In this document: piece by piece, positions 1-64,000 of the stretch
How the letters are laid out: each line of letters begins with the position of its first letter
Position numbering within the stretch: position 1 is the stretch's first letter
Source of the DNA: Thermoanaerobaculia bacterium
GTDB taxonomy: Bacteria; Acidobacteriota; Thermoanaerobaculia; UBA5066
Assembly: GCA_048500275.1 (NCBI GenBank)
Contig: JASNYI010000002.1
Coordinates: 347,936-411,935, forward strand
DNA length: 64,000 bases
Reading direction: 5' to 3'
The notes under the pieces: model-generated
Seen by the model: only the letters and a program-made list of their open reading frames with translations
What the model was told of the DNA's origin: nothing
Database searches by the model: none
Translations under genes and position numbers: made by a program

Positions 1-699
1 CTCAGGAAGACCTCCGAGAAGGCCTACCCGGTGGTGCAGAAGGCGCTGCCCTGGATCATCGCGCTCGGTCTTCTCCTCCCGACGATGCACCAGTCGTCGC
101 TCGGGACGGTCATGCTCCTGACGGGCCCCAAGCTCCACCCGCTCTGGGCGACGCCGCTCCTGCCCCTCCTCTTCCTCGTCTCGTGCCTCGGAATGGGCTT
201 CGCGGTCGTCGTCCTCGAGTCGGCCCTGGCCTCGAGCCTGCTCGGGCGCCCGCGCGAGACCGAGATGCTCGGGAAGCTCTCGCGGGCCATGGTCCCCGTT
301 CTCGCGCTCTTCACGCTCGTCCGCTTCGTGGACCTCGCCGTCCGCGGGCAGCTCGGCGCGCTCGCCAACTTCGACCTCTACACGGCGATGTTCCTGCTCG
401 AGGCGGCGCTGTTCCTCGCACCCGCATTCATGCTGCTGTCCGAGCGGGCCCGGCGCGACCCGGGGAACGTCTTCCGGGCGGCGATGCTGATGATCGTCGC
501 CGGGTCGCTCTACCGGCTCGACACCTACCTCGTGGCGTTCCGGCCGGGAGCGCACTACTCCTACTTCCCGAGCTTCGCGGAGCTGATGGTGACCTTCGGC
601 ATCGTCGCCCTCGAGGTCCTCCTGTACGTCGTTCTCGTCAAGTACTTCCCGATCCTGTCGGCGCCGGCTCCCGCGCATCCCGCGCCGGCCCGAGCGTAG
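1..699 (+). CDS. C-terminal part of a NrfD/HybB-like integral membrane cytochrome b subunit of [NiFe] hydrogenase; 5' end lies outside the window
   Basis: Polytopic hydrophobic protein that ends 9 nt before the hydrogenase large-subunit start. The gene order matches Hyb-type operons. GC3-rich codon usage. Confidence 0.6.
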   Translation, partial: LRKTSEKAYPVVQKALPWIIALGLLLPTMHQSSLGTVMLLTGPKLHPLWATPLLPLLFLVSCLGMGFAVVVLESALASSLLGRPRETEMLGKLSRAMVPVLALFTLVRFVDLAVRGQLGALANFDLYTAMFLLEAALFLAPAFMLLSERARRDPGNVFRAAMLMIVAGSLYRLDTYLVAFRPGAHYSYFPSFAELMVTFGIVALEVLLYVVLVKYFPILSAPAPAHPAPARA

Positions 700-708
700 G
701 GGGCATCC

Positions 709-2409
709 ATGTCGAAGCGCATCGTCGTCGACCCGGTCACCCGCATCGAGGGCCACCTCCGCATCGACGTGGAGGTGGACGGCGGCCGAGTGAAGAACGC
801 CTGGTCCTCGGGCCAGATGTTCCGGGGGATCGAGGAGATCCTGAAGGGCCGCGACCCGCGCGACGCGTGGCTCTTCACGCAGCGCTTCTGCGGCGTCTGC
901 ACGACCGTCCACGCGATCGTGTCGGTCCGCACCGTCGAGAACGCCCTCGGGATCGACGTCCCCCTGAACGCCCAGTACATCCGGAACCTGATCATCGGCG
1001 CGCACGCGATGCACGACCACATCGTCCACTTCTACCACCTCTCCGCGCTGGACTGGGTCGACGTGGTCTCGGCGCTCTCGGCCGACCCGGCGAAGGCGTC
1101 GTCGCTCGCCGAGAGCCTCTCCCCCTGGCCGCACAACGGGACGGCCGTCCTGAAGTCGGTCCAGGACCGTGTGAAGGGCTTCGTGGAGTCGGGGCAGCTC
1201 GGTATCTTCGCGAACGGCTACTGGGGCCACCCGGCGATGAAGCTCCCGCCCGAGGTGAACCTCCTCGCCGTCTCGCACTACCTGCAGGCCCTCGAGGCGC
1301 AGAGGAAGATCAACCGCGTCGTCGCGCTCCTCGGGTCGAAGACGCCCAACATCCAGAACCTCGCCGTCGGGGGCGTGGCGAACGCCATCAACCTCGACGA
1401 CGAGGCGACGCTCAACATGAACAAGCTCTACTTCGTCAAGGAGGCCCTCGACGAGGTGCAGCAGTTCGTCGAGCAGGTCTACTTCCCCGACGTCTGCGCC
1501 ATCGGCGCCCTCTACGCCGACTGGCTCCCGTACGGGGCGGGCGTGAAGAACTACCTCGCGGTGCCCGATTTCCCGGTCGACGAGAAGGGCACGCAGTTCG
1601 ACCTGCCGGGCGGCACCATCATGGGCGGGGACCTCGGCACGGTGAAGGAGATCAAGACCTTCGGCGACGCGTACTTCAAGGAGAACGTCACGGAGTCGAT
1701 CGCCCGCGCCTGGTACGACGGGAGCTGGGAGAAGCACCCCTACGACGAGGACACGGTCCCGAAGTACGGCAAGTGGGAGGACGACGGAAAGTACTCCTGG
1801 GTGAAGGCCCCGCGTTTCCAGGGCAAGCCGATGCAGGTCGGCCCGCTCGCCCAGGTCCTCGTCGGGCTCGCCCTCGGGCACGAGCCCACGGTGCGCTGGG
1901 GGACGAAGACGCTCGAGACGATCGGGGCCGTCGCGAAGACGAAGGTCGGGCCCGGGATCCTCCACTCGACCCTCGGGCGGCACGCGGCCCGGATGATCCG
2001 GACCTGCATGCTGGCCGAGATCACGAAGAAGCACTGGAAGCTCCTCGTCGACAACCTCGCCAAGGGCGACCTCGAGATCTTCCGCAAGCCCGAGTTCCCG
2101 AGCGGCGAGCAGCGCGGCTTCGGCTTCCACGAGGCGCCCCGCGGGACGCTCTCGCACTGGATCGTCATCCGCGACGGAAAGATCGCGAACTACCAGGCGG
2201 TCGTCCCCTCGACCTGGAACGCCGGGCCGCGCGACGCGAAGAACCAGGTCGGCCCGTACGAGGCCTCGCTCATCGGAAACCCGGTCGCCGACTCCGAGCG
2301 GCCGCTGGAGGTCCTCCGGACGATCCATTCGTTCGACCCGTGTATCGCCTGCGCGATCCACACCCTCGACCCCGAGGGGAAGGAGATCGCGACGGTCCGG
2401 ACGGCCTGA
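709..2409 (+). CDS. hybC: [NiFe] uptake hydrogenase large subunit, group 1, HybC/HyaB-like
   Basis: N-terminal RIEGH and RxCGxC (FTQRFCGVCTTVH) motifs. C-terminal DPCIACAIH nickel-binding motif, followed by a short extension that the maturation protease removes. Confidence 0.9.
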   Translation: MSKRIVVDPVTRIEGHLRIDVEVDGGRVKNAWSSGQMFRGIEEILKGRDPRDAWLFTQRFCGVCTTVHAIVSVRTVENALGIDVPLNAQYIRNLIIGAHAMHDHIVHFYHLSALDWVDVVSALSADPAKASSLAESLSPWPHNGTAVLKSVQDRVKGFVESGQLGIFANGYWGHPAMKLPPEVNLLAVSHYLQALEAQRKINRVVALLGSKTPNIQNLAVGGVANAINLDDEATLNMNKLYFVKEALDEVQQFVEQVYFPDVCAIGALYADWLPYGAGVKNYLAVPDFPVDEKGTQFDLPGGTIMGGDLGTVKEIKTFGDAYFKENVTESIARAWYDGSWEKHPYDEDTVPKYGKWEDDGKYSWVKAPRFQGKPMQVGPLAQVLVGLALGHEPTVRWGTKTLETIGAVAKTKVGPGILHSTLGRHAARMIRTCMLAEITKKHWKLLVDNLAKGDLEIFRKPEFPSGEQRGFGFHEAPRGTLSHWIVIRDGKIANYQAVVPSTWNAGPRDAKNQVGPYEASLIGNPVADSERPLEVLRTIHSFDPCIACAIHTLDPEGKEIATVRTA

Positions 2410-2423
2410 CGTACGCTTCCCGC

Positions 2424-2981
2424 ATGGGGGATCACGAGGGAGAAGAGCAGGGAATCCGCGTCCTGGGGCTCGGCAACGTCCTGATGGGGGACGACGCGGC
2501 CGGGCCCTGGGTCGTGGAGCACCTTCGCGCGGAGTACGACCTCGGGCCGGGCGTCTCGGTCTCGGACCTCGGGACGCCCGGCCTCGACCTCGCGCCGCAC
2601 CTGTCGGGAGCGCGGGTCGTCGTCCTCGTCGACACGGTCAAGTCCGACGGGCCTCCGGGGACGCTGCGGCTCTACCGCAAGGACGAGGTCCTGAGATACC
2701 CGCTTCTGCCGCGGACGAGCCCCCACGACCCGGCGGTGAAGGAGACGCTCCTCTACCTCGACCTCGCCGGGGCGGGGCCGGAGGAGCTGCTCCTCGTCGG
2801 GATCGTCCCGGGCCGCGTGGAGAAGGGGCTCGGGCTGACGGACGCCGTCGCGGCGGCCGTTCCCGTCGCCGCCGAGGCCGTCGCGACGGAGCTGCGTCGG
2901 CTCGGCGTCGCCGCGGAGAGGCGACCCGGCGCCGCGCCGGCCCGCCCCTGGTGGGCGGAAGAGGACGGGCAGGCGCCGTGA
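2424..2981 (+). CDS. hybD: Hydrogenase maturation endopeptidase (HybD/HyaD family)
   Basis: About 185 aa, begins MGDHEGEEQGIRVLGLGNVLMGDDAAGPWVVEHL (the GxGNxxxxDDGxG protease motif). Sits directly after the large subunit. Confidence 0.8.
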   Translation: MGDHEGEEQGIRVLGLGNVLMGDDAAGPWVVEHLRAEYDLGPGVSVSDLGTPGLDLAPHLSGARVVVLVDTVKSDGPPGTLRLYRKDEVLRYPLLPRTSPHDPAVKETLLYLDLAGAGPEELLLVGIVPGRVEKGLGLTDAVAAAVPVAAEAVATELRRLGVAAERRPGAAPARPWWAEEDGQAP

Positions 2982-3394
2982 GCCCGGCGACCGCGGCCGA
3001 CGACGCGTCCCGTGCGGGACGCCCGGCCCGGCTGCTGTCGGCGTACGTCGTCCTCGTGGCCCTCCACAGCTACGCGGTGGGGGCGTTTCTCGTCTTCGCC
3101 ACGGAGTGGGGGGCGGCGTTCGGCGGGTTCGGCGCCGTGTCGCCCCTCTTCTTCGCAAGCCAGGCCGGGATCTTCCATTTCGTCCTCGCCACCGCGTACC
3201 TCGTGGAGTGGTTCCGCTACGGGGGAGTCGTCATCCTGCTCGCCGGAAAGGCGACTGCCGTCGTCTTCCTGGTCGCCATGTGGGCGCTCGGGACCGAGGC
3301 CTGGTCCGTCCCCTTCTCGGCCCTCGGGGACGGCCTCATGGGCCTCGCCGCCCTCGTCCTGTCGCGCCGTGCCTCGCCGGGGCGCTCCGCCTGA
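2978..3394 (+). CDS. Small hydrophobic membrane protein (hypothetical) trailing the hydrogenase genes
   Basis: Strong GC3 coding bias and 3-4 predicted TM helices. The GTG start overlaps the hybD stop (GTGA); an alternative ATG lies at 2951. Confidence 0.5.
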   Translation: MSPATAADDASRAGRPARLLSAYVVLVALHSYAVGAFLVFATEWGAAFGGFGAVSPLFFASQAGIFHFVLATAYLVEWFRYGGVVILLAGKATAVVFLVAMWALGTEAWSVPFSALGDGLMGLAALVLSRRASPGRSA

Positions 3395-3419
3395 CGGGTG
3401 CGGCCGGCCGCAGGGCGGC

Positions 3420-4976
3420 TCAGTCCCCCTCCGTCGCGGTCCGGCTCCCAGGGGAACGTCCCCGGCGTGCGCGGGCGGCGGCGAGCTCGTCGAACACCTC
3501 CTGGATCTCGTCGCAGCCGAGCCGCAGCGGCCCGGTGACGTAGTCGAGGAGCTCCTGCCGCATCCCCTTCGCCTCCGGGTCCCGGCGGATGACCCGGTGG
3601 ATGACGAGGTTCAGGACGAGGAGCGCCCCGCAGAGCTCGTCGGCGGCGAATCCCTGCTCGAAACGCCGCTCGGCCAGCTGCCTGCAGTACGAGAGGAGGA
3701 CGCCCTTGTCGCGGGTCCTCACGGCGTTCTTCAGGTGGCCGAAGACGACGCGGTGGTTCCAGTCGTGCTCCTCCTCCGAGATCCGCTGGTAGTTCGCGAA
3801 GCGGATCGGGCCGTGAGGCCCGACGAGGTGGCCATGGTAGGCGGAGATGACCGCGTCCTCGTGCTGCTCGAGGAGGCGGTGGAGCCTCAGGTTCGACGGG
3901 AAGTGGACCTCCTTCATCGCGGCCCGGTTCCGCTGGTTCCACTCGAGGGGATCGGTCTTGAGGTTCTCGATGAGGAACGGGAGCCGGCGCAGGACGTCGA
4001 GCCGCGGCCGGGGCGCCCAGCCGAGGCGCGCACGGGTCCGGCTCGCGTCGATCGTCATCTTCAGGTCGATGTATCGCGCCATCCAGGGTCTCTCGAACGG
4101 CATCTCGCCCGTGATCCGGCCGAGGAGCTCGCGTGCCCACATCCCCGGTCCGCAGAGGAGGCGCGGCATCAGGATCGGCGTGCGCGGCTCCCCCTCGAAG
4201 TCGCGGGTCGCCTCCTCGAACAGCTCGAGGTGGCTCGTGCTGCCGTCCGGGCTCGCGATGAGGACCTCGCCGGGAGCGAGCTCGTCCGGCCGCTTCTCGA
4301 GGACGAGCCGCAGCGCCGCGACCACGTCCCTCACGTGCAGGTAGGGGATTGCCGACTCCCCGCGCCCTCCGAGGAGGCTCCGGTTCCAGGCCGGCGAGAG
4401 CCACGTCGAGAGGAACATGAAGAGGGGCGGGTACTCGCACCAGTCGGAGAAGAGGGCGGCGAAGCGGACGATCGTCGACGGGAACGAGCCCTCGTACTCG
4501 CGAACCATCGCCTCGCCGATCGCCTTCGTCCGCGCGTAGACGTGCTCACCGTCCGGAGGGCTGTCCTCGTCGAGGGCCGACCCGCGGGCCGGCAGGCGGC
4601 AGGCGGCGACGGAGCTCGAGAATACGAAACGCTTCACGCCGAGCTCGCGGGAGAAGTCGAGGGTGTTCCTGAGGCCTTCGACGTTGGTCCGCCGGTACTC
4701 GGCGTGCTCCTCGCCGGTGAAGTCGTAGTGCGCCGCGAGGTGGACGACCGTGTCGGCGCCGCCGAGGACCCGGATCATCCGGAAGACCTCGCCGAGCGGC
4801 TCGCGCTCGCCGATGTCGACCTGGAACCAGGTGATGTTCGGGTGGACCGGGGCCCCGCAGCGGTGCTGCGACCGTCGGGCGATGCAGAAGACCCGGTACT
4901 CGGCGGCGAGCGACTCGAGAAGGTGCCGGCCGACGAATCCGGAAGCCCCGGTCAGGACGAGCGCGGGAAGGTCCAT
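3420..4976 (-). CDS. NAD-dependent epimerase/dehydratase (SDR, GASGFVGRHL Rossmann motif) fused to a ~200-aa C-terminal domain of unknown function
   Basis: N-terminal TGASGFVGRHL glycine-rich motif and a YxxxK-like (YARTK) catalytic motif. The long C-terminal extension has no recognisable motif. Confidence 0.7.
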   Translation of the reverse strand: MDLPALVLTGASGFVGRHLLESLAAEYRVFCIARRSQHRCGAPVHPNITWFQVDIGEREPLGEVFRMIRVLGGADTVVHLAAHYDFTGEEHAEYRRTNVEGLRNTLDFSRELGVKRFVFSSSVAACRLPARGSALDEDSPPDGEHVYARTKAIGEAMVREYEGSFPSTIVRFAALFSDWCEYPPLFMFLSTWLSPAWNRSLLGGRGESAIPYLHVRDVVAALRLVLEKRPDELAPGEVLIASPDGSTSHLELFEEATRDFEGEPRTPILMPRLLCGPGMWARELLGRITGEMPFERPWMARYIDLKMTIDASRTRARLGWAPRPRLDVLRRLPFLIENLKTDPLEWNQRNRAAMKEVHFPSNLRLHRLLEQHEDAVISAYHGHLVGPHGPIRFANYQRISEEEHDWNHRVVFGHLKNAVRTRDKGVLLSYCRQLAERRFEQGFAADELCGALLVLNLVIHRVIRRDPEAKGMRQELLDYVTGPLRLGCDEIQEVFDELAAARARRGRSPGSRTATEGD

Positions 4977-4982
4977 GCAGGC

Positions 4983-5387
4983 TCAGGGCCCGACGAGGAG
5001 GAGAGCGCCCTCGACGCGCGCGGAGAGCGTGGCGAGCGGTTTCGGGGGCGGCCCCTCCTTCGGCCGTCCCTCGGCGTCGAACTTCCCCTCGTGGCACGGG
5101 CAGACGTAGGCGCCCTCCTTCTCTTCCCACGAGACCTCGCACCCCTGGTGGGTGCAGAGAAGGGAGCGGGCGACCACCCCGGACCCGGAGCGAAGGACTT
5201 CGACCGGCCGACCGGCGACGGGGACCGTGACGCGGAGGCCCTCTGGGAAGCGGTCGAGCGGGAAGGCCGCCGGCGACTTCCCCGGAGGCGGGGCCTTCGA
5301 GCGCGCGCAGGATGCAGCGAGCGGGGCGCACGCGGCGAGGAACGCGCGCCGTGTGAGAGGGATCAGCCTTCCTTGCTCGTCGACCAT
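4983..5387 (-). CDS. Rieske [2Fe-2S] domain protein with a Tat-like signal
   Basis: CTHQGC ... CPCHEG Rieske box. N-terminal RRAFLAACAPLAAS twin-arginine-like signal. Lies 6 nt upstream of the SDR-fusion gene. Confidence 0.8.
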   Translation of the reverse strand: MVDEQGRLIPLTRRAFLAACAPLAASCARSKAPPPGKSPAAFPLDRFPEGLRVTVPVAGRPVEVLRSGSGVVARSLLCTHQGCEVSWEEKEGAYVCPCHEGKFDAEGRPKEGPPPKPLATLSARVEGALLLVGP

Positions 5388-5528
5388 CCTCGGCTCCTCG
5401 GTGCGGAATGGGACAGTTTAGTCCCGCCAGGGGCCGGAGGAGCACGGCGTTACGCTCGAGGCGCCCGCCGCCGACGCGCGTAAGCTCACGAGGACCGGTG
5501 CCCCCTGGAAACGGGGAGGAGGACGACG

Positions 5529-6401
5529 ATGGCCGAGCCGATCGCGGTACTCGACGCCCACGGAAAGCACGCGCAGCGCGCCCTCTTCACGGCCGACGGG
5601 GAGACCCTCGTCACGTGCGGACAGGACGCCCGCATCCGACTCTGGAAGGTCCCGGGGTTCGCGCCCGACGGCGCCTTCGAGGGGCACGCGGCGTGCGTGA
5701 ACACACTCGCCTTCTCGGCGGACGGTGCGCTCCTGGCGAGCGGTTCCTCCGACGGGACGGTGCGGATCTGGTCGTTCCCGGGCGGGCGCGAGCTGGACGT
5801 CCTGGACGGCCAGCTGACGGCCGCGGTCTCGCCGGCCGGCGGCTTCGCAACCATCTCGACGAAGGCCCGGGCCGTCCTCTGGGACGGGAACTACGACGAG
5901 GTCGCGACGCTGCCGCTCCTCGACCGGCGCCTCTTCTCGCTCGTCTTCACGGCGGACGGCGCGGCGCTTCTCGTGGCCGGAACGGGGGCGGTCCACCGCG
6001 TCGACGTGAAGGGGCGGGCGAAGGCGGGAGAGTACGCGGGCCACCAGACGGCCGTGGCTTCCATGGCGCTCTCCCCGGACGGCTCGCTCCTGGCGACGAC
6101 GGGGGCGGAAGGCGCTCTGCGGGTGCGCCGCGTCGCGGGCGGTGGAGAGCTCTTCGCGGTCCGGCTGGGCCGGCTCGGGACGATGCAGGCGGCGTTCTCG
6201 CCCGACGGGGCCCGGATCGCGGTCTCCATCGACTTCGGGATCCAGCTCCGGTCGGCGGCCGACGGAGCGCTCCTCTCGACGCTCGACGTGCCGATCAAGG
6301 GGGTCTACGGGCTCGGCTGGTCGCCCGACGGCCGCTTCCTCGCGAACGCGGGGGCTGACGGCCGGGTGCGGGTCTGGGAGATCGGGCCCGCGAGCCGCTA
6401 G
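5529..6401 (+). CDS. WD40-repeat (beta-propeller) protein
   Basis: Repeated GH...SxDGxxLAS/TxGxDGxxRxW units (about 7 blades). Good Shine-Dalgarno site GGAGGAGG upstream. Confidence 0.85.
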   Translation: MAEPIAVLDAHGKHAQRALFTADGETLVTCGQDARIRLWKVPGFAPDGAFEGHAACVNTLAFSADGALLASGSSDGTVRIWSFPGGRELDVLDGQLTAAVSPAGGFATISTKARAVLWDGNYDEVATLPLLDRRLFSLVFTADGAALLVAGTGAVHRVDVKGRAKAGEYAGHQTAVASMALSPDGSLLATTGAEGALRVRRVAGGGELFAVRLGRLGTMQAAFSPDGARIAVSIDFGIQLRSAADGALLSTLDVPIKGVYGLGWSPDGRFLANAGADGRVRVWEIGPASR

Positions 6402-6502
6402 ACTCCGTCGAGCCCTGCTCCGGAGGTGTCGAAGATGAGCTGCCCGGCGCGACGACAGTACCGGCCGGCCCCCGTCCCCGCGAGGACGGCGGCCGGACTC
6501 GC

Positions 6503-8449
6503 GTGAGCGCCGTCCCTCCGGGTGACGCCCGGAGGCGAGGGGCGCGATCGCTGCGCGAGGCCCGGCGCCTCGTCGGGCGCGCGGCCCAGGAGATCGCCGC
6601 AGCTCCGGCCGCCTGGGCGGGGGTGGTCGACAGGGTCCGTTCCCAGCTCGGCCGCCCGCCGCTTTCGCCCGACGCGGTCGCGGCGACGGGCTTCTCCCTC
6701 CTGTCCGCGGAGGAGGAGGGGCGCCCGGCGCTCCTCCCGCTCGACCGGCTCGAGCCCCTCGGCAAGGGGGGCATGAACACGGTATCGCGCTCGGCCGACC
6801 TCCTCGCGGGGCGTCCGCTCGTCGTGAGGCGCCTCATCCCGGCCGAATCGGCCGTCGAGGAGGAGATGCGCCGGCGCCGGAACGAGCTCGTGAGGGAGCG
6901 CCTCTCGGTCCTCCACCGCCACCCGGTCCTCCAGCGCTTCTGGGGGAGCGGCCTCGTCGACGGCGAGGCGTGCGAGCTCTTCGACTTCGCGCCCGGGACG
7001 ACGCTCTCGAGCTACGTCCGGGAACGGGGCCTCACGTACGGAGCCCTCCTCGACGTCGCCTGGCACGCCGCGCGGGGCCTCCTCCACCTCTCGCGCCACG
7101 GCCTCGTCCACGGAGACGTGAAACCGGAGAACTTCTGCGTCGAGGAGCGCCGGGTCTCGGGCGACGCGAGGCTGAGGGTGAGCCTCATCGACTTCGACAT
7201 CGTCTCGACCGTCGACGAGCAGCTCTACCAGTACCGCCTCTCGAACACGCTCGATGGCACGCTCCCGTACATGCCGCCGGAGAACTTCGTGCGCGAGGTC
7301 CCCGAGGATCCCGAGGAGTGCCGGCGGATGGTCCTGACGAAGGACGTCTACGCGCTCGGAATCACGCTCGTGCGGGTCGTGAACGGCCGGTTCCCGGAGG
7401 GCTTCTACACGAGCATGACGTCCCTCGTCCTCAAGAAGGAACGCCTGGAGGAGATGCCGGCCACACTTCCCGCGAGCCTGCCGGAGGCGCTTCGGAGCCT
7501 CGTGCTCTCGATGTGCCGGACCGGCTGGCGCGAGCGCCCGCCGCTCCCGGTCGTCGTCCGTTCGCTGGAGGCGCTCCGACGATCGGCGACGGCGCAGGAG
7601 AGGGCCCGCCTCGTCGCGGCGCCCCGGGTCGAGGCGGCGGTCGAAGCGCCCCCGTCTGAGCCCGTGGAGCTCGTCGGGCCGTACCGGCTCGTCGATCGGG
7701 CCTTCGCCGCCCGGATGCCGGGCGACGGGCAGTCGCGGCCCCTCGCCGAGCTGCACGACCCGTTCGGGAGGAGGCTCGTCGGCGTCCCCTACGAGTTCCG
7801 TTCCGCCCGGGAGGAGGGAGAGTTCTACGAGGCGCGCCGGGCTCTGCTCGGCGACCTGAACGCCGTCCGTCTCCGGCACCCCCAGCTCTTCCCGGGGAGC
7901 TTCCGGGACCTCGTCCGGCAGGGCGTCGGCGACGACCTCTTCCTCGTCTGGGTCATTCGGCCCCTTCTCGACGGGGCGATCGACCTCGATCGGTACCTCT
8001 CCGAGGAGCGGCCCGACGCCTCGCTCGCGGAGAGGGTCTCGATCCTGCGGCGCGTGGCGGAAGCCCTCGCGGCCCTCGAGGAGGCGGGGTACACGCTCGC
8101 GGCGCTCACGCCGCAGCTCGTCTTCTTCGTACCGCCGCCGGAGGAGGCGGGGAGCGAGCCGTCGCCGACGCAGGCGGGTCTGACGCGCCCGGTGGCGGCC
8201 CTCTTCGACATCCCGGCCCCGGCGGGACGCCGGTTCCGGCAGGAGCTGATGGGGACCGCCTCGGCGGTGAAGGCGGCGCCGGAGGCGACGGGGCGCATCG
8301 TGGCCGGCTTCTTCGACGTCGCGACGAGGATGCGGGTCCTCTCGGCGCTCGCCGGCACGGAGAAGGAGGCCTTCCTGCAGGTCAGCGACGCCCAGAGCTG
8401 GGCGGAACGGGTCGACCTCCTCCGCTGGATCGAGACCCGCCTGCGCTGA
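6503..8449 (+). CDS. Ser/Thr protein kinase with a ~300-aa C-terminal extension
   Basis: Glycine loop LGKGGMNTV and catalytic loop HGDVKPEN. Listed start is GTG. The C-terminal half is of unknown function. Confidence 0.8.
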   Translation: MSAVPPGDARRRGARSLREARRLVGRAAQEIAAAPAAWAGVVDRVRSQLGRPPLSPDAVAATGFSLLSAEEEGRPALLPLDRLEPLGKGGMNTVSRSADLLAGRPLVVRRLIPAESAVEEEMRRRRNELVRERLSVLHRHPVLQRFWGSGLVDGEACELFDFAPGTTLSSYVRERGLTYGALLDVAWHAARGLLHLSRHGLVHGDVKPENFCVEERRVSGDARLRVSLIDFDIVSTVDEQLYQYRLSNTLDGTLPYMPPENFVREVPEDPEECRRMVLTKDVYALGITLVRVVNGRFPEGFYTSMTSLVLKKERLEEMPATLPASLPEALRSLVLSMCRTGWRERPPLPVVVRSLEALRRSATAQERARLVAAPRVEAAVEAPPSEPVELVGPYRLVDRAFAARMPGDGQSRPLAELHDPFGRRLVGVPYEFRSAREEGEFYEARRALLGDLNAVRLRHPQLFPGSFRDLVRQGVGDDLFLVWVIRPLLDGAIDLDRYLSEERPDASLAERVSILRRVAEALAALEEAGYTLAALTPQLVFFVPPPEEAGSEPSPTQAGLTRPVAALFDIPAPAGRRFRQELMGTASAVKAAPEATGRIVAGFFDVATRMRVLSALAGTEKEAFLQVSDAQSWAERVDLLRWIETRLR

Positions 8450-8659
8450 AGCGCGGCGGGCCGGGGCCGGGGGTCGAGGCCCCGGCCGGGAGGATAACGA
8501 TGCCCCGGCGTCCCGGCCCTCTCTAGAGGAGAGAAGAGGTTGGGTGGGACGAGGTGTGGACCTGAGTGGAAGGCGGAATGGTGCGGAAGTGCGGGAGGTG
8601 GGTCGGGACGGGACTCCTCCGCCAGGTCCGGGAGCCGGGGCAGCGATACGTCGACAGGT

Positions 8660-8917
8660 TCAAGCGAGCCTCCGTGCGGACGCCGGAGCGGGGGCGCGGA
8701 GACTCGCCTTCTGGAGGCGCGGGTCGAGGGAGTCGGCGAAACGGTCGAACTCGAGCGGGTCGAGCGCGGCGAGGGTCGAGACCTCGGCAGGCGTCAGCTC
8801 GAGGCCTCGCTCCGCGAGGGTCCGTACGACCCGTGCCGGGCCGGACCGGAACTCACGCCGGAAGTCCTCGTCCGTGGCGAGCCTTCCGACGATCCGTTCC
8901 ACGTTGGCCTGCGACAT
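8660..8917 (-). CDS. Small Nif11 / NHLP-leader-like domain protein (85 aa)
   Basis: MSQANVERIVGRLATDEDFRREFRSGPARVVRTLAERGLELTPAEV matches the Nif11/NHLP leader pattern (MSQ..L..F...V..D..L...L.....P..VV.IA...G..IT.EEL). GGAG ribosome-binding site 11 nt upstream. No Cys/Ser/Thr-rich core follows. Confidence 0.5.
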   Translation of the reverse strand: MSQANVERIVGRLATDEDFRREFRSGPARVVRTLAERGLELTPAEVSTLAALDPLEFDRFADSLDPRLQKASLRAPAPASARRLA

Positions 8918-9143
8918 CCGCTTCGCTTCTCCGTGACGTGCATGTCAAGGGCCGTGCCAGCCCTCGCAGGAGGGGCCGGGGACGGCCTGACGCGCACGGT
9001 TGTCGACCGGAGCCGCGCCGCCGGCGCCCCCGGGTGAACCTCGCCCGTGCGTCGAAGGCTTCAATCTGTAGAATTCCCCGCACCGCAGCGGCGGGCGGCC
9101 GAGCCGGCGCGTTCCCCGAGCCGCCCCGCGCGTAGGAGGAATC

Positions 9144-17935: not shown

Positions 17936-19162
17936 TCAATCAATGACGGGAGACGCGGGGGCTCGGCTCGGAATCCCGGCCAGGAAGCCGAGGAGATCGC
18001 GACCGATCTCGTTCGCATCGAAGAAGGTCGTCACTCTTCGCCGGCCGGCCCGACCGATCGAGACTGCCCGGTTCCGGTCGGCGAGGAGTGCGGCGCAGGC
18101 CCCTGCCAGGAGGTCCGGACCGTCGGCGAGGAGGATCTCCTCTCCGTCGCAGGCGTCGATCCCGGTGGCACCGAGGCGGGTCGAGACGACGGGAACACCG
18201 AGCGCCATCGCTTCCAGGATCTTGACCCGCACGCCACCGCCCGCGAGAAGGGGCACGACCATGGCCGCTCCCGAGGCCAGGAACTCCCGGGCGTCCGTCA
18301 CCCGGCCGAGGAATCTGGCTCCCTCGACCCGGAAGGCGCATTCGAGGCCGCGGGGAGGATTGCTGCCGCCGACGTGGAACCGGGCGCCGGGGACGGCCCG
18401 CCGGACGAGCGGCCAGGCGCTTTCGAGGAACCATCGCACCGCGTCGAGGTTCGGGGTCCAGTCGAGAGAGCCGAGGAAGACGAGCGTGAGTGGGTCGCCC
18501 TGGCCGGACCGGTCGGGGCATTCGCTCGTCGCGATCCCGACGGGGGAGACGTGGACGGGAATTCTCGCCCCGAGCTGCCGGTAGTCGTCCGCGTCCTCCC
18601 GGGTGACCGGAAGGACGGCGTCCAGGTCGTTGACGGTGGCGGCCTCGTATTCCCGGAGGCGGTTCGAGAGGTGCTGCAGGTAGAAGCGCTTCGCGCCCGC
18701 ACGCTCGACCCTCGCGAGGCCTTCCCAGATGCGGTGCTCGACGTTGTGCGAGCGCAGGACGACGGGGGCGCGGGTCGCCGAACGAAGCGCGGGAAGGTAC
18801 GGGACCATGAAGAGGCTCTCGAGGAGGACGACGTCGGGGGGCTCCTCGCGGACGACCTCGAGGAGGCGCCGCTCGAAAGCCCCGGAGAGGAACCTCTCGA
18901 CGTTGTAGGAACCTCCGAAAAGGAGGCTCCGGAGCGCCCCGCCGACCGTGACCGACGTGTCGACGTCGACCGCCTCGAGCCGGAGCGTCCGGGCCTCCTC
19001 CGGCAGGGCCGTCAGGTCCGCCCGGTGCTTGGCGGGGTTGAGGGAAAGCGTTCGGACGGAGGCCCCGGCCGCCCGCAGGGAAAGCGCGAGCATGCGCATC
19101 GCCACCCGGCCTCCGTCGTCGGCGGGCCACGGGACCTTCGGGCAGAGCTGAAGGATGCGCAT
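17936..19162 (-). CDS. Glycosyltransferase family 4 (GT4, GT-B fold)
   Basis: MRILQLCPKVPWPADDGG N-terminus and a C-terminal EAMALGVPVVST-type motif. Confidence 0.8.
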   Translation of the reverse strand: MRILQLCPKVPWPADDGGRVAMRMLALSLRAAGASVRTLSLNPAKHRADLTALPEEARTLRLEAVDVDTSVTVGGALRSLLFGGSYNVERFLSGAFERRLLEVVREEPPDVVLLESLFMVPYLPALRSATRAPVVLRSHNVEHRIWEGLARVERAGAKRFYLQHLSNRLREYEAATVNDLDAVLPVTREDADDYRQLGARIPVHVSPVGIATSECPDRSGQGDPLTLVFLGSLDWTPNLDAVRWFLESAWPLVRRAVPGARFHVGGSNPPRGLECAFRVEGARFLGRVTDAREFLASGAAMVVPLLAGGGVRVKILEAMALGVPVVSTRLGATGIDACDGEEILLADGPDLLAGACAALLADRNRAVSIGRAGRRRVTTFFDANEIGRDLLGFLAGIPSRAPASPVID

Positions 19163-19236
19163 CGGGCTCCCCCGCGGACGAGAAGGCCCGGCGGCGGGCG
19201 CCGGGCCGGGGTCACGGCGCGAGCGGGGGCCCCCCC

Positions 19237-20664
<1,428 letters not shown>

Positions 20665-20784
20665 CTCACGTAACTCCTGGGCGCCTCGCCGGCGCGAATG
20701 CGTGTCCGGGGCGCCTTCGTGAGCGGCGATTATAGGGAACCGCTCCCGGCAGGCCCGGCGGGTCCGACGCGGAGGCGGAGAGCC

Positions 20785-20825
20785 CGGAAAGGAAGAGCGG
20801 CGCGGCGTTCTCACGCCGCGCCGCT
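20785..20825 (-). terminator. Intrinsic terminator after the CpxP-like gene
   Basis: agcggcgcggcg-ttctca-cgccgcgccgct, a perfect 12-bp stem, followed on the minus strand by CTTCCTTTCC. Confidence 0.55.
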
Positions 20826-20850
20826 CGGGCCGAAAGGCAGCCGGGGTCGG

Positions 20851-21357
20851 TCAGTCGATGGGAGGCGGAGGGCCGGGGCGTCCGTGCCCGCGGCCGCCGG
20901 GGGCGAGGGCGCCTCGCCGCATCTCGCGATGGGCGTCCCGCCAGCCTTCCAGTCTCGCCCGCTGTTCCGGGGTGAGGATCGCCTCGAGCTTCTCCCTCGA
21001 GGTCTCCCGCTCCTGTCGCATCGTGGTCCGATGGGCCCTCGCCTTCAGGAAGGCCGCCCCGACGGCCGCCGGGTCGGCATCCGGGGCCTCGGCCGACGCC
21101 CGGAGCGCCTCGCGCAGGGCGCGCCCCTCCTGGCGCAGGGGCTCGAGCCGCGCCCTTTCGGCGGCGAAGAGCACTTTCAGCTTTTCGTTCTGCTCGCTCG
21201 TCAGGTCGAGGGTCGCCAGCGCGGCCCGCAGGCCTCTGCCGGGAGCTCCGTCTCTTCCCCCCCGGGGGCTCTGCCCGGCGAAGGCGGCGCCCCCTGCCAG
21301 GAGCAGGCCCAGCGCGACCGCGGCGGTCGTGAGCCTTCGGGTCGTCGTGCTTTTCAT
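20851..21357 (-). CDS. Periplasmic CpxP/Spy/ZraP-family (LTXXQ motif) protein
   Basis: Signal peptide and two LTXXQ motifs (LDLTSEQNEKL and ILTPEQRARL). Helical Arg/Glu-rich composition. Confidence 0.7.
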   Translation of the reverse strand: MKSTTTRRLTTAAVALGLLLAGGAAFAGQSPRGGRDGAPGRGLRAALATLDLTSEQNEKLKVLFAAERARLEPLRQEGRALREALRASAEAPDADPAAVGAAFLKARAHRTTMRQERETSREKLEAILTPEQRARLEGWRDAHREMRRGALAPGGRGHGRPGPPPPID

Positions 21358-21462
21358 GATCGTCTCCTTTCCTCGTCCGGGCCCCGGGGTCCCTCCCCGG
21401 ACACACGGACAGACGACGGTCGCGGCGGTTTCGTTTACCGGCCTGCGGGAGCCCCCCCGCGA

Positions 21463-21478
21463 TGGCCCACAATGTGCA
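21463..21478 (+). promoter_or_regulatory. Sigma-54-like promoter element (TGGCCCA-CAAT-GTGCA) inside an imperfect palindrome
   Basis: GG-N10-GC is exact, about 60 nt upstream of the 21547 start. Overlaps the imperfect inverted repeat TGGCCCACAATG/CAATGGTGTCCA. Confidence 0.4.
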
Positions 21479-21546
21479 ATGGTGTCCACGCCTGCGTCTT
21501 CCGGCACGGGACGACCCCCGCGGAGGACGAGAAACGGAGGACCGAG

Positions 21547-22185
21547 ATGCTCCTGACCCGTCGGTCGATCGCCCTTCTCGCCTGCGTCGCGCTCGCCGGC
21601 TCCCTCTCCGCCGCGCCGGCCCCCTCGCCCGTGAAACGCCTCGGAAAGACGGTGGTCCAGCACAAGGACGAGAGGGTGAAGGCCATTCTCTCGTGGCGCT
21701 TCGCGAACCAGACCTTCGAGAAGGAGCCGTGGTTCCTCCTCGAGCTCGCCTTCGCCTCCGAAGGGGGGAACGTCGAGCTGAACCGCGAGGACGTGTCTCT
21801 CCTGACGCCGGGCGGGGAGCGGCTTTCGCTGCCGGGACAGAAGCGCCTCGCCGAGGGCCTGAAGGACGTCCGCTGGTTCCTGCAGCGGTCGTCCGTGGCG
21901 CGGGACCCGCTCACGGGGTACTTTTCCCGCCAGGACCTCGAGCGGCGGCTGCCGTTCTTCGGAATCCCGGGCGAGCAGATCGTCCAGGACGAGGTCGGCG
22001 GAGGGCACTCGATGCTGATCCGCGGAGACCTCTTCTTCGAGGCGCCGGCCGGCTCCTGGAAGCCGGGCCGCTACACGCTGGTCCTGAAGAACAAGACGAT
22101 GGACGTCGAGCTGCCGTTCACGCTCCCGGCGGACGACCCGAAGCAGGAGGCGAAGCCGGGAGACGAGAAGATCGTGCCCTGGTGA
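21547..22185 (+). CDS. Secreted hypothetical protein (about 212 aa)
   Basis: Signal peptide MLLTRRSIALLACVALAGSLSAAPA. GGAGGA ribosome-binding site. Normal composition, unlike the Arg-rich 5' part of the parent ORF. Confidence 0.65.
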   Translation: MLLTRRSIALLACVALAGSLSAAPAPSPVKRLGKTVVQHKDERVKAILSWRFANQTFEKEPWFLLELAFASEGGNVELNREDVSLLTPGGERLSLPGQKRLAEGLKDVRWFLQRSSVARDPLTGYFSRQDLERRLPFFGIPGEQIVQDEVGGGHSMLIRGDLFFEAPAGSWKPGRYTLVLKNKTMDVELPFTLPADDPKQEAKPGDEKIVPW

Positions 22186-22225
22186 GCCGTCGGGGATGCC
22201 CGGCGGCGTCCTCGCGCCGTGACCG

Positions 22226-23263
22226 TCACTGCCACCGGAAGACCCGGACCGCCACGAGGAACGAGACCGTCCCCGTGACGACGAGGACGACCAGCTCGAG
22301 GCCGAGGCCGGTGAGCGGGCGTCCTTCGGTCATCACGGCGCGGAGCGCGTCGTTGAGCGCCGTGAGCGGGAGCGCCCGGATGAGCGGGTGAACCGCCTCG
22401 GGGAACCTCTCCCACGAGAAGAACGTCCCCGAGAGGAGCCACATCGGGAGCATCACGAGGTTCATCAGGCCGCTGACCCCTTCGATCGTCCTCGTCCGCG
22501 ACGCCACGAGGAGGCCGAGGCCGGCGAACGAGGCGGCCCCGAGGAGCGAGACGACGGCGAGCGCAGCTATGGAGCCGCGGACCTCGACCCCGAACGCGAG
22601 CCGCCCGAAGCCAACGAGGACCGCGACCTCGAAGACGAGAAAGAGGAGCCGCGCGAGCATCTGCGAGAGGAGGTACTCGCTCCGGCGCATCGGCGTCGCC
22701 GCGAGGCGCTTCAGGAGCTTCTTCGTCCGCGCGTTGACGATGGAGAAGCCGAGGCCCCACATCGAGGTCCCCATCAGGTTGAGGCCGAGGAGGCCCGGGA
22801 GGAGGAAGTCAATGTAGCGCGAGCCGGGCTCGGTGACCGGGCTCTCGCGCGGCGCGAGCGGGTCGGCCCGGCCCGCGGCCCGCTGGAGGGCGTCGTCCAC
22901 CTCGAGGCGCGCCGCGCGGGCGTCGGGGCGGGTCGGGTCGAGGCGGTAGACGGGGCCCCCGTCGTCCTCGACGAGGAGGGAGATCTTCCCGGTCCGGAGG
23001 GCTTCCCGGCCCTCGGCCTCCCCGTAGGTGCGGACCGTGAGGGCGGGCGAAGCGCGGAGAGCGTCCGACGTGTACGTGGAGAGCGGCCCCCGGACGACGC
23101 CGACCGGGATCCTCTCGGGGGCCTTCCCGCGGAAGGCGAGGCCCAGGGCGAGGGCGAGGAGGACCGGGAAGGCGAAGACCCAGAACATCGCCTCGGTCTC
23201 CCGCACGAACTCGCGAAGCCGCGCGATTGTCAGCTCGAGGAGCGCAGGTAAGGGCCTACGCAT
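22226..23263 (-). CDS. ABC-2 type transporter permease
   Basis: Six TM helices with an ABC-2 family signature. Overlaps the ATPase gene by 8 nt. Confidence 0.8.
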   Translation of the reverse strand: MRRPLPALLELTIARLREFVRETEAMFWVFAFPVLLALALGLAFRGKAPERIPVGVVRGPLSTYTSDALRASPALTVRTYGEAEGREALRTGKISLLVEDDGGPVYRLDPTRPDARAARLEVDDALQRAAGRADPLAPRESPVTEPGSRYIDFLLPGLLGLNLMGTSMWGLGFSIVNARTKKLLKRLAATPMRRSEYLLSQMLARLLFLVFEVAVLVGFGRLAFGVEVRGSIAALAVVSLLGAASFAGLGLLVASRTRTIEGVSGLMNLVMLPMWLLSGTFFSWERFPEAVHPLIRALPLTALNDALRAVMTEGRPLTGLGLELVVLVVTGTVSFLVAVRVFRWQ

Positions 23264-24179
23264 CCCGCAGCCTCCGCCCCGTCCTCGCGACGAAGAGGTC
23301 CTCGAGCGTGGCGCGGTGGGTGGCGAGGGCCAGGAGTCGGGCGCCGGCGGCGTCGGCCGCGGCGAGGAGGGCGGGAACCGTCTCGGCGAGGTCCCGCACC
23401 CCGAGCGCCCACCCGTTTCCGTCGGCGTGCAGCTCGGCGACGCCGGGGAGCGAGGAGAGCGCCTCCCGCGAGAGCGGCGGCTCGGTCTCGAACTCGACGA
23501 CGCTCGTCGCGTGGAGGGAGGCGATCAGCTCCACCGGCGTGCCGAGGGCGATGACCTTCCCGTGGTCGACGATCGCCACGCGGTCGCAGAGGCGCTCGGC
23601 CTCGTCCATGTAGTGCGTCGTGAGGAGAACGGTCCCTCCGCCCGCCCGGAATCGCTCGACCTGCTCCCAAAGGTCCCGGCGGCTCTGCGGGTCGAGGCCG
23701 GTCGTCGGCTCGTCGAGGAAAAGGAGCTCCGGCGCGCCGACGAGGGCGCAGGCGACGGCGAGCCGCTGGCGCTGGCCGCCGGAGAGCTTCCCGACGCGCG
23801 CGCGTCGCTTCTCGACGAGGGAGAGGGTCTCGAGGAGCTCCTCCGGGTCGCGTCCCCTCCGGTAGAAGGAACGGAAGAGGAGGACCGTCTCCTCTACGGT
23901 GAGCTTGTCGGCGAGCTGCGTTTCCTGGAGGGAGATGCCGAGCCTCTCCCGCAGAGAGTGACCGTCGCGCCCCCAGCGCTCGCCGAGCACCTCGACCTCG
24001 CCGGCATCGGGTGCCGTGAGCCCCTCGAGGATTTCGATCGTCGTCGTCTTCCCCGCGCCGTTCGGTCCGAGGAGGCCGAAGCACTCGCCCCGGAAGACCT
24101 CCAGGTCGAGGCCGTCGACGGCGACGACGTCCTCGTAGCGTTTCACGAGCCCGCGGCAGTGGATTGCGTCAGGCGGCAC
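23256..24179 (-). CDS. ABC transporter ATP-binding protein (ABC-2 subfamily)
   Basis: Walker A GPNGAGKTT, signature LSGGQRQRL, Walker B LLFLDEPT. Confidence 0.9.
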   Translation of the reverse strand: MPPDAIHCRGLVKRYEDVVAVDGLDLEVFRGECFGLLGPNGAGKTTTIEILEGLTAPDAGEVEVLGERWGRDGHSLRERLGISLQETQLADKLTVEETVLLFRSFYRRGRDPEELLETLSLVEKRRARVGKLSGGQRQRLAVACALVGAPELLFLDEPTTGLDPQSRRDLWEQVERFRAGGGTVLLTTHYMDEAERLCDRVAIVDHGKVIALGTPVELIASLHATSVVEFETEPPLSREALSSLPGVAELHADGNGWALGVRDLAETVPALLAAADAAGARLLALATHRATLEDLFVARTGRRLRDA

Positions 24180-24264
24180 CCGCCGATCCTAAGGCAGCCG
24201 TCGCAGCGCTGGTCGGCGCGTGCGTGAAGGACGCGGGAGGGCTACCGGCGTGGTTCCGGACGCG

Positions 24265-27200
24265 TCATCGGCCGGACGGCGCCGCGACGGGCCGCCTGAT
24301 GACCCGCCCCGGCAGGAAGCTCGCGTCGTTCGTGAGGTTGTCGATCCGAATGGCGTGCGCGATGACGCCGCCCCCGTCGACGACCTCGACGAGGACCGAG
24401 GCTTCCGCCCGGGGGGGAGCGCCCATCTCCGCGAAGACGTCGTTCCACTGGACCGCCTGATAGCGCTCGAGGACGAGGTCCCGCGTCGCCACCTTCGCTC
24501 CGTCGGTGTCGAGCAGGGTGACCCGCACGAACGTCTGGATCCCGAACGTCTCGAGGAACCCGAGGTTCGTCCGGCTCCGGGGGGACGAGGCGAGGAACGT
24601 CAGGGCGATCTTCTCGCGCGCCACGGCTTCCGCGTTCTCCAGGACGCCGATGGCGAGACCGTAGCTCTTACCCGGCTCCTCGGCCCAGGTCCGGCTCGAG
24701 ACGACGACGCCCGGCGAATCCCCGAGGACGGTGAGCCTCAGGGCGCCGGCAGCGTCGCCGCGAACCCCGAGGAGGCTCTCGAGGACGTCCTCGAACAGGC
24801 GCGTCTCCCACGCCCCGAGGCTGAGTACGAGCTGGAAGGGGCCCTCGCCCCGGGAGGGGAAGTAGGAGATCCGGACGTTCGCGGGCGCGGGCCAGGGGTT
24901 CGAGATCTTGAGGTCGGTCCGGAAGAAGGCGCCGAACCGCCCGGGGGCTCTCGCCGTCGCGGGGAGGAAGACGTCCCGCCGAAGCCGGGACGCGGTCACG
25001 AGGAGGCCGTCGTTGGAGCCGTTGTCGACCGCGGTCGCCCAGCCGACGACCCGCCCGGCGCCGGAGAGGACGCGCAGCTCGAGAAGGTCTCCCGGAGTCG
25101 CGGCGAGGTTGAGGGCCTTGTGGACGTCGTTGACCTGGCGGCTCTCGAGCCGCTCGAGGTCGAGCGGCAGGCGTCCCCGGACGGAGCCGCCGCCGTCCCT
25201 GAGGATGATCTCGACCGAGGCCGGGGCCCCGTTGATCTCGACCACGCCGAGGTTGACCCGGGAGGTGCCGGGCCGGAAGACCGGAACGAGCCAGGCGGGG
25301 GAATCGCCCTCGCCGATCGCGCCCTCGGGGCCGACGTCCGGCACGAGGAGGCCGTACGCCCCTCCGCCGGCGGACGTGGCTTCCGTCCGGCTCGCGACGA
25401 CGACTCCCGGAGGGGCCGCGACGTGGACGGGGCCGAAGCCCGTCGTCCGGAAGGCGTTCCCGACGACGTCCTCGAGGATCCTCGTCGAGAGGGGCGGGAG
25501 GGAGAGGGTGACGGACACGGTCCCTGCCGTGGGGCGGCCGGACGGCAGGAAGGAGAGCGTGACGTCGGCCGGCGCGACTTCGTCGGGGTTGAAGAGGACG
25601 ACGTCGCTGGCGAAGAAGGCCCCGTGAAGCCCGGCGTTGCGGGCGATCGTCGGGAGGAGCCGCGCCGGGGAGCCCGGGACGTCCGAGCGCCGAGGGGTCT
25701 CGGGCTCGACGACGACGGCCCAGCTCGTCAGGCGGCCCCCGTCGGGCCCGTCCTCGAGGCGGAGCGTCCAGGTCCCCTCGACCGGCCTCCCCGCGAAGAG
25801 GGAGAGCGGCTCGACGCTCTCCACGGTCCTGCCGATCACCTCCCGAAAGACCGTCCCCGGACGGAGGGAGCCGTCGAGAAGGAGCAGGGTCATGCCGTCC
25901 GGCGACGTGAGGAAGGCGCGCACCCCGGCGGGCTCCGGGTGCTCGAAGGAGAGGGAGATCGCGAGGCTCGCGACCCGGCCGACGAGCGACGTGACCGAGG
26001 CCCGGCAGACGGTCGCCTCGCCGCCGCCCCCCTCTGTCGAAGCGCGTTCGCAGGGGCCCGTGAACGGCCAGGGCGAGGCGAACGCGGCGCCGACGTCGAT
26101 CCGGGGCGTCGTCGCGCCGCTCTTCTCGTCCGTCACGGGAACGCCCGTCAGGCGGAGGAAGTCGGCGGAGAGAACGGGGTCGGCGAACGGGGAGAACTGG
26201 CGCGCCAGGAGCAGAGACGCGGCGGCGGCGGGGGCGGCCGCCGAAGTCCCCGAGAAGGTCGTGCGCCGCCCGCCGCCAGCGGTCGGCACGATCCACCGGA
26301 CGCCGGGCGCGAGCATCGAGAGCGCGGGCCCCCCGTTGCTCGAGCAGGGGACGACGTCCGGCCCGGTGACGGAGTCGCTGCAGGAGGAGTCGCCGTCCCA
26401 GGTCGTCGGCCCCTGCCCCGCGGAGTAGACCATTCCGACGCTGACGACGTCGGCGTGACACGCGGGCCAGGAGACGCCGCCGGAGGAGCCGGAGTTTCCG
26501 GAGGCCGCCACGACGGCGAGGCCCTCCGCCCTGGCGCGGGCGAAGAGCGAGGCGGAGACGGGGTCCTCTCCGTCGCAGAAGCCGTCGCGGACCCGGTCGT
26601 CGGCGAGGCTGAGGTTCAGGACGTCGATCCCCAGGTCGCTCCGGCGCTCGAGCGCCCAGTCGACCGCCGCCAGCACGTCCGAGGCGAGCGCGGCCGAGCA
26701 GCCGTCCCGGGCGCCGAAGACCTTGAGCGCCACGATCGAGGCCTCCGGGGCGATCCCCTGCACGCCCGCGGCGACTCCGGCGACGGCGGTGCCGTGACCG
26801 TCGCAATCGTAGAGGTCGGCGTTGCCGTCGGCGAAGTTCCAGCCCCCGACGATGCGGCCGCCGCCGGAGGAGGACGCGCCGAGGTCGGGGTGGTAGAGGT
26901 CGATTCCGGTGTCGACGATTCCGATCGCGCGTCCCGCCCCGGTGACCCCGGCGGCGAGGAGGCGGTCCGCTCCGATCTGGGCGGCGCCGACCTGCCCGGC
27001 AGGGCGGACGACGCGGTCGAGGACGATCGCCCGGGTCGCGCCGTCTCGCCCGAGCTGCGCGAGCGCCTGCGAGGTCAGCCAGCCCGTGAGGACCCGGCCC
27101 CCCGAGAGGGAGCGGACGACCTCGAAGCCGGCGGGGGCCTCCCCGGTCTCGCCCGCGTCTCGCGAGACGAGGACCCGCACCCGCTCCCCGTTCGCGACCC

Positions 27201-27315
27201 GCTCCCGGACGCCGCTGGCCACGTGAGGAGCCGCATTCCCGGCGGGGGCCGAGAGGAGCGCCGGGGCCAGGGCCGCGGCCGCGAGGAAGGCGCCTGCGGC
27301 GCAGAGGAATCGCAT
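24265..27315 (-). CDS. Secreted subtilisin-like serine protease (S8) with a kexin-type P-domain and two C-terminal repeat domains
   Basis: Catalytic D (IVDTGID), H (DCDGHGTAVAG) and S (GTSAAAPAAAAS). P-domain-like segment. Two ~120-aa C-terminal repeats (AFFASDVVLFNP... and AFFRTDLKISNP...). Confidence 0.85.
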   Translation of the reverse strand: MRFLCAAGAFLAAAALAPALLSAPAGNAAPHVASGVRERVANGERVRVLVSRDAGETGEAPAGFEVVRSLSGGRVLTGWLTSQALAQLGRDGATRAIVLDRVVRPAGQVGAAQIGADRLLAAGVTGAGRAIGIVDTGIDLYHPDLGASSSGGGRIVGGWNFADGNADLYDCDGHGTAVAGVAAGVQGIAPEASIVALKVFGARDGCSAALASDVLAAVDWALERRSDLGIDVLNLSLADDRVRDGFCDGEDPVSASLFARARAEGLAVVAASGNSGSSGGVSWPACHADVVSVGMVYSAGQGPTTWDGDSSCSDSVTGPDVVPCSSNGGPALSMLAPGVRWIVPTAGGGRRTTFSGTSAAAPAAAASLLLARQFSPFADPVLSADFLRLTGVPVTDEKSGATTPRIDVGAAFASPWPFTGPCERASTEGGGGEATVCRASVTSLVGRVASLAISLSFEHPEPAGVRAFLTSPDGMTLLLLDGSLRPGTVFREVIGRTVESVEPLSLFAGRPVEGTWTLRLEDGPDGGRLTSWAVVVEPETPRRSDVPGSPARLLPTIARNAGLHGAFFASDVVLFNPDEVAPADVTLSFLPSGRPTAGTVSVTLSLPPLSTRILEDVVGNAFRTTGFGPVHVAAPPGVVVASRTEATSAGGGAYGLLVPDVGPEGAIGEGDSPAWLVPVFRPGTSRVNLGVVEINGAPASVEIILRDGGGSVRGRLPLDLERLESRQVNDVHKALNLAATPGDLLELRVLSGAGRVVGWATAVDNGSNDGLLVTASRLRRDVFLPATARAPGRFGAFFRTDLKISNPWPAPANVRISYFPSRGEGPFQLVLSLGAWETRLFEDVLESLLGVRGDAAGALRLTVLGDSPGVVVSSRTWAEEPGKSYGLAIGVLENAEAVAREKIALTFLASSPRSRTNLGFLETFGIQTFVRVTLLDTDGAKVATRDLVLERYQAVQWNDVFAEMGAPPRAEASVLVEVVDGGGVIAHAIRIDNLTNDASFLPGRVIRRPVAAPSGR

Positions 27316-27412
27316 CGTAACGGGCGAAAGCTATCACCGGACGCCGTGCGAGGACGTGAGGGCCGTCATCGGGGCGCCGGGAGTGAGTGACGCGGGCCGA
27401 TAGAATCCCACC

Positions 27413-28195
27413 GTGGTTCCCTATCCGTCGCCGCACCCGGTCGCGGAAGGAGGCGTGGCGGTCTTCGCCGACGCCCACCTCGGGCAGGTCGAGGACGACG
27501 GCGACGACTTCCTCGCCGCGCTCGACGACGCCGTGGCGCGCGGCTGCAGGACCGTCGTCCTCCTCGGCGACATCTTCCACTACTTCATCGGGAGCGCGAA
27601 GCTCGAGACACCCCTCGTCCGGCGGGTCGTCTCGGCGTGGGACGATCTCGCGGCGAGGGGTGTGGAGCTCCGGTACGTCGAGGGGAACCGCGATTTCTTT
27701 CTCCGCGGGACGCGCTGGGCGCGGTCCTTCGCGGCCTACGGCGACACGGACGGGCTCCTCGTCGGTTCCCGCCGTTTCGCCTTCGTCCACGGCGACCGGA
27801 TCAACACCCGGGACCTCCCGTACCGCTTCTGGCGCCGCCTCTCGAAGAACCCCGTGTCGCGGGCCGCGCTCGGCCTGATCCCGGGGCCGCTCGCCCGGGC
27901 GATCGTCGTGAAGACGGAAGCCCGTCTCTACCGGACGAACTTCCGGCACAAGCGCGTGCTGCCCGACCGGGAGCTGGTCCTGGAGGCGGAGCGGGTCCGG
28001 GCCGCCGGGTACGACGAGCTCCTCGTCGGGCACTTCCACGTGGAGCGGCACTACGAGGGGGAGAGGGGCATCGCCCGGATTCTCCCCGCCTGGCTCGAGG
28101 AGAGGCGGCACGCCGAGATCGGCCCGGAGGGCGTCCTGAAGATCGTCGAGGAGCCGAGCGCCGCCCGGGCGGTGCGCCGCGCGGCGCCGGCGTGA
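27413..28195 (+). CDS. lpxH: UDP-2,3-diacylglucosamine hydrolase-like metallophosphoesterase
   Basis: VFADAHLG, LLGDIFHYF, GNRDFF and HGDR metallophosphatase motifs. The exact start (GTG at 27413) is uncertain. Confidence 0.65.
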   Translation: MVPYPSPHPVAEGGVAVFADAHLGQVEDDGDDFLAALDDAVARGCRTVVLLGDIFHYFIGSAKLETPLVRRVVSAWDDLAARGVELRYVEGNRDFFLRGTRWARSFAAYGDTDGLLVGSRRFAFVHGDRINTRDLPYRFWRRLSKNPVSRAALGLIPGPLARAIVVKTEARLYRTNFRHKRVLPDRELVLEAERVRAAGYDELLVGHFHVERHYEGERGIARILPAWLEERRHAEIGPEGVLKIVEEPSAARAVRRAAPA

Positions 28196-29448
28196 AGCTC
28201 CCGCGAGGGCGGCTCTCGGGGACGCTGCGCGTCCCCGGCTCCAAGAGCCTCACGAACCGCGCGCTCGTGGCGGCCGCGCTCGCCCCGGGCGTGAGCGAGA
28301 TCGTTGCTCCGCTCGACGCGGACGACACCCGGGTCCTCGCCGCGGCTCTCGGGCGGCTCGGTGCGAAGGTCGAGATCGGCGGCGACTCCTGGACGATGGC
28401 GGGCCCCCTCGGCGGGTGCGACCGGGAGGAAGTGCACCTGGACGTCGGGCCGGCGGGGACGCCCGCCCGGTTCCTCCTGGCCCTGTTGTCGGCCCTCCCC
28501 GGCCGCTTCGTCCTCGACGGCTCGTCCCGGATGCGAGAGAGGCCGATGGGGCCGCTCGTCGAGGCGCTCCGTTCCCGCGGCGCCCGGATCGAGGCGCTCG
28601 GGAGAGAGGGCTTCCTTCCCCTGCGCGTCGCGGGGGCGACGCTGACGGGCGGCGAGGTCGCGATCCGCGCCGACGTCTCGTCGCAGTTCGTCTCCGCGCT
28701 CCTCCTCGTCTCGCCTCTCGTGCCGGGCGGGCTCTCCGTACGCGCCGAGGGGCGGCCGGTCTCCGGCGCCTACGTCGAGCTGACCCGAGTCGTCCTGGCC
28801 GCCTTCGCGCCGGCGGGCGTGTACCGGGCGACCCGTTTCGTCGTCGCGGGAGACGACTCGGCCGCCTGCTTCCCGATCGCGGGCGCCGTCGTCTCCGGCG
28901 GCTCCATCCGCCTCGAGGGGCTCGACCCGGACTCCGCGCAGCCCGACGCGCTCTTCCGGCGCTGGGCCGAACGGGCGGGAGGGAACCTCTGCTGGGAAGG
29001 GAAGGGCGAGGGCGCGGTCCTCGTCGTCGAAGGGGCGGGACGCGGGGTCGCGGCTCTCGACGCCGACGTCGACCCGGCGCCCGACGCGGCGCTGCCGCTG
29101 GCGGCTCTCCTCGCCTTCTCGCGCGGACGATCGCGCCTTCGCGGCGTCTCCCGCCTGCGGGAGAAGGAGTCGGACCGGCTCGCCGCCGCGCTCGACCTCC
29201 TGCGCTCCGCCGGCGCCGCGGTACTCGTCGAGGAGGGGGAGGACGGCGAGGCGCTGGTCGTCGACGGGCCCGCGGGACAGCCGCGCCGCGCTTCCTTCGC
29301 CTCGGCGGACGACCACCGGGTCGCCATGGCGGCCGCGGTCCTCGCCCTCGCGCTTCCGGATGGGTGCGAGATCGACGCTCCCGGCGTGGTCTCGAAGTCG
29401 TATCCCCGGTTCTGGGCGGACTGGGCTTCGCTCGTCGCGGCCGGCTGA
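28192..29448 (+). CDS. aroA: 3-phosphoshikimate 1-carboxyvinyltransferase (EPSP synthase)
   Basis: GSKSLTNRAL motif and the overall EPSP synthase fold. The GTG start overlaps the lpxH stop (GTGA). Confidence 0.85.
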   Translation: MKLPRGRLSGTLRVPGSKSLTNRALVAAALAPGVSEIVAPLDADDTRVLAAALGRLGAKVEIGGDSWTMAGPLGGCDREEVHLDVGPAGTPARFLLALLSALPGRFVLDGSSRMRERPMGPLVEALRSRGARIEALGREGFLPLRVAGATLTGGEVAIRADVSSQFVSALLLVSPLVPGGLSVRAEGRPVSGAYVELTRVVLAAFAPAGVYRATRFVVAGDDSAACFPIAGAVVSGGSIRLEGLDPDSAQPDALFRRWAERAGGNLCWEGKGEGAVLVVEGAGRGVAALDADVDPAPDAALPLAALLAFSRGRSRLRGVSRLREKESDRLAAALDLLRSAGAAVLVEEGEDGEALVVDGPAGQPRRASFASADDHRVAMAAAVLALALPDGCEIDAPGVVSKSYPRFWADWASLVAAG

Positions 29449-29475
29449 ACCGACGGCCCGACGGGGCGTGCGAAG

Positions 29476-32400
29476 ATGAAACCCTTCAGCGGAGAGGGTG
29501 AACGTGTGAGGCGAAGGGCCGGGAACGAGGCCGCGCGGCCGCCGGAGTGGGTCATCCCCGGAACCGACGTCCTCGCGGGCGCGGCCGAGGTCGGACGGCT
29601 ACTTCACGCGGCTCTTCCGGCTTTCGCCTGGGGTCGCCGGGCCGGCAACGCCTGGGTCCTCGGGCCTGCCCCTCCGCCCCGGCGCCTGCCGGAGGACCTC
29701 ACCGACGTCGAGCACGCCGCGTTTCTCGTGCGGCTCGCGGGCCTTCTCTCGTTCCTCAGCGCGCACGGTCTCGGCCTCTCCCCGGAAGGGGTGAAAGCCC
29801 TGGGGACCCGGCCCGGCACCCGGGACGTCCCGTGGCTCCAGGCTCCGCCTGTTCCCGCCTTCAGGGCTGTGGCGGCGCCGTTCGTCCTGGGGAGCGTGAC
29901 ACTCCGCCTCGCGGGGAGGGAAGCCGCCGCCGACAGGGCCCGCGACGCGAGGAGGGCGATGGAGGAAGCCCTCGCCGAGGGTCTCCCGGCGAGGTCGCTG
30001 GAGGCCGTCGCGGCGGCGCTCCGGGCGTCGGACGGTGTCCGGTCGTCAGAGGCCCTGCTCCTCGACCTCGCGGGGACGGCCGGCATCGGGGAAAGGGTCG
30101 CGCTCGACCTCCTCGGGCTCGCCGTGCCCCGCGAGGTCGCACCCGCGTCCGGCGAGCGGCTCGTGGCCAGCGGGGGAGAGGCGGACTGGATCGCCCGTGG
30201 TGCGGCCCGGCGCGCGCCCGCGGAGAACGGCTTCGCCGAAGCGGGGCCGCCGGCATCCCTGGAGGACGGCGCGTGCCTCCTCGAGCTGGCGTCGGGGCTC
30301 GGTCCCGATCCGCGCGCGGCCGTTCTCGAGGCCCTCGCCCGCGGCGAAAAGCCCTCCCCGCAGCCGGGTCCGCCGCTGGTCCTCCTCGCGCGGGAGCTCG
30401 AGCGGTGGGACGAGCGGTCCCGGCAGGGCTGGGAGCAGCTCCCCGGGCTGGTCCCGGGGGTTTCGAGAGTCGAGTCCCGCGCCGATGCCCCGCCGCCGTG
30501 GCAGAAGGTCTCCCTTCTCGTTCCCCGCCTCGGGCGCGAGGAGGTCTCGGGTCTCGTTCACCTGCCTCTCGCCTCGCCGCCGGCCTTCTCGCGCCTCTGG
30601 GAGGAGCTGGCCGAGGAGGCGGCGGGAGACCCGGCTTGCCTTCTTCGCGGGGCAAGGCTTCGGGCGAGGAGCTTTCTGGCCGGACCGGGCCGGGCGCCGT
30701 CTCGCCGGCGGGGAGCCGCCGCCCCCGACGCGGTCCTCCGGGCGTCCGCCCTCCTGGGCGACGGCTTTCCCCTTTTCGAGGCGGCCGCGGCGGCCGGGAC
30801 CCCGCCGGAAAGGACGGCCCGGGTCCTCGCGGAGGCGTGCGACGACGGCACCCTGGTCCGTACGCCGGGCGGCGGTTTTCGCTTCGCGGAGGAGGGCCTG
30901 CGGCGCCGGCTCGCCGCGGGCCTCTCGCCCACGGAGATCGCCTCGAGCCTGGCCAGACTCGAGGCCGCCGGGACCGGTGCGACGAGGCTCCTTCTCGCGA
31001 GGTTGACCGGCGGGCCGTCGACGTCCGACCTCGACGAGTGCCGGCGGCGGCTGTTAGAGGCCGTCCGTTCGGGGCGCGGCGACGAGGCGGCGGCGCTCCT
31101 CGGCCGCGCGCCTTCCGAGGGCCCTGACCTCGGGGAACCGGCCCTCGCCGCGGAGGCCCACGCTGCGGCCGGACGGATGGAGGACGCGCGCGCCTCGGCC
31201 GGCCGCGTCGACACCCGCCAGCTGACGGGACTGGCTCCGGGCCGGCGCGAGAAGCTCGCCCGGCTCCTCGCCCGGCTCGGCGAGGAGTCGAAGGCGCTCG
31301 AGCTCGTCTCCGCGACGGAAGGACTGGACGGGCGACTCGCGAGGGCGGATCTCCTCCTCCGCCTGCGCAGGGAAGGAGAAGCGGCGGAGGTCCTCGACGG
31401 CGTCCTCCCGGGGGACGGCCCGCATGCCGCGAGGGTCCACCTCCTGCGGGCGGAGCTCCACGAGAGGCGCCAGGAGCTGCCGCGGGCGGAGGAGGAGCTG
31501 CGGGCCGTCGCCGCCTGCCTCGACCGCTTCCCCGATGCTCCCGGGCTTTCCGAGACCGGGTTCACGGCCGGCTACCTCGCTCTCGGTCTCGGAAGGACCC
31601 GGGAGGCGCGCGCATTCTTTCGCGCGGCCAGAGACGACGCCCGCGACCCCTCGAGACGGGCCGACGCCCTCTTCGACCTGTCGGTGGCCGCCGCGGGGGA
31701 GGGCGAGCTGGCGGAGGCGGAGGCGACACTCGAGGAAGCCCTCGCGCTCTACTCCGCGATCGGGGAGAGGGGCCGCTACCTCGGAGCGCTCGGCCAGAGA
31801 GCCGCCGTGGCCCTCCAGCGGAGCGACGCGCGCGCGGCCCGCCGCGACCTGGAGACGGTCCTCGCCCACGACCGGATGCCGGGGCGGGCCTTCCAGCTCC
31901 TCTTCTCGCTCCCGCTGCGGCAGCGCCTCGCCCTCGCCGACGGCGACGACGCGGACGGCGCCGAGGCTTTCGCGGAGGCGGAATCCCGCGCGACCGAGTG
32001 CCCGGACCACCCCGCCCGGCGAGAGGTGCTCGTTCTCGAGGCGGCTCGTCTCCTGGCGGCGGGCCTCGCCGCCGAAGCGCTCGCAAAGGCCGCGGAAGCC
32101 GAGCCCCTTCCGGATGCCCGCAGCGGCGTCGAGCCGCTGCGCGCGAGGCTCGCGGCCTCTGCGCTGCGCGACCTCGGGGGAGATCCGGCTCCTCCGGCGT
32201 CGTTCGAAGGCGAGGAGCGGGCGCTCCAGGAAGCCGAGGGGGCGCTGGTCGCGGGGCTGCCGCCGGCCCCGGCCGCCCGTCGGGCGCTCGCGGATCGCTT
32301 CGAGCGTCCCGAGGGAGCGATCGAGGTGGTGACGAGGCTCCTCGAGTGGCGAGGGCGCTTCCCCTCGTTTTTCGCGGCGCCGGAGTCGTCGCCGCTGCGC

Positions 32401-33417
32401 GAGCTGGGGCTTCGGGCCGCGCGACGCGCGGGACTGGACCGCGCGTCCCGGCGCTTCGCGGCCGTCCCGGCGGCGGAGATGCCCGAGGGGCGCGGCCCGG
32501 CGGCCCCCGACGACACCCCGTTCGTGGCGGAAGACGCGGCGACACGGGAGGTCCTGGAGACGGTCCGCCGCGTCGCCCCCCACAGGATCTCCGTCCTCGT
32601 CCTCGGGGAAAGCGGGACGGGGAAGGAGCTGGTGGCGCGGGAGGTGCACCGCGCCTCACGACGCGCCGGCCCGTTCGTCGCCGTGAACGTGGCGGCGCTC
32701 CCGGAGACGCTCGCGGAGGCGGAGCTCTTCGGCGCCGCCCGGGGAGCCTTCACGGGGGCCGAACGGGACCGGGCCGGCGTCATCGAGGCTTCGTCCGGAG
32801 GGACGCTCTTCCTGGACGAGATCGGCGACCTCTCGCCGCTCGTCCAGTCCAAGCTGCTGCGCGTCCTGCAGGAACGCGAGGTGAGGCGGCTCGGCGAGAC
32901 ACGGACGCGCGCCGTGGATCTCCGGCTCGTCGCGGCCACCCATCGCGACCTCGGCCGGCTGACCGGAGAGGGGCGATTCCGGGGGGACCTCCTCTACCGG
33001 ATCGCGGGGATCACCGTCACGCTGCCTCCGCTGCGGGAGCGGCCGCGGGACCTGCGCGCCCTCCTCGAGAAGGCTCTTGGCGGAACTCCCGTCTCTCCCG
33101 AGGCCAGAGCGGCCCTCCTCTCCTGGCCCTGGCCCGGAAACGTGAGGGAGCTCCAGTCGGCCGTCGAGGCAGCGAAGGCGCTCGCGGGCGGGGGGCGCGT
33201 GGAGAAGGCGCACCTCCCCGCCCGGCTCCGCGAGGAGAGAAACGTTCCCGGGGGAGGAAAGGGCCGCTACCGGGAGGCCGTGGACGAGGCGAAGAGGAGG
33301 GTCATCCGCGAGGCGCTCTCGGAGGCGGGAGGGAACCGGACGCGGGCGGCCGCGCTCCTCGGGCTGTCGAGGCAGTCCCTCCTCTACGAGATCAAGAGGC
33401 TCGCTCTCACCGACTAG
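29476..33417 (+). CDS. Sigma-54-dependent transcriptional activator (bacterial enhancer-binding protein) with a ~950-aa N-terminal region of TPR-like/unknown domains
   Basis: C-terminal AAA+ sigma-54 interaction domain (GESGTGKE Walker A, GAFTGA loop, LFLDEIGDL) and Fis-type HTH (SRQSLLYEIKRL). The N-terminus has no REC, GAF or PAS domain that I can recognise. Confidence 0.8.
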   Translation: MKPFSGEGERVRRRAGNEAARPPEWVIPGTDVLAGAAEVGRLLHAALPAFAWGRRAGNAWVLGPAPPPRRLPEDLTDVEHAAFLVRLAGLLSFLSAHGLGLSPEGVKALGTRPGTRDVPWLQAPPVPAFRAVAAPFVLGSVTLRLAGREAAADRARDARRAMEEALAEGLPARSLEAVAAALRASDGVRSSEALLLDLAGTAGIGERVALDLLGLAVPREVAPASGERLVASGGEADWIARGAARRAPAENGFAEAGPPASLEDGACLLELASGLGPDPRAAVLEALARGEKPSPQPGPPLVLLARELERWDERSRQGWEQLPGLVPGVSRVESRADAPPPWQKVSLLVPRLGREEVSGLVHLPLASPPAFSRLWEELAEEAAGDPACLLRGARLRARSFLAGPGRAPSRRRGAAAPDAVLRASALLGDGFPLFEAAAAAGTPPERTARVLAEACDDGTLVRTPGGGFRFAEEGLRRRLAAGLSPTEIASSLARLEAAGTGATRLLLARLTGGPSTSDLDECRRRLLEAVRSGRGDEAAALLGRAPSEGPDLGEPALAAEAHAAAGRMEDARASAGRVDTRQLTGLAPGRREKLARLLARLGEESKALELVSATEGLDGRLARADLLLRLRREGEAAEVLDGVLPGDGPHAARVHLLRAELHERRQELPRAEEELRAVAACLDRFPDAPGLSETGFTAGYLALGLGRTREARAFFRAARDDARDPSRRADALFDLSVAAAGEGELAEAEATLEEALALYSAIGERGRYLGALGQRAAVALQRSDARAARRDLETVLAHDRMPGRAFQLLFSLPLRQRLALADGDDADGAEAFAEAESRATECPDHPARREVLVLEAARLLAAGLAAEALAKAAEAEPLPDARSGVEPLRARLAASALRDLGGDPAPPASFEGEERALQEAEGALVAGLPPAPAARRALADRFERPEGAIEVVTRLLEWRGRFPSFFAAPESSPLRELGLRAARRAGLDRASRRFAAVPAAEMPEGRGPAAPDDTPFVAEDAATREVLETVRRVAPHRISVLVLGESGTGKELVAREVHRASRRAGPFVAVNVAALPETLAEAELFGAARGAFTGAERDRAGVIEASSGGTLFLDEIGDLSPLVQSKLLRVLQEREVRRLGETRTRAVDLRLVAATHRDLGRLTGEGRFRGDLLYRIAGITVTLPPLRERPRDLRALLEKALGGTPVSPEARAALLSWPWPGNVRELQSAVEAAKALAGGGRVEKAHLPARLREERNVPGGGKGRYREAVDEAKRRVIREALSEAGGNRTRAAALLGLSRQSLLYEIKRLALTD

Positions 33418-33533
33418 ACTTCGGCCGGCCCGATGAGTTCCGACACGTCCCCGCCTCTCCGTGCCGGCGCCGCCGCGCCGCCGCTCACCGGGTCTCGCCG
33501 GGCCGCCCTGCCCGGCGAGACCCCGGTCGCGAC

Positions 33534-35591
33534 GTGAGCGCGAGCGGGCGTCCCGTCGGCCGCGCGGCCCTCGCGCTCGGCCTCCTCGCGGTCCTGCCGT
33601 TCCTGAACGGGCTGACGGCCGACTTCACCTTCGACGACAAGGTGATCGTCCGCGACAACCCCCGCCTTGCCTCGCCCCGGCGCGCGGGCGAGGTCTTCAC
33701 CTCGCACTACTCCGGCGGACCGCTCTCGACGGCGAAGAACTTCCGGCCGGTGGTCCTCCTCACGTACGCGGTCCAGCGGTGGACGACGGGGACCGACCCC
33801 TTCCCGTTCCACGCCGTGAACGTCCTCCTCCACGCGGCGACGACGCTCGCCCTCGCGGCCTGGCTCCTCGGACTCGGCATGCCGCGCGGGCCGTCGCTGG
33901 CGGCGGCGGCGCTGTTCGCCGTGGTGCCGATCCACGTCGAGGCGGTGACGGGGATCGTCGGCCGGGCCGAGCTCCTCTCCGCGCTCCTCGTGCTCCTGGC
34001 GGCGATCCTCTTCCAGCGCGCGACGGACGGGACGCCGCTCAGGGCTCTCCCGTACGCCGGGGCTCTCGCGGCATTCCTCCTCGCCCTCTTCACGAAGGAG
34101 AACGCCGTCGTCCTGCCCGGAATCGTCGTCCTCGGGGACCTCCTGCGCCGCGACGTTCCCGGGACCCTCGTGTCCCGGCTCCGGCGGAAGGCCCTGCCGG
34201 CGGCCGGGCTCCTCCTCCCGCTGGCGGCCTTCGTCGCGGTCCGCCTCTTCGTCCTCGGCGGCGGCCTCGTCGGGAGGCCCTCGGCGTTCTTCGAGCTCGA
34301 CAACCCTCTCGCGCCTCTCGCCGACCCGCTCCGCGCCGCGAACGGCCTCTGGCTCCTCGTGCGCTACGCCGCGAAGACGTTCGTCCCGCTCGGGCTGTCG
34401 GCCGACCACTCGGCGCACGCCCTCGACCTCGTGACGTCCCTCGCCGACCCGAGGGTGGCGGCGGCCCTGGCGGCCGTGGCCGGGCTTGCGGCGGCGGGGC
34501 TCGCGGCGGCCCGGCGGCACCCCCTCGTTCCGCTCGGCGCGGCGTTCTTCCTCGGGACGCTCCTGCCCGCTTCGAACATCCTCTTCCCGATCGGGACGAT
34601 CTACGCCGAGCGGCTCGCCTATCTCCCCTCCGCCGGGCTCGTCGTGGCGGCGGCCGGCGCCTTCGCGGCGGTTCCGCGGTGCTCGCGGCCGTTCCGGGCC
34701 GCGGTCCTCGCGATCGTCGTCGCCACGTACGCGGGCGCCACCGTCGCGCGCAACGAGGTCTTCCGCGACGACGATTCGCTCTTCGCCGACATGGTTGCGA
34801 AGGTCCCGCGCTCGGCGCGGGCCCGGTACAACGTGGCGTACGTGGCGTGGCGGCGCGGGGAGCTCGCCTCGGCCCGCAGGAACCTCGAGACGGCGGTGGC
34901 CCTCTTTCCCCGCCACTACGACGCGTGGACGCTCCTCGGTCTCGTCGCGGCAAAGGAAGGGCGCATCGGCGACGCGAGGGCCGCGTGCCGCGAGGCCCTC
35001 CGGGTCAAGCCGGACAACGAGCGCGCCTGGCGGGCCCTGTGGAGGGTCGAGGAGGAATCCGGGCGCTTCGACGAGGCGGAGCGCGCGCTCGCGGAGGGTC
35101 TTCGCCGCTTCCCTCGCTCCCGGGCCCTCCTCTCCGGCCGGGCGGATTCCCTGCACGGGCGCGGACGATTCGAGGAAGCGCGCCGGGCGTGGGAGGACGC
35201 CCTCGCCGTGGACGGCAGGGCCGTCGAGGCCCGGCTCGGCCTCGCGCGGACCCTCTCGGCGCTCGGGCGCGACGGGGAGGCGATCGTCGAGGCGCGATGG
35301 GCCGTCGCGGCCTCCCCGGGATCGGTCGCCGCGCGCATCTTCCTCGCCGGTCGGTACGAGGCCGGGGGAAAGGCCCTCGCCGCCGCGGCGGAGCTCGGGC
35401 GGGCCGTGAGGGCGGCGCCCCGCGATCCCGGGCCGGCGCGCCTCCTTCTCGAGCTCGGGGCCCGGGAACCCGAGGCCCGGTCCGTCGCGACGACGGCCCT
35501 CGCCGGCATCGAGAAGTCGTTCGGGAAGCCCGTGCGGAACCTCGGTCTCAGGGCTTCCGTCGAGGCCTTTCGCGCCGCCGCGGGCCGGTAG
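33534..35591 (+). CDS. TMTC/PMT-like polytopic membrane protein with C-terminal TPR repeats (DUF1736-type; putative protein O-mannosyl/glycosyltransferase)
   Basis: N-terminal multi-TM region containing the FTFDDKVIVRDNP motif typical of TMTC/DUF1736, followed by several TPR repeats. GTG start. Confidence 0.7.
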   Translation: MSASGRPVGRAALALGLLAVLPFLNGLTADFTFDDKVIVRDNPRLASPRRAGEVFTSHYSGGPLSTAKNFRPVVLLTYAVQRWTTGTDPFPFHAVNVLLHAATTLALAAWLLGLGMPRGPSLAAAALFAVVPIHVEAVTGIVGRAELLSALLVLLAAILFQRATDGTPLRALPYAGALAAFLLALFTKENAVVLPGIVVLGDLLRRDVPGTLVSRLRRKALPAAGLLLPLAAFVAVRLFVLGGGLVGRPSAFFELDNPLAPLADPLRAANGLWLLVRYAAKTFVPLGLSADHSAHALDLVTSLADPRVAAALAAVAGLAAAGLAAARRHPLVPLGAAFFLGTLLPASNILFPIGTIYAERLAYLPSAGLVVAAAGAFAAVPRCSRPFRAAVLAIVVATYAGATVARNEVFRDDDSLFADMVAKVPRSARARYNVAYVAWRRGELASARRNLETAVALFPRHYDAWTLLGLVAAKEGRIGDARAACREALRVKPDNERAWRALWRVEEESGRFDEAERALAEGLRRFPRSRALLSGRADSLHGRGRFEEARRAWEDALAVDGRAVEARLGLARTLSALGRDGEAIVEARWAVAASPGSVAARIFLAGRYEAGGKALAAAAELGRAVRAAPRDPGPARLLLELGAREPEARSVATTALAGIEKSFGKPVRNLGLRASVEAFRAAAGR

Positions 35592-35641
35592 GTCCTTCGG
35601 GAGGCGCGAAGTGGGCCCGCCCGCGGCGCCAGCCCCCTCCC

Positions 35642-36223
35642 TCAGTCCGCGAAGTCGGGCGGGATCGCCGCGGCGCGGTCGCGCCGGGCCCTCACCACGC
35701 GGACGAGGACGAGGTACGTCAGCGCCCCGAAGACGACGGAGAGCGTGAACATCCCGACGCCCCACTGGATTCCGATCGCCCTCATCGCTGGCCCCGCCTG
35801 GAGCCAGGCGCCGGGCCGCAGGACGTCGCCCCACGGCAGGTGGGTGGCGGCCTCGTGCCGGGCCCGCAGGATGAACCCTCCCAGCGGCAGGGCGACGGCG
35901 CTCGCGGGCCCGAGCGTCAGCGGGTTCACGACGAGCGTCCCGAGGAAGACGTCGAGCTTGTTGAGCTTCAGGAGGATCGCCACGAAGAAGGCGAGGATCC
36001 AGTGGAAGCCGAGGAGCGGCGTGAACGCGATGGCGACCCCGATCGCAAACGACGCCGCGACGCGCTCCGGCTCGTCGTGCCGGCCGAGCATCTCGAGGAA
36101 CTGCGTCCTGAACCGGGTCGCCCAGCCCTCCCGATACCGGAGAGGAGAGATCGGGGGGGGCGTATCCCACGGGCCGCGCGGATCGGGGGCGCGGCGATCC
36201 GGCTCCGGGCCCAGGAACGTCAT
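35642..36223 (-). CDS. DUF2062-family membrane protein
   Basis: Conserved [16 protein letters not shown] block and 3-4 TM helices. Confidence 0.6.
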
Positions 36224-37257
36224 CCGCCGCCCTTGGAGAAGTGGTCGAAGCCCCGGTCCGGCAGCGGGCGGAAGCGACCGGCTTCCGAGAGGACGACCTT
36301 CGACGTCGCGTCGAGCCGGCCGACGCGGCGGACGGCGAAGCGCGCGGCGGCCTTGCGCATCGCCGGGACCCGCTCGGGCGGAACGGCGAAGAGGAGCCCG
36401 TAGTCCTCGCCTCCGTAGAGCGCGAGCTCGAGGGGGTCCGACGGGAGGCCTGGCAGCATCGCGAGGCCGGAGTCGACGGGGAGCGCCTCCCGCTCGACGG
36501 AGGCTCCCGTGCCGGAGGCGCGGCAGAGGCGGTGGAGGTCCCGGGCGAAGCCGTCGGAAAGGTCGATGGCCGCCGAGGCGATCCCGGCCTCGGCGATCGC
36601 CCGGCCGAGGTCGACCATCGGCCGGGGATCGAGCTGGTGCCTGAGGAGGCGGGCGATCTCGTCCCGGCGGGCCGGAGAGACCCGGCTGCCGCGCGGCGCG
36701 GTGACCCGGCCGTCGCGGTCGCGCCGGTAGCCGCGCAGGACGAGCGCCAGCCCGGCGGCGGCCGCGCCGAGGGTCCCGGAGACCCAGAGCTCGTCGCCCG
36801 GGCGGCCGCCCCCGCGGCGGAGAGGACCGGCGTCGGGGACCCGGCCGAGGACGGTGACGGAGGCGAACCGCTCGAGAGAGGCGGAGAGGTCCCCGCCGAC
36901 GACGGCCACGGACTGCTCGCGGGCCGCGGCCCGGAAACCGTCGAGGAAGCCGTCCAGCCAGGCCTCGGGTGTCTCGCGCGGCAGCCCGAGCGTGAGCAGG
37001 GCGTGCAGCGGCGTTGCGCCCATGGCGGCGAGGTCGGAGAGGTTGACGTTCAGCGCCTTGCGCCCGACGAGGAAAGGGTCGGCGGTCGCGGTGAAGTCCT
37101 CGCCTTCCACGAGGGCGTCCGTGCAGACGGCCAGGGACGCCGGTACGGCGAGGACGGCCGCGTCGTCGCCGACTCCGACCCGCACGTCTCGGCGCCGCGT
37201 CGCGAAGAGGCGTTCGAAGCGGCGCAGGAGGTCGTTCTCGGGGGGGAGCGACTTCAC
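36220..37257 (-). CDS. thiL: Thiamine-monophosphate kinase
   Basis: GDDAAVL and AIR-synthase-related fold. 4-nt overlaps on both sides. Confidence 0.8.
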
Positions 37258-39662
37258 GCCGGCCTCCTGCGTGCGCCCTTCCTCCGGTCCGGGGAGGTTC
37301 CGCGCGGCTTTCTGGGTTTGGCGAGCGCCGTCTCGAGGACCTGCTCGGCGCGGTCGGCGAAGACGAACTTCAGGTCGCGGCGCAGGTCCTGGGGGATCTC
37401 CGCGAGGTCGCGCTCGTTGCGCGACGGCAGGAGGACCGTCGTGATCCCGGCCCGCCGGGCGGCGAGGGTCTTCTCCTTGATCCCTCCGATCGGGAGCACC
37501 TCTCCGCGGAGCGTGATCTCGCCCGTCATGGCGACGTCGCGCCGGACGGGGATTCCCGTGAAGGCGGAGACCATCGCCGTGAGCATCGTGACTCCGGCCG
37601 ACGGGCCGTCCTTCGGGATCGCCCCTTCAGGGACGTGGACGTGGACGTCGTGCGTCTCGAAGAAGCCGGGGGAGAGGCCCAGCTCCTTGGCGCGGGAACG
37701 CAGGAGCGTGAGCGCCGCCTGCGCCGACTCCTTCATCACGTCGCCGAGCTGCCCCGTGAGCTGGAGGCGGCCCTTCCCCTTCAGCGCGCGCGCCTCGACG
37801 ATGAGGACGTCGCCGCCGACGGCGGTCCAGGCGAGGCCCGTCGCCGCGCCGACCTCGTCGCGGGAGAGGGCCTCGTCGCTCCGGAACTTCGGGACGCCGA
37901 GGAGCTCGCGGACCAGGGCCGGGGTCATCTTCACGGGCTTCGTGTTCCCCGAGGCGAGACGGACCGCGACCTTCCGGCAGCAGCTGCCGATCTCGCGCTC
38001 GAGGTTCCGGAGGCCGGCCTCGCGCGTGTACTCCTCGACGACGGTGCGAAGGGCGTCCTCGGGAAAGGCGAAGCCCTTCTCCGTCAGGCCGTTCTCCTTC
38101 CGCTGCTTCGGCACGAGGTGGCGGCGCGCGATGGCGAGCTTCTCCTCGAGCGTGTAGCCAGAGAGCCGGATTACCTCCATCCGGTCGAGGAACGCGGGCT
38201 GGATCGTGTCGAGGATGTTCGCCGTCGTGATGAAGAGGACTTTCGAGAGGTCGTACGGGACCCCGAGGTAATGGTCCCGGAACGTCCGGTTCTGCTCGGG
38301 GTCGAGGACCTCGAGGAGCGCCGAGGACGGGTCGCCGCGGAAGTCGGCGCCGATCTTGTCGACCTCGTCGAGGATGAAGACGGGGTTCGACGTGGCGGCC
38401 TGGTTGATCCCCTGGACGATCCGTCCGGGGAGCGCGCCGACGTAGGTGCGCCGGTGCCCGCGGATCTCGGCCTCGTCGCGGACTCCGCCGAGCGACATCT
38501 GGACGAACTTCCGGTCGAGCGCCCGGGCGATGGACTTCCCGAGAGACGTCTTGCCGACTCCGGGAGGCCCGACGAAGCAGAGGATCGGTCCCTTGCTCTC
38601 CGGAGCGAGCTTCCTCACGGCGAGGAACTCGACGATCCGTTCCTTGATCTTCTCGAGGCCGAAGTGGTCCTCGTCGAGGATCGACCGGGCGCGGGCGAGG
38701 TCGAGGTTGTCGGGTGAAGAGATGCCCCAGGGGAGCCCGGTGATCCAGTCGAGGAACGTCCGGATCGTGGCGGTCTCGGCCGAGTCGGGATTCCCGCGCT
38801 CCAGCCGCTTGAGCTGCTTGTCGACCTCCTCGGTCGCCTCGGGCGGGAGGCTCTTGCCATCGAGCCGCTTCCTGTACTGCTCGACCTCCTCGGCGACGTC
38901 GTCGGTGACGCCGAGCTCCTGCTGGATCGCCTTCAGCTGCTGCCTCAGGAAGTACTCGCGCTGGTTCTTGTCGATCTCGCCGCGCGCCATCCCCGAGATC
39001 TCCTGCTGGACCGTCAGGACCCGGATCTCGCGGCGGAGGATCTCGAGGACCGCCTTCAGGCGGTCGAGGCCGGGGAGCGTCTCCAGGATCTTCTGCGCTT
39101 CGTCGAGCTTGAGGTCGAGGTTCGAGGCGGCGAGGTCGGCGAGGCGGGCCGGGTCGTCGAGGCCGGCCGCGACGAGCATCACCTCCGGCGAGATCGTCTT
39201 GCCGAGGCCCATCGCCTTCTCGAGACCTTCCTTGACGGCGCGAAGGAGGGCCTCGACCTCTTCCGATGCCGGCTGCGGGGGCTCGGGCTCGGCGATCCTC
39301 ACCGCCCGGGCCCGGAGGGACGGGCTCTCCTTCACGAACCCGTCGACCCGGACCCGGGAGAGCCCCTGGACGAGGAGCCGGATCCGCCCGTCGGGGAGCT
39401 TGAGCATTCGCATCACGGCGGCCGCCGTCCCGGTCTCGTAGAGGTCGGCGGGGCCGGGCTCCTCGACCGAGGGGTCCTTCTGGGCGAGGAGGAGGAGGAT
39501 GCGCTGCTCGGCCAGCGCCGCGTCCACGGCGGCGATCGACTTCTCCCTCGAGACGGAGAGCGGGACGATGACGTAGGGGAAGAGGACGACGTCCTTCAAC
39601 GGGAGGACCGGGAGGAGGTCCGGGATCTGAACGCTCTCGGCGCTCGCGGTCTCGTCCGCCAT
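37254..39662 (-). CDS. lon: ATP-dependent Lon protease
   Basis: LON N-terminal domain, AAA+ GPPGVGKTS, catalytic PKDGPSAG (Ser-Lys dyad). The start is taken at [10 protein letters not shown]; the upstream Arg-rich extension is rejected. Confidence 0.9.
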
Positions 39663-39667
39663 CTCGC

Positions 39668-40081
39668 TCACTTCTTCTCGCCGATCCGGCCCGGGCGGAT
39701 CGGGATCGTCCGCCGTCGCGTGGCCGGGCGGCGCGGGATCTCGAGCGTCAGGAGGCCCTCGGAGTAGGACGCCGTCCCACCGTCGGGGTCGGGCTCGTCG
39801 GGCAGCTCCACGAGGCGCTCGAACGGGCCGGCGGCCCTCTCGACGCAGAGGAAGGTCCCGTGCGAGCGATCCGTCGGACGCCGCTCGCCGCGCACGACGA
39901 CGATCCGACCGGCGACGTCCACCCTCACGGTCTGGGGATCGGTCCCCGGGATCTCGAAGACCAGGCGCCAGCCGCGCGCGTCCTCGACGACGTCGACGGG
40001 GGGGAGGTGCGGCGCCGGCGTGCCCGGGTCTCCCGCGCCGGGGCCGAAGGCCCAGCGGGCCGGTGGGCGTCCTTTCGTCAT
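39668..40081 (-). CDS. Hsp20/alpha-crystallin family small heat-shock protein
   Basis: Alpha-crystallin domain (WRLVFEIPG...GLLTLEIP), about 137 aa. The upstream part of the parent ORF is rejected. Confidence 0.7.
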   Translation of the reverse strand: MTKGRPPARWAFGPGAGDPGTPAPHLPPVDVVEDARGWRLVFEIPGTDPQTVRVDVAGRIVVVRGERRPTDRSHGTFLCVERAAGPFERLVELPDEPDPDGGTASYSEGLLTLEIPRRPATRRRTIPIRPGRIGEKK

Positions 40082-40557
40082 CGGCTCCTCCGCGCGGGGT
40101 CGCGCACGTCGGAAAGGAGGGTCTCGATCTCCTCGACGAAGTCTCCCGCGTCCTCGAAGCGCCGGTAGACGGACGCAAACCGCACGAAGGCGACCTGGTC
40201 CACTTCCTTGAGGCGCTCCATGAGGTGCGCGCCGATCTCCCGGGTCTTCAGCTCGCGGGGCTCGCGCGTGGGGAAGAGCCCCTCCACCTCGTCGCAGAGC
40301 GCCTCGAGGCGGGACGGCTCCACGGGCCGCTTCTCGCACGCCCGGCGGAGGCCGCGGAGGATCTTCGCGCGGTCGAACTCCTCCCGCCGCCCGTCGCTCT
40401 TGACGACGACGAGGGGCGCCTCCTCGACGCGCTCGTAGGACGTGAACCGGCGCTGGCAGGCGAGGCACTCCCGTCTCCTGCGGATGACCTCTCCCTCCCG
40501 GCTCTCGCGGGAGTCGACGACCCGGTCGGCGACACCGCCGCAGAAGGGGCACTTCAC
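40078..40557 (-). CDS. nrdR: Transcriptional repressor NrdR
   Basis: MKCPFCG zinc ribbon and ATP-cone domain. Confidence 0.9.
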   Translation of the reverse strand: MKCPFCGGVADRVVDSRESREGEVIRRRRECLACQRRFTSYERVEEAPLVVVKSDGRREEFDRAKILRGLRRACEKRPVEPSRLEALCDEVEGLFPTREPRELKTREIGAHLMERLKEVDQVAFVRFASVYRRFEDAGDFVEEIETLLSDVRDPARRSR

Positions 40558-41627
40558 GCGGAGAGACTACTCCCGCCCGGGGCGGGGCCGGAGGGGGGCG
40601 CGGCGAGACGCCGGAGCGTCAGGCCGCTGCCGGCGAGGAAGCCGACGCCCAGCAGGGTGACCGGGACGAACGCGACGGCGTGCGTGACGAGCGCGGTCGC
40701 GGCGGCCGGCGCGGCGGCGACGCCGTAGAAGCCCGTGAGGGAATAGGCGACCGCCGCGTGGTACCCGCCGACGCCCCCCGGGGTCGGGACGGCCAGGCCG
40801 AGGACGGCCCAGGTCAGGACGAAGAACGACGCGGGGAAGGGGAGGACGACGTCGAACGCCCGCATGACAGCGTGGAACTGGAGGGCGTTGAGAAGCCACA
40901 TCGCGACCGACGAGACGGTCATCACGGCCGCGTCCTCGCCCGTCCGGATCGACGCGAGGCCGCCCAGAAAGGAGCGGAGGAGGCCGACGACGCGCGGGGC
41001 GAACCGGGAGGGGAGGAGGCGCCCGAGAGGCTCGAGGACCTTCTCGGCCAGGTGCGGCCGCGCGGCCAGGAGCGCCAGGGCGCCGAAGACGGCGAGCGTC
41101 CCCGCGCCGACGACGAACGCGGAGCGCCGGAGGAGCTCGAGCCGCCCGTGGGCCTCCGGCGAGAGATCGGCGGGCGCCCAGCCGCCGGCGGCGTAGGCCA
41201 CGAAAAGGAGGACGACCACGACGAGGTCGATGAGCCGCTCCACGGCGATCGAGGCGAGGGACGGCGCGAAGGGAAGGCCGGTCTGCCGGGAGAGGACGGC
41301 CGGGCGGACGATCTCCCCGGCCCGCGCCGGAAGGAGGACCGTGGCGGCGAAGCCGATGCAGGTCGCCGAAAAAGCGTCGCGCTGGGGGATCCGCTGAGCG
41401 TGGTGGAGGAGCCTCGTCCAGCGCCAGGAGCGGTGCGGGAGGTTTGCGAGCGTGATCGCGAGGGCGAAGGCGAGCCAGCCCGGGTGGGCGGCGGAGATCG
41501 TCCTCCCGAGCTCGGCCAGGTCGAGGTTGCGGAAGAAGAGCCAGAGGAGGAAGGCCGCGAGCCCCAGGGAGACGGCGATGCGGAGCGCGTTCGCGGCGGC
41601 CTTCGGCACCCGCGCATGGTAAAGCAC
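40554..41627 (-). CDS. Flippase-like membrane protein (UPF0104 / MprF-like lysylphosphatidylglycerol synthase TM domain family)
   Basis: About 8 TM helices; family-typical N-terminal region LWLFFRNLDL. Confidence 0.65.
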   Translation of the reverse strand: MLYHARVPKAAANALRIAVSLGLAAFLLWLFFRNLDLAELGRTISAAHPGWLAFALAITLANLPHRSWRWTRLLHHAQRIPQRDAFSATCIGFAATVLLPARAGEIVRPAVLSRQTGLPFAPSLASIAVERLIDLVVVVLLFVAYAAGGWAPADLSPEAHGRLELLRRSAFVVGAGTLAVFGALALLAARPHLAEKVLEPLGRLLPSRFAPRVVGLLRSFLGGLASIRTGEDAAVMTVSSVAMWLLNALQFHAVMRAFDVVLPFPASFFVLTWAVLGLAVPTPGGVGGYHAAVAYSLTGFYGVAAAPAAATALVTHAVAFVPVTLLGVGFLAGSGLTLRRLAAPPSGPAPGGSSLSA

Positions 41628-41662
41628 GGCACGGCCGCCCCCCTGTCGTATAAAGGTCTCCC

Positions 41663-42640
41663 GTGACGGACCTCCTGCGCGTCTACCACGATCCGATCGT
41701 CCTCACGCACGGGACGGGCGCTTTCCATCCCGAGAGGCCGGAGCGCGTCGCGGCGGTCGTCGAGGCCCTCGAGGCCGACGGCCTGGCGGTTTGCGGTCCG
41801 CCGACTCCCGAGCGGGCGCTCGGCTCGCTCGCTCTCGTCCACGACCCGGCTTACGTCGAGCGGTTTCGGGAGGCCGCGTCGCTCGGGCCCGCGGAGCCGG
41901 ATCGGCCCTTCACCCTTTTCGACTCTCCCGACAACCCCATGTCGCGCTCCACCTTCGACGTCTCGGTGCGGACGGCGGGGCTCCTCCTTTCGGCTGTCGA
42001 CGACGTCGTGGCGGGGAGGGCGAGGAGGGGCTTCGTCGTGACCCGGCCCCCGGGCCACCACGCGCGGGCCTCCGAGGCGATGGGCTTCTGCTTCCTCAAC
42101 GCGGTGGCGGTCGCGGCCCGCGACGCCCAGCGGAGGCACGGCGTCGGGCGGGTCCTCGTGGCGGATTTCGACGTCCACCACGGAAACGGGACCCAGGAGA
42201 CGTTCTGGGAGGACGGCAGCGTGGCCTACCTCTCGGTTCACCGGTATCCCTTCTATCCCGGGACGGGCGGCCGGGACGAGACGGGCTCCGGGAGGGGGCT
42301 CGGCCGCACGGTGAACGTCCCGCTTCCCGCGGGTGCGGGAGACGAGGCCTACGCCGGGGGATTCGAGGCGGCGCTCGAGAGGCTCCTACGCCTCTTCCGG
42401 CCCGACCTCGTCCTCGTGAGCGCCGGTTTCGACGCCCACCACCGGGACCCGCTCGGCGGGATGAGGGTCTCGGCCGAAGGGTATGCGCGCCTGACCCGGG
42501 CCCTGGCGGAGGCGGCCGACACCTTCGCCGGGGGGCGCCTCGTTTCGGTCCTGGAAGGGGGGTACGATCCGTCCGGCACGGCCGAGGGGGCCCTCGCCCA
42601 CGCCCGCGTCCTGGCCCCGGACCGCGAACCCTCGCATTGA
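41663..42640 (+). CDS. Histone deacetylase-family protein (acetoin utilisation AcuC / acetylpolyamine amidohydrolase-like)
   Basis: HDAC-fold motifs RPPGHHA, DxDVHHGNGTQ and GGYD. Confidence 0.85.
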   Translation: MTDLLRVYHDPIVLTHGTGAFHPERPERVAAVVEALEADGLAVCGPPTPERALGSLALVHDPAYVERFREAASLGPAEPDRPFTLFDSPDNPMSRSTFDVSVRTAGLLLSAVDDVVAGRARRGFVVTRPPGHHARASEAMGFCFLNAVAVAARDAQRRHGVGRVLVADFDVHHGNGTQETFWEDGSVAYLSVHRYPFYPGTGGRDETGSGRGLGRTVNVPLPAGAGDEAYAGGFEAALERLLRLFRPDLVLVSAGFDAHHRDPLGGMRVSAEGYARLTRALAEAADTFAGGRLVSVLEGGYDPSGTAEGALAHARVLAPDREPSH

Positions 42641-42764
42641 CAGGGCTTTGGGCCGCTCCTAGAATCTCTGCAAACGAACGCACGCTCTCAAAGTTCCCGG
42701 ACTGTTCCGCGAGGTGGCCGGAAACCGTGAACCTGAGACCTCGTGAGCCTGGGGAGGAAGACTG

Positions 42765-44447
42765 ATGAAGCTCAACGCTCTGGTCCTTCCGGTGACGGCG
42801 GCGATCCTCCTGACGCTTGGAGCGCCCGCGTTCGCGGACTGCCCGACCGAAGGGTGCCCCGCACAGACCGTCGGGACGATCGAGCTCCCGGCGGAGGGAG
42901 CGCTCGTCTCGGGCTACGTCCGCGTGGCCGGCTTCGCGCTGAACGGGAGCCTCGTCTCGAACGTCGACCTCTATATCGACGGCACGGAGGAGGTCAACCG
43001 GGTCACGCCGGCGGGCGGCGCGAACATCAACCTGCCCCGGCCGGACGTCATGCAGGCCTTCCCGCAGTACGCGGGGACGCCGGGCGACGCCCCCGGCTTC
43101 GAGATGTCGTTCCGCGCGGCGAATTACTCGAACGGAACGCACAAGCTCTACGTCCGGATCACCGACGTCACCGGCTGCTGCTACTTCCTCGCGCCGCGGA
43201 CGATCCGGATCGACAACTCGCGGAACCAGCCGCCGTTCGGGGTCGTCGACGTGCCGCTGCCCGACTCCTCCGTCCACGCCAACGGTGTCCTCGCCGTCGC
43301 GGGGTGGGCGCTCGACGACCGGCGCGTCGAGCACGTCGACGTCTTCATCGACGGGCGTCTCGAGCGGGAGGCGGTCCTCGGCATCAACCGCCCCGACGTC
43401 GCGGCCTACTACCCCAACGTCCCGGGCGCGACGAGCTCCGGCTTCCTGATCTTCATCGACTCCACGCGCCTGACGAACGGCGTCCACACCCTGACCGTCC
43501 GGGCCACGGATGACCAGGGCCAGCAGGGGCTCCTCGGCACGCGGCGCTTCCAGGTCTTCAACAACGCGCCGAACCTCCCGCCGTTCGGCGAGGTCGAGCA
43601 CCCGCTCCTCCAGGCCACCTGGTTCGGGAACTGCCTTCGTCTCCCGGGCGGGCCGTCCGGCGGCGAGATCCGCGACACCCGCTACATCATGTTCGTCTCG
43701 GGGTGGGCGCTCGACACGTCGATCTATGCCGAGCGCGGGGGCGTCTCCCACGTCTTCCTCGAGATGGACGGCGTCGTCCTGAAGGACAGCCGCGGCGCCT
43801 TCGGCACCCTCGGCTGCCGTCGGGAGCTGAACCTCAACAACGCCCTCATCGACTGCTACGGCTTCTACCGGCCCGACGTGAACATCTTCTACCCCGGCTT
43901 CCCGCAGTCGGCGAACTCGGGCTTCTTCTTCGCGGTCGACGTGGGCTACCTCCTTACGGACCAGGGGTTCAAGGAGGGGAACCACATGCTCCAGGTCAAG
44001 GCGGCCGACAAGGAGGACAACGTCACCCTCCTCAAGGAGCTGCCGATCAACATCGAGTGCGCCACGCAGAACCTCGACCCGCCGCCGCTCGGCTACGTCG
44101 ACAGCCCGGCGAACTACGAGTTCGTGGGCGGGATCTTCCCGGTGTTCGGGTGGGCCCTCGACCTCGACGGCGTCGTCCGCGTGAGGGTCCTCATCAACGG
44201 CGTCCCGCAGGTCGACGCCGTCACCGGCCACGACTACGCCGAGTACGGGCTCCCGAGCCCCGACGTCTCCGCGATCTACCCGAACTACCCGCAGCGCTCC
44301 AACGCCCGCTGGCGCTTCTACCTCGACACGACCAAGCTCGCGAACTCGGAGCACGACATGCTCGTCGAGGTCATCGACGGGCGCGGCAACTACCGCTCGG
44401 CCGGCACGCGCCGCTTCATCGTCAACAACAACACGCTCGTCCGCTGA
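42765..44447 (+). CDS. Secreted protein composed of four tandem ~130-aa repeats (unknown fold)
   Basis: Signal peptide. Four repeats share G(W/F)ALD...V..VDV.IDG.....NRPDV...YP....SGF......L.NG.H.L.VRA.D..G...G.RRF.V.NN. Confidence 0.8.
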   Translation: MKLNALVLPVTAAILLTLGAPAFADCPTEGCPAQTVGTIELPAEGALVSGYVRVAGFALNGSLVSNVDLYIDGTEEVNRVTPAGGANINLPRPDVMQAFPQYAGTPGDAPGFEMSFRAANYSNGTHKLYVRITDVTGCCYFLAPRTIRIDNSRNQPPFGVVDVPLPDSSVHANGVLAVAGWALDDRRVEHVDVFIDGRLEREAVLGINRPDVAAYYPNVPGATSSGFLIFIDSTRLTNGVHTLTVRATDDQGQQGLLGTRRFQVFNNAPNLPPFGEVEHPLLQATWFGNCLRLPGGPSGGEIRDTRYIMFVSGWALDTSIYAERGGVSHVFLEMDGVVLKDSRGAFGTLGCRRELNLNNALIDCYGFYRPDVNIFYPGFPQSANSGFFFAVDVGYLLTDQGFKEGNHMLQVKAADKEDNVTLLKELPINIECATQNLDPPPLGYVDSPANYEFVGGIFPVFGWALDLDGVVRVRVLINGVPQVDAVTGHDYAEYGLPSPDVSAIYPNYPQRSNARWRFYLDTTKLANSEHDMLVEVIDGRGNYRSAGTRRFIVNNNTLVR

Positions 44448-44471
44448 CGGAACGCGCACCCCCGCTCTTCC

Positions 44472-44506
44472 GCCGGCCCCGCCATCGCGCGGGGCCGGCT
44501 TTTTCT
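44472..44506 (+). terminator. Rho-independent terminator after the repeat-protein gene
   Basis: gccggccccgc-catcgc-gcggggccggc followed by TTTTTCT. Confidence 0.65.
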
Positions 44507-44583
44507 CGGGGCCGCCTTCCCGTCGCAGCCAGACGGCGGACGGGCGCGACGGGAAGGTCCGGCTCGCGCCGCTCCGGGAGGAC

Positions 44584-45507
44584 GTGATGGAACGGAGCCT
44601 TCGGCAGCGCCTGCGGATGCTGCGCCACGAGTACGACCTCGGGCGGGGCGCCGGCGGGAGCCGGCTCCAGGGGCTGAGGCACGCCGCGTTCTCGGTCTGG
44701 GCCGACTGCGTCCGGAGGAGCCGGCCGCTCGCGTGCGACTGGAACGCGCTCACGGAGGCGGACCTGTGCCCGCACGACGAGGTCCGGACGATCCGGTTCG
44801 TCCCGCGGCTCATCGTCCGCTGCCGCCGCTGCGGCGTGGCCTTCGCGACGCGGCGCGACGACCTCTCCACGGCGACGGAGAGGCACGACGGCGACTACTT
44901 CCGGGCGAACAGGGACTTCGTCTACCCCGACGGGAAGCCGGACGTCTTCAGCTACGTCATGCCGCGCACCCTCTTCTTCCTGGCCCTCGGCATGTACGCC
45001 TTCCGGCCCCGGAACCGCAGGGCCCTCGACGTCGGCTGCGGAATCGGGATCATGGTCCACTACCTCCGCTTCCTCGGGTTCGACGCGGAGGGGGTCGAGA
45101 TCTCCGAGTGGGGCGTGGAGTACGCCCGCCGGGAACTCGGGCTCGAGAGGGTCCGTCGCGGCACGGTGCAGGAGGCGGCCTACCCGGCGGCGTCCTTCAG
45201 CCTCGTGACGCTGGTCCACGTCGTCGAGCACCTCGACGACCCGGTGCCCGTGCTCCGGGAGGTCTTCCGGATCCTCGAGCCGGGCGGCCTCGTCTACGTC
45301 GAGCTGCCGTGCTCCGAGCGCGACCCGTCCGACTACTACATCGACGACCACTTCTGGTTCTACAGCCCCGACTCGCTGAAGCGGCTCCTGTCGTGCGTCG
45401 GGTTCCGGGACGTTCGCGTGGGGGAGGGGACGTTCGCTCCGCACCTGCACCACGTTCCGTTCCTGTTCGCCGCGGGCACGCGGCCGGCGGACGCTCCACC
45501 CGCGTGA
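44584..45507 (+). CDS. Class I SAM-dependent methyltransferase with an N-terminal Cys4 zinc-ribbon-like segment
   Basis: C-x10-C-x17-CxxC preceding the SAM motif I LDVGCGIGIM and the post-I acidic residue. Confidence 0.7.
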   Translation: MMERSLRQRLRMLRHEYDLGRGAGGSRLQGLRHAAFSVWADCVRRSRPLACDWNALTEADLCPHDEVRTIRFVPRLIVRCRRCGVAFATRRDDLSTATERHDGDYFRANRDFVYPDGKPDVFSYVMPRTLFFLALGMYAFRPRNRRALDVGCGIGIMVHYLRFLGFDAEGVEISEWGVEYARRELGLERVRRGTVQEAAYPAASFSLVTLVHVVEHLDDPVPVLREVFRILEPGGLVYVELPCSERDPSDYYIDDHFWFYSPDSLKRLLSCVGFRDVRVGEGTFAPHLHHVPFLFAAGTRPADAPPA

Positions 45508-46484
45508 CGGGCCGCCTCCCGGAGCCGCTGCGCCGGCTCGCCCGTCGGATCGTGCCGCTCCCCGTGCGGCTCGCGCTGAAGAGGCGACGGGGCGCCGCCG
45601 AGGTGTGGAGCGAGGCGCCCGCGCCCGTCGTTCCCGGCCGTGAGCTCCACTGGACGCAGCTCGCCGCGGTGCGCGAGCACGTCAACCGCCGCGTCTCGGG
45701 AGACCCGGCGGTCGACCCCTACATGAACTTCCTGCGGACGCGGCTCGGGGGACGACTTCCCGTCGGCAGGGCCCTGACGATCGGCTGCGGCGAGGGGGCG
45801 CTCGAGCGCGGGCTCGCCGCGCACGGCTTTGCCGAGCGCCACGACGCCGTCGACATCGCCGCGGGGGCCGTCGAGCGCGCCGCGGCCGCGGCGCGGGAGG
45901 CGGGGCTCGACCACCTCCGGTACGGCGTCGCCGACGCGAACCGGCTCCGCCTCGAGCCGGCGTCCTTCGACATCGTCCTCGGGGTGCAGGCGGTCCACCA
46001 CGTCGAGAGGCTCGAGCACCTCTTCGGCCAGGTGGCGAAGGCGCTCCGGCCGGACGGCTTCCTCTTCCTCGACGAGTTCGTCGGTCCGAGCCGGTTCCAG
46101 TGGACGGAGCGTCAGCTCGAGGTCGTCGACGGGCTGCTGCGCGCCCTCCCCGCCGGCCTTCGCCGGAGCCTCGTCGACGGCTCCGTCCGCGGGAGGGCGC
46201 GACGGCCGTCGGTGGCGGAGGTGATCGCCACGGACCCCTCCGAGGCGGTCCGCTCCTCGGAGATCCTCGCGGTCGCGTCGGAGTTCTTCGAGATCCTCGA
46301 GGTGCGGCCGTACGGCGGCACCGTTCTCCAGGTCCTCCTCGACGACATCGCAGGGAACTTCGCGCGGCCCGGGTCGGGCGGCCGGGAGATCCTCGACGCG
46401 ATCGCCGGCCTCGAGTGGGCGCTGATCGAGGCAGGAGACCTGCAGAGCGATTTCGCGGTCGTGGTCGCCAGGGCGAAGGGCTAA
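45504..46484 (+). CDS. Class I SAM-dependent methyltransferase
   Basis: Motif I LTIGCGEGAL; Methyltransf_11/12-like. The GTG start overlaps the preceding stop (GTGA). Confidence 0.65.
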   Translation: MTGRLPEPLRRLARRIVPLPVRLALKRRRGAAEVWSEAPAPVVPGRELHWTQLAAVREHVNRRVSGDPAVDPYMNFLRTRLGGRLPVGRALTIGCGEGALERGLAAHGFAERHDAVDIAAGAVERAAAAAREAGLDHLRYGVADANRLRLEPASFDIVLGVQAVHHVERLEHLFGQVAKALRPDGFLFLDEFVGPSRFQWTERQLEVVDGLLRALPAGLRRSLVDGSVRGRARRPSVAEVIATDPSEAVRSSEILAVASEFFEILEVRPYGGTVLQVLLDDIAGNFARPGSGGREILDAIAGLEWALIEAGDLQSDFAVVVARAKG

Positions 46485-49060
46485 CCGCCCGCGCCCGCGG
46501 GGGTGCGCCGCGGCCGGTCCGTCGGGCCCCGGCGCCGAGAGGGCCGCTTCGCCGACCCGGGCCCGGCGAGCGCGGGAAGCCCGGGCGCAGGAAGCGCCGC
46601 GGCGGGCTCCTCCGCGGCGCGGTGGGCGACGCGCGAGAAGAAGTCGCGGACGGCGTCGCCCGCCTCGGCGGCGGCGAGCTCGCTGGGGCCCTCTTCGTAC
46701 CAGTGCGACGGGAGGAAGCGGCGGTACGGGTTCTGGAGGAACCGCCGGCAGACGAGGGCGATGACGCCGACGTCGGTCTCCGAGCGGATCACCCTCCCCG
46801 CGCTCTGGACGACCCTCGTCATCCCGGGGACGACGTAGGCGTACTCGAAGCCGCGGCCGTAGCGCTCCTCGAAGTAGAGGCGCATCCGCTCCTGCTCGAA
46901 GCGCACCTGGGGCAGGGCGGGGGAGACGACGACGACGCCGTGGAGCATCTCGCCCGGGTAGTCGACCCCCTCCGCGAAGGGCCCGCCCGAGACCGCGAGG
47001 AGGAGGATCCGGGAGCGTTCCTCGCGCAGGGCCTCGAGGACGGCGTTCCTCTCGAGCTCCGTGGAGCGGTCCGACGGGCGCAGGACGCGGTGACCCGGCA
47101 GCGGCGGCAGGAGGGCCCGGGCGTCGTCGACGAACCGGTAGGAAGGGAAGAGGGCGAGGACGTTGCCCGGGCAGGCGTCGGCGATCTTCGCGACGTGGTC
47201 GGCGATGCGGGACATCGACGCGGAGCGCCCCTTCCAGGTCGTGTCGACGTCGGCGGCCACGACGACGGCCCGGTTCTCCTTCGGGAATGGAGACGGGAGG
47301 GAGAGGACGGACGTGCGGTCGGGGTCGAGGCCGAGGAGGTCCCGGTAGAACTCGGGGGGGCTGAGGGTCGCCGACATGCCGACCGTCGCAAACGCCGCGT
47401 CGAACGTCTCGCCGAGGAGGCGCGAAGGGTCCTTGCAGAGGAGCGAGAGTCGGGCGCCGCCCGCCCCCCGCGAGGCGACGAGGTCGAAGGCCTCGACGAG
47501 CCGGCCTTCCGGGGCCGCCCGCCGGGCGACGTCGTGGAAGCCGGCGAAGAGGAAGTAGAGGCCGAGGACAGGGTCGTCCGGAACGCGCTCGCCGCCGTTG
47601 CGCAGGTCGGCGAGGTGGCGGACGAGGAGGGACTCCATCGAGAGTCGCACGTCGTCGAGCTTCTCGAGGTCGAGGGGGACGAGGTCCGTCGACGGGTTCC
47701 AAGGGTCCGGGGCGGCGGGGAGCCCCGCGGTCGCCTCGAGGACGAGGGCGAGGACCTCCGAGGCGGCCTCCTGGGCCGCGGCCGCGGTCTTCGGGCTCGT
47801 CGTGCCGATGGCCTCGGAGAGCTTTCGCACCTCGGCTTCCGAAAGCTCGGGCGACCAGATGGCGCGGCCGCGGTCGACGAGGTTGTGGACCTCGTCGACG
47901 AGTAGGAGCGCCCCCTCGAGGGAGGCGGCGTCGCGCAGGCCCGTGAGGGCGACCACCGGGTCGAAGGCGTAGTTGTAGTCGCCGAGGACGACGTCGGCCC
48001 TCTCCGCCAGCTCGAGGGAGACCTCGAAGGGGCAGACCTCCTCGGCCCGCGCTTCCTCGAAGACGAAGTCGGGCTCGAGGTGGGGGGTGGCGGCGAGGAG
48101 CCGGTCTACGAGGCCGGAGGCCTCGAGCTTGGCGGCGTAGTCCTTCGCGAAGGCGCAGTGGTCCTCGTGGCAGAGGACGACGCCGTTGGCGCACATCCGC
48201 TCCTTGGCGCGCAGTCGCACCGAGCGGGCCGAGGCCGCCGCGATCGCTTCGAGGGTCTTCCTGAAGATCTCCTGCTGGGTCGTCTTCGACGTCAGGACGT
48301 AGAGCTTCCGCCCGCCGCGCAGGGCCTCGACGAGCATCGGGAAGAGGGCCGCGGCGGTCTTGCCGATGCCCGTGGGGGCCTCGACGAGGAGCTGCTCGCC
48401 CTGGCGAACGGCCCGCGACACGGCCGCCGCCATCTCGCGCTGGCCCGGGCGGAAGCGCCCGAACGGGAAGACGAGGTCGTCCGCCTCGGCGGCCTTGGCG
48501 TCGGCGAGCGCGAGGTCGCCGAAGAACGCCGCGAGCGTGGCGCGGACCCTCGCGACGAGGTCGGCCTCGACCTCCTCCGCGTCGAACGCCACCGGGACGA
48601 GGCGCGTGTCGCCGGTCTCGATGTCGGCGAGGACGAGGCGGCCGCGGACGGGGCGCTCTTCCGCCCTCGAGACGGCGAGGAGGTACCACTGTAGCTGGCG
48701 CGCGAAGCGGTCGAGGCGCGGCGAGCCGAGGAGGCGCGGAAGCTCCTCGGCGAAGTGGACCGACTTCACCTCGTCGACGACGACGCTCCCGTCGCCGTCG
48801 TCGAAACGGCCGTCGAGGCGCCCCTCCAGGATCGCCGTGAAGCCGTCGACCGGAAACGAGAGACGGACGGCCTTCTCCACCGCGTACCCGGGAATCGTCG
48901 CGAGAGCCTCGGAGAGGACACGGCGGTGGACGGCCTGGCCGATCCACCGGCGCTCCATCGAGTCGCCCCGGCCGTCCCCGATGCGGCGCGCCAGCGGCGC
49001 GAGGAGGGCGCCCGGGGAGAGGGTCACGGTCTTCGCGGCGAGGTCGACCCGGATCGGCAC
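46481..49060 (-). CDS. XPD/DinG-family Fe-S DNA helicase with an N-terminal PD-(D/E)xK (RecB/Cas4-like) nuclease-like domain
   Basis: Helicase motifs: Walker A APTGIGKT, 4-Cys cluster C-x5-C-x3-C ... C, DEVH box LLVDEVHNL, C-terminal HD2 motifs. N-terminal ~180 aa carry GRLDGRFD ... VVVDEVKS, which resemble RecB-nuclease motifs II and III. Confidence 0.75.
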   Translation of the reverse strand: MPIRVDLAAKTVTLSPGALLAPLARRIGDGRGDSMERRWIGQAVHRRVLSEALATIPGYAVEKAVRLSFPVDGFTAILEGRLDGRFDDGDGSVVVDEVKSVHFAEELPRLLGSPRLDRFARQLQWYLLAVSRAEERPVRGRLVLADIETGDTRLVPVAFDAEEVEADLVARVRATLAAFFGDLALADAKAAEADDLVFPFGRFRPGQREMAAAVSRAVRQGEQLLVEAPTGIGKTAAALFPMLVEALRGGRKLYVLTSKTTQQEIFRKTLEAIAAASARSVRLRAKERMCANGVVLCHEDHCAFAKDYAAKLEASGLVDRLLAATPHLEPDFVFEEARAEEVCPFEVSLELAERADVVLGDYNYAFDPVVALTGLRDAASLEGALLLVDEVHNLVDRGRAIWSPELSEAEVRKLSEAIGTTSPKTAAAAQEAASEVLALVLEATAGLPAAPDPWNPSTDLVPLDLEKLDDVRLSMESLLVRHLADLRNGGERVPDDPVLGLYFLFAGFHDVARRAAPEGRLVEAFDLVASRGAGGARLSLLCKDPSRLLGETFDAAFATVGMSATLSPPEFYRDLLGLDPDRTSVLSLPSPFPKENRAVVVAADVDTTWKGRSASMSRIADHVAKIADACPGNVLALFPSYRFVDDARALLPPLPGHRVLRPSDRSTELERNAVLEALREERSRILLLAVSGGPFAEGVDYPGEMLHGVVVVSPALPQVRFEQERMRLYFEERYGRGFEYAYVVPGMTRVVQSAGRVIRSETDVGVIALVCRRFLQNPYRRFLPSHWYEEGPSELAAAEAGDAVRDFFSRVAHRAAEEPAAALPAPGLPALAGPGSAKRPSRRRGPTDRPRRTPAGAGG

Positions 49061-49098
49061 GCTGCATTCTAAGGACGGCGTCGCCTACAATCCTTCCC

Positions 49099-50607
49099 GT
49101 GAAGGGACGGATTCCGAATCGGTCCCGCGCCTGGGGCGCGGCCGCGGCGATCGCGCTGCTCGCCTGCCTCGCCGGGCCGGCGGAGGGCGCGCAGGCGAAG
49201 CGGAAGCCGGCTCCGGCGAGGGAGCCGACGCTGGCCGAGAGGCTGGCCGCGGTGGCCCGCCGTACGCCGACGCGGCACCGGTCGCAGGTGGCCGTCGCGA
49301 TCGCGCCCGTCGGGGAGCCTGCGATCTACACCTTGAATCCCGACGCGGAGCTCATCCTCGCGTCGACGACGAAGCTCCTCGCGAGCGCGGCCGCTCTCGA
49401 CCGGCTCGGCCCCGGCTACCGGTTCCGGACGTCGATCCTGCAGGACGGCGAGCTCCTTGCCGACGGGACGCTCGCAGGGCGAGTCGTCATCCGAGGAGGG
49501 GGAGACCCGGCCATCTCCGGTCGTCTCTACGACAACGACCCGTGGGCCGTCTTCCGGCCGTGGTCGGAGGCCCTCCGGGCGCGGGGCATCAAGTCTATTC
49601 GCGACGGTCTCCTCCTCGACACCTCCTTCTTCGACGACGAGAGGACCCATCCCGACTGGCCCGCGGCCCAGGAGCAGCACTGGTGGCAGGCCCCGGTCTC
49701 GGCCCTCTCCTACAACGACAACGTCGTCCTCGTGCGCGTCACGGGCGGCCTCAGGCCGGGCGGCCGGGCGAGCCTCGGGTTCTACCCCGCGCAGCCGTTC
49801 CTCATGTCCGTCGTCGGGCGCGTGAGGACGCACGGAGGGAGAGGCGCGAACGTCGGTGTCTCCCGCCGGGCCGGCAGCTCGAAGGTCGTCGCCTCGGGGG
49901 CCGTGGGGTCGCGCAGGACGTGGTCCGGAGACGTCACCGTCGTCGACCCTCCCCTCTACCTCGCCTCGGCCTTCTCGCGCGTGCTGGAGGAGGAAGGGAT
50001 CGACCTCGGAGGACCCCCGCAGGTCCTTACGGAGGCTCCGGCCGCGAAGCCGGCCCTCCCGGTCCTCCACGTCCACGAGACCCCGATCCTGCCGGTCCTC
50101 GCCGTGTGCAACAAGAGGTCCCAGTCGTTCTACGCCGAGCAGGTCCTGAAGACGCTCGGCGCCGAGCGGCGCGGACGCGGTACCTGGGAGAACGGTCGGG
50201 CCGAGGTGGCCGAGTTCCTCCGCTCGCTGGGACTCGACCCGGCGCGCTACCGGATCGCCGACGGCTCCGGCCGGTCGCGCGAGAACGTCTCGAGCGCGTC
50301 GGCCTACCTCGACTTCCTCCAGGCCCTCGCCACGAACTGGCGCCACTTCGCCGCCTTCGAGCAGACGCTCGCCGTCACGGGAGACCAGAGCGGTTCGCTG
50401 CGCCACCGGATGCTCGGGCCCGACACGCGGGGAAAGGTCTTCGCGAAGACCGGCACGCTCGCGGGGGTCGTGACTCTGGCCGGCTACGTCGAGGCCCGGA
50501 GCGGCAAGCGGTACGCGTTCGTCCTCCTCGCGAACGGGGGCACCGCGGAGGCCAGCGGGCAGGCGTGGCAGAACCGCATCCTGACGGAGCTGGCCCGGCG
50601 GGGCTGA
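49099..50607 (+). CDS. dacB: D-alanyl-D-alanine carboxypeptidase/endopeptidase (PBP4, S13)
   Basis: Signal peptide; active-site motifs STTK, SxN-like and KTGT. Confidence 0.85.
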   Translation: MKGRIPNRSRAWGAAAAIALLACLAGPAEGAQAKRKPAPAREPTLAERLAAVARRTPTRHRSQVAVAIAPVGEPAIYTLNPDAELILASTTKLLASAAALDRLGPGYRFRTSILQDGELLADGTLAGRVVIRGGGDPAISGRLYDNDPWAVFRPWSEALRARGIKSIRDGLLLDTSFFDDERTHPDWPAAQEQHWWQAPVSALSYNDNVVLVRVTGGLRPGGRASLGFYPAQPFLMSVVGRVRTHGGRGANVGVSRRAGSSKVVASGAVGSRRTWSGDVTVVDPPLYLASAFSRVLEEEGIDLGGPPQVLTEAPAAKPALPVLHVHETPILPVLAVCNKRSQSFYAEQVLKTLGAERRGRGTWENGRAEVAEFLRSLGLDPARYRIADGSGRSRENVSSASAYLDFLQALATNWRHFAAFEQTLAVTGDQSGSLRHRMLGPDTRGKVFAKTGTLAGVVTLAGYVEARSGKRYAFVLLANGGTAEASGQAWQNRILTELARRG

Positions 50608-50651
50608 CCGAACGCCGTCGAGAGGCGCGGCGTATACTCCGCGGCTCGCCC

Positions 50652-51917
50652 ATGGACTACCGCGCGCTGCTCAAGAACGTCGAGATGACCCTGTCCGCCA
50701 TCGAGGGGGGCGACGACGTCGTCTCCACCGTCGCCGCCGTCGGGGAGGCCGTCGTCGGGAACTTCCGCTCCGAGCTCGGGATCATCGGAGGGCGGCTCTA
50801 CCAGCTGGAGGACGGAGAGTACGTCCTGAAGCGGGGCTTCGGCCGCTCGAGGAAGGTCCTCGAGGGGCTGACGGTCCCCATGTCGTACAAGCCGATCCGG
50901 GACGCCCTCGAGGAGGGTGTCGTCCTCGCCGACCTGAAGGACCCGGGAGTGGACCGCGAGCTGGAGGCCCGCCTCGGGGTCTGCCGGTTCGCGGCGGTGT
51001 CGTTCGGGGACGGCGCGTTTCTCCTCTCCTTCGACGTCCACCCGCGCGTCGACGCCGGCGACCTCCTCGTCTCGCTCGGGATCATCCGGACCGTTCTCGA
51101 CTCGAAGGTGCGGAGCGAGAAGCTCGAGGACCTCCTCGAGGAGGCGCGCCGGATCCAGCAGTCGATCCTCCCGCGCTCCTTCCCCGAGATCGGGGACTAC
51201 GAGGTGTGGGCGGTGTCCGCCCCGGCCGAGGCGGTCGGAGGGGACTTCTATGATTTCCTGCCGCTCGGACCCGACAGCTTCGGCGCCGCGATTGCCGACG
51301 CCTCCGGCCACGGCCTGGTCGCCGCTCTCCTCGTGAGGGACGTCTACGTGGGCCTCCAGATGGGAATCGGCGGCGACCTCAAGATCGGCCGGGTCATCGA
51401 GCGGCTGAACCGCATCCTGAACAGGAGCCGGCTCGCGACGAAGTTCGTGTCGCTCTTCTATGCCGAGCTCGAGGCGAACGGCGAGATCATCTACGCCAAC
51501 GCGGGGCACCCGGGGCCCCTGCACCTGCACGCCCGGACGCGCAGCTTCTCGGAGATGGCGTCGACCGGCATGGTCCTCGGCCCGTCGCCGAACGCGGCTT
51601 ACGGAAGGCGCGCCGCGAAGATGGAGCCGGGGGACTTGCTCCTCCTCTACACGGACGGCATCGTCGAGGCACACGACCACCGCGGCCGGGAGTTCGGCCT
51701 CGACCGTGTCCGGCGCATCCTCCTCGACTACCGGAAGAGGTCGGCCCGTGAGACCGCCGAGAAGATCCTCTCGGCGGTGGGCGATTTCAGCGCGGGACGC
51801 CCGGTGGAGGACGACCGGACGGTCGTCGTGATCCGCCGGACGGGCCGGCCGAGGGGCTCGCTGCCGCCCGACGGCGTCCCGACGCTCTCACCGCCGCCGT
51901 CGCCGCCCTCCGCCTGA
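50652..51917 (+). CDS. PP2C-family (SpoIIE/RsbU-like) serine phosphatase with an N-terminal sensor (GAF-like) domain
   Basis: The C-terminal half has the PP2C metal-binding blocks GGDFYDF, DASGHG and YTDGIVEA. Confidence 0.75.
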   Translation: MDYRALLKNVEMTLSAIEGGDDVVSTVAAVGEAVVGNFRSELGIIGGRLYQLEDGEYVLKRGFGRSRKVLEGLTVPMSYKPIRDALEEGVVLADLKDPGVDRELEARLGVCRFAAVSFGDGAFLLSFDVHPRVDAGDLLVSLGIIRTVLDSKVRSEKLEDLLEEARRIQQSILPRSFPEIGDYEVWAVSAPAEAVGGDFYDFLPLGPDSFGAAIADASGHGLVAALLVRDVYVGLQMGIGGDLKIGRVIERLNRILNRSRLATKFVSLFYAELEANGEIIYANAGHPGPLHLHARTRSFSEMASTGMVLGPSPNAAYGRRAAKMEPGDLLLLYTDGIVEAHDHRGREFGLDRVRRILLDYRKRSARETAEKILSAVGDFSAGRPVEDDRTVVVIRRTGRPRGSLPPDGVPTLSPPPSPPSA

Positions 51918-51924
51918 GCCGGCG

Positions 51925-52896
51925 TCAGCCGAGGCCCTTGCCGGCCCGGTGGAGGCGGAACCATTCCGCGGTGGCGCGCATCCCGGCGTCGAGCGGGACG
52001 AGGGAGTCGAGGCCGAGGTCCTCCCGGGCGCGGGTCGGGTCGAGGACGCTCCGGCGCTGCTCGCCCGGCTTGGCGGGGCCGAAGCGGGGCGGGACGTCGA
52101 CGCCGCACGCCGCGGCGACGAGGCCGTAGAGCTCTCTCACGCTCGTTTCCGTGCCCGACCCGACGTTGAAGACCCCGGGAATGCGGCGGGAGAACGCCGC
52201 GAGGTTCGCGGCGACGACGTCGGCGACGTGGACGAAGTCCCGGGTCTGCCCGCCGTCGCCGTTGACGACGGCGTCCTGGCCCGACAGGAGGCGGTTCATC
52301 CAGATCCCGACGACGCCGGCCTCGCCGCGCCCGTCCTGGCGCGGCCCGTACACGTTCGCGTAGCGCAGGACCGTGAGGAGCCACCCGGCGTCCGCCCCGA
52401 GCGCGGCGAGGTACTTCTCGCCCGCGAGCTTGGCCACGCCGTAGGCGGAGCAGGGGTTCAAGGGGTGATCCTCGTCCGCCGTCTCTCCGACGGGGTCGCC
52501 GTAGATCGCGCCGCCGCTCGACGAGAAGACGACCTGGGAGACGCCCGCCTTCGCGGCGGCCAGCCCGACCCGGATCGTCCCGAGGACGTTGACCTCGGCG
52601 TCGAAGACGGGGTCCTCGACGGACTTCCGGACGTCGATCTGCGCCGCGAGGTGGAAGACGGTGTCGACCTTCTCCGCGAGGAGGAGCGCCTCGAGCCCCG
52701 GCTCCCGGATGTCGGCCTTCACGAACCGGGCGTTGGAGGGCACCCGTTCGGGGTCTCCCGTGGAGAGGTCGTCGACGACGACGACACGGTGCCCCTGCGC
52801 GAGGAGGGCGTCGACGAGGTGGGACCCGATGAACCCGGCGCCCCCCGTGACGAGGACGGAGCAGCCGGGGGGAGGAGGAACGGCTTCCGGTGTCAT
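51925..52896 (-). CDS. NAD-dependent epimerase/dehydratase (UDP-glucose 4-epimerase-like)
   Basis: VLVTGGAGFIGSHL and YGVAK (YxxxK). The start is taken at MTPEAV; the longer upstream ORF portion is rejected. Confidence 0.8.
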   Translation of the reverse strand: MTPEAVPPPPGCSVLVTGGAGFIGSHLVDALLAQGHRVVVVDDLSTGDPERVPSNARFVKADIREPGLEALLLAEKVDTVFHLAAQIDVRKSVEDPVFDAEVNVLGTIRVGLAAAKAGVSQVVFSSSGGAIYGDPVGETADEDHPLNPCSAYGVAKLAGEKYLAALGADAGWLLTVLRYANVYGPRQDGRGEAGVVGIWMNRLLSGQDAVVNGDGGQTRDFVHVADVVAANLAAFSRRIPGVFNVGSGTETSVRELYGLVAAACGVDVPPRFGPAKPGEQRRSVLDPTRAREDLGLDSLVPLDAGMRATAEWFRLHRAGKGLG

Positions 52897-53542
52897 GAAC
52901 GTCCGCGAGAATAGCGGCGTGAAGAAGGCGCGACAAGCCGGGCGACCGCCGGCCGCGTTCTGGGAGCGCAGCACCGCGGAGGTGGCGCGCGCGCTGCTCG
53001 GGTGCCGTCTCGTGCGGCGGTCTGCGGGACGGCCCCCGCGCACGTTCGTGATCGTCGAGACCGAGGCCTACCTCGGCGTGGCCGACCCCGCGGCCCACAC
53101 GTGGAAAGGGCGCCGCACGCCGAGGGTCGAACCGATGTGGGGTCCCGCCGGCCACGCCTACGTCTACCGGGTCTACGGGCTGCACGACTGCCTGAACGTC
53201 GTGACGCGCGCGGAAGGCGAGCCCGAGGCCGTCCTCCTCCGGGCCGCCGTTCCGGAGCGGTGGTGGTCGGGCGCGGACGTCCCGAGAGGAGAAATCCTCG
53301 CGGCGTCGGGGCCGGGCCGGCTCTGCCGGGTGCTCGGGGTGTCGCGGGAGCTGTCGGGGGCCTCGCTCGCGGGACCCGATCTCCAGCTCCTGCTCCCGAT
53401 CCCGGGAGAGGCACGGGGCGTCCTGTCGGGTCCGCGAGTCGGCGTCGACTACGCCGGGGAGGCGGCCACGTGGCCGCTGCGCTTCGCCGTGGCGGGCTGT
53501 CCCGCGGTGACTCGTCCTTCCGGCCTCAGGTCCGTTCCGTGA
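52895..53542 (+). CDS. mpg: DNA-3-methyladenine glycosylase (Mpg/AAG family)
   Basis: FVIVETEAYLG...GHAYVYRVYGLHDCLNVV conserved core. The ATG start overlaps the divergent start of the epimerase gene (TCATGA); the true start is uncertain. Confidence 0.7.
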   Translation: MNVRENSGVKKARQAGRPPAAFWERSTAEVARALLGCRLVRRSAGRPPRTFVIVETEAYLGVADPAAHTWKGRRTPRVEPMWGPAGHAYVYRVYGLHDCLNVVTRAEGEPEAVLLRAAVPERWWSGADVPRGEILAASGPGRLCRVLGVSRELSGASLAGPDLQLLLPIPGEARGVLSGPRVGVDYAGEAATWPLRFAVAGCPAVTRPSGLRSVP

Positions 53543-54749
53543 GGAGAGCCTCGGCCGACCGGGGCACCTTCGCGAACCTCACGACCCGGTTCTTGCCTGT
53601 CCTCTTGGCGGCGTAGAGCGCCTTGTCGGCGCACTCGATCAGGGCCCCCTTCGAGGTCGCGTCGTCCGGAAAGACGGCGAGCCCGACCGAGACGCTGACG
53701 GGGAGCGGCTCCGGAAGCCCTCCCCCGAGGGGTGAGGAGGCGACGGCCTCCCGCAGGCGGTCGGCGACCCGCTGGCCGTCCGGGGCGTCGGTCCGGGGCA
53801 GGACGAGGGCGAACTCCTCCCCCCCGTAGCGGGCCACGGTGTCCATCTCGCGGACCGACGAGAGGAGCCGGGCGACGACGCCCTTGAGGACCGCGTCCCC
53901 GACGGGGTGGCCGAACCGGTCGTTCACCTTCTTGAAGTCGTCGAGATCGACGAGCAGGAGGACGAGCCGCTCGCCGTGCCGCGCGTGACGCGCGATCTCC
54001 CGGTAGAGCAGCTCCTGGAAATGGCCGTGGTTCGCGACACCGGTGAGCGGGTCGCGCAGCGACCCGAGGCGTGTCGTCTCGTAGGCCCTCGCGAGCCGGA
54101 TCGCGGTGACGGCCTGGCTCGCGAAGAGCTCGAGGATCGCCCGGTCGGCCGCGTCGCCGGCAACGTGAGGACCGGGCTCGTCGAGCTCGAGGAGGCCGAC
54201 GAGCTGGTCGGCGGCCACGAGGGCGACGGAGGCCGGACGGACCCGCAGGGACCCCGGGAGGACGAGGGCGAGCGGGGTCGTCGGCCCCGCCCCCCCGGAG
54301 GGCTCGAGAAGGGCCCCGCCCTCGACCGGGAGGCGGAGCCGCTCGAGCTCGCCCCACGCCCCGGAGAGGCCGACGTGGGCCCGCGGCACGAGGACGCCGT
54401 CGGCACGGTCGTGGAGGGAGAGGAGGACGCGGCGATATCCGAGGCTCGAGGAGGCGGCTCTCACGACGTTCGCCAGGACCGCGTCGAGGGGCAAGTGCGC
54501 CTTCAGCTCGCCGGAGGCCCGGAGGATCCTCTGGAGCGACTCGGCCCGGAGCTCGAGGGCCTCGTTTGCCGCGTGAAGCCGGTCCCGCAGCTCCTGCCCG
54601 GCGAGGAGGAGCCCTTCGCGCTCGCGGGCGGATTCCTCTTCGCGCTGCCGCAGCCGGGCCACCGAGGACCGGTGCCACCTCGCGCAGGCGGCGAACGTCG
54701 CCAGCGCCGCGAGGGCGGACGAGAGGAGAGTCGGAAGGAGGGCGTCCAC
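53526..54749 (-). CDS. GAF-GGDEF diguanylate cyclase
   Basis: N-terminal TM helix, GAF-like region, GGDEF domain with RYGGEEF. Confidence 0.85.
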   Translation of the reverse strand: MDALLPTLLSSALAALATFAACARWHRSSVARLRQREEESAREREGLLLAGQELRDRLHAANEALELRAESLQRILRASGELKAHLPLDAVLANVVRAASSSLGYRRVLLSLHDRADGVLVPRAHVGLSGAWGELERLRLPVEGGALLEPSGGAGPTTPLALVLPGSLRVRPASVALVAADQLVGLLELDEPGPHVAGDAADRAILELFASQAVTAIRLARAYETTRLGSLRDPLTGVANHGHFQELLYREIARHARHGERLVLLLVDLDDFKKVNDRFGHPVGDAVLKGVVARLLSSVREMDTVARYGGEEFALVLPRTDAPDGQRVADRLREAVASSPLGGGLPEPLPVSVSVGLAVFPDDATSKGALIECADKALYAAKRTGKNRVVRFAKVPRSAEALLTERT

Positions 54750-54767
54750 GGGGCTTTCCGCCGTTCG

Positions 54768-56156
54768 TCAGCGCCAGCGGATCAGGCCGCCGTCGTGCAG
54801 CTTCTCGAAGACCCTGAGGACCTCGCCCTCCGGGAACGGACTGATCTTCGCGATGCAGCGGACGTCCCAGAGGCCGTTGATCCGGGAGAGGATGAAGGCC
54901 TCGTTGGGCGTGAACGACCAGGACATCAGCTCGTCCATCGGTCGCGTCAGGGACGGGATCGCCGTCGGCGCGATGGCACCCCCCGAAGCCCCCGGCGGCG
55001 GCGCCGGGAACCCTCCGGAGGACCGGGGAGCGGGCTGCGGAGCGCGGACGCCGGCGGTGGAGGGCGGGGCCCCGACCTCGAAGAGGGACGCGCTCGACGG
55101 GCCCGCGGGCCGGAGGATTCCGGACGCGGGGGGGCGGGAGGAGTCGGAGGCTGCCGCCGCCGGCCGGAAGCTCGTCGAAGGCGGGGGCGCGGGGGGAGGG
55201 GCGGCGACAGGGGCGGCCATCGACGCCGTCACGGGTCCCGCCGGGCGCATCGCGTGGGCGCCGCTCTCGGGGCTGCGCCGAAGGAAGCGCGTGAAGTCCT
55301 TCTGGGGCGCGGGCCGCCCGTCCTGGGGCGGCGGGGGAATGCTGAGCTCGTCGGCGGTGTCCGGGATCCCCTCGAAGTGCGGCGTCGCCGCCTCCTCGAA
55401 GATCGTCTCGTAGGGGTCCTCGGGCGTGAGGTCCAGGCTCTTCGGCGCCCCCCCGGCCGGCGTCTCGCTGAGCTCGACGTGTCCGCTCTCGAGGAGGTCG
55501 AATACGAGCCTCGCGACGGGGAAGTCGGGGTTGTGGGTCGCGACGGCGATGTCGGCGAGAGAACGGACCCCGTCGATGGCGCGAAGGACGAGCCGTTGCG
55601 GCTCGGAGAAGTCCTCGACCGCGACCGGGGCGACGATGGCCGGCACCTCGTTCATCGTCCGGATCCGCTCCCGGATGCGTTGCCACTCGTCGAAGCGTCG
55701 CAGTCCCTCCATGACGATGCCGGTCACGTCGATGGCGATCGGGACCATCGGGCGCTGCGGGATCTCGCCGTCGATGAACTGGAAGGCCCCCTCCGGCCAG
55801 AGGAAGATGTCGTAGATCGTCTCGCAGGCCTTGAGCCTTATCAGCTCGACGAGGTCCTCCTCGGCGATCGCGCCGATCATGACGAGGATCTTCCCCAGGA
55901 GGATCTTCGACTCCTCCTGGACCTCCATCGCCTTGGTCAGCTCCTCCTCCGTGATGTAGCCGTAGGAGACGAGGAAGTGGCCGAGGTACTCCCGCTCGAT
56001 CGTGGAGGACGAGGAGATGATCCGCCCGTTCTGGAAGTAGATCCGCTTCTCACCCGCGCCGCCCCGGATGGCCAGCGTACCCGTCTTCTGCCCCATGGAG
56101 AGCCACTGGAGCAGCTCCGACAACTGCATCGTCCGGAGGTTCCCGGTAATGGCCAT
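54768..56156 (-). CDS. DUF4388-domain protein with a Pro/Ala-rich linker
   Basis: N-terminal MQLSELLQWL...GTL DUF4388-type block. Low-complexity proline-rich middle region. Confidence 0.6.
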   Translation of the reverse strand: MAITGNLRTMQLSELLQWLSMGQKTGTLAIRGGAGEKRIYFQNGRIISSSSTIEREYLGHFLVSYGYITEEELTKAMEVQEESKILLGKILVMIGAIAEEDLVELIRLKACETIYDIFLWPEGAFQFIDGEIPQRPMVPIAIDVTGIVMEGLRRFDEWQRIRERIRTMNEVPAIVAPVAVEDFSEPQRLVLRAIDGVRSLADIAVATHNPDFPVARLVFDLLESGHVELSETPAGGAPKSLDLTPEDPYETIFEEAATPHFEGIPDTADELSIPPPPQDGRPAPQKDFTRFLRRSPESGAHAMRPAGPVTASMAAPVAAPPPAPPPSTSFRPAAAASDSSRPPASGILRPAGPSSASLFEVGAPPSTAGVRAPQPAPRSSGGFPAPPPGASGGAIAPTAIPSLTRPMDELMSWSFTPNEAFILSRINGLWDVRCIAKISPFPEGEVLRVFEKLHDGGLIRWR

Positions 56157-56245
56157 CCGGAAGGCATTCTAAGGGGACGCGGGCGCGGTGGGGCCCCTCC
56201 CGGCCCGGGCCGCTCCTGCGGCGGCCCGGGAGGGGCGGAAGGGGC

Positions 56246-57433
56246 CTACTCGGAAGGGGGGTTGTAGGAGGGGATTCCCGTGACGGCCTGCCCGATGACG
56301 AGGGTGTGGATGTCGTGGGTCCCCTCGTAGGTGAAGACCGACTCGATGTTGGCGAGGTGCCGGAAGACCGGGTACTCGCCGACGATCCCGTTGGCGCCGA
56401 GGATCTCGCGGGCGAGCTTCGCGCATTCCCGCGCGACCCAGACGTTGTTCCTCTTCGCCATCGAGACGTGCTCGGGCTTCATCGTCCCGGCGTCCTTCAT
56501 CCGGCCGAGCTGGAGGGCGAGGAGCTGCCCCTTCGTGATCTCGGTGATCATGAAGGCCAGCTTCTCCTGGACCATCTGGTGGGCCGCGATCGGCCGGTCC
56601 ATGAACTGCTTGCGGCTCTTGGCGTAGTCGAGCGCGCAGGTGTAGGTCGCCATGGCCGAGCCGATGCCGCCCCAGGAGATCCCGTAACGTGCCTGCGTGA
56701 GGCAGGAGAGGGGTCCCTTCAGCCCGTCGACGCCGGGGAGGACGTTCTCGGCCGGGATCCGGCAGTCCTCGAACGCGAGCTGGCCGGTGACGGAGGCCCG
56801 CAGAGACATCTTCATCCGGTGCTCGGAGGTCGTGAAGCCGGGCGTCCCCTTCTCGACGAGGAACCCCCGGATCCGGCCGTCATACCCCCCGTCCTTCGCC
56901 CAGACGACGGCGACGTCGGCGATCGTCCCGTTCGTGATCCACGCCTTGGCGCCGTTCAGGACCCAGGAGTCCCCGTCCTTCTTCGCCACGGTGCGCATCC
57001 CGCCCGGGTTCGACCCGAAGTCGGGCTCGGTCAGGCCGAAGCAGCCGATCGCCTCGCCCTTTGCCAGCGCCGGGATCCACCGGTCCTTCTGTTCCTTCGA
57101 GCCGTACTTCCAGATCGGGAACATGACGAGGGAGGACTGCACCGACGCGAAGGACCGGAGTCCCGAGTCACCCCGCTCGAGCTCCTGGGTGATGAGCCCG
57201 TACGCGACGTTCGAGAGGCCAGGGAGCCCGTAGTCGGGGATCGTGGGCCCGAAGAGGTTCATCGCGGCCATCTTCGGGACGAGCTCGGCCGGGAAGCGCC
57301 CTTCGTACGCGCACTCTTCGATGATCGGCAGGACCTCGTTGTCGACGAAGTCGCGGACGAGGTCGCGGACGGCCACTTCCTCGTCGGAGAGGAGCCCGTC
57401 CAGCTGGAAGAAATCGACGCCCTGGAATGCCAC
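56246..57433 (-). CDS. gcdH: Glutaryl-CoA dehydrogenase-like acyl-CoA dehydrogenase
   Basis: AFQGVDFFQLD start motif typical of GCDH, ACAD signatures. The GTG start has AGGAGG 6 nt upstream; the upstream extension of the parent ORF is rejected. Confidence 0.85.
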   Translation of the reverse strand: MAFQGVDFFQLDGLLSDEEVAVRDLVRDFVDNEVLPIIEECAYEGRFPAELVPKMAAMNLFGPTIPDYGLPGLSNVAYGLITQELERGDSGLRSFASVQSSLVMFPIWKYGSKEQKDRWIPALAKGEAIGCFGLTEPDFGSNPGGMRTVAKKDGDSWVLNGAKAWITNGTIADVAVVWAKDGGYDGRIRGFLVEKGTPGFTTSEHRMKMSLRASVTGQLAFEDCRIPAENVLPGVDGLKGPLSCLTQARYGISWGGIGSAMATYTCALDYAKSRKQFMDRPIAAHQMVQEKLAFMITEITKGQLLALQLGRMKDAGTMKPEHVSMAKRNNVWVARECAKLAREILGANGIVGEYPVFRHLANIESVFTYEGTHDIHTLVIGQAVTGIPSYNPPSE

Positions 57434-57538
57434 GAGTTGCCTCCTCAGGCGCACGACGGCCGGCAGCCGCGCGCGGACGGGGGAATCTAGCATGCGGGCG
57501 TTGACGGGCCGGCCGGCCCGGGAGCATTCTGGCGCCCC

Positions 57539-57793
57539 ATGGCCAATCCCGCCTGGAAGGTCGCGTCGGACCTCACCGAGGGGTACCTCACGCTCAACAG
57601 CGTGATGCTGAAGAAGTACGAGCCGCACGAGCTCGTCGCGCTCCAGACCGAGCTCGACCGGGCCGCCCGCGAGATCCGGGGCACGGTCGTCCCGCAGGAC
57701 GACCTCGAGGCGAGCCAGAAGAAGAACCGCAAGCTCCTCCGGATCTCCCAGGCGATGACCGTTCTCAACGCGAGCCGGACGCGGGGACGGTAG
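57539..57793 (+). CDS. Small hypothetical protein (84 aa)
   Basis: Strong GC3 periodicity and balanced (not Arg-biased) composition in an otherwise gene-free 400-nt spacer. Confidence 0.5.
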
Positions 57794-57836
57794 CCTCCCC
57801 GGCGGAGCCGTCCGCCGCCTGCTAAATTCGGCCCCT

Positions 57837-59140
<1,304 letters not shown>

Positions 59141-59144
<4 letters not shown>

Positions 59145-61198
59145 GCGAGCTCCCGAAGGTCCGGGCGGCGCTCGACCGGATCGACGCGGCCCTCCTCGAC
59201 CTCCTCGCGGAGCGGTCGGCCGTCGTGGACGAGGTGGCGGCGCTCAAGAGCCGCGAGCAGGGGCTCCTCCTCAGGGACCTCGAGCGCGAGCGCGACCTCC
59301 TCTCCCGGGTGGGGAAGGAAGCGCAGAAGAGGGGCCTCAACGCCTTCCACGTCGTCCGGATCTTCCGCGACGTCGTCGAGGCCTCCGTGCGGCAGCAGGA
59401 GAGCCGGCTGACCCGTACGGCGAACGAGGAGGAGGCCGAGCCGGCCCTCCTCCGGGTCGCGTTCCAGGGGAGCGAGGGGGCCTACAGCCACCTGGCGGGG
59501 CGCAGGTTCTTCGCCGACCGGGCCGAGGAGCCGATCTTCGTCGGCTACCGCTCGTTCCGGCAGGCGGTCGAGGCGGTGGAGCGCGAGGAGTGCGAGTTCG
59601 GCATCCTCCCGCTCGAGAACTCCGTCGCCGGGAGCATCAACGAGACCTACGCCCTCCTCGGCGTCTCGAAGCTCTCCATCGTGGGGGAGGAGGTCTGGCC
59701 GGTCGAGCACTGCCTCCTCGGGCTCGGGAAGGCCCCGCTCGCCCGGCTCCGGCGGATCTACTCGCACCCCCAGGCCCTGATGCAGTGCTCGGAGTTCCTC
59801 GAGAGCCTCCCCGGCGCCACGGCCGAGAGCTTCTTCGACACGGCCGGGGCCGTCCAGAAGGTGAAGGAGCTCGGGAGCGAGGAGAACGCCGCCATCGCCT
59901 CGGCCGAGGCGGGGGAGCTTCACGGCCTCGTCGTCCTCCGGCGCGCCATCGCGAACCAGCGCAGCAACCAGACCCGCTTCGTCGTCGTCCACAAGCGGCC
60001 GTTCCGGTTCGACCCGAGGATCCCCTGCCGGACCTCGCTCCTCCTCGTCACCGACCACCGGGAGGGGGCCCTCGAAAGGTGCCTCGCCGAGCTCGCGAGG
60101 GCCGGCATCAACATGACGAAGCTCGAGAGCCGGTCGATGCCGGCGACGCCCTGGGAGTACCAGTTCTACGTCGACATCGAGGGGAACGTCGAGGAGGCGC
60201 GCGTCGTGGCGGCGCTCGAGGGGATCGGCCGGAACGCCCGGTACCTGCGCGTCCTCGGCTGCTACCCGAGGAAGGCGGACCCCTCCCGCGACGTGCCGAA
60301 GGACGTCGACCTGCTGCCGGAATCGCCGGGACCGGCGCCGGACCCGGCGGGGACCCCCGTGCCGGCAGAGAGCGGAATCGCCTACCCGCTCACCGCCCGG
60401 CGGTCCGCGGAACCCGAGGCGAGGACGCACGTCAAGGTCGGCGACATCGTCTTCGGCGACGGGTTCGTCGTCGTCGCGGGCCCCTGCGCGGTCGAGAGCG
60501 AGGAGCAGGTCTTCGAGGCGGCGCGGATCGTCCGGGAGGGGGGCGGGCGCGTCCTGCGCGGAGGGGTCTTCAAGCCCCGCACGAGCCCGTACTCGTTCCA
60601 GGGCCTCGGATTCGCCGGCCTCGACATCCTCTGCCGGGCGGGCCTCGAGTACCAGCTCCCGGTCGTCACCGAGGTCGTCGCCCCGGAGGACGTCGAGCGG
60701 GTCGCCGAGTTCGCGGACATGCTCCAGGTCGGCGCGCGCAACATGCAGAACTTCGCCCTGCTGAAGGCGGTCGGCCAGAGCTCGAGACCCGTCCTCCTGA
60801 AGCGGGGGATGATGTCGTCCGTGGAGGAGCTCCTGCTCGCGGCCGAGTACGTCCTCTCGGCGGGGAACCGCTCCGTCGTCCTCTGCGAGAGGGGCATCCG
60901 GACGTTCGAGACCTCGACGAGGAACACGCTCGACCTCGGCGCGGTGCAGGCGATCAAGGCGAAGTCCCACCTGCCCGTCATCGTCGACCCGTCCCACGCG
61001 ATGGGCGTGACCGCGTTCGTGGCGCCGATGGCCCGGGCCGCGCTCGCCGCCGGGGCCGACGGCGTGATCGTCGAGGTCCACCCGCGGCCCGAGGAGGCGC
61101 TCTGCGACGGGCCGCAGGCGCTCACGCCGGCGCTCTTCGGGGCGATGATGGGAGACCTCCGCCGGATGGCGCAGGCTCTGGGGGTCCGGATATGGTGA
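59141..61198 (+). CDS. Four-domain fusion: chorismate mutase, prephenate dehydratase, ACT domain and type I-beta DAHP synthase
   Basis: N-terminal AroQ CM helix bundle. PDT core (ESRP-like TRF motif, [14 protein letters not shown]). C-terminal 3-deoxy-7-phosphoheptulonate synthase ([16 protein letters not shown]). The GTG start overlaps the asnS stop. Confidence 0.8.
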
Positions 61199-61947
61199 AG
61201 ACGGAGCGGGAAGAGAAGGAAGGCCTGCAGACCGCCACGGAGCCCGATCCGATGCGCGAGACGGTGGCCCGCATCTTCGACTCGACCGGAGAGGCGTACG
61301 ACGGGATCGTCGACAGGGCGACGGCCGGCGAGGACTTCCGCTGGAAGTGCCGGATGCTCGAGCTCCTTCCCCCGCCGCGCCGGGTCCTCGACCTGGCCTG
61401 CGGGACGGGGATCCTGACGGGCCTCATCCTCGAGCGCTTCCCGGCCTGCCGGGTGGTCGGCGTGGACGTGACGGAGGAGTACCTCGCCGTCTCCCGCAGG
61501 AGAGCCTCCGAGCGCGCCGACGGCCGGGTCGAGCTGCTTCTCGGGCGGGCCGAGGACGCCCCGTGGGGCGACAGGACCTTCGACGCCGCCGTCTCCTGCT
61601 ACCTCCCGAAGTACGCCGACCGGCCGCGCCTCGTCGCGGCCCTCGGCCGCGCGCTCGAGCCGGGAGGGACTCTCCTGCTCCACGATTTCACGCTTCCCTC
61701 GTCCCCCGCGGTCCGCCAGGTCTGGGAGAAGCGCTGGGCCGGCCTGCGCGACGAGGCCGCGCGCCACCTTCCCGGCGCGGTCGCGATGATGGAGCTGGCG
61801 CCGCGGGTGGTTGCCGAGGAGCCGTGGGTGGACGACCTCCTGGCTCTCCTGCCGGTCGCCGGCTTCGAGGAGGTCGGGGTGGAGCGTCTTTCCATGGGGA
61901 CGGCCGCCATCGTGAAGGCCCGTCGCGCGTCCGGGCCCCGCCGATGA
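61192..61947 (+). CDS. Class I SAM-dependent methyltransferase (UbiE/COQ5-like)
   Basis: Motif I LDLACGTGILT. The start overlaps the upstream stop (ATGGTGA). Confidence 0.7.
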   Translation: MVKTEREEKEGLQTATEPDPMRETVARIFDSTGEAYDGIVDRATAGEDFRWKCRMLELLPPPRRVLDLACGTGILTGLILERFPACRVVGVDVTEEYLAVSRRRASERADGRVELLLGRAEDAPWGDRTFDAAVSCYLPKYADRPRLVAALGRALEPGGTLLLHDFTLPSSPAVRQVWEKRWAGLRDEAARHLPGAVAMMELAPRVVAEEPWVDDLLALLPVAGFEEVGVERLSMGTAAIVKARRASGPRR

Positions 61948-62020
61948 GGCCCGGTCGCAGCGAAGGCTATAATCAAGGATTCGCGCCGCGGCCCGCCGGG
62001 GCCGCCCGAGGAATCCGCGA

Positions 62021-63373
62021 ATGCCCGTGAAGCTCCCCTCCGTAGGAATCGTCTCGCTCGGCTGCCCGAAGAACCTCGTCGACACCGAGGTGATGCTCGG
62101 CTACCTCGAGCGCGAGGGGCTGGCCCTCGGCGACCCGGAGTCGTCCCGGGTCGTCATCGTCAACACCTGCGGCTTCATCGACCAGGCCAAGGAGGAGTCG
62201 GTGAACGCCGTCCTCGAGCAGGTGCGGCGCAAGGAGGCGGGGGAGGTCGACCGCGTCGTCGTCGCGGGGTGCATGGTCCAGAAGTACGGCGCGGAGCTGG
62301 CGGCGGAGATCCCCGAGGTGGACCACTTCCTCGGCCTCGACGACCTCGAGAAGGCCCCGGCCGCGGCGCTCGGCCTTCCGTCGCTGCCGCGATTCACGGC
62401 CAAGCCGCTCGCCACTCGCCTCTACGACGACCTCGCGCCGCGGGTCCTGACGGGCCGCCGCGGCTACGCCTACCTGAAGGTGGCCGAGGGGTGCAACAAC
62501 CCCTGCACCTTCTGCACGATCCCGCAGATGCGGGGCCTCCAGCGCTCCCGGAGCGTCGACTCGCTCGTCCGCGAGGCGCGGTCGCTCGAGGCGCAGGGTG
62601 TCGTCGAGCTCGTCCTCATCTCGCAGGACACGACCCGCTACGGCGAGGACGTCGGGCTGGGCCGCGAGGGGCTCGCGACGCTCGTGAAGGCCCTCGTCGC
62701 CGGTACCGGGTTCCCGTGGATCCGGTTCCTCTACGCCTACCCGAAGACCCTGCACGACTCGGTCCTGCGGCTCATGGCCGAGGAGCCGCGCTTCGTGCCG
62801 TACGTCGACATCCCCCTCCAGCACGTCTCGCGCGGGGTCCTCGCGGCGATGCGCCGCGGGGGCGACCCGGGGACGTACGCCCGGATGTTCGCCGGGATGC
62901 GAGAGACGGTTCCCGGCATCGCGCTGAGGTCGACGTTCATCGTCGGCTTCCCCTCCGAGACGGACGCCGACTTCGACGAGCTCCTCTCTTTCGTGAAGGA
63001 GGTCGAGCTCGACCACCTGGGCGTCTTTCCCTACTCGCCGGAACCCGGCTCGGGGGCGGAAGCGCTGGGCGACCCGGTCCCGGCCGAGGTGAAGAGCGAG
63101 CGCTGCGCCGCCGTGATGGAGGCGCAGCGCGGGATCTCCCGGCGGAAGAACCGGGCGCTGAAGGGGAAGGTCCACGAAGCGATCCTCGAAGGCGTCTCGA
63201 CCGAGTCGGAGCTCCTCCTCGAGGGACGGCTGAGGCGGCAGGCTCCGGAGATCGACGGGAAGCTCCTCGTCAACGACGTCCCGGAGGGATTCGTGCCGCG
63301 TCCCGGCGCCGTCGTGAAGGTCCGCGTGACCGAGGCGCACGACTACGACCTCGTGGGGCGCGTCGTCGCCTGA
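62021..63373 (+). CDS. rimO: Ribosomal protein S12 methylthiotransferase
   Basis: MTTase N-domain, radical-SAM CNNPCTFC, TRAM domain. Confidence 0.85.
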   Translation: MPVKLPSVGIVSLGCPKNLVDTEVMLGYLEREGLALGDPESSRVVIVNTCGFIDQAKEESVNAVLEQVRRKEAGEVDRVVVAGCMVQKYGAELAAEIPEVDHFLGLDDLEKAPAAALGLPSLPRFTAKPLATRLYDDLAPRVLTGRRGYAYLKVAEGCNNPCTFCTIPQMRGLQRSRSVDSLVREARSLEAQGVVELVLISQDTTRYGEDVGLGREGLATLVKALVAGTGFPWIRFLYAYPKTLHDSVLRLMAEEPRFVPYVDIPLQHVSRGVLAAMRRGGDPGTYARMFAGMRETVPGIALRSTFIVGFPSETDADFDELLSFVKEVELDHLGVFPYSPEPGSGAEALGDPVPAEVKSERCAAVMEAQRGISRRKNRALKGKVHEAILEGVSTESELLLEGRLRRQAPEIDGKLLVNDVPEGFVPRPGAVVKVRVTEAHDYDLVGRVVA

Positions 63374-63386
63374 GCCCGCGCCTGCC

Positions 63387-64000
63387 GTGAACGTCTTCGT
63401 CGACCCCTTCCGACGCTCGGACCTCCCGCGGGGGGGCGTGGTGACGATCGGGAACTTCGACGGCGTACACCTCGGGCACCAGGGGATGCTCCGCCGCGTC
63501 GTCGACAGGGCGCGGGCGCTCGACGCGCCCTCGGTCGTCCTGACGTTCGACCCTCACCCGACGAAGGTCCTCCACCCCCAGCGGGCGCCGAAGCTGATCC
63601 AGACCCTGCGCCAGCGCGAGGAGGCGATCGCCGCGCTCGGCGTCGACGCCCTCGTGGTCGTCCCGTTCACCCGGGAGTTCGCGGCGATGCCCGCCGAGGA
63701 GTTCGTCGCCGACCTCCTCGGGCGCTGCCTCGGCGCACGGGAGGTGCACGTCGGGTCCGCCTTCGCGTTCGGCTGCGGCAAGCGCGGGAACGTGGCGCTG
63801 CTCTCCCGCCTCGGCGACGAGGCCGGGATTCGCGTGGAGCCGCTCGACGTCGTCGCCGAGGGGGGTGAGCCCGTCTCGTCGACGAGGGTGAGGACGCTGC
63901 TGCAGGAAGGGGACGTCTCCGGGGCCCGGAGGCTCCTCGGTCGTCCGTTCGCGATGGACGGAGTCATCGCGAAGGGGGACCGGATGGGGAGGAAGATCGG
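63387..64000 (+). CDS. ribF: Bifunctional riboflavin kinase/FMN adenylyltransferase; 3' end lies outside the window
   Basis: IGNFDGVHLGHQ nucleotidyltransferase motif. No stop codon before the window end. Confidence 0.8.
   Translation, partial: MNVFVDPFRRSDLPRGGVVTIGNFDGVHLGHQGMLRRVVDRARALDAPSVVLTFDPHPTKVLHPQRAPKLIQTLRQREEAIAALGVDALVVVPFTREFAAMPAEEFVADLLGRCLGAREVHVGSAFAFGCGKRGNVALLSRLGDEAGIRVEPLDVVAEGGEPVSSTRVRTLLQEGDVSGARRLLGRPFAMDGVIAKGDRMGRKI

Follow-up and report, generated by a model that had tools for sequence, protein, structure and literature searches.

DAHP synthase (DAH7PS) is a standard model for allostery built by adding domains to a catalytic barrel. The enzymes of Aeropyrum pernix and Pyrococcus furiosus are unregulated, and that of Thermotoga maritima is gated by an N-terminal ACT domain. 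Grafting of the T. maritima ACT domain onto an unregulated barrel reportedly created regulation; an entry titled 'chimeric DAH7PS' (PDB 4grs) was among our structure matches. In the DAH7PS forms described in PMC8408635, the added domain is either ACT-like or a chorismate mutase (CM). In the Geobacillus, Bacillus and Listeria enzymes the gate is an N-terminal CM domain, which in the Bacillus type works mainly as a prephenate sensor, and in the DAH7PS-CM of Prevotella nigrescens and Porphyromonas gingivalis the domains are mutually dependent and the dimer forms through the CM (PMC8408635). In the protein described here, a whole regulated bifunctional enzyme occupies the position that is held by the ACT-like or CM domain in those forms. 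A single chain would unite the entry of the aromatic pathway, its branch point, the committed phenylalanine step and a phenylalanine sensor. The known pathway chemistry is unchanged by this fusion. Full-text literature searches retrieved no paper on the intact natural fusion and no bench study. The only mention of the arrangement that was found is a remark from 2005 on Shewanella oneidensis, whose aroQ-pheA is fused to a "bizarre" aroA(I-beta) pseudogene (Song, Bonner, Wolinsky and Jensen; PMC1173090).

An intact fusion gene in a housekeeping neighbourhood

The window, i.e. the whole 64-kb stretch of DNA that was analyzed, contains the fusion gene and its neighbours as follows.

57837..59144, + strand: asnS (asparagine--tRNA ligase), upstream; NF003037 at 527 vs 414 bits, Pfam tRNA-synt_2 and tRNA_anti-codon
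59141..61198, + strand: whole fusion gene, 685 aa, GTG start, TGA stop
59147..59425, + strand: AroQ-type chorismate mutase domain, residues 3-95; Pfam CM_2, PheA alignment, match to PDB 1ecm
59450..60010, + strand: prephenate dehydratase (PDT) catalytic domain, residues 104-290; Pfam PDT, matches to PDB 7alz and 2qmx
60026..60274, + strand: PDT-type ACT regulatory domain, residues 296-378; model fold, PheA alignment
60281..60382, + strand: Pro/Ala-rich flexible linker, residues 381-414; low pLDDT, variable
60383..61195, + strand: type I-beta DAHP synthase, residues 415-685; N-terminal beta-hairpin and TIM barrel
61192..61947, + strand: UbiE-like SAM methyltransferase gene; Pfam Ubie_methyltran, Methyltransf_25
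62021..63373, + strand: rimO/miaB-like radical-SAM methylthiotransferase gene, downstream; Pfam UPF0004, Radical_SAM, TRAM_2

Translation of 59141-61198, on a contig of 1.72 Mb, yielded 685 codons with a single terminal stop and no internal stop. The original prediction had read this frame as CM, PDT, ACT and I-beta DAHP synthase, in that order. Indeed, Pfam, NCBIfam, structure matches and an alignment to E. coli PheA agree on an AroQ CM, a PDT, an ACT domain, a ~35-aa Pro/Ala-rich disordered linker and an I-beta barrel; domain annotation recovered all four modules, the ACT domain below its Pfam cut-off but supported by other evidence. The GTG start codon lies within GTGA (59141-59144), where it overlaps the asnS stop. 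Homologues share this start position (MSELPKVR or MSDLP...), and use of the next in-frame start, codon 29, would cut off the catalytic residues Arg8 and Arg25.

A long frame of this kind could arise if an assembly, frameshift or gene-calling artefact merged separate pheA and aroF genes. In a related cluster, one metagenome contig has the gene split into pieces of 517 aa and 177 aa (P0278, P0277), and adjacent but separate genes occur in other lineages. Against an artefact, the identical 685-aa protein was found on at least 20 contigs; the eight contigs shown come from eight different SRA runs, with the same gene neighbours wherever the contig is long enough. No frameshift or stop separated the PheA and DAHP synthase parts in these independent assemblies. 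The same unbroken frame was present in 14 species-level relatives and in more than 100 clusters, and the motif Y-x-L-x-x-R at the junction of linker and barrel is kept in frame. GC3 amounted to 0.97-0.99 across the CM, PDT-ACT and DAHP synthase coding parts, 0.88 in the short linker and 0.93-0.96 in the neighbouring genes; being uniform and close to that of the neighbours, it gives no sign of a chimera. The AlphaFold model of the full-length protein had a mean pLDDT of 87, with disorder confined to the linker. With at least 20 contigs and at least eight independent runs yielding the identical protein, the fusion is neither a frameshift nor an assembly artefact; together with the uniform codon usage this rules out a merged gene, for which practically no chance is left. 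The four-domain fusion gene is intact and single.

The TGA stop of asnS and the GTG start of the fusion gene share 4 nt, and the ATG of the methyltransferase gene (61192) overlaps the fusion stop by 7 nt (ATGGTGA). Translational coupling had been proposed at both junctions. The two overlaps are real, but they are not conserved: the overlap with asnS is kept in 6 of 14 related species (in the other 8 there is a gap of ~92 to 200 nt) and that with the methyltransferase gene in none. Synteny of asnS and the fusion gene was seen in all 14 related species loci. The methyltransferase gene adjoins the identical fusion gene in 8 assemblies but was found in none of the 14 related loci, in which the fusion is directly followed by a rimO-like gene; as a conserved downstream neighbour the rimO/miaB-like gene was found in 13 of the 14, the remaining locus (L013) ending inside the fusion gene. 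Thus, the methyltransferase gene is lineage-specific and lies outside the conserved unit, and the neighbourhood is a housekeeping context conserved across 14 species. Within the 64-kb window neither aromatic-pathway neighbours nor a second copy of the fusion were found, and there was no conserved aromatic gene context in the Planctomycetota or Gemmatimonadota loci examined. A search for RNA regulators at the locus found neither an Rfam family nor a tRNA, and promoter-like sites or relevant terminators were absent as well.

Catalytic and regulatory modules compared with known enzymes

Residues 1-382 align end to end with E. coli PheA (386 aa) including its regulatory domain (residues 4-382 to PheA 7-386; 39% identity, E 1e-85), with the same order of mutase, dehydratase and Phe-binding ACT domain. 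E. coli PheA ends there, whereas the window protein runs on via a 35-aa linker into a complete DAHP synthase. The NCBIfam P-protein equivalog NF007910, which is tuned to close relatives of enteric PheA, scored 310.6 bits, below its cut-off of 577. The CM domain (CM_2 at residues 7-87, E 4e-18; aligned to PheA 7-97) is modelled by AlphaFold as three helices at 4-38, 47-63 and 68-95. Its residues R8, R25, K36, D46, R49, E50, S82 and Q86 are identical in the alignment to E. coli R11, R28, K39, D48, R51, E52, S84 and Q88, the residues of the AroQ active site, and all eight are invariant or at least 90% conserved among 115 fusion proteins. The PDT domain (Pfam match at 106-286, E 9e-55) gave Foldseek TM values of ~0.86 to 7am0, 6vh5 and 2qmx. 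The TRF motif with the PDT threonine (T278-R279-F280) and residues E159, N160, S208 and Q215 are found at the same places in E. coli PheA and are also conserved across the family.

The Pfam ACT model PF01842 reached 17.8 bits at residues 309-362 (cut-off 27), and a few relatives do carry a precomputed match to it. The ACT module is confirmed by the alignment to the PheA regulatory domain, by matches of PDT-ACT crystal structures to residues 106-380 and by the modelled beta-alpha-beta-beta-alpha-beta fold at 296-376 (AlphaFold). Of the motifs GAL(E) 309-312 and ESR(S) 329-332, GAL (309-311) and ESR (329-331) are both kept, and G309, L311, E329, S330 and R331 are invariant in the 115 proteins. 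The fourth residue of each motif, E312 and S332, differs from E. coli PheA (GALV, ESRP). With GALE for GALV and ESRS for ESRP in the window clade, phenylalanine sensitivity may therefore differ from that of E. coli. Across the 115 proteins, which extend down to 48% identity, conservation covers the CM, PDT and ACT sites and all metal and PEP motifs of the DAHP synthase. In the window protein itself, no known motif for catalysis, metal binding or the Phe site is missing.

The barrel matches Pfam DAHP_synth_1 at residues 435-665 (E 3e-76) and passes the NCBIfam DAHP synthase models NF006421 (408 vs 335 bits) and TIGR01361 (366 vs 268 bits). Two KDO8P synthase models stayed below their cut-offs (116 vs 242 and 110 vs 314 bits), and an identity as KDO8P synthase or NeuB was rejected, the matches being below cut-offs or from related TIM-barrel families. 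C449, H619, E645 and D656 correspond, with an offset of 347, to T. maritima C102, H272, E298 and D309, the metal ligands. The PEP/phosphate motifs KPRT (478-481) and GARN (531-534) are likewise in place, their residues being invariant or conserved to at least 90% within the family. Comparison of the modelled barrel to 1vs1, 1zco and 3pg8 gave target-normalised TM values of 0.91-0.95 and rmsd values of 1.6-2.0 A; the strands of the beta-hairpin were modelled by AlphaFold at 431-433 and 436-438. The closest solved barrels are the unadorned DAH7PS of A. pernix (1vs1) and P. furiosus (1zco), with 60% and 55% identity and rmsd 1.6-1.8 A. These are free-standing enzymes, whereas the window barrel is fused; like them, it has no regulatory domain of its own, neither ferredoxin-like nor CM.

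T. maritima DAH7PS (1rzm, 3pg9) shares with the window protein the barrel subfamily, the metal ligands and an ACT-fold domain N-terminal to the barrel. However, its ACT-like domain is of the PF18152 (DAHP_snth_FXD) family, whereas the window ACT is PDT-type and has two extra catalytic domains attached. PF18152, which occurs in stand-alone and reverse-order relatives, had no match in the 685-aa protein, and the match to NF006421 begins only at profile position 75, past that domain. The window ACT is thus not a T. maritima-type ferredoxin-like domain, and the protein lacks the FXD domain directly before the barrel that marks ACT-regulated DAH7PS of this type. The T. maritima linker is short (between the end of FXD near residue 66 and the start of the barrel match near 73), the window linker being 2-5 times longer. 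An AroQ CM also lies N-terminal to an I-beta barrel, in one chain with it, in the CM-DAH7PS (AroA(G); 3nvt, 5j6f) of Bacillus subtilis, Listeria and Geobacillus. In these the CM sits directly on the barrel, whereas 320 residues of PDT, ACT and linker (104-414) separate the two in the window protein, which places it outside the Bacillus type. NF009239, the model for bifunctional CM-DAHP synthase, gave 367 bits against a cut-off of 279, a pass that is due only to the matching domains at both ends; several relatives are named bifunctional DAHPS/CM by NCBI. The P. nigrescens and P. gingivalis enzymes also pair pathway entry covalently with the branch point but have the opposite order and neither PDT nor ACT.

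The linker had pLDDT values below 50 at residues 381-411 (AlphaFold) and shows 12% identity to distant members; Ala and Pro make up 33% of its residues, and its length in the family is 28-68 aa (median 36). An AlphaFold model of ACT, linker and barrel (residues 296-685) gave a pTM of 0.71, approximately our estimate for independent domains, and thus no support for an ACT domain docked on the barrel. In a Foldseek comparison the ACT aligned with that of T. maritima in sequence order but not in orientation (388 columns over both domains, rmsd 8.8 A), i.e. the T. maritima arrangement of ACT and barrel is not reproduced. For the full-length model the pTM was 0.78, compared to our estimate of ~0.57 for independently placed halves, which hints at a defined contact between the halves.

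Distribution and other domain orders

The original prediction had called the four-domain arrangement unusual. This view had to be given up: among the 120 best clusters listed (90% identity), all 119 full-length proteins have the same architecture, the sole exception being a 445-aa fragment (P0021), and a library of 50%-identity representatives also holds dozens of clusters with the order CM-PDT-ACT-DAHPS. The fusion was found in Acidobacteriota (Holophagales/Thermoanaerobaculia, the lineage of the window), Gemmatimonadota, Planctomycetota and KSB1, and the family is abundant in these rarely cultured soil and water phyla. Database names of the proteins are only "DAHP synthase", "DAHPS/CM" or "CM/PDT". 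Annotation pipelines name only part of the protein, and therefore metabolic reconstructions may miss one or two activities. The fusion is real and common in uncultured bacteria, and is an uncharacterised variant of the known DAHP synthase fusions.

Other domain orders among the relatives were DAHPS-PDT-ACT, PDT-x-DAHPS-CM (P0215, P0223) and CM-PDT-DAHPS without ACT. The existence of several orders indicates that the advantage of fusion is independent of one geometry. An N-terminal ferredoxin-like domain was detected by our model, and is thus kept, in six complete reverse-order fusions (DAHPS-PDT-ACT); a seventh, P0149, has a 67-residue N-terminus without domain assignment. The window barrel is of the kind without its own regulatory domain, in contrast to these FXD-bearing fusions, which speaks for the trifunctional enzyme proposed below. 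Neighbour-joining trees were weak, with 63% bootstrap for one fusion clade.

Predicted activities and regulation

We propose that the gene encodes a single-chain trifunctional enzyme of primary aromatic amino-acid synthesis, with a probability of about 0.75. Judged from conserved residues, the three activities themselves (DAHP synthase, CM and PDT) are very probably all real. The C-terminal metal-dependent I-beta barrel would convert PEP and erythrose 4-phosphate to DAHP, and the N-terminal P-protein module would convert chorismate to prephenate (AroQ) and prephenate to phenylpyruvate (dehydratase). As in E. coli PheA, the ACT domain is predicted to bind L-phenylalanine and to feedback-inhibit the dehydratase. 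We are somewhat inclined to think that the chain assembles, by way of the barrel tetramer and the obligate dimers of CM and ACT, into an oligomer in which the barrel touches the P-protein module. By analogy to the N-terminal ACT or CM domains of other I-beta enzymes, phenylalanine at the ACT domain and/or prephenate at the CM site could also lower DAHP synthase activity, the N-terminal module being repositioned over the mouth of the barrel; we put this at a little under even odds. In function the fusion would then correspond to a Phe-sensitive DAHP synthase isozyme that is covalently joined to its branch.

The window barrel might already be a non-catalytic scaffold as in Shewanella, leaving functionally just a P-protein. 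The set of complete representatives with the same domain order (50% clusters of at least 600 aa) comprised 58 proteins; scoring of seven catalytic positions in our HMM alignment showed a degenerate barrel in ~38 of them, the close scorers P0121, P0124, P0130 and P0132 included. A Shewanella protein, WP_298768495.1 (654 aa), was among the relatives retrieved with the window protein and has the same domain order, but the Shewanella type of barrel lacks the metal ligands, KPRT and GARN, with 1 of 7 sites left, and is catalytically dead. The window barrel, by contrast, is intact: it retains all seven scored residues and every other invariant motif of the barrel, its bit scores exceed the curated cut-offs for DAHP synthase, and all 115 nearest cluster representatives likewise have an intact barrel. 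A dead window barrel is thus very unlikely. The dehydratase, on the other hand, might use arogenate, or both substrates, with an aminotransferase step between CM and dehydratase. PDT and arogenate dehydratase are indistinguishable by sequence, and a study from 2026 assigned the determinants to several ACT-domain residues and stressed that in-silico assignment is hard (PMC13217925). Prephenate is favoured by the CM fused directly upstream, by the 39% identity that E. coli PheA shows over its full length and by the bacterial context; an arogenate substrate is improbable.

How the trifunctional enzyme is regulated is a separate matter. The original prediction took the fusion to imply direct allosteric coupling to phenylalanine, which does not follow: the ACT-barrel linker is long, disordered and unconserved, and the undocked ACT domain of the model also speaks against a regulated fusion. 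Allosteric coupling of the DAHP synthase to phenylalanine is plausible. It is conceivable that fusion provides only equal expression and co-localisation of pathway entry and phenylalanine branch, with a barrel as unregulated as the unadorned P. furiosus and A. pernix enzymes and with phenylalanine controlling dehydratase and mutase alone. This would fit the variable linker, the position of the ACT domain off the barrel in the two-domain model, the permuted architectures and the similarity of the barrel to the unadorned A. pernix enzyme above all others; in Desulfobacterota-type loci (L025, L050), an unadorned barrel of this kind is encoded separately, next to pheA. Such independence is hard to reconcile with the dead barrels kept on many P-proteins, the full-length pTM exceeds our estimate for independent halves, and in all characterised I-beta enzymes that carry an additional N-terminal domain, this domain serves regulation (PMC8408635). 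We regard an unregulated barrel as a serious possibility, short of an expectation.

The many relatives that keep the barrel after losing all its catalytic residues, Shewanella PheA included, suggest that the barrel has a second, structural role and also matters to the P-protein. Tentatively, the barrel might serve as catalyst and as oligomerisation or allosteric hub, ACT-sensed phenylalanine and/or prephenate at the CM site controlling the DAHP synthase via contacts of barrel and P-protein. If true, this would add another mode of I-beta DAH7PS regulation beside the ferredoxin-like/ACT and the N- and C-terminal CM domains. The family would also form a natural gradation between a trifunctional enzyme and a pseudoenzyme scaffold, the latter represented by Shewanella-type PheA, with the barrel inactivated repeatedly. 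If the cell has no DAHP synthase other than the fusion, regulation by phenylalanine alone would starve tyrosine and tryptophan synthesis.

Domain composition and reading frame of the fusion gene

The original prediction had described one chain joining chorismate mutase (CM), prephenate dehydratase (PDT), ACT and a type I-beta DAHP synthase (DAHPS) barrel. This composition was right, since domain scans, together with further evidence for ACT, recovered each of the four modules within the coordinates given (Pfam, NCBIfam, PheA alignment, structures and AlphaFold).

Modules and sites of the 685-aa protein encoded at 59141-61198 (+), in residues
7-87, CM_2, Pfam E 4e-18
106-286, PDT, Pfam E 9e-55
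309-362, ACT, sub-threshold in Pfam (17.8 bits, cut-off 27)
381-414, linker between ACT and barrel
435-665, DAHP_synth_1, Pfam E 3e-76
R8, R25, K36, D46, R49, E50, S82, Q86, mutase site (aligned with E. coli R11, R28, K39, D48, R51, E52, S84, Q88)
E159, N160, S208, Q215 and the T278-R-F motif, dehydratase site, kept
309-312 GALE and 329-332 ESRS, ACT motifs (GALV and ESRP in E. coli)
C449, H619, E645, D656, barrel metal ligands (T. maritima C102, H272, E298, D309)
478-481 KPRT and 531-534 GARN, barrel motifs, present and conserved

Residues 4-382 are collinear with E. coli PheA over its whole length (39% identity, E 1e-85), and from residue 120 onward the residue numbers of the two proteins coincide. 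Crystal structures of PDT-ACT proteins matched residues 106-380, and residues 296-376 fold as beta-alpha-beta-beta-alpha-beta in the AlphaFold model. Alignment, structure matches and fold together establish the ACT module. We take the listed E. coli mutase residues and the E. coli equivalents of the dehydratase positions to be functional, and GALV and ESRP to be the Phe-site motifs of the PheA ACT domain. The C-terminal part exceeded the curated cut-offs of two NCBIfam DAHP synthase models; as a KDO8P synthase it scored well under the NCBIfam cut-offs, and this identity was rejected. The barrel matches T. maritima DAH7PS at an offset of 347, and C449, H619, E645 and D656 therefore coincide with what are presumably the metal ligands of that enzyme. 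It begins with a conserved Y-x-L-x-x-R, common to free-standing and T. maritima-type enzymes.

Across the family, identity is 35% in CM, 53% in PDT, 51% in ACT and 60% in DAHPS versus 12% in the linker, which has 28-68 residues (median 36), one third of them Ala and Pro. In the AlphaFold model of the window protein, linker residues 381-414 have a pLDDT below 50. The first three residues of both ACT motifs are invariant in 115 family members. Taken as a whole, the data show purifying selection on all the catalytic centres and on the Phe-site motif of this one chain. At residues 312 (nt 60074-60076) and 332 (nt 60134-60136), E and S replace the V and P of E. coli; ESRS is fixed throughout the Holophagales/Thermoanaerobaculia clade, and ESRP is kept in other phyla. 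Feedback sensitivity with the GALE and ESRS motifs may differ from that of the GALV/ESRP form.

Translation of 59141-61198 (+) gave 685 codons followed by one TGA. The start has to be argued, because in this 70% G+C DNA the stop-to-stop frame extends far upstream of 59141. The GTG at 59141 shares GTGA with the asnS stop and aligns with the position at which the homologues begin (MSELPKVR, MSDLPNVR). Starting at codon 29 instead, the next possibility in frame, would cost the mutase two catalytic arginines. GC3 is 0.97-0.99 in the CM, PDT-ACT and DAHPS parts, 0.88 in the short linker and 0.93-0.96 in neighbouring genes. NCBI and Logan assemblies contributed the exact 685-aa sequence to a public protein collection, and at least 20 contigs encode it; the eight listed contigs represent eight different sequencing runs, with the same neighbours wherever the contig is long enough. 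Fourteen species-level relatives (82-90% identity) share the unbroken frame. No stop or frameshift separates the PheA and DAHPS parts: independent assemblies keep the frame, and a resequencing check has thus in effect been run and passed. On a 5625-nt JGI contig in the cluster of relative P0005, the fusion appears as two pieces, a 'prephenate dehydratase' of 517 aa and a 'DAHP synthase' of 177 aa (P0277 and P0278). This is probably a sequencing frameshift, because each of the other full-length members listed for this cluster is one protein of 685 aa.

Genomic context and spread of the family

The genes around the fusion gene are of the housekeeping kind: an acyl-CoA dehydrogenase gene, asnS, a rimO-like gene and ribF. 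It is the only aromatic-pathway gene of the 64-kb window, which encodes neither another mutase or dehydratase nor a further barrel. Searches of the nearby DNA for Rfam families, tRNAs and promoter-like sites were negative. Both asnS and the methyltransferase gene listed below had been predicted to be translationally coupled to the fusion gene. The asnS-fusion-rimO order recurs at the loci of related species, 13 of which continue beyond the fusion gene and show rimO. Of 14 relatives, 6 have the asnS overlap; in the remaining 8 the two genes lie ~92-200 nt apart. Downstream and upstream lie:

61192-61947 (+), UbiE-like methyltransferase gene, overlapping the fusion stop by 7 nt
57539-57793 (+), 84-aa ORF just upstream of asnS

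A lineage-specific insertion, the methyltransferase gene adjoins the identical fusion gene in eight assemblies and is missing at all 14 loci of related species, where the rimO-like gene follows after ~100-130 bp. The 84-aa ORF is called as a gene in independent assemblies and has no Pfam family on record. In Planctomycetota and Gemmatimonadota, unrelated genes surround the fusion gene.

A word-indexed search returned 3512 relatives, and architecture was read on the best 120 clusters at 90% identity. The window's architecture was found at full length (659-714 aa) in 119 of these, the exception (P0021) being a 445-aa fragment; CM_2, PDT and DAHP_synth_1 matched in nearly all. By source name, the hosts are Holophagales and Thermoanaerobaculia (the lineage of the window; 82-98% identity), Gemmatimonadota, KSB1 and Planctomycetota (including Phycisphaerae and a Brocadiaceae bin). 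An exhaustive search of 50%-identity representatives gave the same picture at greater depth. 'Unusual', as the arrangement had been called, is thus overstated; because it recurs so widely among relatives, it is unstudied rather than rare. Among source names, NCBI uses '3-deoxy-7-phosphoheptulonate synthase' or 'bifunctional DAHP synthase/chorismate mutase' and JGI 'chorismate mutase/prephenate dehydratase'; no label covers all activities. Locus L034 ('Patescibacteria group bacterium', DASRAN010000057.1) is a high-GC contig with the full fusion, and its binning is probably wrong because Patescibacteria are unlikely to host aromatic biosynthesis. In four KSB1-type proteins of alignment A1 (P0028, P0029, P0044, P0100), mutase catalytic positions are substituted and the rest is intact: D46 is N in three, R49 is Q or L in all four, and R8 is sometimes changed. 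In these proteins the mutase may have lost part of its activity or may serve purely as a sensor.

Degenerate barrels among the relatives

Representatives of 50% clusters with the window's domain order were scored at seven catalytic barrel positions. The window protein keeps 7/7, and the barrel is intact in all 115 nearest 90% clusters. Of the 65 representatives, 13 have an intact barrel and 44 keep no more than two of the seven sites, several of these being C-terminal fragments that simply do not contain them; the other 8 are intermediate or fragments. By our own count, the 58 complete proteins (≥600 aa) comprise 13 intact, ~38 degenerate and 7 intermediate forms, in a tally by 50% clusters that overweights fast-evolving dead forms. 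Degenerate barrels have lost the metal ligands, KPRT and GARN and keep framework motifs such as HLPVIVDPS and a 10-residue motif; their mutase and ACT sites are intact, as are the dehydratase sites in nearly all. Examples, within the range P0121-P0270 and none in the window, are P0173 and P0209 (Myxococcota) and P0187 (Pseudomonadota). In the high-scoring relatives P0121, P0124, P0130 and P0132, KPRT, GARN or the metal cysteine is gone; these losses are not sequencing errors, because one of these clusters comprises nine members from separate contigs. Intact and degenerate forms interleave in an unsupported neighbour-joining tree of the P-protein half, which suggests repeated inactivation of the barrel. 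The dead barrel looks like a retained pseudoenzyme domain.

Full-text searches found no literature on an intact natural four-domain fusion, nor was experimental work on the family found in the literature. A specialist paper lists I-beta DAHPS regulation by N-terminal CM, C-terminal CM or ACT only (PMC8408635). The one precedent found, a 2005 remark, concerns a 'bizarre' aroA(I-beta) pseudogene fused to Shewanella pheA (PMC1173090); the dead-barrel relatives appear to be of this type, and a Shewanella protein of this kind is among the matches (P0206, WP_298768495.1, uncultured Shewanella). The family broadens an already known theme, the fusion of I-beta DAHP synthases to other domains, and the series from active enzyme to pseudoenzyme among the relatives is the main addition. 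Judged by its residues, the window protein has kept its catalytic sites; the family to which it belongs is large and known from sequence.

Predicted activities, control and other domain orders

Most likely the protein would make DAHP, prephenate and phenylpyruvate, and Phe would inhibit the dehydratase via ACT, as in PheA; we put the probability that all three activities are real at about 85%. Arogenate and prephenate dehydratases are not distinguishable by sequence (PMC13217925), but with a mutase fused directly upstream, prephenate is the likely substrate and arogenate improbable.

Direct allosteric coupling of the synthase to Phe had also been claimed. A defined contact between barrel and P-protein half is somewhat favoured, and ligand control of the DAHP synthase is a tentative proposal. 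All characterised I-beta enzymes with an N-terminal extra domain gate by it (PMC8408635). The full-length model has a pTM of 0.78 versus ~0.57 expected for two independently placed halves (our arithmetic on the pTM formula), and the persistence of dead barrels implies that the barrel is a structural partner. An ACT domain grafted onto an unregulated barrel reportedly sufficed to create inhibition; PDB 4grs was among the structure matches. Against control, the linker is long and floppy, alternative domain orders occur, ACT-linker-barrel alone gave a pTM of 0.71, near our estimate for independent domains, and the ACT orientation in T. maritima DAH7PS is unlike that in the fusion model. If the two halves do touch, the dehydratase or the mutase domain may therefore take part, and not ACT on its own.

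The best 150 representatives were classified with domain models from our own alignments, spot-checked against Pfam.

Domain orders among the best 150 representatives
CM-PDT-ACT-DAHPS (window's order), 65
PDT-ACT-DAHPS without mutase, 11, several being fragments
DAHPS-PDT-ACT (reverse order), 9, including P0149, P0151, P0156, P0163, P0180 and P0205
CM-PDT-DAHPS, 3, two truly without ACT (P0169, P0184)
PDT-x-DAHPS-CM, 2 (P0215, P0223)
ferredoxin-like-DAHPS-prephenate dehydrogenase-ACT, 1 (P0224)

A T. maritima-type ferredoxin-like domain at the barrel N-terminus, a regulatory domain belonging to the barrel itself, was detected in six complete reverse-order proteins; the seventh, P0149, has 67 N-terminal residues without domain assignment. 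Within the best 150, the domain is absent from all proteins with a P-protein module in front. Fusion barrels form one clade (only 63% bootstrap) in a neighbour-joining tree of the barrel domain, and they probably, though not demonstrably, arose once from an unadorned barrel; the distribution of ferredoxin-like domains is therefore no independent sign of functional replacement.

In the Desulfobacterota-type loci L025 (5944-8044) and L050 (5872-7895), an unadorned 280-aa I-beta DAHPS gene immediately precedes a separate CM-PDT-ACT pheA; this pair is the counterpart of the fusion, unfused and with the order reversed. Locus L030 resembles them, with ORFs ambiguous in high-GC DNA. At L026 (Anaerolineae, 5524-9078), a PDT-ACT gene with an AroH-like N-terminus precedes two tandem T. 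maritima-type DAHPS genes. At L031 (Acidobacteriota, 368-2133), a 251-aa PDT frame without ACT stops just past the TRF motif and overlaps the start of a T. maritima-type ferredoxin-like-DAHPS gene.
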